From Isurus oxyrinchus (Eukaryota), in assembly GCA_026770705.1 (NCBI GenBank), contig JANJGN010000007.1, forward strand, positions 96,782,001-96,846,000: a stretch of 64,000 nt of DNA, in the 5' to 3' direction. Shown here piece by piece: positions 1-64,000 of this stretch (position 1 is its first letter; every line of letters starts with the position of its first letter). The notes beneath the pieces were generated by a model that ran no database searches, had not been told where the DNA came from, and saw only the letters and a program-made list of their open reading frames with translations. Position numbers and translations under genes: made by a program.

Positions 1-136
1 CAGCGGGACGAGGCTTCCAGTACATTGGAAGAGGCACTGCCAATCCAGAAAGGGACATATTGCATCTGCGTGATATCTCATCCCACGCTCCAGGCTCCGA
101 AAATAGATGTTCATCTTGTATCCAACTGGAACGCGG
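1..136 (+). pseudogene. 3' part of an Ig C1-set exon, paralog of the 27441-27740 exon; probably pseudogenic
   Basis: Frame 1 reads QRDEASSTLEEALPIQKGTYCICVISHPTLQAPKIDVHLVSNWNA(G), then a phase-1 donor G|GTAAG at 136/137. It aligns with YELSSYLE...VTCQVTHRTL...VPNWK(G) of the intact gene. The start 'agc ggg ac gag' versus 'aac ggg ctt tat gaa' suggests a 4-nt deletion. No intact downstream TM exon found. Confidence 0.8.
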
Positions 137-394
137 GTAAGATGTGGGAACAATGCGATCTCACGGACATACTCCTTTAAAGTTCTACATTAAATGTGAT
201 GGAAAACGCACACAATTTGGTAGACTTTCATGCAGCTCGGTTTAGTGAAATGAAACATGTGCAATCATGTCCGTAGGTCTTTTGTCCACAGTTCCTTCGT
301 TAACACAAACTAATTAAAAAAAACACTGTTATTGATATTTTTGAGTTATAGTTTTGAAGCATGCATGTAGACTGCTCTGCCATTCTTTCAAGGG

Positions 395-690
395 ACGTTG
401 GCGACGCTGGATGGGCCCACCCCGAATTGCACTTGAGAACGTGGTGGTGAGCCGCCTTCTTTAACTGCAGCAGTCTCTGTGAGGTAGGTGCACCCACAGT
501 GCTGTTAGGGAGGGAGGTGCCGGATTTTGACCAAACGACAATGACGGAATGGCGTGATATTTCCAAGCCAAGATGGTGGGTTGTGTCGAGGAGAAATCCC
601 ATGTGCTGCTGTCCATTTTGTGGATGGTACACACTGCTGTAACTGGTCATTGATGGTGGAGGGAGTGGCTGCTGGAGGTGGTGATTTTGT
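395..690 (-). mobile_element. LINE 3'-end fragment (same family as 700-2715)
   Basis: Degenerate copy of 700-1080 (ggtgagccgccttctt...caggtgcacccacagtgctgttaggg...). Similar fragments at about 11940-12245 and 24020-24260. Confidence 0.75.
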
Positions 691-699
691 ATTCATTCG

Positions 700-2715
700 T
701 GGGCTCTGGGGGTCGCTGGTTAGTCCAGAATTTATGTTCCACCCTTAATTGCCTTTGAGAAGTAGTGGTGAGCAGTCTTCTTGAAGCGCTGTAGTCCATT
801 TGATGCAGGTGCACCCACAGTGCTGTTAGAGAGGGAGATCCAGGGTTTATGGTTCAGCCGCAGTGAAGGAATGGCGAGATATTTCCATTTCAGGATGATG
901 AATGGCTTGGAGGGGAATTTCCAGGTGGTGGTGTTCCCATGTATCTGTTGATCTTGTCCTTCAAATCGTAGTGGTTGTGGTTTGGAAGGTGCTGTATAAG
1001 GAGGCTTGGTGAGTTCCTGCAGTGCATCATGTAGATGGTACAACCTGCTGCTGCTGTGCGTCAGTGGTGGAGGGAGTGAATGTTTTTGAATTTGGTGCCA
1101 ATCGAGCGGGCTGTTTTGCCCTCGACAGTGTCAAGCTTCTTGAGTGTTGTTGGAGCTGCACTCATGCAGGCATGTGAAGATTGTTCCATCACACTCCTGT
1201 CTTGTGTCTTCTAGATTGTGGACAGGCTTTGCAGAGTCGAGAGGTGAGTTAATGTCCGCAGAATTGCAAGCCTTTGACTGCTCTTGTATTCGCACTATTT
1301 ATATGGCTGACCCAGTCCAATTTCGTTTCCATGTCAATGGTAAACCCCAGGATGTTGGCATTGGGGTTTCGGCGATTGTAATGCCATTGATTCTCATGGG
1401 AAGATCTTTGGATTCCCTCTTGTTGGAAATGCTCATTGCTTTGCACTCGTGTGTTTCGAATTTTATTTGCCACACATCCACCCAATTTGGAAAGTTGCGC
1501 CAGTTGTAAATAAGGAAATTACCCTGCGGAGCTCCTGCACTGATGTCCTGGGGCTAAGATGATGGACCTTCAACAACCACAATGCCCTTTATTTTGCTGA
1601 GTATGAATCCAATCAGTGGAGTGTTTCCCCCCTCATTCCCATTGGCTGCAGTTTTCCTGGGGCTCCACACTCGGTCAAATGCATCCTTGATGTCAAGGGC
1701 AGTTGTTCTCACTTCACCTCTTGAGTTCAGCTCTTTTGTCAGTTTGGACAGTGAGGTCATGAAGGTCAGGAGATGATTGGCCCTGGCACAACTCAACCTT
1801 AGTGTCAGCAAGCAGGTTATTGCTGAGTAAGTGCCATTTGGCAGCATTGTTGATGACCTCTTCCATCACTTTACTGATGATCGAGGGTAGACTGATCCAG
1901 AAGTAATTGGCCTGGTTGGATTTGTTCTGCTTTTTGTGAATAGAAACTACCTGGGCAGTTTTCCACATAGCCTGGCAGATTCCTGCATTGTGTCTGTTCT
2001 GGAGCAACTTGGATAAGAGCGCAGCTAGTTTTGGAGCACAAGTCTTCAGCACTATTGCTGGAATGTTGTCAGGGCCCAAAGCCTTTGAAGAATCCAGTGC
2101 CTTCTGCCATTTCTCGATATCACTTGGAGTAAACTGAATTGTCTGAAGACTGAGATTTGTGATGCTGGGGGCCGCTGGAGCAGGCCACGACGGATCACAC
2201 ACTCGTAACTTCTGGCTGAAGATTTTTGCAAATTCTTATGGGTTGTCTTTTGCATTAAATTGCTAGGTTCGAATATTAATGAGGATCAGATATTTGTGGA
2301 GCCTCCTCCTCCAGTGAGTTGTGTAACTATCGACCATCATTTTCAGCTGGATGCGGCGGCTTAAATCTGATTGATTGGTTGTGGTATAACTTAAGCTTTG
2401 TCTATTGCATGCTGCTTTCGCTGCTTTGCCTGTACCTTCGCTAGGTTGACACCTGCTTTTTATGTATGCCAAGTGCTGCTCCTGGGATGTCCCCCAGAAT
2501 CTTTCTTGAAGCAGGGTTGATCTCTCGTTTTTGTGGGGATGGCAGAGTATGGGATCTGCAGGTCAATGAGGTTACAACTTGTGGTTGATTTCTGCTGATG
2601 GCCCACAGCGGCTCATGGAAGCCTAGTTTTGAGTTGCTAGGCCAGTTTATCTATCCGATTTGGAAATCTACCCATTTAGCACGCTGGTAGTGCCACACAA
2701 AACAATGGATGATAT
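700..2715 (-). mobile_element. Degenerate non-LTR retrotransposon (CR1/L2-group LINE), RT region to 3' end
   Basis: ORF fragments KALGPDNIPAIVLKTCAPKLA...WKTAQVVSIHKK...ISLPSIISKVME (1714-2202) and TALDIKDAFDRVW (1554-1847); many stops and frameshifts. Confidence 0.9.
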
Positions 2716-3439
2716 CCCTGTAAGCAATAACTCTGTCAAGCATGGTTTTATCCTCGTTCCAATAAATAATTCGCTCTTATTTATATTTTTAAATATTCCT
2801 GTCAGGGCCCCTGCCATTTCTACACTAACGGAACAATGTGAGCTACCCTCCAATCTTCCAGCACCTCACCCGTGGCATTTGGTTACAAATGCTCCTGACC
2901 AGACGTTCCTGTAGAGAAGTAAATAAAGATGGGCTCAAGTTTGAAATCAGTAATGATCACGAAAATTAGTGAAGCTTCAAAGCAGGCAGCGTCTCTGGAG
3001 AATACAAAATACAGTTCAAGGTTTTCTGGATGAATACTTCTTCGTTCAAAAGGAAGATTGAATATGAACAGGTCGTGTCTTATGCTTAATTAATACAGAC
3101 AGAAAGGTATGCAAGTCAAATGTGCATGCAGAATAGCTAAAACAGAGACAAATACTCTCTATTAAGTGTCTGTAAAGAAAACTGGTACATGGCATGAGGC
3201 ATAATTCAGGCAATAGGGAGATTTCAAAGGACATCAGAGTCCATAATTACAGCAACTGGGTAATTTATATCTTTATTATAAAACTGGAAAAAGTAAACAC
3301 GGAACCCGGAATTGCCACAAACATCCTTTAAGTACATGAAAGAAGTTGACATCGTGTTTGATAAACAGCAATGTTTAAAAAAAAACAAGATTACAAATTT
3401 ACCTAAGGCTGACTTCAATTTGAGGAGACACAGACAGCC

Positions 3440-5090
3440 GAGCATAAACTGGACCAGTCAGTCATTGGCTAAAACAACAGACGTTCACCCGGCACTGCAC
3501 TGGAATGCTGCTTTGAGATGCATTCGAGTGCCTAAATTGGAGTTTGGTGAGTGAGGGACTTCTAAGGGTAAATTTAAGGATTGATTTCTATCTAAAGTCC
3601 AGTCTTTCTTTAATTTAGCATTTAACCAAAAGGTTCTCTTTGGGTTGCGAAAAAACAAGTTTTAGTCCAGCTTTAAAAAAGGGGCCATACAGGACCTGCT
3701 TGCAGCTGCAGCTAGCTAATTAGATAACTGGCTTATACAGATTCTCAAAAGCTAGATTAAGAGGCCATAAAAGCAGACTATCTGCAGTGTTGCCGTTTCA
3801 GTACTGCAGTGATGCTTTGGGCTGCATTAGAGTACTTGAATTTGAGTTTTCTGATTGGGAGCGTTTGTTGAAGAGGGAAGGAGCTGATACATTCATTTTC
3901 TACGTTTCCCTAGAAAGAGGAACAGCGGCCTTAGTCTGCAGGACCTGTTGAGTATTTCTACTGTACTTAATATTCCCTGAAATAAAGGAAGTAAAAGTAA
4001 AGCCATTAATTTAAGCGTAAGTCCTGCCAGAGCAGGCAGATAGGCCACGTTGAATGCTCCAACTGTCCAATGTGGGAGTCAAGGACACTTCCAGTGTCCA
4101 GGGCTACTACATGTGCAGGATGTGTCTCCAGCGGCAGCTATTCGAAATCCATTTTTCAAAGATGCAGCTGCGCCTGGAGTCACTATGGAGCATCCAAAAC
4201 CATTAGATATTCGTGAATAGCATGTACAGTGAGATGATCACATCATAGGCAAATAATTAACAGACATACATGGAATGGGTGACCGCCAGACTAAAAGCAC
4301 TAGGCAGATAGTGCAAGCGACCCCTGAGTCCGACTCCCTCTCTAACAGATTTTCCGTTTTGCAGTCTTGAAAGCAGTATATAGGGATTTACTAAATGAAT
4401 TAAAAAGCAGGGCCTCAATGGTAGTAATCTCAGGATTACTCCCAGTGCCACGTGCTAGCGAGATCACGAATAGGAGAATAGGCCAGATGAATGTGTGGCT
4501 GGAGAGATGGTGTAGGAAGGAGGGATTTACATTCCTGAGGCATTGGGTCTGATTCCGCGGAAGATCGGACTTGTACGAGTTGGACGGGTAGCACCCCATT
4601 AAGACAGGACCCATGTCCTCACAGTGGTAGTCAATAGTTTAGTTGTGGAAAATTCAAATGAGAGTGGCAGGCTGAAGGGATCCTGAATGGAGAGACACAA
4701 AGATAGGAATAGAAGACGGAAAAGTCAAAAGCAAAAGTGGAAGGCCGAGGAAACAAGTGTTAGAAGCAAATAGGGCCAAAGTACAAAACATGTGTAATAT
4801 ATTTAAAAAAGACAAGTCTAAAGGCACCATATCTGAATACATGGAATATTTGCAAAAAAAGTAGACAAATTAACAGTGCAAATACATGTAAATGGGTATG
4901 ATATGATTGCGATTATGGAAACATGTCTACAGGCTATCCAAGATTGGGAACTTACTATCCAAGGGTACTCAATATTTTTGAAGGACAGGCAAAAAGGTGG
5001 CGTGGAGATGTTAAGAACTTAATCAGTGCAATAATGAGAGAAAATATTAGCTCAGAAAATCTTGATGTGGAATCAGTTTGGTTGTAGCTA
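3440..5090 (+). mobile_element. CR1 LINE 5' portion (5'UTR, SGNH-esterase ORF1, start of AP endonuclease)
   Basis: LKSRASMVVISGLLPVPRASEITNRRIGQMNVWLERWCRKEGFTFLRHW (4367-4552) is typical of CR1 ORF1 esterase. Degenerate endonuclease start (YLN...YDMIAIMETCLQ) at about 4820-4935. Two related 5'UTR units near 3490 and 3800. Confidence 0.85.
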
Positions 5091-5789
5091 TTAGAAATGG
5101 GCAATAAATGCTGGTCTTGCATGGGCACGCTCATCTCGTGAATAAATAACGATTGAAGTCCAGAAAGAAAGGGATAATTCTCATAGTTTTTAGCCTCAAT
5201 GGATTTGCAATTCGTGGAAGTAAGAAAGGAATCAGAAATCAACCACAGATAAAACACATACTGTACTAGAATTATGTTAGAGCCTCGGAGGTGACATATG
5301 TCTTACTGAACAAGGTATACATTCTGTATAACCAACACAAATGCCAGCATTGCTAACATTCAAGTAGCTAAACACAGGAAATTCACAAAATATGAAAGTG
5401 AGGTCATTAAGGAAGTTGACTTATGTTATATCAACTTCAACGCAACAGTCGACGGAGAAGCTGGTAGAGAGGGACTAGGTGGATCACCCTTAAATAAAAC
5501 AGGACGCAAGATACACATATTGCAAGCAGGTGGAGATGCTTGGTATCAAATCTAAATATTGGGGTAGATTAGAAATCTATGACCCGAGCATAAATGTCCT
5601 TTAGCAAAGGAAATTTGCCTACCTTACCTGATCTATATCTGACTCCAGAGAGACTCTTATGTATGATTGACACGTAACTGTCCTCTGAATTGGCCTTGCA
5701 AGTAACTTAGTTGTAAACAAACTGCTAGAGAAAAGTAAAAAAAAAAACTGGACAGAACACCTGACATCAGCCTAAGCACCGGCATCGGC

Positions 5790-8700
5790 AGCAGCCATAT
5801 CAAGTCATCCCCAGAAGCCCTTGTGACGAGGCATGTGCCAAATTTTGGAGAGCTGTCTCGCAGACTAGGCAAATAACAGCCTGACATGTCTACGCAATCA
5901 TATTTTACACTCAATGTCGCAGAAACATCCGTGAGAATCCCTGGGTAAGTCCTGTCTCATCGGCAGGGCAGACTCTCCAGAAGTGGCACCACAGTTTTAA
6001 ACAGTTTGGAGGTAATTGCCGGGCATCAACACTGGCTCTGGACCCCATAATGTCTCATGCAATCAGGTCAAACATCGAATAGGAAATGTCCTGCTGATTA
6101 TGGCATACTACCTGCCCTCAATTATGAATTATTAGATATGCATGCTGAACACGACTTGGAAGAAGCAATGTAGGTAAAAAGGACACAGAATGCACGCTGA
6201 GTGGGGACCCTCATTGCCCATCACAAACTGTGGTTCAATAGCACGAGTACAGAACGAACTGGCCGAGCCCTGAAGGACATATCTACCAGATTGTGCCTGC
6301 GACAGGTGGTGGGGGAACCAACCAGTGGGAAAACCCTACAAGAACTCGCTCTCACTAATCTGCCTATTGCTGTTGCATCCGTCGGTGATGGTATTGTTAG
6401 GGATGATCAACTCCCAGGATTGGTAGAGAAGAAAACCCTTCTTTCCACAAAGGATGCCCTGCATTTTCTTGAAGGGCACTTCCAACTTGCTTAACGGGAT
6501 AGATTCAGACCAGAGTTATTAGCTGAAAACTAGCCATGCATGAGGTGCTGTGGGCTGTCAGCAGCAATGAAATTGTATTCAACCATAACCTCTAACTCCG
6601 TGGACCGGCTTAACCCTTATTGTACTCTGCCATTAAGCCAGAGGATGTGCAGGAAGGAATGCCAGGAGAAGCACCATGCATTGCTGAAATGAGTTACCAA
6701 GCTGGTGCGGCTGCAGCACAGGACTCAATACAACGGAAACAGTAAGCGATAGTCAGAGCTAAATATCAGACACCAACAGATGTGATCAAAGCTCTGCTGT
6801 CAGTTCAGGGACATACAGCGGTGCATGAAACTTAAAGAACTAACTGGATGAGGACGCTCCACAAATATCCTCACCGTGAATGATGAGGAACCCAGCACAT
6901 CATTTAAAGGGGAAGGCTGAAGCATTTAAAACCACTTTCAGCCAGCAGTTCTCAGCAGGTAGTCTAACTCGATCTCTTCCTGAATTCTGCAGTATCGCAG
7001 GTGCCAGTTGTCAAGCAATTCGATTCACTCCGTGTGATATAAAGACATGGTTGAAGGCATTGGATATAACCAAGGCTAAAGGCCCCAGCAACACGTCGGC
7101 AGCTGTATTAATGATTGGTGCTCCAAAACTAGCCTTGTCTCTGATTAAGCTGTTACAGTGCAGTTACATCACTGACATCTAACCAGCAATGTGACAAAAA
7201 TGCTCAGCTACATCCTGTACACAATTAGCATAGTTTTATGGATTGGACCATTCAGTATAATAGCAAATTAGTTATGCTAAACAATTTAAAACACTAGTTT
7301 GGCATTGGCTGGTGTATTCTGGCCACTCCTGGGCACCACTTTTTAGGAGAGGTACTAGAAAGGGTGCAGAAAAGATTTACTTGAAGCAAGAGATGAGGAA
7401 CCTGAATTAAATGTATAGTTTTGAGAAGTTGGGATTGTATCCTTGGGTAAGGGAAGATTGAGAGAAGATTTGATAAATTTATTCAAAATCACGAAGGCTT
7501 TGGGCGGAACAGACGGGGAGAAACTGTTCCATTGGTGGAAGGCTCGAGCATCAGAAGGCACAGAGTTAAGTTAATGAGCAAATCCAGCAATGGCGACATG
7601 TGAAAATAGAAATTCCCACAATGAGTGTTTAGCATCTGGAAGTCACTGCCTGAGAATGTGATGGAGGCATATCCAATCGAGGCATTCATAGGGGATCTTG
7701 ACTATTATTTGAAACGGAAAATGTGCAGTGTTACGAGTAAAGGCAGGATAATAGCATTAGATGAATGGCTCCCTCCGAGAGCCAGCACAACCACTTCACA
7801 TTGAAGGGCCCTGAGTTGTATTGCAGCTATTCCATGATTCTATGAACCTATGAAATTCAATTTGATCAATCAGCGTACAATCAGTCTATTCTCCATCATC
7901 ATCAATAGTACTATCAAGGGGCACTTTCACGACAATAAGCTGCTTCCAATGCTCAGTTTGGATTCCACCAGTGCCACTCGGATAGTGGCTTCATTCTACC
8001 TTTTGTCCTAACATGGACAAAATAGCTCAACTCAAGAGGTGAGCTGAGTCTGACTGTCATTGATACCAAGGCAGTATTTCCCCAAAAGTGGATCAGGAGC
8101 CCTAGCAAAATTGAATTCAATGGAAATCAGGGGAGAAAAAAAACACTCTTTATTGGAGGGAGTCAGGCCTAGCACAGTGCAAGACAGCTGTGGTTGTTGG
8201 AGGCCATTCATCTAAATCCCAGGACACCCTGCTGAATTTCCATTGTGTAGTCTCCTAGGTCGAAACATCCTCATATCCTTTATAATGACCTTCCTTCTAT
8301 TACAAGGTCAGAAGGAAAGGTGTTCGCTCATGATTGCACAGTGCCCTGTATCATTTGTGACGCCTCAGATACTGAAACAGGTTTTGTTCATACGCAGCAA
8401 GACCTGGACAGCATTCAGGCTTGTGCTCATAAGTGGCAAGTAGCATTTCAGCAACACAAGTGCTAAGCGATGACCATCTCCAACAAGAGAGAATCTAAAA
8501 TTTTTCATTAAACATCAATTGGCATTGCCATCCTTTTATGCCACAGTCAGAATCCTGGGGGTTGCCTTTGACCAGATACTAATTGTTCTAGCCATAGAAA
8601 TACTGTGGCTACAAGAGCGGATCAAAGGCTTGGAATACTGCAGCAAATAACTTACCTGCTGACTCCCAAAGGCTTGTCCACCATCTACAAGGTAGCAGTC

Positions 8701-9020
8701 AGGAGTTAACAACACTCATGAAGCTCCAAACTAACCAGAACAAAGCAGGACTCTTGATCAGCAACCCATCCTTCATTTGAACCATTTACTCGCTCCACAG
8801 ACAATCCAGAGTGGCAGCAAATTGCCAAGTCTCCTTTGACAGAGCTTTCCATACCGTAGAACTCTACCACTTAGAAAGACAAGGACAGCAGACACACGGG
8901 AGGGCCAGTACTAGCAAGTACCCCTTCAATCGCAGGTCATCCTGACTTGGAACTATACCGATGTTCTTTCACTTTCACTGGGTAGAAATTCAGGAATTCC
9001 TTTCCCAAGAGCACTGTAAT
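5790..9020 (+). mobile_element. Degenerate LINE (family of 700-2715, opposite orientation) with a nested CR1 3' fragment at about 7290-7850
   Basis: LRQVVGEPTSGK..LALTNLP (6201-6494) and IRFTPCDIKTWLKALDITKAKGP (6880-7182). The LINE resumes at about 7860. The nested piece ends in a CR1-type ccatgattctatgaacctatga tail. Confidence 0.85.
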
Positions 9021-9944
9021 TCTGCCTGAATGATCAGTATTTAAAACTATGATCTACAGGCACTTATGGACTGCCGTTTGAGAGTGGCTTCAAAAGAATA
9101 GCACCAGGCCATGTCAAACAATTTTATCTATTCACAGCTTTGCAGTTGCACTTGATGTCTACAGGTTCATAACAATGTTCCTTTGTGGCTAGTAACTTTA
9201 TTTGCTTCATAAGGAGGTCTAAATAAGGTTTTTTGTTTAGTTTAATGCAAACATGACAAAATATTTGTCATGTGTCACATTGACGCGCTCTGATCTGACA
9301 CTGCCAAGCGACCTTGAAACTCTTTGTAATGTTTAGATCAAGAAATGTCCATGACATCAACCAGTGCTGCAACAGATTTTCCAGTAACTTGGAATTAAAT
9401 TATACATGATTCTGCATGCATAAGATAACAACGTGATCAGGTTCTGTTGAGAACAATTATTTATTGATTGCACACACTTTGCAATAAGTCAGCAAAGATT
9501 TCTAACTGTTGGTGTTTCATAATTTCTCGAGTTTTACTAAATTTTTGCCATAGCAATATTAAATTGCAAAACATTCAGTTGCGCAATAACAAATGAATGC
9601 TAACAATAGGACCCCGGAATCTTGGTAATTTGACGATTATGCTTTTTTTTCTCAAGTACACATGATGAACTTTATTGTGGTAACATAGATGGAATTCATA
9701 ATTATGATAACAATTCTATATGACTGAATCAATAATTTTCCTCATAGCTATAAATAACTATATATTTCATTGGTTTATCGATATGCGATTGTTAAGCGGA
9801 AATTCGATGGGATATATCGCATGATAAATTTGTTTTATTTACATATTGCAGGCTGTAATGTGATTTGCAGACAAAAAGGACATATAGATAGACAAATTAC
9901 GCCTGTTTCAGCTAAATGAAATGAGTGACAGCCATTTGATGATT

Positions 9945-10215
9945 TATTCCTTAAGGCAATGCCTTGACCAACCAGGCTTAAGTTGCCTGGTTTAAATTTC
10001 AAACAGTGCTTGGCAGTTAACTGACAGTTATCATCAGTGGATCATTCTCCATGGCCACGCCTCTACCAATCAGAGTCCACTTGCCAACCAATCAGCACTC
10101 TCTTCACATGCAGTATAAGTTGTTTCCACCTTATACTTGTATTCTTGCGAAGTGTTCTGATGAATGCAAGATGAAAAGGTTCATCAAGTCGCTTTTCGCA
10201 TCAATACTCAATTTT
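9945..10215 (+). mobile_element. Penelope-like element pseudo-LTR fragment with hammerhead-like motif
   Basis: CTGATGA-atgcaagat-GAAA at 10157-10176. The same pLTR sequence occurs in reverse at about 11545-11630, next to a Penelope RT. Confidence 0.65.
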
Positions 10216-11480
10216 GATCGCTTCCTTAACTTATTTCAATTAGTCAACCATGGATGGTGGTTCCTTCCCTTAGAGTTTTTTTTTAGAGTGGGAATATACT
10301 TACTGTGAGTATTCTGAAATGTCTGCTTAAATGCCTGATGCTGCTGCTCCATTGAACTATCCCCTAGTTGAGTATCCCTGTTCATTTCAGCTAGGTCAGC
10401 TGTCATGTCCATGTTGTTGTACATATTTAACTTTATAATACTAGTCTTAGACTCACTCTTCTCCTCATTAAACTGGACGCAGAATTCAATCATATAGTGG
10501 CTGATACTACATGGGGGTGCTTTCACTGTGAGGTCATTAATTAATCCTGTCACATTACACAATACCAATCTATTATCACGTATGCTCTGGTTGGTTCCAA
10601 ATTTGCTGCTCTAAGAAACTAGCACAAGAGCATTCTAGGAACTCCTTATACAGGCAACCACTGCCAATCTGATGTTTTCAGCTAATACATAGATTAACAT
10701 CACCCATGATTATTACCGTCTCTTTATCACACGCACCCAATATTTCTCCTGGGATATTTTGTCCTACATTGAGGTTACTGTTAGGGAGCTTGTGAACCAC
10801 TCCCACTGTTGACTTATTTCCCTTAATATTCCTCAACTCCACCCAAACTGATTCTACATACTGATCTCCTGACCCAAGGACATATCTAACTATTGCATAC
10901 CATCCTTGAGCAATAACGTTACCCCTCCACCTAGCTTCCCTTTCTTCTTGAATGTCATTTACCCCTCATTCAGCAAGACTCAGTCCTTGCCATCCTACAG
11001 CCATGTTTCTGTAAGCGTGATCAGATCATCTTTACTTACTTCAAAGTGTGCGATGAATTAATTTACTTTGTTATGCAGCTATGCATATTCAGATACTTAA
11101 CCCGTGGTTTTGTCTTTTTATTATCTTTGTAACAACTAGTCTTAACTATTGGTGTATTCTCAGCTTTTTTTCTCTGTCCTTTTTTGCTATTCAATGACTC
11201 TCGTTTGGCATATTACTCTTATGCTCTCCTGCCTTGCACCTACCCCATGATTTGCTACATCTATGCAAGCTTGATCCCTCGCCTCACTTGTTTAATTTAA
11301 CGTTCTCTCTACTCCCCTAGCTATGCGATTTACAAGAATACTCGTCCCATACAGTTCACATGTTGACAGCTCCAACTGTATACCCACACTTTCACTTTCC
11401 CCAGTACTGGTGCTGGTGCCCCACGAACCTGATCCCACTTCGCCCATACCAGCCTTTTAGCCAAATGTTCTGTTTCTGTG
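10216..11480 (-). mobile_element. CR1 LINE fragment (endonuclease region)
   Basis: VLCNVTGLINDLTVKAPPCSISHYMIEF...KGRNHHPWLT (10236-10568) matches the CR1 ORF2 endonuclease C-terminus (SDH motif region) and linker. Confidence 0.85.
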
Positions 11481-11539
11481 CCGACTATCCTGTAATCCTA
11501 TTTAAGTTAATTCTCGTTTGGTAATAGAATCTAGCACTG

Positions 11540-13330
11540 CCGAAAAAGGATACGATTTCGAAGCTTTTCTCCTTGCACTCTTCAAGACAATTCGCAAGAC
11601 TGCCGAATGTAAAGGGAACAACAATTCTGAGAATAGTGTGCCGATTGGATGAGCGCAGGGTTGAGCCCATTTACGTGTGTAAGGAAATACTTCCATTCAG
11701 CTGGGGTCTCAAATGTAACAAACGTATCATCTTCATTTCGGAAATACGCAAGCTGATGGGGGCTGGATGTCATTCCGTCGAATACACGTTTCTCGTGGGA
11801 CCCAACAAAGGCACTTGTGAGAGTTAGATGTAAAGGACATCTCATGGCAAAATCATCTATTTGAAAACACATGGTGCCCTGAAAATTGAATTCAACTGCG
11901 CGAGTTGCTGATTTCATAAGTACAGTGAATACTGATACATTTATTTTTATCCATTCATGGATGTGAGTGTCGCTGGACAGGCCGGCATTTATTGCCCATA
12001 TCCAATTCCTTTTGAGAAGGTAGAGGTGAACTGCCTTTGAACGACTGCAGTCATGTGGTGTAGGTACACCCGTAGTGCTATTTGGGAGGGCTTTCCAGGA
12101 TTAGGAACCACCGATAGTGAAAGAACGACGATATATTTTCAAGTCAACGTGGTGAGTGGCGTGGAAGGGAACTTCCAGGTGGTTGTGTTCTCATGTCTTT
12201 CTTGAAGGCAATGCTCCTCGGTTTGGAAGATGCTATCTAAGGATATAATGGCGGTGGGGTTTAGATTCACGATATATTGCTGCAGTGTCTGGAAGTCTTT
12301 GACTTCCTTGAACCATACATTAGTGAATAGGCTAGCAATGTCAAATTAGTATTTTGACACCAAATCGCTATTGGTATGCAAGTCCTGCATTTGAAGGAAT
12401 CCTGCACAGTGATGGCAGCAACACGTCCAGCCATTTGGCCAATTCATGTTGTGCAGAGCCAGTCATAAATAAGATAGGAATTATAGGGGCGTCACTTTTC
12501 TTTGTCTTGGCTAGCTCATACATACGTGAATGCGGTGAGTCGTGAGCACGAATCCTATCATATATATTACTCGGCAGGTCGTTGCTCTCGCACATGTTCA
12601 ACAAACAATTATTCTTTTAGCTTGCTTCCGAGTAAGGCTTTCCTGTCATGCAGGGCGACAGTTCCAATGGATAAGATTTTGGATCCTTCATTAAGAATGG
12701 CGTGCAATTTGTTGATGTAGCCACGCTTGTTAAGGGTAACTGTACCAGTCCCTTTGTTGGGTTTACAGATGTGTATGTTCGGGTTAGCCGTTAGTCTTCT
12801 CAGCGCTACCAGATCAGGCATACCAGACTTGCACATGAGTCATTGGGAATCCCGCAATATGCGTGCGCTAGATCAGCAAGGCGCGTCTTCAAGGATTCAG
12901 TGTCATCAGTGGATGCTGATTCTGGAGGGACAGCTGGGAGTAAAGGTGTCCGGACTCAGCAAATGCATCTTCTCGTTTGATGTAGGACGAAGGCACATCA
13001 AAACAGAAACTTTGCCCAAAAGCAAACTCCTTAATTTCAGAAGTACATGGTCAGAGGGATTTACGACTTGTTTGGTGGCTTGCAATTGCAATTCTAAACT
13101 ACTTTTTGATGTGAAGTGTCTGGATCCTGAAAAGCCAAGTCCGGGAAATATTCAACCAAACATGTGGCTGGTAGTGAATCCATCTGCCACCTGAGCTCAG
13201 AAATCCTCAGCCTGATTTGAACAGTTGCTGTCACGCCGTGCAAATATGGGCCTTCTGGGAGCATAAAGCATCCCGAAGTTCCCACGAGCCGCACGAATTA
13301 AAGATTGTAGTTCCCTGAAAGTCCTCCATA
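11540..13330 (-). mobile_element. Degenerate Penelope-like element (RT), interrupted by a LINE fragment at about 11940-12245
   Basis: PLE RT motifs: LTANPNIHICKPNKGTGTVTLNKRGYINKL, RMYELAKTKKSDAPIIPIL..GSAQHELAKWL, FNFQGTMCFQIDDFAMRCPL, YFRNEDDTFV (degenerate RYVDD). Confidence 0.85.
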
Positions 13331-14351
13331 TTTATTAAAACACTTTAAAAAAGAGCTTCTTAGAAACAGTGCAGATTTTGTTTGAAGTAGATGTTGCCAA
13401 AAAGGACTTTTTACATTGGCTTCTTGAAATTAATTAAGCAAATATCTACTGAGATACTAAACAACATAAGGTAACTATTACTTAGCTATATACTTAAGTT
13501 AGATAATTATCAAATAATCCTCAAGCTCTTTAGCTTCACGAGTTCATTTGAGAACCATATTCCGCCTGTCAAATAAATTGATTGTATCACCAAATTCCCG
13601 GCTCCCACGTTAGTCATCATGAACTAACATTATAATTCGCCGATTACTGCCTCGAAAATCTGAGCCCGAACCGTGGCCCACAGCTCCAGGTAAAGGTCAT
13701 CCCAAAGTTTATTGCAAATGAGCGTGATCAGGAAAAGTGTGGAGGATATTTATTTTTTTATTCTTACATGGGATCTGGATATTACTGGCAAAACCAGCCA
13801 TTTGCTGCCCATCTCCAATTGCTCCGAAAGGCTTGCCGCGCCATTTCAGAGGCAGCAAAGAAAGAATCAGCCACGTCGCTCTGAATCTGGAATTACCTAT
13901 AGATCAGACGAGCTGGAGGGATGATTTCATCCTATAAAGGAGAATCGCTCCTTAACGTGAACTAAGCAAATGCCCACTGAGAGATCTAGTTATCTAGCTA
14001 ATTAACCTATAAGTATACTCAATGTCAGTAGTTCGATGCCTTCTTGACATAGCCATATTCCAACCCGCCCCCGGCCCCATGAAATTCATGATATCACGAA
14101 ATTCCCAGTCCCACGCTGTCTGTCATCCGCCAAACCTGATATGTTTTCATGACAATGGATCACAATTAGTGAAACTAGTTTCCAATTCCAGCATGATTAA
14201 CTGGTTGAATTTGATATCCAATAGTCGCTGTAGCTGGATTTTATATTCGTGCCCAAAAACAGTATACAAATTTTTTTAAAAAAGTCCTCGTGACATTAAC
14301 AATATGCTACCCACTTTGGAGCGTGAAAGCAACATTATTTCCAGACGATTA

Positions 14352-14455
14352 TTAGCTGTCTACACTAGCAAGATTAAAGATGGCAAGAATGACATAAAAA
14401 GCTGCCGAGCCAATCCGAATTATTTTCAAAATATTCAGTAACAATCCACTCTCCG
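14352..14455 (-). CDS. Transmembrane/terminal exon of a minus-strand IgSF receptor gene (gene probably pseudogenic)
   Basis: Reverse strand: acceptor gtgtattttctcactAG, phase 1, then (A)ESGLLLNILKIIRIGSAAFYVILAIFNLASVDS followed by TAATAA. Hydrophobic segment with Lys and Arg; essentially no cytoplasmic tail. Confidence 0.6.
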
Positions 14456-14649
14456 CTAGTGAGAAAATACACAGTATCGCTGATCACTCCTGGTCCCATC
14501 AGGATGACTGCTATGGCAGGACCACTTATCTCGAAACTAAAAGCATCATAAATTCAGAACTCTAAATCTATATACAGCTGGAATTACACGAAGGTTGTTA
14601 TTTGCATGGGGATCCTTAGATTGGGAAGGATATTTATTGGCTATTTACG

Positions 14650-15600
14650 AATCTCAGAGCCACATGTATAATACATTGCTGTAGGCTTCCCTCGGAAGTT
14701 GAATGTTGTGCAGCCAGAAACGGAAAGGATGACCGTCATATAGACAATAGGATGCAGCAGATAGTTTGTGGGACCCGTGAGTGCAATTCACTCCCAAATC
14801 CTTATTGAATTCTGGAAAATTAGTAAAAGTGGTGGTTCCTCTGCGGAATAGCGATATAAGGTTCAATGGATGGGGGAATAGTAATGTTGTTCGGTAGCCA
14901 CCGATGTGACTCCACGATGGTATATTGCCTCCTTTGTGCCCTGGCAAAGGGTGCTGCTGGGTGTCTGCAAAACCTTCTAAGTTGAGTGGGTGGTGAAAGG
15001 TGAAGAACCGCTGAGGTCTCGGCCCATAATTGTATCATTGGCATATAACTGAAAAACGAGGTGAAATGCAGTTGCCAAATCTCAGGGAGTTAGGGGGAAA
15101 TCGGCAAATTGTGCCTCAAACTTCATAATCAGCCTAATATTGCGGTGCCACGCTGTAATGTGTACAGAGATGGGGGGATATTGCCATTGAATGTGCCACG
15201 GGAGAAATTGTGTAAGAACGAGTCGTTTAGATTCCTGAGACATTCAAAAGAAAGTGGTAAGTGGAATTAAAATTTGCTCAGCGGCAGGGGCGGAAGATTG
15301 GGAGGTTTGCATGTGATACAAAACTTGGCCGCCTGATTGGCAGTGAGGAAGAAAGCCGTGGACTACAGAAACATACCGTTGCACTGGTCGATGGGCTGGA
15401 AAAAGGCAAATATATTTAATTCGATGAAGCATAAGCCGATAGATTTGGAGAGCACAAGCAAGGCAAGAGAATACACCATGGACTGTAGCGTTTTGAAAAA
15501 CGTACATGGACAAAGAGACCTTTTACTTCGTGTGCGCAGGTCCCTGAAGGCAGCAAGTTAGGTAGATCAGATGTTTAGTGCAACATTCGGGGTATTTTAC
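14650..15600 (+). mobile_element. Highly degenerate CR1 fragments (ORF1 esterase and RT 3' region)
   Basis: Remnant 'VVVGSH...VYCLLCALAK' ORF1 pattern and 'WKKANIFNSMK...GQRDL..RVRRSLKAAS' (15337-15561). Confidence 0.6.
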
Positions 15601-15985
15601 TTTATTGGCCGATCATTTGGCATGTTGTAATTAGGGAAATATTTACAGGGCTTTCGTATATTGCCAATAATTCCTCCTGACCTTTCTCTGGAAATGAAGC
15701 AAAGTGAGAGACTTTGGGAGACCTCAGAACAGTTAGTTCATGGAGGACAGCTTTCAAGAAAGCCTTCACTGCAACACTTTGCATTTGGGGCACAGATGAG
15801 AGAATTGAACTAAAAATAAAAACATAGTTATGCACGCACCTCAACTGCCCTGTCGGACCTGCTTCGGTGTTCGCTGTTTGTTACAGACATATTCTCTTGC
15901 TATATAACTGCTATACTCGATATTGAACAGGGCCTGCATAGAACAATCCACCTTATTGGTTGCAGTCGACCATGATTGTTTAGAT

Positions 15986-16209
15986 AAAAACAAAAAAAAA
16001 AAAAACTGCGGATGCTGGAAATCCAAAACAAAAACAGAATTACCTGGAAAAACTCAGCAGGTCTGGCAGCATCGGCGGAGAAGAAAAGAGTCGACGTTTC
16101 GAGTCCTCATGACCCTTCAAGTTCTGTCGAAGGGTCATGAGGACTCGAAACGTCGACTCTTCTTCTCCGCCGATGCTGCCAGACCTGCTGAGTGTTTCCA
16201 GGTAATTCT
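15986..16209. mobile_element. Palindromic non-autonomous Penelope-derived insertion (two inverted pLTR ends) with 14-bp TSD
   Basis: About 16031-16118 is the reverse complement of about 16129-16209. Both arms match the termini of the Penelope element at 38091-40885. Flanked by atgattgtttagat at 15972-15985 and 16210-16223. Confidence 0.9.
16124..16160 (+). ncRNA. Minimal hammerhead-ribozyme-like motif of the Penelope pLTR (variant core)
   Basis: CTGTCGA-A-GGGTC atgag GACTC-GAAAC-GTCGAC: stem II GGGTC/GACTC, GAAA core, palindromic helix III. Core differs from canonical CUGANGA. Homologs at about 17818-17845, 38185-38225 (-) and 40790-40828. Confidence 0.5.
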
Positions 16210-16376
16210 ATGATTGTTTAGATGTTTGGTAACAACAAATTGTGCTGAAATGAAAATGTCTACAAATTGGAAAGATTAAAATGTTTTCAAATTTTTGGAA
16301 AGTTAGATTTTTTATTTTATAATTACAATTCACCTCTAGACTCAAACGGCTTTCCTGAAAGACTTGCGACACTTAC

Positions 16377-16700
16377 CATTGATCTTCAGCAACATATGAT
16401 TTCCACAACTAATTGTGTTTTACTGTACTAGACAATAGTTATTTAAGATATTAGCAATGTTAGCCTCTCCAACCCCAATACTGACGTTAATTGACAAAGA
16501 TTGGTCAACAGTAGATAAACGTTTGCAAATGTACAGAGGAACTCAACAAAACCCCCAGCGCCTTTCGATTTCATGAAGCAATGGATATGAGCCTGAAAAC
16601 TCTTTTAGTTAAAAAAAAACTTCAGTAGGAGTCGTTAGGGCAATAGTGCAGTGATAATTTGGGATGTTTTAATAACTATTCTGTTACTTCTTATTAAACG
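16377..16700 (-). pseudogene. Decayed VJ-type V exon (NKp30-like) of the minus-strand gene
   Basis: Reverse strand ends ...SGSYPL...KRLSTVDQSLSINVSIGVGEANIANILNNYCLVQ*NTISCGNHMLLKIN(G) with a strong phase-1 donor G|GTAAGT. Spacing fits DSG.YYC...GNGT.L.V. The 5' part reads IVIKTSQIITALLP*RLLLKF. Multiple stops and frameshifts; 5' boundary approximate. Confidence 0.45.
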
Positions 16701-17164
16701 TAGACATTTCAACCAGTTACATGGAGGGAAGAGCTAGAGGATAATTACATAGGATTCGATGGCGCAACAACTTTTACCTCAGATCAGAGACACGACTCCA
16801 ATTCTAGGGGCTGCTAATGGAGAGAAATTAAGAAATGAAGTGGTATAGTAAACATGACTCAAGTTACAACCGTAGCTGCAATTCCTCACAAGTCTAAGAT
16901 GCAGAAACTACCCTCCTCGCTGCCTTGCGGGCTCCATTCTTGAATTGCACTGAATGTGAAATTGATGGATATTTTTTCAACTTAATTTCCAAAAAGTAAA
17001 CCATTCAGTGACAGAGCAGGGTTATCCCATGCTTAGGCATTAACAATAATGTGGCCAATGGAGGTTTCATGCTCAAACCACGCAATAAGATATCAACTTT
17101 TGCAATGGGAACTGAGACAGCCAGGCTGGGATTTGATGTGATCAATCATTGGCAAAGTTTCATT

Positions 17165-17942
17165 GATGTCTCTACATTGGAGAGACCATAAGCAGACTGG
17201 GTGACCACTTTGCAGAACCACCTTGTTTGGCCACAAGCATGACCCAGACCTCCCTGTCGCTTGCCTTTTCAAGACGCTACCCTGCTCTCATGCCCACATG
17301 TCCGCCCTTGGCTTACTGCAATGTTCCAGTGAAGCTCAATGCAAACTGGAGGAACAGCAATTGATCTTCCAACTAGGCACTTTACAACCTTCTGGTGTTA
17401 ATATTGAGTTCAACAACTTCAGATCATGAACTCTTTCCTCCATCCCTCACCACCTTTCCAATCCCCCATTTCCAATGATTTATATTGTTAAAAATACATA
17501 TATTTTTTTCTTTTCCCACCCATTCTTAAATGTATTTCGATCTACTGTTTTATTTCCACCGTTTAGCCCATTTTGATCTCGTCCCCCCACCCCACCCCGA
17601 CTCGGGCCATCTGCCACTTGCTTGTCCTGCTTGCAACCCTTAATGTCCTCATTAGCAAATTCCTTAGCTAATGTCACCACTGTCCACACCCCTTTGTCTT
17701 TTTATCTATGATATCGTTGGCAATCTCTTCTTTGCCTCCACTTATCACTGACCAGCTCTACCTGTCCCACCCCCTCTACCAGCTTATATTTCACCTCATT
17801 TCTATATTTCCCAGCTTAGAGTCATGTGGACTCGAAACGTGAACTGTGTTCCTCTCCGCAGATGCTGTCTAATGCTGAGTTTTTCCAGCTATTTTTGTTT
17901 TTGTTTCAGATTCCCAGCATCCACAGTATTTTGCTTTTATTT
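17165..17942 (+). mobile_element. Penelope-like element 3' fragment (GIY-YIG C-terminus plus pLTR)
   Basis: LYIGETISRLGDHFAE...EAQCKLEEQQLIFQLGTLQPSGVNIEFNNFRS* is a diverged homolog of 40130-40392; followed by a homologous pLTR. Confidence 0.9.
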
Positions 17943-19249
17943 CACTGATATATGTTCGCTTGTGATGACGGACATTTTCTGGCTCTCGATATCAATCACT
18001 GCAATCCCCTGGCCTTTGATTGTCTTTCACACAATGGAAATCAGCCAACTTCTGAACAGGATATCAAGAATGAGATTGTGCAGGTGTTCAGGATGTGATG
18101 TGCAATCTTTGCAACGCATGGACCTTGTACACCTCATGGGGTCTCTTAAAAATAAAACTACATTTAGAGCCACAACAATAAGGTCAAGATGAGAGAACCT
18201 TAATCCGTACAATCCAGGTAATTACGATCTCACTGTACATAAAGATTGTGAAATCTTAATGATTTATCTCAATAATGTAACAAAATAATGAAGGGCCATC
18301 TTGTCCGGTTTACAGTACGACAGAAAGTAGGGCCAGAGAGGAAACAGTAAGCATACATATTAGGCAGCTAATATCAACAATGTCGATACTTATAACAGCC
18401 TATACAATGCACCAGGTAAAACAGCAGAGATCAAAAGAGGTTGCAATAAAAATACTTAATCTTCTGGTCGAACTCCTTCGATGACATAAATGAATATTTA
18501 GCTGCATCAGATTTCTTAAATTGCTAGATTTTTCCTCTCAATAAAATCATAATTTTATGTCCTCTCTCATTTCACCTTAAGATAGTAAATGTTGACATGC
18601 TCAGCCTTTGCACAATGGCCCTCAAATTAGCAGTATTAGCTCTCAACTGTGTACCTGGGCTTGCTTAAGCTGTGAAAAAAAAACTAGGTCGATGAATGTG
18701 CAAAAATAAATTGCTGAAATAACATTTAAAAACCAGACATATATTTCATTCTGCTTTGAAGATAGTAAGGCATCTGTGAAATATTGAACGGTTGGGCTGG
18801 TAGCATAGGAAATGAAACTGCTTCAAATCTTGCTGTCTACGCTAACTGTCGCATAATGAGGGAAGTAACAATTCTATTTGTCTCAGTGGAACGCCAACGG
18901 CCTACACAAGAGCATTTGGCCCAATATGATTGTCTCTCTTCAGATAGCGCCACATCACATGCTCATTTCGTTAAACTAATTTTCCTTAGAATTCTCAAGA
19001 GTCTCCACTTCATCCAATATAGTGGCAGAGTACCCAATGCTCCAATAGCTCATAACCTTTCTCCTACTTCCACTAACAGTCTAAAAGTTGATACTATTTT
19101 ACTCCCCCGCCAGAATAACAGTTTCCTGAGATGCAATAATTTTTTTCCATTTTTTGCTTTTAAAAGTCTTTATCCTTCACTGCATCAGCTCCCTTTGTTA
19201 TCGAAGATGCCACATAAATACTTGCGTTGTCATTTATTATGGATGCTAA

Positions 19250-20420
19250 GATAGCTGTGCAGCTCGATTGCAGACCAACATTACTTCCCATAGTGAGGGC
19301 AAATATGTCTTGTCTGATTTTTTGGGACTGCCCAGTCTTTTTACTCTGCCTTTTGTTCTTAGCTTCCTGAATCCTTTGCTGCGGGAAGGACATAATGCCA
19401 TTATTTGAGGTAGGCTCCCCAGGTGGTTCTTCCTTATACGTTTTTTGCACATCCGCAGTGGAGTTGTTACATTTCCTGAAGTTCACCTTCAAAAGCCCTT
19501 GAAGCTTCATCTAGGCCTACCTTTCAAATGGTATCCAAGTTCACAGTGTCAATACATGGCCAACCGAGGGATTTTATAACATGTAACACATACTGGGTGC
19601 CCACTGTGAATGAGCTGCGCACAAATGCAGTGCTTAAATTCCAGACATATCCACTCTTTGAAGTAGCATGGCGTTTGGCATTTTGATGTCCATGATATAT
19701 TGAATACATCTCATTTTTAAACTGTCCAATTGCTTAATATGACACCCGTGGGTGGATCATATCTCTTAGGTAAAAAGGTGGGTAGATCTTACCGTAGTGG
19801 CCTTCTGGACAGTCTTAGCTAAACTTGAATGCCCTGATAGAGATGCAACTATGTCACCAAAGTTTCAAAATGGAGTAACACCCAGAGTCACTGATTGTGC
19901 TGAATATGCTAATCACTTTTATTTAACAAGTGGTGTGATGGAGGGTGTGTCACAGCCCCTGCATTCTGCAGCATATCATTTTTTATTTTGCTTTCTGTGC
20001 CATTTGATGGGAATGTTGATGGAACAATGCAGAGCAGATGGTAATCTGTTTAATTCGGGATGACTGAATCCCTCCAATAAGGTAAAATGGATTATGATAG
20101 AGAATTGCTGTTTTGTGGTTGCCTGTGCCCTCCTACCACACTGTGAACATCGCCTTCAAAGGATCATTGACTGTTTTTCAAAATAAGTTGACGAATATGG
20201 GATCACCGTCAGCTTTAGGAAGATGGAAATACTCCAGCAAACACCACCAAATTCTGACTTCACCCCAGCTGAAGTAACTGTCAATGATACAACTTTGAAG
20301 GCTGTCGATAGCTTTTCCGAATTCTAGAAGCCCGATCTCTGGAAATGATTGCTCTGACAGCGAGGTGACCCATAGAATTGCCACCTCGATGTCAAAGCAA
20401 ATATTTCTAAAGATTGGACA
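19250..20420 (-). mobile_element. Degenerate RTE-clade LINE ORF2
   Basis: C-terminal pattern KMPNAMLLQRVDMSGI*AL...LLKVNFRKCN...FPQQRIQEAKNKRQSKK is typical of the RTE ORF2 end; LLEFGKAIDSL upstream. Confidence 0.6.
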
Positions 20421-20658
20421 ATCTTAGCATTGGACAGATTTATTATGGAGAAAACGAGTATCACATTTACATCAGCACTTTCTATTTAAAAAAACAATGG
20501 AAATTCAGTGTATCACCAGAAATATATAGTGGTAATGCATTGTTGACGTAATAACAAGTCCCAGGGTACTTTACAGTTGAGCAATACAGCCACACTAGTC
20601 ACCAAGGCACATCAGGAAATGTTCGGAAAGATGATTTAAAGCTTGCCCAAAGAGTTCA

Positions 20659-21654
20659 GTTGGTCTGTATCACAAGGGTGGACTATAAAAGTTGGGGAAT
20701 GATGTTATAAATGTGCAGGGCATTGGTAAAAGCACTGCTGGGCTACAGCGTACACTTGTGTCGCCCTTATTTGAGGAGGGATATATTTGTACTGGAGACA
20801 TTTCAGAGGAGGTTCCCCATGTTGATTCATAACTTGAGCATTTGGTCATATGAGAAACGTTTGAGTGGACTGGACCTAAACTTGTTGGAGTCAAGAGGAA
20901 GGGGATATGTTCTTAAAGATGAAAGCGAGGTAGGAAGTTGGAGATATTTAGGTTGGAATATCAAGCGTTTAATGCATAGGAAGCTGAAGGTAAGGCAATC
21001 AGTGGTGGATAAAACACAATCACGAATACTCAAAAGAAGATAAACACAACAGCATAAGTAATAGGAGAAGGAGCAGGCCGTTTGGACCATCCAAACTGCT
21101 TTACCATCAAATGCGATCATGGGTGCTCTGGTTGTGGCTTAGCTCTAATTTCCTGCCTTTCCCCTATTACAATCAACTGCTTTGCTGATCAAAAATCCAT
21201 TGAAATTGCCTTGAATGCACACAACTACCCAGCCTTCGCTGCTCTATGAGGTAGGGAATTCCTAATATTAAAGATCGTCTCAGAGAATACATTCCTCACC
21301 ATTTCCGTTTGAACGGGGAGTTCTAGATTGCAACACATGGGGAAATATCCTATCAGTATCTTCCTTTCAGGACCCCATAGAATCTTATTTATTTCAATAA
21401 GAACATATCCCCTTCCTCTTGACTCCAACAAGTTTAGGTCCAGTCCACTCAAACGTTTCTCATATGACCAAATGCTCAAGTTATGAATCAACATGGGGAA
21501 CCTCCTCTGAAATGTCTCCAGTACAAATATATCCCTCCTCAAATAAGGGCGACACAAGTGTACGCTGTAGCCCAGCAGTGCTTTTACCAATGCCCTGCAC
21601 ATTTATAACATCACTCCCCAACTTTTATAGTCCACCCTTGTGATACAGACCAAC
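20659..21654. repeat. 257-bp near-perfect inverted duplication (20659-20915 vs 21398-21654)
   Basis: Arms are reverse complements with one mismatch seen (gggaatgatg vs gggagtgatg). The ORF track shows mirrored ORFs. Confidence 0.95.
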
Positions 21655-22830
21655 GTTGTATTCCTTCCTAATTCCATGCTGTGCCTGCGTGCTCACATTT
21701 TGAACTTCTTGTACACAACCAGGCCAAAACATTCTCAAGTCTCTCCCCTTTTAAATAATATTCTGCTTTTATATAGTTCCTGCTAATGTTGACAATCTCA
21801 TATGTTACGACATTAAGCTCCATATACCAAATTTTATGCTACTGAGTACTACTCGGACGATTGTTTGCACCCTTCTCATAAATTGGTTTCATAACTATCT
21901 CTGTGTAGTCAGAAAATTTGGCGATAACGTGCTTGGTCCCCTCGTGCACGTCAGTAATACATTTTATAAATAGTTGAAGCCCCAATACTGATCCCGGTGG
22001 CCCCCAGTAGTTGCAGGTTACCAATCCAGAAATGACTCATTTATCCCAATGCTAATGTTTCCTGTTAGTTAGTTATATCTCTCTCCATGCAAAAAAAGAA
22101 AATGCCCTCAGCACCATGAGGTCTTTCCTTGTGTGGTAACATTTCTCGTAGCACATTATATCAAATGTATTTTTGGAACACCAATGCACTGCGTCTACTG
22201 GGTCCCCCTTGTCCCCCCTGGTTTATACATCCTCAAAGACGTCTAATACATTTGTACCAATTATCTTCCACAAAAACATTCTGACTTTACTGGAATATTC
22301 TCCGATTTTCCAAATGCTCTCCGGCTTCTTCATTAATGCTCATTCAAACATTTTTCAAATGGCAGATATTTGACTTAAGGGCCTACAGTTTTCGGGTTTC
22401 TCGCTGCTTCTTTTCTTAAATAAGCTTGTTTTCTAATCTTTTGTTTCCTTTCCTGAATCTAGGGAATTTTAGCAAGTTACAATGTCTCCTTTATCTCTAC
22501 AGCCACTTACTTGCGACACTAGGATACAAACCATCAGGTTCAGAGGGCCGATCAACATTTAATCCATTAGAGACGCTGATTTTTTTTCGTTCAGTGGCAG
22601 TGATTGCCTTACATTCCTGCCGCCCTTTCCTCCCTTGATATTCCACTATTCTCGGGCTGCGTTTTTTGTCTTCTACCGTAAAGATAGTTACAAAAATTGT
22701 TGCAAGTATCTGCCATTTTCTTGTTTGCCATTATTAGTTCCACTGTCAAATCAGCACCTTATATTTGTTTTAGACGCTGTCTTCCTTTTTATATGCTAGT
22801 AGAATCTCTTCCTGTCTATTTTACATGTTT
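21050..22830 (-). mobile_element. CR1 LINE RT-to-3' end, degenerate
   Basis: GPPGSVLGLQLF..IAKFSDYTEI (21839-22024) and RALVKALLGYSVHLCRPYLRRDIFVLETFQRRF (21225-21602). Confidence 0.85.
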
Positions 22831-25159
22831 TTCTTTCTTCCTTTCATATTATAATTACATAAATGCAGATACCTCGAAAGGTTGTGGGACTGGAAAATAT
22901 TATAAATATAGGAAGTAGTGAAGCCATGGGGAGATTTGAAGGGAAATTTGCGAATCTTAAAATGTCAGCATTGCATGAGCCGCAACCATTGTAGATCAGC
23001 CAACACAGCTGTGAAATGTGAACAGAAGATGGTGCAAGCAAGCAAGTTAACGGAGGTAGAATGTAGAGGACCAGGTGAAATCCTTTACAACAGACAATTT
23101 AAGATGTATTAAACATAGAAATGAAGATTTAAGGATCCATAGTCCTGAGGCCGTTGTGAAGTCGGCAGATATTGTGCAGGAGAAATTAAGTGGTCTCAAT
23201 ATGAAGCCTGAAGCTCATATCAGGGTCAACTATTACAAAATGTTGCGAATAGTCTCTACATTACAATAACTTTCTCTATTCCATGCTCAAGTGCAGGTAT
23301 TCTCTGTGAAGATTAACATTTAAAAGCGTTATCTCATTGCCTATTCTTACTATCAAACTGAATAAGCATGCACTTCCCCACGTTACAATTCATCAATGAC
23401 CTTGTGGGTCATTTACTTCACCAGTATATATCTATTTTCAGAACTATGTTTCCTCCTCACAGTTTGTACACAAATCGAGCTATGCATCAGCAAAATTTCT
23501 ATATTTCTAATGGTCTATTTGTCTAAATCATTAATGTGAATTTTAAATAGCTAATTGCCTTTCATTGATCCTCGCCACACTTCATTAGCTTCAGCCTGAA
23601 AACTTACAAAAATGATTTTCCTAACCTAGCCTTCCTCCACGCTAATTTATCACACAATTTCCATCTTTATCTTCCATATTAGCCTTTTGAGTGACAACTT
23701 ATCTAATGCCTTTTGGTAATCCACATACTCTGCATTCCTTGGCTCCCCTTCATCTACCCTACTATCTACATCATCAGTAAAATAATTAAGTTGTCAAGCA
23801 CAAAGGAGAATTAACATTTTGCGAAAATGTGTAATTAAAACAAAACTAATCTTCTTTGTTACAGGACAATCTACTCACAGGAACAGTGGCTAATCTGCAA
23901 ATGCCACTTTAGCTCAATCCAAACAGTTTACAAACAATAGGAAAAACAATTTTCTACTGTATTGGTAAACAGCATGGCGCACTACCCAGGAACAAACACC
24001 ACATTTTTAGATAAATCATCACTGGGATGTGAGTGTCGGAGCTAAGCCAGCATTTGTTGCCCAGTGCTAATTGCCTCTGAAAAGGTGATGGTGAGCTGCC
24101 TTCTTGAACTGCTGCAGTTCATGTGATGTAGGTACATTCACAGGGCTGTTAGAAAGGGATTTGCAGGATTTTGATCCAGCAACAGTTTGGGATCGGCGAC
24201 GTATTAACAAGTCAGAATGCTGAGTGGCTTGGCGAGAACTTCCAGATCATGCTGTTCCCATATTGAAGCGTTAATACAGCTTGTCTCAGAATAAGGAGAC
24301 TTGTGTCATTCTTGCTTTGCAATTTCATTTAATTCTTAATCCTAGCATCAGTTGTCTTGAAAGATATTGATCGATGTGGCATATTGTTACACAGAGGACG
24401 GAAAAAGACAACGGAGTATCACCACATCCTTCAAATCTGTGACCCACATTGTTTTGTTATGATATTTATGATTGCAGTCGGGTAAGTAGCTGTGTACGAA
24501 TAATGTTGAAGAAAAAACATGACAATTGAACATCTAGGATTAAGCATTGCAGAAACCTTCAGGAAGGATATATGTTATCCTTACATGGTTTGGCCGAGAC
24601 TCCAAACCTACAGCAATGTGATTGCTTGTCAGCCGCCTTCTGAAATGACCAAGCAAGGCCAGTGCAAGCGCAATTAGGGACGGGCAACAAATACTGCCTT
24701 TGCCAGCGACGCCCAAACCCCACAAAAGAATCAAGGGGAAATAATCCTTATTTCATTTGCAGTTCTTCCCAGGTTGTGGGTGTGGTGCAAATTGCATGAA
24801 GAGGAGACATGGGCTGCTACAAGTCAATTGCACGCCGATTCCATGAAAAAGGGACCAAAAACGGTGAAGAGGCGCCCACTCTCTTTACCTTCAGAGTATT
24901 TAGGACCAAAGACCAACACATCGTTTTGAAATTGTACTGTGCAATTACTTGTTTCTGGGATTTGTTTCATGGGGCATATTCGGTTTGATTTATCCCACAC
25001 CTCGCCACCTGCAGCCTTGTGCAAGGATGGTAAATCCTTTCAATGAATTGAAAATACAATGAGTTGCTGAAACATTATTTTCAATCTTAAAAACCAGAAT
25101 TTTAATTCTGATGATCCGTTTAATTGTTCATTCTGGTCACATTTTCCGCGTCAAAAATT

Positions 25160-25345
25160 AGGTTGACCATGACAACAGCAAAACTCTGGGGCCAATCACG
25201 GATACTTATTCAAATGTGCTGACCACGTATGTTGCGAAGGGCTGATTGTCCCGCCATCGGTTGACTTGGCCCATCCGATAGGCAGTCAGCACATTCAATT
25301 AACTTGGAAGTTTAATTCCGTATGTGGTTGCCAAGTAACCTGGGC
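25160..25345 (+). promoter_or_regulatory. Putative proximal promoter of the V-C1-TM gene
   Basis: CpG-enriched stretch just upstream of the ATG with CCAAT (25192), ETS core GGAAGT (25306), RUNX TGTGGTT (25323), and RFX X-box-like GTTGCCAAGTAAC (25327-25339) and GTTGACCATGACAAC (25162). Motif matches only. Confidence 0.4.
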
Positions 25346-25375
25346 TCAGTATATTGACAATTTCTAGTGTTGAAA

Positions 25376-25433
25376 ATGTTTTTGAACGTTGTTTCTTCCC
25401 CATGTGCAAATATCCTCATCATTATTTACGCAG
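25376..25433 (+). CDS. Leader (signal peptide) exon of a non-rearranging V-C1-TM IgSF gene
   Basis: aaaATG: MFLNVVSSPCANILIIIYA, then phase-1 donor CAG|GTGTGT. A 129-nt intron splices in frame to (D)IVAGQIKV, the split-leader layout of Ig/TCR genes. Confidence 0.75.
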
Positions 25434-25562
25434 GTGTGTATTTCGTGCATTCCCCTTCTCCCAAACTGCAACCACCTCTAAAGTTCTTCTTCGTTCTTTC
25501 ATCCTTTTTACTTCTGACACCATAGAAAATATTTCCTTATGATTTGCATTTCCTCCTCACAG

Positions 25563-25883
25563 ATATTGTAGCTGGCCAGATAAAAGTTTTCCAAACCCCC
25601 GGAAGTGCTCAACGGTTGGCGGGTGAAAACATTACTTTTTATTGCGCGTTTCCTCTTTTTCAAGATACTGCCAATGTGAATATTTATTGGTGGAAACTGG
25701 GCGAAGCTGGGTTTCTGCAGCCGGGATCGGACATCAGAAAACGATTTCTTCTTTTGAGGAAAGGCGAAGCCTCGCTTCAGCTCCTGGATGTCAAGGCCGC
25801 GGACTCGGGAGTTTATTACTGCGGAGTAAAACATCTGGTTACCCGATTTACAAATGGAACTGGGTCAAAGCTTATTATCTACG
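25563..25883 (+). CDS. VJ-type V-set Ig domain exon (germline-joined)
   Basis: Acceptor cctcctcacAG. DIVAGQIKVFQTPGSAQRLAGENITFYCAFP...IYWWK...ASLQLLDVKAADSGVYYCGVKHLVTRFTNGTGSKLIIY(V) has both canonical Cys, the Trp, DSGxYYC and a J-like GxG..L.I G-strand in the same exon. Donor G|GTAAG. Confidence 0.95.
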
Positions 25884-27440
25884 GTAAGCGAAAAATGTAT
25901 CTTAAATTATTCCGTGCGTGATTCTTGACACACGATACCGAGCGTTTGTTTTAAATAAGATGATCATTGAACCTTGATCTTTTGCTTCCCAGTGGCTCTA
26001 GTTTGGGACATATTCAATCAATCCATTTCTTCCATCGTAATCGAAAATTATACTCCACGTCTTACTGCTTATGATGGATAATGATATAAAGGGCACACGG
26101 GAGAGATATCCAACAGATCATTAATCTGATATCACGCGTTTTAAACGATCAGAATCGTTAAGATAACACGGAGTTGTGTTTGAGAATTGAAATGTAATTT
26201 TATTGGTTTTCAATTGACGAAGAAGCTGCTGTAGATCGCGACTTTGCGCCAAAGTATAAAGTGGGTTGTAATGAATTGGAAGCACGTTGACTGGTCTTTT
26301 GATTTATATTTCCATTGAAGTCAATAAAATACAATGAGAAGTGTTGTATAATGGGGCCACTCATTCGCTTCCATCACTTCACACTATTGCTCAACGTCAA
26401 GAGCTAACGGTGCCGAGGGACAAAGCGAATATTCACTCTCGATTCTTTATACACTGCCTAATACTCCCGGCATTCAGTGCAGAAAAGTTATTTCAGAACA
26501 AATAGAATGTCATATAAAAGCAAACGATTATGTATTTTGTATTGGGATACATCCATTATTAATTTGGACAATTGGTGGAAGTTATATTTTCAATGTCTTG
26601 AAGTATAGCATTAACTGGGAACCGCTAGTCAATTGATTGGGCCCCAGTGAAACTTTATCACTTACAGCTTGATTTCGCTGAACACGTGATGGCGGTGCAT
26701 GACAGGTCTTGCCCTTGCAAGTCGGGGAACAACTTCTAGCCCACGGACATGAACAATTAACCAAGGGAATCAGGAATTTGTTCTCGCAGCGGGCTGTTCC
26801 TCCAAAGGTTTTAGTGTCGCAGTAGCTCTCCGAGATGCTCAGCACTGAAGTATGTGGAAGAGTGTTAATGTGTTATACTTAACTGAAAGTTACGTAGTAA
26901 AGTCACGCTAATAAAATCAGGGTTTGAGGATTCCAGTGTAAGGACTCTGCTTTTGATATGATGAATTTTAACAAACAATCTCTTTTGGACAGAAAAGTAT
27001 AGTCGTTGAAGCTTTTCTTCAGGTTTTAATTATTGTTAAACAAAACAATACAAATCTTCTTATTTTCTTTTTCTGTCTGTGACATCACTTTTCCTTAATG
27101 CTATATTTCTTTACTTATTATATTGCTTCCAGAGCCTGACTGAATTTTGAAATAATTGCTAAAACAAACATTTGCTGGCTTAGGTTCGACATTATTCACT
27201 TTTTTATTTAACCTTATTCATTCGACTGATGCGCAGTGGAATGTCCTCTTCATCCAGTTTCCTGTTACCCTGCAGAGGTTGCAATACAAAATACCTTTCT
27301 AATCACAGCATAGTCCAATGCAAAATGCTATGGAGAGTTCATGGGCATGTACAAGTTTAATGACTAGACGAAACTTTTCTTTGACTGCACAGAACAGCAT
27401 CCGATCATTGCGACACGCCTGTCTCTGATTTATTTTGCAG

Positions 27441-27740
27441 TTCCTCCAATTCCGTTAAGCATCAAGTCCGAATCATCTGCGAATAATGTATTGGAAACTT
27501 TAACTATTTTGTGTAAAACGGCTGCTTTTTACCCGGATAGTATCAACGTAACTTGGTACAAGGATAACGTTTCTATCGAAACGGGGATACAGTCGACAAA
27601 AGACCTAAATTCAAACGGGCTTTATGAACTTTCCAGCTATTTGGAAGTCACAGGAGCTGTCACTTCTGTAACCTGTCAGGTAACTCATCGCACGCTAATG
27701 ATTCCAGTTAACGCCACCTTCACTGTCCCAAATTGGAAAG
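27441..27740 (+). CDS. C1-set Ig domain exon
   Basis: Acceptor tattttgcAG. (V)PPIPLSIKSESSANNVLETLTILCKTAAFYPDSINVTWYKD...NGLYELSSYLEV...VTCQVTHRTLMIPVNATFTVPNWK has the C1 hallmarks CxxxxFYPxxIxVxW and CxVxH. Donor G|GTGAG, phase 1. Confidence 0.95.
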
Positions 27741-29410
27741 GTGAGCCAAATAATGGAGCAATCAAGTGTTTTAAGATTTTTTTTTTTGCAGATTATTAAG
27801 AAGATGCGATTTTACGATGCAACGAAATTTAAATTAATGCCCTTGCTAATAAAACCCTTCAGAGTTTTCGTCCACTTCCTTAACATTCAACTGTTGGTCA
27901 ACATCCTCTCCAAAATGACACATTTCAAATCTACACAAGAATCTTGGGGTTGGAGCATGCAATAAACCCATTATTATTCCCTATAAGCCCAGCTAGCTAG
28001 AACTGTGGAGTTTTGGTTTTAAGTTATATCCTATTATCTCTCGAAAGAACTTTTGAAAACCGCTCTCCTTCATAGACAATGTTTTGCCTGCACCAAAGTT
28101 ACAAGTCCCAGGAAATAACCCATTATCTAAATGTTCATGAAGCCATGGAAAACAGGCTTTTCATGCAAACCGTTGAATTTGTTTTATCCACAGCTGCTGT
28201 CACCAATTATGACGTCCTCCCTTAATGTTCTCGAATTGTCTGAACAGTAGGCTTAATTAAGGGTTTTATTTGTATATCATTGTTAATAGTCACTTAACCT
28301 ATGTTTCTCTTCTAACCACGAATGATCTGCCACAACCATTTATTGTTTCTTTATGTAAACATTTATTGCCAATTATACTCAGAATACACAAATATAGGAA
28401 GTCATTTTTTTTCTGGCATGTTGCCTCAAAGCTGTCTTTTTCACATTGGAATGTGAGTTCATATAAGAAGCAAGGGCGTTTATTATTGTCCCTTAAGTCA
28501 ACAAGGTCACCACTATATCATTATTTTTGGATGTTAAGTAAATTAATCAGCCCAGTCTCCCACTTAATATTCCATCATTCTGCAATGTAGCAGGCAATTC
28601 CTCTGCTTCATGAACAGGGATAGATAATTAACTGAATAGTATTCTTCACCCGGAAATTATTTTGGCAATTCACTTTCCAGACCTAATTTCCCTTCATCCG
28701 AATAAAAGTCGTGAAAATCTCCAACTTGACCCATACCCTGAAAATAAGATAAGCATGGAATACCTCCACAAATTACCTTTTACGATGGATGTATTAATTG
28801 TACACAATAAGGTAAAATCAGTTAATTCCAACAAGTCTATTGAGACCTTGATTCTAAGCACTTTCGATTCTTTTCCCATACGAAATTAGGCACTCTGCTG
28901 CTGTATTTCCCAAGTTAAACTGGATCACATCTTATTTGAGAGAAAATAAGCAAGTATTCCATGTTGAAAAAACTGAATTTGCAATTAGGCAACGAGCAAA
29001 TAGATCCACTGCTACACAGTGATGTAATCAAAGGGAATGTTTCCTCTAGAACACTATTACATTCTTTTTGGATCTACTGAGCCTGGTAAATCACGGAGCA
29101 TAGATCAGTTTCTGTGATCTATTTGGTGACACAATGAGGAGTGGTTTCTCACGATGCACCCTTCAACCCACATATGTTAGCAGAGTTCTTCTACTTTCTG
29201 TATAATGGGAATGATCCACAGAACAGTAATAATTAGTTAATTATTGGTTCAAAAACCATGTTCGGAATGTCTGGCCTGTTGTAAGTAATAATTAAGGGTC
29301 AATTTATTTCAATTCTATTGCTGAATCCTAAATCTGTTTGTTTCTTATAATTGTATTTATTGCATACCACCTATAATAAATCGATGGTTCTTGCATATTC
29401 TATGTTTTAG

Positions 29411-29518
29411 TTCGCAGGTTCCAAGTTTCTCTGACTCATCGGTTTATATTAGGTTTCCTCGTGATTCTCATTCTGACAATTATCATTGTGGAACATTTGA
29501 AACGGCGCCCTTTTAAAG
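29411..29518 (+). CDS. Transmembrane exon with N-terminal Arg
   Basis: Acceptor tatgttttAG. Phase-1 reading (V)RRFQVSLTHRFILGFLVILILTIIIVEHLKRRPFK. Donor AG|GTAAG. Hydrophobic run followed by basic stop-transfer residues. Confidence 0.85.
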
Positions 29519-30158
29519 GTAAGACAAGGTATTCGCCATTCAACTGAACTCACTGGGCTACAGCTTGCATGCAGCAAATGTCATATTGCCTGAGGCGCTA
29601 ACGGTAGACAACAACAATAATTCTCAAAATTAGAAATAAAATTGTTGTTTAGTACATTTAAATACATCTAACATTGTGCCCGGAGGCATTAGATTTATTA
29701 CAGTAAACCCTGGGTGTTCACTTCCTCCCTTTATCCCAGAGCGTTTGATAGTGAGATACATCTACCTTTCCTTTCTTTGTTACAATTTGTCCAAGAAACA
29801 GTCCTTTTTGCGATGGTGTTGCATAATGATATAAAACACAGGTCCTTTAAAGTTCTATTTCATGCAATCATCCTCATAGATTGTTTATGGCTAGTCATTA
29901 AAGTGGAAGGTTCCACGCAAAATTTGGTTCAACAATACAGACTCTCAGCTTATCTCAAAGAAGGAATTACTACTAAATGCGAAGCATTTCTCAAAACATG
30001 ATAGTAGAATAGACATTTTAATAAATAGTGGTGAGCAGCAATGTCGAAATATGTGATAAGTGAAAATCACTGTTTGTTTCCAAATTTCCGGGAAATCTTT
30101 TTAAGGCAATCATCCAGTTAAACACTTTACAAGTTTCATTCAGCTTCAAGCCTTTCAG

Positions 30159-30793
30159 GGCTTGGCCTAAATAGCCAAGTGGTTATGGTACTGGGTTTGT
30201 AACCCCAAGATCAAGAGCTCAAATCTCACCATGGCAAATTATGAAACAATGTATTTTCATCTGAATAGGAACAGATGGAAATGCGTTTGTACTTGAAAGA
30301 GTTACTTTATGGGGACCCGGTGTGGAAGGGTGTCGGGAAGGAGGAGGACCTCCTCGTGAACCTGCTCCTGGGCCTGGCCAAGTTGGCCGTTAAAAGGTCC
30401 GGGTAGCGGGCGATCGACGGAGGAGTCCCGCCCGATTGTTTGTCCCTCTTCCGCGGCTACGTTCGCTGCCGGATGTCCCTGGAGAGGGAGCACGCGGTGT
30501 CTGCTGGCACTCTCGAGGCCTTCCGTGCTCGGTGGGCACCGCGGGGACTGGGGTGTTTTGTTGACCCCTTTAATCACATTTTGATTTAAAGTTTGTAAGT
30601 TTCCTTTAAACTTTGTTCTTGGTTTTACAGCTGACCTGAATTAGGGGCTGTGCCTGATTTATCCCGATTTTGTTGATTTGGTTTTCATTTAAAAGATTAT
30701 CAAGAGTTCAAATCTCACAATGGCAAACTATGAAACAATGTAACTTCATCTGAAACAGAGGGAAACGGGTTTGTACTCGAAAGAAATCAAGAG
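30159..30793 (+). mobile_element. Composite tRNA-derived SINE plus Tx1/L1 3' fragment with 14-bp TSD
   Basis: tRNA-like head (A box TAGCCAAGTGG, TGT anticodon loop, B box GAG(C/T)TCAAATC). Internal 30306-30590 encodes EEDLLVNLLLGLAKLAV...LFRGYVRCRMSLEREHAVSAGTLEAFRARWAP (Tx1-type ORF2 end). TSD ttcaagcctttcag at 30145-30158 and 30794-30807. Confidence 0.8.
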
Positions 30794-31102
30794 TTCAAGC
30801 CTTTCAGCCAAGAACATATGCGTTACTGCCTAATCAGGAAAACACGTATTTTGCGACGTGGTATGCGTGCTTTGCTCAGCCAAATAAAGAAAGGAGCCGA
30901 GAACAATTCTTTCATCTTCCCGTGTTTGTACCGCTGCTGATGTAACTTCGCAATTTAAATCCATCAACATATTGTACGCATCAAGTACAGCTCTGGCCTC
31001 GATGTAACTAAAGTTCAGCTATTTCCTACTAACTGCAAAACTTGTAGATCTTAATTTATTTTAACCATATGTATTGACATCAACTGCTCTTTCTTTATAT
31101 AG

Positions 31103-31107
31103 CCTAA
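31103..31107 (+). CDS. Probable terminal coding exon (Ala-stop), followed by 3'UTR with AATAAA at 31410
   Basis: Polypyrimidine acceptor ctgctctttctttatatAG|CCTAA. Phase-1 join gives ...RRPFKA*. Other acceptors are not excluded. Confidence 0.45.
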
Positions 31108-33599
31108 TATTATGCACATGAAAAGTTAGAACGGATTATACAGCGGAAGCATACCTTCGCAAAAAAAGAAAACGACATTGTGTTGATAAATGCCGACGCA
31201 AATGTGTAGGATTTAGTGACAGATAATGCGAAAGTTAGCCATAAAAACGATGTTAGGCACAGAAAAGGCAACAGCTGTAGTAGTGGTTAAAACAAAAGTC
31301 AAACCAATAGAAGGGTTTTAACTTCCCCATGTTTTCGTTGATTTAGATCTTTTTCAGAAGTAAGTGTTGCATTGACTGGTAAAGCTGGAAATATAATTTC
31401 CTACTGAAGAATAAATGCCAAGAATGAAATATTTGCGTTGCCACCAGGGAAAAATGCAACTAATCTGAAAACAGATTCCACATAAAATGAAATTGTCTAT
31501 ATCGTTGGATGGAGTGGTAACGGTTATTATATTGTTGTTCATCCGAAGCTCCATTTGATGTGTTCTTTGGGAATACTCCAATGCCGTCCTGTTCACGGGT
31601 ACGTTGAGCAAGAGAAGTCCACTGAGCGAAACTGACATCCCTGTCAGTCTTTCATATTGCACAACATATTGCACAAAATACTTAGTGTTTTAGCTGTTAT
31701 TTTTTTCGGACATTAGTATCTAATTCATGAGCGTGACTAAAATAATGTTTACCTGGTGTTAATTTTAACTTGTTTCCACGGGATATCGGCAATATTATTA
31801 CTCCGTGAACATTTTCAGCAACACACAATGTTGCTTTATGAAATAATTGTCAATGTAAACTTTGTTTTTTTTTTCATCGACGTGATTACATTCTTGGAAA
31901 ATGTGTTTTTGTTTTACATAATTACACCATGAATTAACTTAAATTGCTAATGATTCAATGTACCCAACATGTTCTAGCAGCGTGGTTCAAAGTAGCGTAA
32001 GGTTACAACTTTCAGAATACCTTTCCTTCCAATATTTCCATCTCCCAAAACTTAGCAAACTTTTATGCTCTCAATTGAATTGCTTTAAACTAACATTGAA
32101 AAAAGGTTGATTTGTAAGGTATCATGTTCTGTTAAACTTGAAACTTCACAAATACTTTGAACTATATTATTGAAGATGCATTCGTTATGATATCGGTTTT
32201 GAGACTGAATAAAATATTGAGGACAACATTGTCTACTTCAAAATGGTTTCCTTTTAGGTAATGAACCGGTAGTAAAATACTTCGCATTAATGGCAAAGGT
32301 AACTGGTGGTGATTTTAAAACATGAAGCAAAATTCTATCAGATTTGCTAACTCCAGTGCAGTTCTGAGAATTATCTGTAGTTAGAATGCCACAATACTCT
32401 CCGCCAAAGCATGGGAACCGCTTTGACATATCCTTGAGAATTCATGGATCAAGCATCAGACTGAACTGAAAGTCGTTGCCTATAGCGAACACGCTGCTTG
32501 GAAAAGACATGTCCCCCGAAGTATGCCGAAGTTCTGTAAAGCATGAATCACCAGGAGTAAGGTATATTCTCATATAGGTAGTGGATTCCACCCCTCAATG
32601 TGTAATCAGCAGTATACTTACATGTTCCACTTTGATCACACATGCTTCTCTGTAAATCTAATTTCAAATGCGGGTTATTTCAGAAATAATCTCCACTCTT
32701 TTGAATTGACGAGAATAGAATGCCGAATCTCCATTCAACGTGCTCTCCCTTCGCTTTCATTGCGAAGAGCTCTGATTAGAATTTGCAACACGTTATATGC
32801 AAAATGGAACTCGCAATGGTTTAGGCAGGAAATCTCCAGGACCACAACAAAGAGCAGGAATTTTACGTCATTGAAATGAATGGTTGATTATATCAAATCT
32901 GAAGTGGGATGATAGTAACATTTTAGAAGTGCGTAATTATTTACCTGCCATATACAATACCATGAATAACACTGAGCAGGGAATAAAGAAACATCAAGCA
33001 TTTAAGTGTTTGCCGGAGAAACCATCAAAGTAGTAGGGAATGTAGCCTATAAGGATAACGTGGGAGAAAAGATGCAACAATGAGTGACAAGCGGCCAGAC
33101 AGGGATGACAGAGGTATTAGGAAAGGATAGTGATAGATCTGCATGCATGCTGAGGCAGATACCTGGGTTCGCTCTGTTTTCGAGACCAAATTGTTCAGTT
33201 GTTACTAGAACGCACTGAAATTGGGAAAAAGGCAGAAAAAAGGAAGATAACTGGAGGAAGAAATCAGCCACTAGGAGGTGTATTCTGGACGTCCTTAGGT
33301 TCCACGATGATCATGAACTTCTTGCCACCTACTTAGAATGATGAAGTCCCGGATTTGCCACGAATTGTTTAGAATTGCATAGAACCTCCTAAACAGAAAT
33401 TTGCAATCCAGAAAATCTCCATGTTTATGCTCCACATGAGGCTACTTGATCTATCTCTATCAAGCTGTACCAGCAAGCAATTTTCGTTTTTTTGTTTTCG
33501 CGCAAGTGTACAATTGTGTGCATGTTACTTAAGTATATATTATGCTGCATCCCTATTAACCACTATTTCCTGTAACGTATGCATAATTATCAAATTGGA

Positions 33600-34250
33600 G
33601 AATAGTCTAGCACAGAAAGATACCTTTCAATCCAAATGTCCATTCTGAATCGCTGAAAAATCTGACCACGTAGAGTGACGCCGTCCATTTACCACATTTT
33701 GCCATGAAACACCTTATGCATCTCCACAACTGTGATTTGAATGATACCACGAACTTCTATTTGTCAAATAATTCTGGTATGTGGTGGATATCAAATGCCT
33801 TTTACATGTCCATTTATCTAATGAACTATCTTTAACAACGCTCTTTTGCTTAAACAAATAAGTCAATCAGGTTTCACAGGAAACATTTGACTTTAACAAA
33901 CTAATTCTGGTCGTGGCATATAAACTCATGTCTTTCCTATGTAAGACTGAAAGCTTTCCTTGACTATCATCTCCAGCAATATTCCCATCACTGATGGACT
34001 AGTAGAATTTCCCAGTTTCACTCTCGTCCCTAGTTTGCAACCCCCCATTTCTCGGACACAACCTATAAGAGCAAGGAAGATTTAAAGATGGTTATTGGAG
34101 CTGCGACTATCTCCAGCCTAGCTTCCTTCAAAAACATGGGATGACTTCCATCGTTGATAGAGGACTAGTTAATTTTGCTATTTGGCACCTATTTTTTGCT
34201 TATGCGTATCCTTTCCAAGATTGGATTTTATATTTCTACACTACATGCTC
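33600..34250 (-). mobile_element. Old CR1 RT fragment
   Basis: Degenerate reverse-strand CR1 ORF2 pattern (tcaaatgccttttacatgtcca; tcaatcaggtttc...). Confidence 0.45.
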
Positions 34251-34784
34251 ACCATTTATTCTAGAATTCAATAATGTTGATAAGCAATAAGTACCTGGTG
34301 CCACAGACTCAGAGAGCATAATATAATTAAATGTAAAATTCAAAATGAGGCCCTGCCAGTGCAGTAGGACGACCAGAAATATGTTACAGTTCCTAAGTCG
34401 GGATAAAGGGCCTCACAAAGTTGGGAAGGATTTAAGTCTGCCCTGAGAACATAAGAATCAATTTTGCACGACCATTCCGGGCATTGAAGTATTCTGACAT
34501 TTAGGATTCATTTTCGAAATGCGTGAGTTAAATTATCCCTGAGGCAGCAGCTTCCAAATCCATCGTTTGGCATTGTGGTGTGATGCATTAATTGCCATTT
34601 ACATGAAAAGGTGTCTGTGCCATCAGAGCGAGGAGCGAAGCATTCTAGAAGGAGTGAATCTGTCCTCAGGTTCAGTGAGGCCACACTTGGTACCCCCCTT
34701 CATACAGCATGTGATCAATATGAGCAGCTCCTGCTGAGTGCTGGGGAAAAGGGGACCAAGGGTTCACAAACTCCTTCTGTAGCA

Positions 34785-35670
34785 GAAACAATAAGTAAAA
34801 TAGGAAAGGTGGCCAAACCATGGCTTACAAGGGAAATTAGAGATAGTAGTATATGCAAGGAAGAGGCATACAAATTGGCCAGAAAAAAACAACAGACCTG
34901 AGGATTGGAAGCAGTTTAGAATTCAGCAAAAGAGGACCAAGGGATTGATTAAGGAGAAAATAGAATACAAGAGTAAGGTTGCAGGGAACATAAAAACTGA
35001 CTGTAAAAATTTTCATGGGCAGGTGAAGAGAAAATAAATTGGTGGAGAAAAATGTAGGTCGCTTAACATCCGAAATAGGGGAACTTATCATGGGGAACAT
35101 AGAAATGGCTGACCAACTAAATACATGCTTTAGTTCTGTCTTCACAAAGGAGGACACTAACAGCATACCAGAAATGTTGCATAATACAGGGTTTATTGAG
35201 AGGGAGGAAATGAAATAAATCAGTATTAGTAGGGAAATGGTGTTGGGGAAATTGATGGAATGGAAGGCCGATAAGTCCCCAGGGCCTGGTAATCTACATC
35301 CCAGAGTACTGAAGGGCGTGGTCCTAGAAACAATGGATGCATTGGTGGTCATCTTCCAAGATCTTATAGACACTGGAACAGTGCCTACAGACTGGAGAGG
35401 AGCTAATGTAACCCCACTCTTTAAAAAGGGAGGCAGAGCGAAGGCAGGGAATTATAAACCATTCAGCCTGACGTTGGTAGTGGGGAAACCTCTAGAGTCC
35501 AATGTAAAAGATTTAATAGCTGAGCAGGTAGAAAACAATTGCAGAATTGGACAGAGTCAGCATGGATTTATGAAAGGGGAATCATGCTTGACAAATCTAC
35601 TGGTATTTTTCGAGGATGTAACTACCCTTAGTTGATGAGGGGAGCCAGGGGATGCAGTTTATTTGGACTT
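34785..35670 (+). mobile_element. CR1 LINE ORF2 internal fragment, relatively well preserved
   Basis: KPWLTREIRDS..KEEAYKLARK and KADKSPGPGNLHPRVLK...VPTDWRGANVTPLFKKG...SQHGFMKGESCLTNLL. Breaks at YLDF against the ERV env. Confidence 0.95.
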
Positions 35671-38268
35671 TCCTTAATCTGTCTTAAATTCTCTCGGGCA
35701 TGTTCCAGTGCCCAAGATCCATTGGTGCTCCTTTCGTCTGAAATATTTTCCCCTATTTCACTCAATTTGTCGATAGTCCCCACATGACTTTCGGGTACGG
35801 TAGCCAGGCTTTGGATTAACCGTGTCATGTCATGTTCTGTATTTAATTGGGTGTTATGAATTCCCTGTCCTCGTTCTAGAATCTCCTTAAGCTTAAAGCT
35901 CAGGGTACAGTTGCTAGGTCGATGAAATTAACTACTGATGTCTCTTTATTGAATAACATGACAGTGTCATTTATCAGGTTGCGCTCGACGTGGTTCCCTC
36001 ACAAGCCTGGTCACATCTCACTGTTGAACTGAGATGCTTCAGTCATCAATTGGCCTATTCGAGCCGCATATAGTGCTCGAATATGGGTCGAGCAATACTG
36101 GGACGGTGCAATTCCGATATGTTCAAGAATACGGGTACCATTATCATACAAAACTTTCTAATTAACCAGTACCAAACCATTCATCGGTCCTGGATGCATA
36201 GTCGGACAAGGTGGGTCAGTCGGTGTGGTTTTAGGGGTTTTAATTTTCTGTACTTGGACTGTGGAAATAGATATCAAACGTGGCTGGATAGTGGCGGACC
36301 TCCCACGCCTGATCTGAAGCAAACCCTTACTACAATTCAGAAGAATTTGTTTCCCTATTGTTACATTTATCATTTCCCGTTACTTGTCGCATTTGGCACT
36401 GTCGATGCTGTGCCAAAGTTCCTCCTGCCGTGCGGGAAGAGCAGTGATGATACCCGACCTTGTTGCCAGTACTGATATGCACACAACCAGGATCGTAGAT
36501 CTGTGGAGACATTAACAACGGCTCCCGTTCTCTGGGTTACTGCTTGGTCAATTGTCATGTATCTTTAACCGTGTGTATTGCCTTCATTTATTTCCCGTTC
36601 TCATATCTACAAGTGCTCATGTATCACTTGTCATAATTAACTCATATGGTCCATGCCTGTTCGCTCCAGGCTCACATTGACCATCACCTTATTCCCCACT
36701 TGGTCCATTGTTGCTCTTTGGATTTGCCTGTTTCCATAACCTTAATCATCTGTCGGTCTGTGACTTCCTTCCTTAACTCATGCAATCATTTACTTATTTC
36801 CCTCACATGGTCTAGCATCCTTCCTTTTAGTGGTCCTTCATCTCCCACTCCCCATATAATTCCCTCGGGTTACTGCATTGCTGTCCTTGTCATTATTTCA
36901 AATGGAGTGAACCCGGCGGTCCTATTTGGGGTAGCTCCTTAGGTGCCTTTGACTATTGGACTGTTCCCTGTCTCTTGAATTGCTTTTGTGATTGATGATT
37001 TTTTTTAAAGTTCAGTTCATCCTTTGCACCATCCCCGAACGCAATGGCCGATAGGACATATGGAATTTGTGCTTTTATGTAAATTTACACATTTATTCCT
37101 GTGAAATGAGTTCTCTGATCTGAATCCATCTGGCTAGGCACCCCCACTCCTTCCAGTTTACTTTCTCCTGCTGCTGTCTCATATCAGACCTCAATGCCTT
37201 AAACAACTCTACAATGCACCTTCTGATCTTATTTTTCAATGGCTTACTATCTTCACTTCCTGTGGCAGTTCTCTCTGGAAGCCACTTAAATCTGCCTGTC
37301 ATTAAGGTGTTGATCCTGTGGTTTAACTCTTTGTAGCTCGCATGCATATTAATACAATCAGTATTAATACATCTATTCAGTCTTTTTTCAGCTTTCCCTT
37401 TACCTATATCCATCTTATGGTAAATTGTTGTTAAGCATTATTTCTCCTTACATTTCAATTCCTGAACTACAAATTCCACCTAGTTTTACCTTTAAGTTTT
37501 TTTTCCCTGCCCATGATCATCCTAAGATTCTCTTGATTTCAGTTTCTCTATTGTCTTTATTGTTTATAATGTTTCCTTGTTCTTTAGGCCCTATTAACTA
37601 TTCCGCGTCTATGAGGATCTCTGTCTCTAGATCATTGTTATCTCCCCCTGTGCATTTCCAATCTCTCAGTCAATGGCCAGATTATCAAATTCACTTCCCT
37701 TAAAACAGTTTGTACATTATGTCCTCTTTCCCTAACTCCTTCTCCTACTTTCCACATGCCATCTTACACATGCAACAGCTACCATCTTATCTTGTCTGGA
37801 GAGATTTTGCAGTCCAATAACATATTCTCATAAGTGTTAAAACAGAAATCAAGCATTGACATGTTTTGCTTCCTTATCTTATTCTCAAACAACATCTTAT
37901 TTTCGAACTAAATTATTTCTGACCTTCTTTTGTATTATCCTAGATTCGTTAGCTCGGCCAAAAATTGGATTTCTGCCTAACTTTGTCAGGGTCTTGTGCT
38001 TAACTTCATAGTTTTGGAACAGACTTTACAAATACATCAGCTTGCAGCATTTGATTAGTGCCAATTGTTGTCAAACCTTTTAAAATGAAATAAAAACAAA
38101 AAAACTGAGGATACTGGAAATCCAAAACAAAAACAGAATTACCTGGAAAAACCCAGCAGGTCTGGCAGCATCGGCAGAGAAGAAAAGAGTTGAAGTTTCG
38201 GGTCCTCATGATCCTTCGACAGAATTTGAGTTTGAGTCCAAGAAAGAGTTGAAATATAAGCTGGTTTA

Positions 38269-38270
<2 letters not shown>

Positions 38271-38325
<55 letters not shown>

Positions 38326-38355
38326 GGGGGGAGCGTGCAGAGAGAGAGAGAGAGA
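38271..38355. repeat. Compound microsatellite (GT)n-(G)n-(AG)n
   Basis: Directly visible inside the inverted pLTR. Confidence 0.95.
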
Positions 38356-38738
38356 AGTGGAGGAGGGGGGGGGTAGTGGTTGTAGGGACAAACAAGCAGT
38401 GATAGAAGCAAATCATCAAAAGATGTCAACAACAATAGATCAAAAGAACACATAGGTGTTAAAGTTGGTGATATTATCTAAATGAATGTGCTAATTAAGA
38501 ATGGATGCCAGGGCACTCAAGGTATAGCTCTAGTGGGGGTGGGGAGAGCATAAAAGCTTTTAAGATATTTAAAAATAATGGAAATAGGTGGGAAAAGAAA
38601 AATCTATATAATTTATTGGAAAAAAAAGGAAGGGGGGAAAAGAAAGGGGGTGAGGATGGGGGAGGGAGTTCACGACCTAAAGTTGTTGAAATCAATATTC
38701 AGTCCGGAAAGTTGTAAAGTGCCTAGTCGGAAGATGAC

Positions 38739-40392
38739 GTGGCCGTCATCTCCTCTGGGGATCTTCCTCCCACAGCTTCCAACCTGATAGTTGCCCAACC
38801 TCGGACAGCCCGCTTGTATCTCCTACCCAAAATCCACAAACAGAACTGCCCCAGTAGACCGATCGTCTCAGCTTGCTCCTGCCCCACAGAACTCATTTCT
38901 CGTTATCTTGATTCCCTTCTCTCTCCCCTTGTCCAGTCCCTTCCCACCTACATCCGTGATTCCTCTGACACCTTACGTCGCATCAACAATTTCCAGTTCC
39001 CTGGCCCCAACCACTTCCTCTTCACCATGGACGGCCAATCCCTCTACACCTCCATCCCCCACCAGGATGGTCTGAGGGCCCTTAGCTTCTTCTTCAAAAA
39101 GAGGCCCGAACAATCCCTATCCACCACTACTCTCCTCCATCTGGCTGAACTTGTTCTCACGCTGAACAATTTCTCCTTCAACTCATCTCACTTCCTCCAA
39201 ATAAAAGGTGTGGCTATGGGTACCCACATGGGCCCCAGCTATGCCTGTCTCTGTATGGGGGTATGTGGAACATTCCTTGTTCCAGTCCTACTCCGGCCCC
39301 CTTCCACAACTCTTTCTCCGGTACGTTGATGATTACTTCGGTGCCGCTTCATGCTCTCGTCGGGACTTGGAAAAATTTATTAATTTTGCTTCCAATCTCC
39401 ACCCCTCCATCATTTTCACGTGGTCCATCTCTGACACTTCCCTTCCCTTCCTTGACCTCTCTGTCTCAATCTCTGGTGATAGACTGTCCACCAATATCCA
39501 TTACAAACCCACCGACTCCCACAGCTACCTCGACTACAGCTTTTCACACCCCGTTTCCTGTAAGGACTCCATCCCATTCTCTCAGTTCCTTCGCCTCCGT
39601 CGCATCTGTTCCGATAATGCCACCTTCAAAAACCATTCCTCTGACATGTCCTCCTTCTTCCTTAACCGAGGTTTTCCACCCACGGTCGTTGACAGGGCCC
39701 TCAACCGTGTGCGGCCCATCTCCCGCGCATCTGCCCTCATGCCTTCTCCTCCCTCCCAGAAACATGATAGGGTCCCCCTTGTCCTCACTTATCACTCCAC
39801 CAGCCTCCGCATTCAAAGGATCATCCTCCGCCATTTCCGCCAACTCCAGCATGATGCCACCACCATACACATCTTCCCTTCACCCCCCCTATCGGCATTC
39901 CGTAGGGATTGCTTCCTTCGGGACACCCTGGTCCACTCCTCCATCACTTCCTACTCCTCAACCCTCTCCTATGGCACCACCCCATGCCCACGCAAAAGAT
40001 GCAACACCTGCCACTTCACTTCCTCTCTCCTCACCGTCCAAGGGCCCAAACATTCCTTTCAAGTGAAGCAGCATTTCACTTGCATTTCCCCCAACTTAGT
40101 CTACTGCATTCACTGCTCCCAATGTGGTCTCCTCTACATTGGGGAGACCAAACGTAAACTGGGCGATCGCTTTGCAGTACACCTGCGGTCTGTCCGCAAG
40201 AATGACCGAAACCTCCCTGTTCCTTGCCATTTTAACACTCCACCCTGCTCTCTTGCCCACATTTCTGTCCTTGGCTTGCTGCATTGTTCCAGTGAAGCCC
40301 AACACAAACTGGAGGAACAACACCTCATCTTCCGACTAGGCACTTTACAGGCTTCTGGGCTGAATATTGAATTCAACAACTTTAGGTCGTGA
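38739..40392 (+). pseudogene. Penelope RT plus GIY-YIG endonuclease, 5'-truncated, one frameshift near 39257
   Basis: LYLLPKIHK..RPIVS, QIKGVAMGTHMGPSYA, FLRYVDD, C..KRCNTC, VYCIHCSQCGLLYIGET. The two ORFs overlap across a G run. Confidence 0.93.
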
Positions 40393-43225
40393 GCTCCCTC
40401 CCCCATCCCCTCCCCCTTTCTGTTTCCCCCTTCCTTTTTTTTCCAATAAATTATATAGATTTTTCTTTTCCCACCGATTTCCATTATTTTTAAATATCTT
40501 AAAAGCTTTTATGCTCTCCCCACCCCCACTAGAGCTATACCTTGAGTGCCCTACCATCCATTCTTAATTAGCACATTCGTTTAGATAATATCGCCAACTT
40601 TAACACCTATGTGTTCTTTTGATCTATTGTTGTTGACATCTTGATGATCTGCTTCTATCACTGCTTGTTTGTCCCTACAACCACACCCCCCCTCCTCCAC
40701 TTCTCTGTCTCTCTCTCTCTCCGCTCCCCCCCACCCCACACACCTTAAACCAGCTTATATTTCAACTCTTTCTTGGACTCGAACTCAAGTTCTGTTGAAG
40801 CGTCATGAGGACTCAAAACGTCAACTCTTTTCTTCTCCGCCGATGCTGCCAGACCTGCTGAGTTTTTCCAGGTAATTCTGTTTTACTTTTAAAATGAAAA
40901 TTCGCTTTTGAGAAATTATCAGGAACCAAACCTTAAATTTTAAACTTTGTAAAAACTCTGATTTACACTATCAAAATTAAAACGACCTCTTTCTTATGTG
41001 TATTGATTTGTATCCAAGTTATAATTCCCGTATGTTTATCGACACAGTCTTTATCTTAGATAGCATCCTAATGATTCAAAAATAACCTTCTAAACTGCAC
41101 TTCACTTTACACCTCAAGAGTGTTCCAAAATAAAATTGCAGTGCTGTTGGGATGCAGATTTCCTTTCATATTTAATTAATCTAATCAAAAGATGTTTCTC
41201 TATTGGAACCACTTGGAATTGTGTTTATTCGTTTTGGTTTTCCTAGAATCCCTTGAATTTAGGTAATTTCCCCCCACAGAATGTTAGAATACTAACTCGT
41301 ATGAGTTAATGTAACTCATATGTATCAATGCCAGTTAGCTTTGAAGCTGGCGATGCTCATCTGCAAAGGGGGTGGTATAAAGGTTGGTTCATCTAACCCT
41401 GTCTAGATTTATGATACCTTTAAATTTCAACACTGCCAGAAATCTCATTTCAAACATTATACTCAAAACTTTGGAATCTTTTAATATATTTTCCTTTAAT
41501 CTAACATGGGGCTTTCAGCCCCAAAGTGTTGAACTGCACATACAAATGACAATTAAGGAAGAAAACACTTTAAAGCTCACATACAAGTGCTTCCTTGTGC
41601 AAAAACAAATATACATTTAGAAGTATGTATTTATGTACCTGCATCCTTAACTGACCGCCTTAAAATCCTTATATTCTAAATGAAGCTTCAAATAGCAGTG
41701 GCGGAAATAAGGATCCACGACCTGGGACAATTAATCTGACGAAAGCTCACATCTTCCCTATAAGCCTGTCAGTGCTTATTAAATCACCTATGGGTACGCC
41801 ATTTTTCCCTCTTTCTCTCTCTGTCCAGCACAAACAGCATGAATCAATTCATATTTTTAAGTTACATAAAATTGAGAGTATACCTTTCGGGTCCCAATCA
41901 TCCTTCCACATTTTCAGGAAAATCTCGTCATCCCGCAGGGTACATTATATACCTCCAATATGTTTCTCCCTCCTCCAAGGCATCCTTAACTCCCCTCTCA
42001 AACTCCGTTTGCAGGGCTGTCACCTTCTACCGATCTGAGACGTCCCCAGGTTTTGCCCATTCTCCACTCCTCGACTGCAGGGGTAATCTTCCCCAGATAT
42101 CCCCAGGGCATTTAGCCTTCACCAGTATGTGATTATCAATGGGTTGCATCGCATGGAAATCCTGCCTTTCCCGCAGTTTGATCCAAAAATCTGGATTGCT
42201 ATGCCGAGTTTTAATTGTCAGCAGTTCTTTAAACAAAATCTGTTTTACCCCCGGGCTGAAAGGTGCAGGATTAACTTTCACTGTAACCCTCTCAATCTCT
42301 TCATGAGCCCCTATTCCTCAGCCTCCTTTCTCCCTCCAGGTTTCAATTGCCTTTCCTGACTTCACTTTCCCTCACAGTTATCGCCATAGGGGCAATGGAA
42401 TTAAATGGGCACAGGGGCGGTTGGTTCATATGAGGGCGGAATTGCATCAGCTCCATCATATTTTTCTCCTTCGGAGTTTTCCCCTCTTGATCAGTGTCAC
42501 TGCAGGCCCTGCCGCCACTGGTCTGATCTGTCCTGGATCTGACTTTGTTTCTCTCTCCAATCGACTGGAATTTAGTATTAACCCTTCTGCACAACAGTAG
42601 GTTCAGTGTGATAATAACCATCATCCCTTTATTTTCCTTATCCTTTTCTTGCTCTATCCACCACTGTTTATTTTCTCCGGGGGTTCCCTGAGGGTACTAC
42701 CCCTCCTTCTGCATTTTAGTGATTATTTTTGACTGTTGTTCCGCTTATGAACCTCGTAGTAGAGTACGCGGTTCTTCAGTCGAGTTCCATAGCGCTATTT
42801 TATTTCCTTGAAGGGATTTTATTCCAATTTTCCGTCTCTCTCTGCGCGGTAGGTTCACACGGTCCTAAGAACTTAATTATCTGAGGTATGCATGTGCGGT
42901 TTCACTGGGGTCTGGCCTTCCTGCTCGGCTTTGGCTAAGGTTTTATTTCAAACCGTAACCCGCCAGCACGGCTCCGCCCTCCTCTTAACTGGGTAATGGT
43001 TCCGGCCTTCCTGTGCGGCCTTGGCCAGGCTAGCCCACCTGCACGGCTCCGCCCGTTACCGCTGACGCCTCCTATCTCCTGTCCTGAGCCCTCCTCTTGA
43101 TTCTTTGATACTTGACTTGTCCGTTCTCGGGTAGGCTTATTGCACTAACTACGGGTGGTAAATGAATATACTCAACCACTTTGCAGAGTCGTCCCGAGGA
43201 TCCGATCCAAGTATCCTGCCGCCTA

Positions 43226-43789
43226 TGGTGGTGTCTTTGATGAACGGACCACAGGGGACTACAGATAAGTTACGATCGTTTATTCGAGCAATTGCAAGGA
43301 AGGCACCATCTCAATGCAGCTTGAAACAGTACTCTGCTAAACTACAAGTGCTCATCATATTTATACTGTATTGGTCACTTACAAGAAAAGTTTCCAGTTT
43401 TCGATCTTGTCAACATATACGTTTATATTAAACAGACAATCTCTGGTACAAAGGTACATGCACCATCTGACCCTACCTTCACCCAGGCAGAGACCTGACT
43501 TCTTATCTAAGCTGGGACCATCTGCCCTTCCCCTATCTGCTGAAGAGCACACTTAATCTATGTTATTGCCATCCTTTGGCTCCATTCTAACTCCCAGGAC
43601 CTTGCTGGTGATTACAAACCCTGAGGATGTACAAAGTTTGAGAGTGTAAAAAGTTCATCTGGTTTAACTGTTTTATTACTGATTACTGATTTGCGCTGGC
43701 CTGCCTATAGATTCTAATTTAAGTAATTAATTCCCTTATAATGAGTTCTCACTTACCATAAATTCTCATTAACTTTCTTTACCGTAACA
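43226..43789 (-). repeat. ERV 5' LTR with adjacent PBS-like sequence
   Basis: Reverse strand starts TGTTACGG, contains TATAAA (about 43365) and AATAAA (about 43282), ends ...ccacCA, and is followed by TAGGCGGCAGGAT (resembles a tRNA-Ser PBS). Confidence 0.65.
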
Positions 43790-45240
43790 AATCAAATTCT
43801 GCCATTAACACAACTCTCTCGTTTTGTGCCGTTCTAGAATTTCCTTTAATATTCCTCTATCTTCTTCTCGCATCTAGTCAATGATAAAACTAGCACGAAT
43901 CCTCACTCTTCATGTTTACAGTTTAGTTTGAGCATTTTGAAATTTAAGAATCTGGGAGACGGATTCAGGGGTCTAATTTGCCGCTACCATGTCTACAGGT
44001 TTTGGAAAACCCATGTTGTTTAACAGTTGTGAAAGTGGCTAAGCCCGCTGTTCAACAAGACCATACATTCCGGAATTTACTCCTTAAACATGACTTGATG
44101 TCCACCTCATTCTCCTTCCTTAACCCTGCTATTTGTTCACGCGTTCGTTGAGTTCATTTGCTGCTCTTCCACGTACCATTTTTAATGCCCTTCTGTTTAA
44201 TTGGGATGTGTTTTAAAAAAAATTGTTAAATGCGCTCGACGGACAAAACCATAAAATAAAACATGTTCCTCCAAGAAAGCCTCCTGCCAAAGTGATCTCT
44301 GGAAACGCCGGTCTTCGGGAGCTACTGGCAAGTATCTATCGTATCATAATTAATGAACCTTGGCTCATGTTTAGATATCAAGTTCCGCTTCAAATTGTGA
44401 ACAACCTTGATTATCAAAGTATTCACAAACGTTTTTTTTTCAGAATAACCACACCTAGAAATCAGATTCATTACACGGTGATAATTGAGGAAAAATGTAT
44501 TAATACATAATATTTCTGGATAATGTATATATCCATTTATACAAAAAAACATTGTGCATAATTTTGCATGGGGATTTTTTTTTGTGAATGTGTACGTAGC
44601 AAATGATGCACCCTTCAATAAATTCAAGCTAGTCAGTTTATCAAATTGCCAATTAGCCCTTTATGCTGTTTGCCCTACTATAAATATACCATGGACATTT
44701 CCATCATGTACACTGGAACTCAAAAATTAATATGAATCAATTTGAACGTATATATATTATTTTAATTATAATTTACAGAATAGAAATCGGCATTATCGTC
44801 TGAATGCTGAATGTCGTTAGCTTTCCCAGCAGTAGCCTCATCTCAGCCTACTTCTTCAAATACATTCTGCAAATTCCCCTATTTCTTCTTTCCCCACGTT
44901 CATATTTTAATGGATGACATGAACATTTTCAACTTAGACATAATCCCTTTCATTTTAAATGCATGATTTTACACTTACAATGTGTTACCCTTAGATCCAT
45001 GGCAGCACCGTCTCTTCCTCACAATATTTCAGGTTCATGCCCAGCTCCAGAGGCATTGCACAGCATTTACCAATCCATATCAGTATTGAAGGAGCACTGA
45101 ACTGTCGAAAGTGTACTATTTCATATAAGAAGCTTAAGAAGTAGTTTTGCCTTCCCTCAAAATGAAGTAAAATATCCCATGATACTAGGAGCAACGTTTC
45201 TCTCAGGTGGGATAAGATATCCCATGGTACTGGGAAGGAC

Positions 45241-46447
45241 TGTAGCAAATGTTCATAGTTAATCTAAGATGTCAGAGATAAATATGTAGTTCTGGGAAGG
45301 TTAAAATTGGAAAGTGCAAGGTAACCAAAATGCTGGGCTTTTGTGATTTTGGGAACACTAAAGAAAACAGCAGTTCAAAAGCTTACCCATGTCTGCTTAA
45401 TAGTCAGAATAGAAGAAGTCTGTCCACAAACTGCAGGTGGGCTTATGTAGCTGCAGAAATTGTGTAGGAGGGGTTATTAGCTTGTAAGCCATTTTAAGGA
45501 TAGACCAGAGCAGGTGACGCCGTCATGGAGATGGGTGGAAACCTAAGAAGATTCTCTGGTTTCCATCTGTCTGAATTCTCTGCAGCAGGGGACGAGGGCA
45601 TACCAAAAAAAGATGCTATTGGTAGCAGTCTTCAAGTAGTTAGTGTACAGAGAAGGCCTGGGAGCTGTTTGCTGCAGCTGAAATTTTCAGCTTTGACATC
45701 GTGTAGCTTTCAGCTCACAGAGAATCCCCAGGAAGTATTCCATGCAGTCGGGGCTCACAAAAATCATGGGAAGCTGGGGAGGTGGCGCAAGCGCACAGCT
45801 CCGTGCTGGAGATAGTTGTGGCTCCGAGAAGTCCTGGGAGACATTTATATCTTGGTGCAACCAGGAGACTAGTGTTCGGAGAATCGAGGAGCGGTACCAT
45901 ATTAGCGAAGTTAGCAGTCAGTGAAATGGTCGGAAGTGTGACTTTGACTAGAGGCAAGAGCTCTGTTTTGGAAATTCCGTTGAATGCAGCCTCAGGAGAA
46001 GAATTTGAACCATCAGGATATGAGAAGTCATTGAAGCAGTCTGAGTGGGAGTGGCTTTCGATGGAATTCAAAGATTAGAGCAACTGAAATTCCCCACAGG
46101 AGAGACAGAGCTCTAAAGAGATTTCCTGACTCATAGAGGGCACTGATGTCTTGGTGGGTTGCGAGAAATTTGTGGAATCTGTCTTGGTCACATCAGCCAT
46201 TTAATGCATAGTGTGGTTTGTTAGACGACAGCTTGCATGTCAATTCATTTTTATCTCTTATTAATTCTGAAGGTTAGAGCACAAGAAGATATTGTAGATT
46301 TTCTTTACTCTGCTGACTTTGTATTGTGAAGCTTATTATGTTTGCCTCAAACCGTGAAATTTCGTGCCTGTATTCCAGGGAGTGACTGGATTTTCAAATA
46401 TTGTTTACTTTAAACAAAGAAATGCATTCACTAATCTAATCGTAACA
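45241..46447 (+). mobile_element. Probable solo LTR (Gypsy/ERV type)
   Basis: TGTAGC...CGTAACA termini, flanks ggac/gaac (degenerate 4-bp TSD), no coding potential. Confidence 0.45.
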
Positions 46448-47094
46448 GAACATACTTATCAGCACAAATGAAACTTCCTTTGGTAGCATGAATAACAGTA
46501 GTGTACTGTTGATGTTTTGTCCAATATTTAGGAGGCAGATTAACTGGTAATTAATCCAATTTCCTTTTGCACGACCGTGGGTGAAAATAATTTTCCCCCA
46601 ACATTGCAAGAATCGATTTAAAAAGCACCATAGAAGACACGGCAAAGTTTTAAGAACGTAAACGGGATTACAAGCATGCATGCAAGTTACCTTGGCGCAT
46701 TAACGATTCTCAGCCAACTGTTGTTCTGATTTCTCGCAGATTTCACCCTCCAAGGGCTGAGAGAGGGGGACGGCATGTGCTATAGCTGAAAACGGAATAG
46801 AAGGGAGAACACTGGTACAACGGAGAAGTAGACTATTTGGCACAATGCCCTTGTGCTCGTTCGTTGGAAAGAAAGTGGTCAATTACTTGCAGTTCTCAAC
46901 TCTTTCCCCATAGCCCAGGAATAATAAATCAGTGTGAATGCAACAGCGTTCGTTTTTATAAACTCTATTTTTGATTCTGCTTATATAGACCTTCCAGTCA
47001 GTGCATCATGACAGTTCACTCTGCAACATTATTTATTGTCACCTTCTGTTTCTTTTGTCTTTTGCCAGTTTTCTTCTATCTAAAGTTACTCTTG

Positions 47095-48975
47095 CCGGCA
47101 GAGCAAAGGGGATATGAGAAAGCTCCGGCTGGTGAAAGTAGGGAAAATCCCAGGAAATTCTTTAAGTATATAAATGGGTTGAGGATATCCAGGGAAAGTG
47201 TAGGGCCCATTAGAGACCATTGGGGCAATCTATGGGTGGAGCCAGAGGACATCAGTAGAGTTTTTAATGAATACTATACATCCGTCTTCACCTAAGAGAA
47301 TGAGGATGAAGGTTTGGAACTCGGAGAGAGAGACTATGTGGTTCTTGAGCAAATTTACATCGGGAGTAACAAGGAATTGGAGGTGTTGGCAGGCCTAACA
47401 GTGGACAAATCTCTATGTCTGGATGTTTCGTGTCCCAAACTGTTGAGGGAGGCAATGGAGGAGACTGCAGGAGCTCCGGCCTAATTTTTTAATTCCTCCC
47501 TGGTCATGGGGGTGGTGCCAGATGTTTGGAGAACAGCTAATGTGTTTTCGCTATTTAAGAAGAGCTGTAGAGATAAGCCATCGAAATACAGCACAGTGAG
47601 TCTCACATAAGTGGTAGGGAAACTTTTGGAGAAAATTCTGAAGGAGAGAAACAATCTCCACTTGGTGAGGCAATGATTGATCAGAGATAGTCAGAATGAC
47701 ATTGCCAAAGGGAGGTCATGCCTAACAAATTTGATTGAATTTTTTGAGGAGATGACCAGGTGGGTGGTGCAGTTATTGTAATTTATATGGATTTCAGCAA
47801 AGCCTTTGGCAAGGTCCCAGATTGGTGACTTATAAAGAAGGCAAATGCACATAGGATACAGGGTAATTTGATAAGGTGGATTCAAAATTGGCTTAGTTGT
47901 AGGAGACAGAGGGTGATGTCAGAAGTCTGCTTTAGTGACTGGAAGACATTGTCCAGGAACATACTACAGGGATCTGTGCTGGCTCCCCTATTATTTGTCA
48001 TTTATATAAACCGTATAGATGACTATGTGGGGTATAGATTTAGTAAGTTCGTGGATGACACAAAGATTGGCCGGGTGGTTAACAGTGAGATCGAATGTCT
48101 TGGGCTACAGGAAGATATAGATGGGATGGTGAAATGGGTAGATAAGTGGCAGTTGGAATTTAGCCCTGAAAAATGTGAGGTGATACAATTTGGAAGGACT
48201 AATATGACAAGGAAGTATTCAATGAACGGTATGACACTAGAAAGTTCTGAAGAACAAAGGAGCTTGGCCTGTGTGCCCATAGACCTCTGAAGGCAGAGGG
48301 ACATGTTAGTGGGCTGCTGGAACAGGCATATGGGACACTTGCCTTCATCAATCGAGGCATAGATGACAAAAGTAGGCAGATCATGTTGGAGTTGTTTAGA
48401 ACCTTGGTGAGGCCACAGCTGGAATACTGTGTTCAGTTGTGGTCGCCACATTAAAGGAAGGATGTGATTGCACTGGAGGGGGTTCAGAGGAGATTCACCA
48501 GGATATTGCCTGGGATGAAACATTTAAGTTACGAAGAGAGGTTGGAGAGACTAGGATTGTTCCATTGGAACAGAAAACACAGGTGCGACCTATTCAAGGT
48601 GTCCAAGATTATGAGGGGCATAGAAAGGGTGGATAGGGAGCAGCTGTTCCCCTTAGTTGAAGGGTCAGTCACGAGTGGACATAAGTTCAAGGTGAGGGCC
48701 AGGAGATTTAGGGTGGATGTGTGGAAAAGCTTTTTTACCCAGAGGGTAGCGACGGTTTGGAATGCACTGCCTGTGAGGGTGGTAGAAGCAGGTAACCTCA
48801 CATCCTTTAGCAATTACCTTGATGAGCTCTTAGCACATTATAACATTCAAGGCTATGGGCCACGTGCTGGTAAATGGTATAAGGTAGGTGGATTAGGTTT
48901 TTCTCAAGTGTCTGGCAGACCCGATGGACCGAAAGACCTCTTCTGCACTGTGTGATTCCGCGATTTGGTGACTCT
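47095..48975 (+). mobile_element. CR1 LINE, RT domain to 3' end
   Basis: IRWIQNWLSCRRQRV...QGSVLAPLLF...KFVDDTKIG (47868-48290) and ALEGVQRRFTRILPGM...FFTQRVATVWNALP (48464-48955). Ends in a tgtgattc-type tail. Confidence 0.95.
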
Positions 48976-51359
48976 GTGATTCATCTGCCAGTGGAAACAG
49001 TTTCTCTTTAGCCATCCGATTGCAACTTTTCATATGTTTAAACACCTTGATTAATTCCTTCACCCATGCTAGAACTGTGGCAAATCTTACCTTTAACAAC
49101 TTCAAGACCTTCACATTTTATCTATCATCTGCTGTCCAGTTTTGCTGATGGCACTCTAGCACCTGGGTAATTGGTGATCCAGTTATGTATAACATTGCTT
49201 TCTTGTTCTTGTTTACAATGCCTCTTTTCTAACACAAAGGTCCCATGTTTTCCAAAGAATCATAGAATCTCCGAATGCTACAGCATAGACCGAGACCGCT
49301 CAGCAGTTAGATTCTGCGCTGGCGCTTTCTATGAGGAATTCAGTTATGTTCACGACCCGATTTTTTTCAATACATCCTCAAACTTATTTTCATTCCTCTA
49401 TTTATCCAATTCCCTTCCGCAAGCTACTTATATTCAAACATTACATAACAAGGCTGAACCATACAACGTCTCAAACGTTTTCTTTCAACTGATCTGTGGC
49501 TCTTTAATCAATCACCAGTCAATACAATGTGTGATATTTAGGTGTTTGAAGCAGTTTACCTTCATTCGTTTCTTTTTTCTAATGCCTTAATGAAGTTATG
49601 AAACTCTATCAGTGCCCTCAGACGTCTCTGCTCTCAGAAGAATAACGCTAGCTTCTCAGGCTACACATGAAGCACCCCCAGAACGTCTTCTGTATCCTGC
49701 CCAGTGTGTTCGGATTCTTTCTAAAATATGATAGACAATATTGAACACGATGCTCAATTTGTGGCCAAATTACATATGTGTTTATTATAAATAAATATCT
49801 TTTGCAATCTATGGCTTTATTAATACAGATCTGGACCCTGTTTTCTTAATCAAATGTTCCATTATTTGGCATGTCATCACAAAGACTCACCGGTTTCTCT
49901 GTTTTTGAGCTTCATTTAAAATTATGGAATTAGCTTTTATTACATCTCTCCATTCTTACGACCAAAATACACCACTTCACTCTTTGCTGTATTGAATTTC
50001 AGCTGCATGCTTTCGCCCATTCCACGAACCTGTTTATTACCCTGAAGTTTCTTCCTCTCTTCCTCGTTGTCTGCTGCACTTAAAAGAGGTGACGATGTCT
50101 GCAGATCATTTACAAATGTTGAAATTTTGCCCTACATTCCCATGTTCAATTCCTCAATATCCTTTGAAATCAGTAGTGCACATTGGACCGTAAATCTATC
50201 TCCACTTCTGGACCGAAAAGCAATGGTTCATCTCTGTTTTCTATGCCTTAATTAATATTTTATTAATGAAATGAAATATGCTTCGCTTTTGCTGAAAAAC
50301 CTATTTTCAAAACGAAAATAAGCAGGACTTCAAGCAGACTCATGCAGGAGCAACAGAAGATTGAACAAAGATGCAAATCAAAGTTTTTTATAATAGGCGG
50401 AGAGCCGCCCAGGCGCACTGTTCATCTCCCATCTCTGCTTCGTGTTAGTCAATTAACTTCTTACCATGCTGCAACTGTGATTTTTATTCCATGTGCCTAA
50501 GTGGCGACAGATCAACCTGCATCTGGAAAATTACATCCGCTGAATTTAAAATACATAGCAGCAGATTCATAGGATTAGAAGGTAGCAAATATGTTCCCTC
50601 TATTTGAGAAAGCTTAAAGGGAAACAATAAACGGAGATTTTTTTTAAAAATGAAGAATGATTACGTAGAGAGAACGGGAATATTTGAGAGAAGAAATTCT
50701 TGCATGAAAAATTGGCTTGACTATTTTCCTATTCGGATGGAAAATGGGAAACCAATATTCGATAAGGTGAAATGAGAAGACGTTATTACACAAAGTATAA
50801 GACGCCAGGAATTGGCTGTACCATATTTGCAAAATTGAGGTTTCGTTGATAAGTAGTGATGAGAGGCTAAGATTGAACAGGGCATTTGGGGAGAGATGGC
50901 GTTTTAGTGGTAATGTCAATGCACAATTGATCCAGGGTCCTCGATGAAGGGTTTGGGGCATGGGTTCTAATCATACCACACCAGCTGGTAGAATTTAAAA
51001 TTCAATTACTTAAACAAAAATGCGAAGCTAACCTAGCCTACACGTGACCTGCAAAAATAGGGCTGACTATCCACTGCTCCCCAGAGTAATTAAGGATGGG
51101 CAAAAAGTTGCTGGCCTTGAAGTTGCACCCATATCTCATGAACAAAGTATAATAACGAAAAAAAATGGGTCGGCAACCTATAACTGACATATTACCGTAT
51201 GGATCATACTTGGGGCTCAGCTGTTTACCAACTATATTATTAACTGATGTTGGGTTCCTACGACATGAAATGAAATATAACAATCTATGTTTGAAACTTT
51301 ATCCTTATTGCAATTTTCAAAATAGATTTTCTGTTGAGCCAAAAAGGGTCGCTGCTACA

Positions 51360-52093
51360 TGTCATAAGAATCTCGTTGGCCCTTGTTTCGGGAGCTACTG
51401 CCAGGATTTACCTGGACAAAATGGTTCCTCACTCAGCCTGTGGAACCTCACACCTTATTGAACAGATCCGTTTTAATCCACAAATGCAATGAAAGTGAAG
51501 GTGAACGGGCCCCTTCCAAGGAGATCTATCACAAAACAGAACGATCAAACCTTAATATACTCGCAGACATGTTAATAACCATCAGTTTCCCTCTAAGGAG
51601 GAATGATGGGACTCTGGCCAGAAGCACAGAAACTGCTTGTTAAGCTGCAATTAACAAATAATGTGGCATGTCTCATGATTCAAGCCTCTGGTATTTTTGG
51701 ACAGTTTTAACATTATATCTTTAGCCTTACAAGCAGTATGCTGTTTAACATCCAACTGATGAACCACCAAGAATCAGCCAGTCTGCTCCCCAAGCCGCTC
51801 TTCGGTGGAAGATTTGCTACCAGCGCCTGCAGAACCGACCCAGACTTTGTATACATGGTTCATCTTGCTGTTTATTTACAGGAGCAAATGCAAAGCGATT
51901 TCTGCAGCTCTGGCCTTCAGCCAGCTGAACTCGAAAACCTAGTTGAAAGAATACTCATTGAAATCTGGCTATACACTTGGAAATCACGTGGTATAATATT
52001 ATTTTCTGTGGTTCTTGTACTGTTACTATCCACAGCTATGAAACTCATTTTTCTATCCCCAACCCCCACCTTTAGTGAGTGCGTATTTGTGTG

Positions 52094-52134
<41 letters not shown>

Positions 52135-52365
52135 GGAAGATGCGACCACTCCTTCCCTGCGTCTTCAGTGTGAAATAAACTAACCTACTAAGTTAATCAT
52201 AGCACGAGTTTGCTGCGGGTTATCAGTAAATCGAATGACACAAACTGAGAGTTTAGGAAAACACGACACCACATGCTTTAAAAATAGTTCAAAGCAACTT
52301 CTGCTTACGGACAGTTGGTGAGAGGAAATAAGTATCGTTTGCCTGTCACTCTACTGTCCGTAACA
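51360..52365 (+). mobile_element. Probable solo LTR containing a (GT)n tract (about 52096-52128)
   Basis: TGTCATAA...CCGTAACA termini, flanks taca/tata, AATAAA at about 52174. Confidence 0.45.
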
Positions 52366-52369
52366 TATA

Positions 52370-54760
52370 GGTGGCTGGAATGCATGAAATATATGCAGAT
52401 CTATTGGCAATGCAATGTTCATTGGGAAAGCAAGCTATGTGTATGCCAAAGGGTTTCAGAGGAATTTTAACATTCTTGGTGAGTGAGCAAGAGCATGTCA
52501 GATACAATTCATCCTGCTAAAATGCCAATGTTTCTATTTTAGCCAGGTCAGTATAAAATCACAATATTTTGCATGGCGAATAGGCTTGGATAAGTTTATT
52601 TTCAGAGGAATTTGCTGATATAGCAAGTGATTAGGAAGCCAAATATTATCTTTGTTTTTCTTACAGAAGGATTGAAATATGAGATTTAATACGATTACTG
52701 GAATCATACAGGGTATTGTGAGTTCACTCACAAGGCACTGTCTGAAACCCTGTCTCATTGCGGCGGGAAAAAACAATCATAATTGCTCAAGACTCTTGCA
52801 ACATATTGTTAACTAAACTCGTTCCTTGGGTGTCAAAATTGTCCTATCTGGAAGGTTGCGTAGCCAGCACGTATATTGCCTGCAATTGGTTAAGAATAAG
52901 AAGTCGATCTTGCTAAACCATTATACCATTCTTAATAGTCTTGAACTAGTTGGTGCTGAAAAAAATGGTTCCAATGGTAGAATGATCTGCAGACATGTTA
53001 ATGGTCTCAGAATACAGGGTGATCACTTAGGAATGAGTTGAAGAGGGTTTTCTTCAGTCAAATACTTTTGAAACTTTGAAAACGTCAGCCCGAGAGCAGT
53101 GGATGTTCATTTGTTGAGCATATTAGAGACAGAGTTAAATGCAATGGAAATTAAGATATATGGGAATTAGAATTGCTAAGGTTGGCCATGACGGTACTCA
53201 ATGGTGAAACATGGTTGGTGCCCCACATGGATTACTCCATTTCCTACTTCTCATATCCATGCGTTCTTACATAAACCCTGACCATTTGCTTCCACGCATG
53301 TCCTGCTTTCAACCAGTCTAAGTTATGAACTCTTTCTTCTGATACTCTAGTGTAGGGGATGGCATATTCGCATAGATAGAGGACTGGTTTACTCTCAGGA
53401 AGCGGAGCTTAGGGATAAAAGTGTGGCCAATAATGCAGAAGAGTTGACTGCCTTGTTCAAAATTCTACCTGACCATACATTGAATAGATTCAATGAGCCG
53501 ACCTCTACTGTTCTTGGGAGAACACATTCCAAAACCTACCGACCCCGGGAGAAAAAACAAAATCTCCTCAGCTCAATTTTAAATGGGAAACTCCGAATTT
53601 TTAAACAATGTTTCCTAGTTCTAGACTGCGCCACAAAGGGTTAACATCATCTCAACATCCATCCTGGCACATCCCCTCAAAATAGAATACGTTTCAGTAA
53701 AATCACCTCTCTTTCTCCTAAACTCCAATGGGTAAAAGACCAACCCGAAAAACCTTTCCTCTTAAGACAATTCCTTCATCCCAGGAATCAAATTGATGAA
53801 CATTCTCAGAACTACTACCAATGCAAGCATATCCCGCCATAAGCAAAGTTTCCAAAACTGCACACAGTGCGCAATGTGTGATCACTAGAAGGCGATGTTT
53901 AGCTGCAGCAACACTGCTTATGTTTATATTCAATTCCACTTGCAGTAAACTAAAACATTCCATTATCATTAAATCATTTGCTGTACCTGCACCCCAATGC
54001 TCTGTCATTCATGTGCTAGCGCATTCAAATCACTCTGCACTTCAGATCACTACAGCTTCTCTTTACTTAAACGATATGCTGCTTTTCTGTTTCCTGTAAG
54101 TGTGGGCAAATTCACATTTTCCCACATTATACTTCATTTGCCAATATTTTGCCACTGACTTAACCCATGTAAATCACGTTGCTAATTCGTTATATCATAA
54201 GGAATACTTACATTCCTACCTACCTTTGTGCCATCAGCAAGATTAGCTTACATACATTCGGTCCCCTTATGCGTGCCATTGTTCTATATTGTAAGTATTT
54301 GATGCCCCTGAACTAAGCACTGTTCACTCTACGAGGTACAATTTACCAATCGAAAAATAACTCATTGCCCCTACTATTTGCTTCCTGTTAGGTAACTAAT
54401 TCTTTATCCATGTTCATCTGTTACCACTTACACGATGGCCACTTATGTTGCATAGTAAATTTTGAGTAGCAGAATATCATATAACTTTTGGAAATGTAAT
54501 ATACTACATCTACTGGTCCTGCTTGATCCACCCTGTTCCTTACATCCTCAAGTATCCAATGAATTTGTGAAACATGATTTCGCTTTCTTAAAACTATATT
54601 GGTTTTCATTTCGATTTTCTAAATTTCTTGTTGCTGCTTTATTAATAATGGATTCCAGTAATTTACCCCTGACAGATATCAGACCAACTGGTAACTATGT
54701 CCTGCTTTGTGCCTTCCTGCTTTCTTGAATATTAAGTTATTTTCGCTACTCTTTCTTCTA
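52370..54760. mobile_element. Several old CR1 fragments in both orientations
   Basis: Degenerate CR1 3' sequence, + at 52370-53260 and - at 53480-54760 (LEDVRNRVDQAGPVDVVY). Confidence 0.6.
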
Positions 54761-55963
54761 AACTCTAGGAGATATAGGCAGCGTCTGCGCAATCCCCTCA
54801 TCGCAGGAGTTGAATAACATTTCACATTTACACCCAGTGCAACATTCCAAACTCATATCACATCCACATCAGACTTTCTTGTGCTTCTGGGTTGTGGGTC
54901 AAATTACATTCTGTTTGGAGATCACTGCCCTACTCCGCATTATTGTGGCTGGGTTATAATTGGTCATTCTTATTTTGCCATCACTGCTGTTATACTTTAG
55001 GAGCCAACAGAAGATCGGACGCAGGAATCTCTTTCGTGTTTACCCACCTGGTTTTAACTTCTAATAGGCTGGCTTGTGCTACCTTGTGCCCTCTGTTAAT
55101 CTTTCTTGCTCCGGCCTCAGGGTCTGATACTTATGCTAGATGTGCACTGCATGTCCTGGTACTTACCGCAGTATTGATTCGCTTTTCTAATTTCTGGTGA
55201 AAGTCGATGTTTAAAAGCGTAACCAATTCACGTCCACAATCGCCCTCTTACCCATCACCAATTTCAGATCACTGACCCGAGTAGCAACCTCTCTGATCTA
55301 ACAACTCAGTCTCCGATCGCCCGGACCACTCCCATCCCCCCTCCGGCCCCAGTAACCATCTTCAGATACATCTACACATCCCTGGCACTACTATTCACAT
55401 CCCTTACCTGACATCACACCCCTTCAATCACACTGGTTATCTATCGGTATTGCCTACATAACCCAACACTACAAACAGGCTACCTGACGCATCTGTTTCA
55501 TGCCCCCAGTAGACTAAGCTTCTGACTGCATACACCCAACGACACCACAACTGACATTCTGACACTTTTACCTTCTCTGACCAGATTGCCTGCATCCACC
55601 AACGCGGCAACATATGCCCTGACCCCATCACTCACCCTGCCCTCCAAGGCTGCCCACCACCTGAGACCCGACTCTTCACATCGCAAACTATTTGCATATT
55701 CGCCCCCAACCCCGGACGTGACTACCAACCCCCTCGACCAGTTTAACCAGGCTGCCAACTGCATGCGGCCTGGCACAAAAATCTCTGCTGGCGACTCCAC
55801 TGCCCACGTCCACCCTCGACCTGAATACAGAAACCCCATCAACTGCTCCCCCTTCCAATTGGACCACATGGCTCCCAAACCGAACTACACACCTCCCCGG
55901 TGCACTCTTGTGAAATTAAGATCTACATGCCCGGCTCAACTGTTAATTATATGCGAATTATAT

Positions 55964-58700
55964 TGTTAAAATCGATAGAAGAACAGCATTGCTAAATTCA
56001 GTATATGGAGATTTACAAAGTGACGCTGTTGGGGCACTTTGTTGGTAGGCGGGAAGCAAATGAATTTAATGCTGCTTCCTGTAAATAAACCTATGATCAA
56101 AAAAGTTTTAATGTGTAGTTTCACAATTTATTAACTAATTTGGAATCAAAGTAGGATGGTAGAAGTTTATCGTGGTCTAAATGTAACAAGGCGTTATTCT
56201 AGACGTAAGATTGGAATCTTAATCACCTTTGTAAAGAAAATGACTGAAAACATTTATAAAGTGTCAGTGTATGGTTACCCAGAGCGATTTAAAAACTTAT
56301 GACCAGCAGAAAAATAGAATGGTCTGGTGGATTCCAGTTACATCTTTACTAAAGAATAGACGTGCTATGGCCTTGACATTGTCACTTCCTGACTAAAACA
56401 AAATATGCAACTAAGATTTTGAAAGAGACATTCCTTTGGATCAGATGTCTGATGCTTTAAAAACAAGTGCCTGGATTGCAGTTGTTTGCTACATCCTTCA
56501 TGGAATAAGTCGGACATTCAGAAGTGTCATCGAAGATGGAATCGTCAATGATAGCCGTTGGGAACTGAAACATTCAAAAACGTGCATGAATGAAAATATT
56601 TTTAGAATATCTGGCAGATGACAGGATTGGTGTAAAAATGATTGACCAATTAACCCCAGGAATGCCCGTGGTATAGTAAAAACCTGTTTCAGATCGGGCT
56701 CAAAATATTATTATGCAGTAAATTGTCTAAGGCTGAACATTATTTTATTAAGTGACTCCTGACAGGGAAAGATCGGGAGTTTAAAATTATAACACTGTTC
56801 AGTCTGAGGGATTTGTACTGGTGAGAAGAAGCTTCAGTCCGGTACTGAATGCACTCGTCATGGATTCTTTTAATTGTACCATTTTGGATAGCGGTCGCTT
56901 ATCAACAGTAAGTGTAGCAAATTGGTTAAAATGTTGTTTGGAGTCTCTGCACAGCGACGATGGAAGTAAGGTAAACAAACATGGACGTTCTACTTGCATC
57001 AGTTTCAGGCATGACAACACATCAACGTTATTGAAAAGGGTGGTGATTCCATGTATTATGGCTGAAGTAAACCACGATATTCATACAGATCTGTCACGTA
57101 GTGAGCAAGCCTTCCATGAAAACGGCATACATAAAATTAGACATAGGACACGATGAAGCATTTTTGGGGTAGTAAGCAGATTTGTGATTTACCCAATAAG
57201 GACAGTATTTCATCCCTTTAACAAATGAAGCACCTCTAATCACAATGTTAAAGCAGTGTTCATTGCATCAGGTGATAAGAATTTGCGAGAGAGAAAAATG
57301 TCTTGCAATTACACCAACACGTTTCTAACCCCTCTTGTCACATACTCAATACTATCAGAGTAGGCATGCGTGGATGATGCTGAGTACACAAAGCTCTTTG
57401 AAGTTATGAGGGAAAATGTGATATATGCAGATTGTAGATAAAGGATGGAAAAGTAGATAGGGTCCTGACTAACAATTAGTTAGGTGAGGCTGTGGGTGAA
57501 ATTTGACAATGAGAAGTCTAGAGATGTGTGTGAAAACATGAACATTTTAGATATGAAGACCGCAACTGACAGTCCTTTCAGTAATGGTCTCTCTGAAAGG
57601 AATGTCAAGGTGATTACCATATGTTCCACAAGATTTTAACCAACCAGCCAAACTGCATGGTAACTTCTGGCCTGGAATTAAAAAAAAAAACTTCTGGCCT
57701 GGACTGGCCAACTAACTTAAACAATTATTTTCAAACACTTGAGAGCTATAGGTTGTAATTGTTCGTCTACTGGAGCAGCCCCTAAATACCTGTTGTAATG
57801 TTTAAAAGCCCCCAGATTCTCGAAGTTACGACAATTACTTCCACTTTTTTCTGTGGAGTTGAATGTCCTACATGCAGAAGGAAGGGCATTAATCAAAGCA
57901 GAAGTATTCGAGAGAATTCACGAGGTTTATGGCATTGCAGAAGACCATGAGGCATTGGCTTTAAGTCTGGAGTTTTAGTGTATTATAACAAGAAGACGAA
58001 GAAGAAATGGAAAGGTCCGGAAAAGGTGATCGGGTCTGAAGGGAAGACAGTGTTTAGCAACATGGTCTTCACTGTATTAATGACAATTCATCTTGGTTAA
58101 TCGGGATTGATGATAGAACTTTGGAATCTGGTAAATAAATAAAGTGATGAGGCACTTCACATATTCAAATGATCGATAGCTCTGATGAGCAGGATACAGC
58201 ATATAAGGGGCAGCATGATGATAGATAAAGTGATACTAATGCACATAATAATGTTATGATACCCAAAGGACAATTGTGTCTAGTGTTGGAGAACCAACAT
58301 AGCAGAAGCGTTCGGTGAATTTAGAAATGCGGCCATTGCAGGAGGAGCAAAGGAACACACCAGCAGATTCAAAGTTTGGTGAAATGTGCAATATGATGAA
58401 AAAGAGTTAAGAGCTAGGGGCTGGTAAAATTACGTAAATGATGCAAAACAAAGAAACATAGTGTGAGCCCCATAGTGGATCTGGGAGTGACTCTGGCACT
58501 GGGAAACGATCACCTCCTTGAGAGAAAACCTCTGATAATGAGAGGCAGGGATCCATCAGCAGCAATTCGGAAAGACGTACGAAGGCAAGTAGAGGCCACA
58601 GCTTGTCCAGGGTAAGTGGCAGAACAAGAACTACCGAGGAACCTAGGAACAGTATTGAAAGTAGAATCCTTTATGTTCCGCAAGTATTCATGCATGCAAA
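55964..58700 (+). mobile_element. Degenerate Copia-type LTR retrotransposon (LTR, PBS, gag, protease, integrase)
   Basis: PBS-like tggttacccagagcg at 56272 (iMet-like). Protease ILDSGRLSTVSVANWL...FRHDN..LLKRVVIPCIMA...IHTD. Integrase remnants GEI*/..TATDSPFSNGLSERN at about 57495-57600. Integrase follows protease with no RT between, which is the Copia order. Confidence 0.7.
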
Positions 58701-59159
58701 TTAATTAGAAAATAGCTTAATAAGAGAGACAAAACACCGTGGTGGACAGCTGGCAAGAATTTGATGTACTTTCTGAAGCGCTGGATAGGAGACAGCCAGC
58801 TTTATCATGTAGATGGAGCTGGAAGTACTTCCGGGTGGAATAGACAATGCTGAAGTGAAGCCAATAGCTCGAGATTTTGAAGAGAGACTTGGAGGTGAAC
58901 ATTTCAGAGTGGAATCCGCCACGGCCAGAAAAATAACCTTGAACATTTTCTTCACTGTTAGCCACATATTCGTAGGCTGACTGATACAAACAATGCATTT
59001 TTGAAGGATGAAAATAAACAAAACATCAAACAGATGTGGTTTTGAAATCACCCACGGAAGCCAGCGACGTAAAAGGGAAGCTGTGGACATTAACCTAATG
59101 TGGTTATGAATTGAACGATGTGTCAAGATTGTGGCATTTTTTGGCTATGTGTGTCGTGC

Positions 59160-62100
59160 TGAAAGGGGGATGCAATTATGGGGAGGTTATGCAAAACACG
59201 CCCGTTCCGGCTACTCTCTCCCCTGACTCAAATGTCCCCCACCCCCTCCTGACCTGACAACTAACTCGCGCGACCAGAGATCCCTTCCAAATGTGACAGC
59301 TGAAACTATTCGTGGAGGCAGCAAAGAATTACGGGACATGGGAGGGCTTAGGCATCCATCATTAATGATGTTGCTCCCTCATGTATTGCTGAAAAAATTG
59401 GAAAGTAATAACATAAGTATTGCAATAACAGTACAGCTCACAAACGCACAGTGAAAAGTCAATGGATCCGAGAAGTGTGGACGAGCTTTGTCGCCACAAG
59501 GACCTGATATGGTGCCCCGCAAGAAGTAGAATTATCTCACATGAGCTGTCATGGACAGTGAATTCAATTTATATTGCTGTCTCCTACTTCTTGCAACACT
59601 AACCTAAGCAACTGCTCCATTTGCCACAATTACAAACTGTTATCAATTAGGGTTCACATTTAACATACATTTACTTCAGTTCACAATCACACAGGTAGAA
59701 GTTACTGAAAGCCCAATGCTTTGGATGCGCACAGTGCATGCTTTTCAAACATAATCAGCTCTCACCTAAAGCAAATGGTGTGATATTCTCCTACCTATTC
59801 TGCCTTGCAGGAGAACGTGGTTCAAAATCAAATGCAGCAGGAACAAACCACAATAGAAGAGCCACGTCCTCAACCCGGTGGATGAGATTGTGCTAGGCAT
59901 TATGGGAGTAGCTCTTACAGAGTCCAAGTGTAATAGTGAGTCTGAAACATTTGTAAATGGTGGTTCCTCTTATGTAATGTTCCTTCTCACATTCCGTGCT
60001 GTTCTCATTCCAGGATTCTCGCAATAACCTGGAGATGGTGCATGCAATCATCTCGATTCGTTCCCCTTCTTATAAACATAACTTTACTTTTGTCTTCTTC
60101 ACTCCAACTTCTGGCGATTGCAAATATCAAATACATGTAAGAAATCAGGTATGGAGCACAAGAATAAATAGATAATTGAGACTCAGCCCGAAAACCAGAT
60201 TTCACACTCACAATAACCAGCTTAGGCATTGACACTGGACATATATTAGAAGGCAGAGTAAAGGCTTGGTTTTCACGTGACGAAATGGAGCCACGGCAAG
60301 GAGAGACTATGGGACATCTACCAGCTTGCCAGAGGGCAAAGTCGTGCACTAAATCTACTACAGATGGCCAGCCGACAGGAACAGGCTGGTGGTTATGGGA
60401 AAAAATGTTCGGTGCTTTTGGAAGTGTGAAATGGCAAGAAGCATGGACTTATCACGTTACTTTACAAAGAACTTGAAACATGCACTTTCCAGTGTGGTAG
60501 TCCTAGCCAAATCCATTGGAATTCTAATGTACCTGGTCGTGGCAGCGTATGTGATGGCCGATGTCTTAGCTTGCATTACCTAAGTCGTAACTTTCATCAA
60601 AGGTTTGGGTGCTTCAGTTACAGCTCAGACTGGTCGCAAGCACGCTGGGATTTAGACTACTGGGATTATGGCTCCGAATATCCGTGCTCAAAGGAGAGTT
60701 CAGTGTATCACTGCTGCCCATCAAACCATATCTCTCTGCCTCTGTCCTGGCTGTTTCCTATCAGCACGGAATATCAGACTCCTGACCCACATGTTCAGTG
60801 AGCAAAGCCGGAAGAAGCGTATTCGAAGACCAGAAGTGCTCCACGTTGCCCTTGCGGCCTTGTACAGTCTTCTCCACTTTATATCTGCAGGCTCCACCAC
60901 ATATTGTTTTAGTCAATGGGTTAGCACTTTGTTGAGGAATAATATTCCAATGCAAAGTGGCACTACGGTACTGTGCAAATGAGATTGTTGAAAGTTTCAT
61001 GAAATGACTCCTTAAATTGGTGTGGAATATTTATTTTGTGTTGACTTTTATTTTTCCACTGTCCGCCTGAATATTATGCATGGGCCAGTGGCAGAACAAA
61101 GGTGGGAACTAGGACACCATTAGTGATCGGGGAATTGTGTTCTCAATTCCGAAGATCACACCCGAATGGTGTGCCCGGGAAAAATGTTTGCCTAAATGCT
61201 TCTTCCCAGAGCGGATACATACAGTCCCCCCTCTTTCTTCCATTCATGCTTCTCCTCCTCAGCATCTAGCATGATAGTTGATGCCAAGATTTGTCATTCT
61301 CGATGGGAACATTGGGCAGTTTACCGCCATGAATATGAAACCCCTCATCGAATTCTTGAACTGTGGAGGCAGTGAAATTGTTGCTGCAACAATGCAATGA
61401 CCTGGCCTATCCCATTTGTTGTGGCGGAATGGCCCTCATTGTGCACACCTTGAATATGTTGCATATCAAAGTCATGAATAATGTGGTTAATAGATAGCCT
61501 TGGCACTCAATAGTCACGCGAGGTTTCCTAATGTGATTGAAATATCGCTGGGAGGGTAAGCAAGTGAATAATGATATTCTCAGGATTTATGCCAGGATAA
61601 CTGACCTGCTGATACAATCCATATGACAAAAGATCAATTGGGCGCAGAGGAGGTAGGATTCTTTTCGGTTTTTGTAAATGTAAGAGTTAATAAACCGTAT
61701 TTGCACACACTTTCCGTGCAGTAAATGGCGCAATGTTACTTGGATAAAGCAATAATCTAGCAGGCCCTAATTCTAACTCTCACTACATTTCTGTGGCAAG
61801 ATGTGATTCATTATAATGTATTTCTTTGTGAACCGAGCCTCAGTGACCTTCCTTGTATAAGAACGGCATGACAATGATGTGATTTACATCATCGCCAAGC
61901 TCTAGCCTGGAAGAAGCCAGGCGAACAAAATGCTCTTGACAGGGCGGTTATTGCCTTGCTCTGAGTTTGCAGTTGTGATTGCAGCAGTTTGTGAATTTCA
62001 CTGATGGCGCCCTTAGTGAAGCGCAGACATCGCTTACACATTTCCTCGATCCGGTTGGAGAATTGATCCCGTGACACTATCGGCAAATACGGCTTCCTGT

Positions 62101-62733
62101 AGAGAAAATTGACACCCATCGCTTCCCCACCCATCACTTTCACATTTAACATTTTTTTTCTGATTTATGGTGCCTTTGATGATTCTTTTGCCCATGCACA
62201 GTTTCACTTTGACACGCTACTCTTTCATCGATGTATGGACGTAATTATTTAGTGCAGAAGCCCTGAAATTAACAGTGAGTAAATCGTCTAACTCCCTGTA
62301 GAATTTGAAACATGGGAAGCTAAAAGCACATTCAAAGTTATAAAAACAGCTAGAAACAAGCCAGCCACGAATTAATACGTGAATAGTTGAAACACAGTTC
62401 AAATTGGGCGGCGGTGGGGTTCAAAGTGTATATTTGTTTCACAGACCATTTGGCTGTTCCAAGATCACTTACAGGCCAAAAGTAGGCGCTGCCAAGTTCG
62501 CGTTCTCAGCCCGAATGGTTCAGCGAGAATTTTTCAATTTAGTTGGCTGGAGAGGCACGCTGGCTCTTGTTCTGCTCACGCAGCTCACACATTCCCTTTC
62601 GAGGGCAACCCCTTTGAGAAGATCTCTCTTAACCGCAAGTTCCAGCAGAAAAGCTGAAGAAAACACAGTGGATAGCTGTGATCATAACGAACGGCCAGTA
62701 ACGTTCTCCCGACCAGGCAGCAAAATCTGGGCC
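59160..62733. mobile_element. PIF/Harbinger DNA transposon remnant (Myb/SANT gene +, HARBI1-like transposase -)
   Basis: Transposase N-terminus IEEMCKRCLRFTKGAISEIHKLLQSQLQTQSKAITALS...GFFQ (61889-62152, -). Degenerate Myb-like gene with intron (..KK*NYL.. / cag|ENVVQNQMQQEQT) at about 59340-59960. Ends approximate. Confidence 0.7.
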
Positions 62734-63816
62734 ATTGTCTTTTTATAATTCAAAGTCGGAAGTTAATTTGTTTTAACTGTAATAGCTGCCCAGTGGAGAT
62801 CTTCCGTTTCCCCGCTTCTCGTCATTTCGTCTACAGCAAAGTTCTGCGCACAACGCTCCTCTGCTCCTGGCCTCTGCTCAGCATCCCCTTTAGGGAGCCT
62901 ACGCAGGTCAGGCGCAGGGAATGTGCAGTAACCATCCTATGATAGATTGATTTGCGTCCTCCTTGTCCTCCTGCACACGTGCCATGAATTATCTTTCTAC
63001 AAGCCTTTATTTCGCATGTAAATCGCGATTTCCTGGGTGCGCCCCTGCCGTTTGAATCTTATCTGGGAAATTAAATTTTGCAGCAGACTAAACCCGCCGC
63101 TCACCAAAATTTGCCCTCGTTTTTTTCACTTAATAACAAGACTTTTGCTTCCCAATATGGTTAAAATAAGGGAAATCTCGGCCTTGCTGCTGATATTTTG
63201 GAAGTAGAATCACAGACTCTCGATCATAACGTAATTACCTATTTTACTAATCATAAAATAAATGGCAATACGAAGAACATGAAAGTTCTGAGCCGCGTGA
63301 GGTTTGCATTCGGTTTGCCGCAGTCTCCGGCGTTAACACTGGTGATCTGAAGCATATCACTAACTTTGAACTCTAATAAGGGAGGCACAATCTTAAATCC
63401 TCATGCTAATCATGGATACATTTTTAATTTTTCTTCAGTTTGTATGCTCAACAAGATGGCATTTTCCCCCAAGCATTTCGGAAAATAGATGATAGTCAAC
63501 CAGAACCAATTGAAAGGCTCCCATATTATATTCCAGTTGAAAGAAAAGCGTGGGATCCATGAAACGGATAATCCTTTTACTATCACCTGTAATTCGCCCG
63601 CTCATGCTCTAAAATTGCCGTCGATATTAAACTGACTTTTATAAAGATATGGATTAGGATGTTGGTACCTTTACGGCACAGTAGAAATCTATGCGCTACA
63701 GCCGCCAACTTTACCCGGTCTCCAACGCCGCATTGACAGGGCTGAAACAAAACGTTTGGCTGTAAACGTTTCGTGGTGTGGAAGTAAAGGTTTTTTCTTC
63801 CCTTTCATTTTTCTAG

Positions 63817-64000
63817 TTCCACCACACCCTCTGAAAAGTAACTCTCAACAACCCGAAATGGATTAATCTGTGTCCCTTGCTGTCTTATTCTCGACATCTC
63901 CCTTTTACCCGAAGGATATCAGCTTCATTTGGTACAAACATGGAATGAAGACAACAACGGGGATAAACACCATTATTAAACCCAAGACCGCTGGAATATA
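63817..64000 (+). pseudogene. 5' part of an Ig C1-set exon, pseudogene paralog of 27441-27740
   Basis: Acceptor tttcatttttctAG. (V)PPHPLKSNSQQPEMD*SVSLAVLFSTSPFYPKDISFIWYKHGMKTTTGINTIIKPKTAGIY aligns with PPIPL...LTILCKTAAFYPDSINVTWYK...TGI...GLY. In-frame TAA at 63864 and loss of the B-strand Cys. Confidence 0.88.

Follow-up and report, generated by a model that had tools for sequence, protein, structure and literature searches.

The window, a 64,000-nucleotide stretch of Isurus oxyrinchus DNA, contains a gene predicted to encode an intact type I receptor of the immunoglobulin superfamily with a V-C1 ectodomain. This receptor is probably an activating member of a paired-receptor family, with a transmembrane (TM) arginine that would pair with an FcRγ or CD3ζ dimer. 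We base this reading on an arginine in the N-terminal part of the TM segment, a short tail, paralogues that combine ITIMs with neutral TM segments, and the presence in this genome of adaptor TM exons with their aspartate. The arginine-coupling motif alone is textbook and ordinary; the interest lies in the large paired family of single-exon VJ-C1 genes in sharks to which the receptor belongs.

Gene structure and ectodomain

Spliced from the window with orthologues as a guide, the receptor gene model comprises six exons and five GT-AG introns, one of which joins the leader exon to the V exon, and it translates into an intact leader-V-C1-TM protein of 271 amino acids (Table 1). The Carcharodon (white shark) model has the same length, 271 aa, and is identical at 251 of the 271 residues. 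Cysteines occur at residues 10, 47, 106, 151, 205 and 270, so that the linker between C1 domain and TM segment holds none of the six, as a preliminary description of this DNA had stated.

The same description called the ectodomains TCR-like, which is apt for the VJ plus C1 architecture only. This domain is compact, with 59 residues between its cysteines, and has NGTG where FGxG would be expected; its predicted fold, a compact V-set, retrieved VNARs as the top Foldseek matches, with TCR V, PD-1 and NKp30 near-tied. A wide VIA search left NCAM, VNAR and TCR domains tied, and no one family stood out across the sequence, atlas and fold searches, in which NKp30, TCR V, PD-1 and VNAR were nearly level. 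The NGTG motif of the G strand, which carries a glycosylation sequon, is invariant in 8/8 aligned paralogues.

Table 1 Features of the receptor gene and of neighbouring paralogues, in window coordinates
Feature	Position	Strand	Evidence
Upstream paralogue, 3' part of C1 exon	10..132	+	V at C7:96779919
Leader exon, ATG to phase-1 donor	25376..25433	+	N-terminal match to orthologue P0001 (score 90; runner-up 23)
V-set Ig domain of VJ type in one exon; NGTGSKLIIY as G strand	25563..25883	+	Pfam V-set E=3.5e-9; AF2 pLDDT 85.5
C1-set Ig domain exon	27441..27740	+	Pfam C1-set E=2.4e-14; contig 1 of run X1 (putative RNA) at 27496-27738
Linker, TM and basic stop-transfer exon	29411..29518	+	Family TM HMM E=3.4e-11
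TM Arg codon CGG, predicted adaptor-binding residue	29440..29442	+	Arg in 5/6 orthologue clusters
Glu at Arg+17, acidic TM C-end	29491..29493	+	Acidic +17: 10/19 Arg-type vs 2/66 other family proteins
Last exon of the preliminary description (candidate), A-stop	31103..31107	+	Possible acceptor; unused in orthologue models
13-nt tail micro-exon, DLFQ-K	31347..31359	+	Resembles DLVQK of P0001 and P0002
Last coding exon, K-EKCN-stop	31448..31463	+	In-frame match to P0001 end
Downstream paralogue, C1 exon start with stop	63822..64000	+	TM exon L019 also Arg...Asp type

Transmembrane segment and tail

The TM exon is in phase 1, with an AG at 29409-29410 and a donor GT at 29519, and its translation reads ...VSLTHRFILGFLVILILTIIIV-EHLKRRPFK. 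The TM arginine noted earlier is real, its codon lying in an in-frame exon with AG/GT borders; the TM letters first given for it had left out one Val.

The preliminary description also proposed a near-absent tail without Tyr motifs that probably ends in A-stop. No Tyr follows the TM segment in the 271-aa model, and the tail is short and Tyr-free under either ending, but it extends 17 residues past the Glu, not 9, when the gene ends at 31347/31448. The acceptor of the A-stop ending is real, but the Carcharodon model continues PFK-DLVQK-EKCN and the Cetorhinus model PFK-DLVQK. Among 184 candidate acceptors in 34.4 kb downstream, the one at 31347 is alone in giving at least three of five matches to DLVQK (DLFQK, 4/5), and reading through the intron after this micro-exon meets a stop at 31361-31363. 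The last exons are thus probably those at 31347 and 31448 and not that at 31103, a tail model based on automatic orthologue models and on indirect RNA support from a related species.

A long ITIM-bearing tail from another last exon, which had been named as evidence that would speak against an activating receptor, did not appear: the 34.5 kb that follow the TM exon yielded no family ITIM exon at E≤0.01. We also considered the EKCN-stop exon as a vestige of an ITIM exon, a reading that gained no support: tblastn gave no match there and the best blastn match to paralogues had E=0.17.

RNA support

None of the runs on record as RNA contains the stretch, and five putative-RNA runs share 0.05-0.09 of its sequence words. 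Among the joints listed for four putative-RNA runs over 22000-41999, a repeat-swamped set, none spans an intron of the receptor gene. In run X1 (putative RNA from a related species), a 404-nt contig with a depth of 7.25 covers 27496-27738, and the bin depths of this run, 2.64 at 27336-28002 and 1.2 at 29337-30003, equal 7.25 x 243/667 and 7.25 x 110/667, respectively. By this arithmetic, and for the related species, these depths fit one contig spliced from the C1 exon to the TM exon, without read-through and without an exon at 29740. Farther downstream, two putative-RNA runs reach a depth of 16-18 at 31338-32004, with an AATAAA at 32208; this would fit a 3' UTR but could alternatively reflect a repeat. 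Retroelement fragments, heavily covered by repeat contigs, lie at 35219-35632, 38727-40389 and 47829-48952, with RVT_1 matches at 38727-39326 and 47829-48287.

Orthologues in other sharks

V-domain identity of the six shark orthologue clusters is 64-94%, and tails of 5-17 residues occur in 6/6 of them. Conservation of the arginine, proposed earlier as a check, holds in part: it is kept in five clusters, whereas throughout the sixth (Chiloscyllium plagiosum, C. punctatum and Hemiscyllium ocellatum) its place is taken by Gln, with the rest of the TM segment and an Asp at +17 retained. As far as these sequences go, the Gln of the carpet sharks is the main fact against a strict requirement for Arg. 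Two catshark orthologues carry Val, not an acid, at +17.

The TM exon of the window gene holds an in-frame internal acceptor at 29451-29453 (AG 29451-29452). The equivalent site is used in a bamboo-shark isoform model (P0202), which loses the Arg segment, and another bamboo-shark isoform model (P0200) skips the TM exon.

Paralogue cluster

Searching the genome with the V exon returned 52 matches, 51 of them on the contig that carries the window (C7) and nearly all of those in two clusters at 96.4-97.6 and 108.6-110.0 Mb; 36/51 are stop-free. The C1 exon gave 99 matches, of which 49, including the best 37, are on C7. By these counts, about 50 related genes are located on one non-MHC chromosome. 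Two of them reach into the window at its ends (Table 1). For the upstream paralogue no TM exon was found (the best TM score in locus L013 was 25), and no V exon of the downstream paralogue was found in the window. In 400 kb of flanking DNA, a scan without masking gave 1280 reading frames.

We examined 40 paralogue loci of 10 kb each, of which 39 were anchored on the C1 exon and one on the V exon. A TM exon with a score of at least 40 was present in 31 loci, 10 with Arg at the column of the window gene and 21 without. Within these 10 kb, ITIM-exon matches followed 16/21 neutral TM exons compared with 2/10 Arg TM exons (Fisher p=0.006), and both matches behind Arg TM exons are interrupted by stops. 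Several loci of both TM kinds resemble pseudogenes.

The Arg TM exons fall into two classes. Four loci (L011, L017, L019 and L045) share with the window gene the pattern Arg-x16-Asp/Glu. A second class arises by a GGA-to-CGA change on a neutral TM, at L037:1405 and L049:1417 (C7:109.83-110.00 Mb), where the DNA is 76-87% identical to the Gly-bearing loci L038 and L047 and stop-carrying ITIM exons lie downstream; judged from these sequences, L037 and L049 are possible recent switches from inhibitory to activating, or else pseudogenes. Elsewhere in the genome, about two dozen near-identical tandem C1-domain matches at C16:85.8-88.5 Mb are probably, as a guess, a cluster-type Ig light-chain locus.

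Tail types across the family

Proteins with strong similarity were found in sharks, rays and chimaera; the matches in bony vertebrates, six in number, are weak (E 1e-12 to 3e-9). Current automatic names for the relatives, which are misleading, include tapasin-like, Ig lambda-like, B7-H6-like and SIRP-like. Of 196 proteins collected, 114 resembled the family; a TM segment could be scored in 85 of these, and 29 were dropped. Among the 19 proteins with a TM Arg, the median tail length is 28 aa and an ITIM-like match occurs in 4, of which a single one (P0020) combines Arg with a long, canonical ITIM tail, of 79 aa. The corresponding values for the 66 proteins without Arg are 78.5 aa and 39 proteins, with matches mostly to LxYAxL and TEYAxI (Fisher p=0.004 for ITIM-like match versus Arg in the 85 proteins, whose rows are not independent). 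Short tails also occur in many neutral-TM models. The acidic residue at +17 is concentrated in Arg-type proteins (Table 1), and both of the other proteins that have it carry Gln at the Arg column. Two observations suggest that the arginine reflects more than chance: most orthologue clusters keep it, and within the family it varies together with the kind of tail.

In a quick IQ-TREE phylogeny built from 64 V-C1 ectodomains, presence of the Arg has to change 10 times, and strong branches force at least 7 of these changes. Arg...Asp and ITIM proteins occur together in clades, for example P0010 with P0013, P0020 and P0025 (support 100) and P0033 with P0034, P0042 and P0066 (support 88). A tree-controlled test on 7 independent pairs found short tails with Arg in 4.2 and against it in 0.0 (median p 0.125, not significant), and absence of ITIMs with Arg in 3.1 versus 0.6 (median p 0.5, not significant); the direction is consistent with a pairing of Arg and short tail in these sequences, without reaching significance. 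If the orthologues with Gln or Val are included, the Arg-x16-Asp/Glu class requires 5 changes on the ectodomain tree, a distribution that suggests exon shuffling or conversion of ectodomains.

With clustered genes, related ectodomains and either a charged TM with a short tail or a neutral TM with an ITIM tail, the family looks, on its sequences, to be of the paired activating/inhibitory type. A third subfamily forms its own clade (P0039, P0043, P0045, P0046, P0047, P0070, P0093 and P0103, and locus L036) and has a TM segment starting with PWWIY, a juxtamembrane segment rich in Cys and a long tail that lacks canonical ITIMs.

Proposed adaptor coupling and alternative readings

In the mechanism that we propose, the TM Arg would pair with the Asp residues of a dimeric adaptor, FcRγ or else CD3ζ, and the activating signal would pass through the ITAMs of that adaptor. 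The receptor would be expressed on leukocytes, would hold its Arg at a membrane depth suited to the adaptor, and would have a ligand in common with an inhibitory paralogue. Candidate partners are encoded in this genome: assigned to ζ or FcRγ by reading their sequences, a CD3ζ-like TM exon (L051) lies on C18 and two FcRγ-like TM exons (L052 and L053) on two small contigs, all with Cys and Asp kept. A PDB search with the TM alignment gave 7 chance matches only. According to the relevant passages of PMC1440944, FcRγ-coupled receptors have Arg in the N-terminal TM segment, type I receptors that couple to DAP12 have a more central Lys, and the residues around the charge are largely exchangeable and matter little. 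NKp46 and NKp30 are described in part of PMC6514059 as using Arg for CD3ζ/FcRγ coupling, and passages of PMC6557307 and PMC2413239 state that FcRγ is often not needed by such TMs for arrival at the surface.

It is unlikely, in our judgement, that the receptor is instead an adaptor-independent decoy or adhesion molecule, with its Arg at the membrane surface and its short-tailed protein merely competing with inhibitory paralogues for ligand. The recurrence of Arg at one aligned TM column in many lineages argues against such a role, as does its association with short tails and an acidic +17. So does the length of the TM segment: the hydrophobic run behind the Arg is just 16 residues long, and the highest-scoring 21-residue windows take the Arg in; a hydrophobic run of 16 alone is short for a bilayer. 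This alternative draws its support from the three carpet-shark species that tolerate Gln and from the bamboo-shark isoform models without the TM exon or without the Arg segment, the latter by way of the AG that the window gene shares.

Still less probable is a different partner, either DAP12/DAP10 or a second V-C1 chain together with CD3 in a TCR-like complex. The V-C1 architecture is indeed that of antigen-receptor chains, and TCRα likewise has an N-terminal TM Arg, which serves ζζ, but the window gene lacks a linker Cys, a second basic residue in the TM segment and the polar residues of the CART type. DAP12 prefers a central Lys in type I receptors, as described in a section of PMC1440944, and the search for DAP10 returned only a single weak match, which contains a stop (E=0.41).

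A hidden, longer tail with Tyr, for example through the acceptor at 29739 (in frame with VRYIYL), which would make the protein an inhibitory or a dual Arg plus ITIM receptor, is very improbable: the pyrimidine tract at 29739 is strong and P0020 sets a precedent for Arg with ITIM in this family, but such an exon appears in 0/6 orthologue models, no family ITIM exon was found in the 34.5 kb downstream, and the X1 depth of 1.2 over 29337-30003 corresponds, by arithmetic in a related species, to the C1-bearing contig over the TM exon only.

Significance of the family

Coupling of the window receptor to FcRγ or CD3ζ gains its meaning from the family, which provides each shark genome with some 50 germline VJ-C1 genes of activating and inhibitory type and supplies candidate NK or myeloid paired receptors in the oldest animals with adaptive immunity. 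Through this family two matters would become testable, namely the wiring of antigen-receptor-like ectodomains to FcRγ/ζ outside the TCR-CD3 complex and the age of the Arg/acidic TM cassette. We found no published account of a shark VJ-C1 cluster by full-text literature search; shark papers of the Flajnik/Ohta group and supplements lay outside its scope, and a prior description is possible. Those parts of PMC12227049, PMC10751288 and PMC11599192 that we drew on do not mention the shark cluster.

More tentatively, and with doubts outweighing confidence, these genes may represent an undescribed paired system of VJ-C1 chains in cartilaginous fish on the scale of KIR/LILR. Its Arg-x16-Asp/Glu TM exon would be a 450-million-year-old counterpart of the tetrapod NxxR cassette, shuffled between ectodomain lineages, and new activating members would arise by a one-base Gly-to-Arg change and loss of the ITIM exon.

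Comparison with known receptor families

Rearranging TCR and Ig chains, which have a connecting-peptide Cys and CART residues, were considered and rejected as an identity for the window gene: V and J lie in one exon, no RSS-like site was found near it in 24500-28000, and the linker Cys and a second basic TM residue are lacking.

Identity with NCR3/NKp30 was rejected as well. A shark NCR3 family was reportedly described by Kinlein in 2021. The window gene resembles NKp30 in its single-exon VJ and its TM Arg, the latter being used in mammals for CD3ζ/FcRγ coupling (PMC6514059, in part), but it includes a C1 exon and is located on C7, and NKp30 is absent from the best 60 PDB matches of its V domain. 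MHC_I matches are on C21 (31/33) and C16 (2), none being on C7. On C21, an NKp30-like V exon at 100932728-100933051 (L094:2729-3052) adjoins MHC class I and matches human NKp30 with E=7e-12; the TM exon that follows it (L094:4874) has Arg but no acidic C-end. From its sequence and position, this C21 gene is likely the true shark NCR3.

With UrIg, UrIg2 and PRARP the window gene shares a single-exon VJ, a C1 domain, a split leader and the lack of RSS. Turtle V-C1-TM proteins, which we take to be PRARP-like, match weakly (24%, E=2e-13). According to portions of PMC12227049, UrIg is MHC-linked and UrIg2, with nine C1 domains, is linked to the AgR complex. Unlike these, the shark V-C1 family is multigene and paired.

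Receptors of the LRC type (NKp46, GPVI, FcαRI, OSCAR and LILRA) and TM1 of Xenopus XFL resemble the window receptor in their N-terminal TM Arg, acidic TM C-end and short tail, and like it they belong to large gene clusters with paired relatives that bear ITIMs (PMC6557307 and PMC2413239, in the passages on these genes). RxxLG/A had been put forward as the coupling signature; the one published, in those parts of the same two papers, is NxxR with DYT and an acidic C-end. The window TM reads LTHR, so it lacks the Asn of NxxR, and it has no DYT; Arg and the acidic C-end are present. Its ectodomain is VJ plus C1 by Pfam, in contrast to the LRC/FcR-type Ig domains of LRC receptors. Tweety, an LRC-flanking marker, was not found on C7 in a strict search with this one marker and matched on C15, C22, C39 and C56. 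The window receptor would thus work like LRC-type and XFL receptors but, to judge from its sequence, does not belong to the LRC type.

Likeness to the SIRP family (SIRPα, SIRPβ and SIRPγ) extends to the ectodomain, both having a joined-VJ V domain followed by C1, and both families including paired ITIM and charged-TM forms. SIRP ectodomains have two C1 domains (V-C1-C1), and activating SIRP forms have a central TM Lys for DAP12, whereas the window gene has one C1 between V and TM, and an Arg with no Lys in the hydrophobic run. A SEP-domain gene of the NSFL1C type neighbours SIRP; as single, weak markers of that neighbourhood, SEP genes were found on C5 and C12 and opioid-precursor matches on C5 only, with none on C7. 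Many relatives of the window gene are automatically named SIRP-like, and SIRPα is among the top PDB matches of the profile (E=2.2e-22), a ranking in which SIRP cannot be told apart from Ig, UrIg2 or CD276. SIRP is itself counted among joined-VJ genes in a part of PMC11599192, and by these sequence comparisons it appears to be the nearest architecture to that of the shark receptor.
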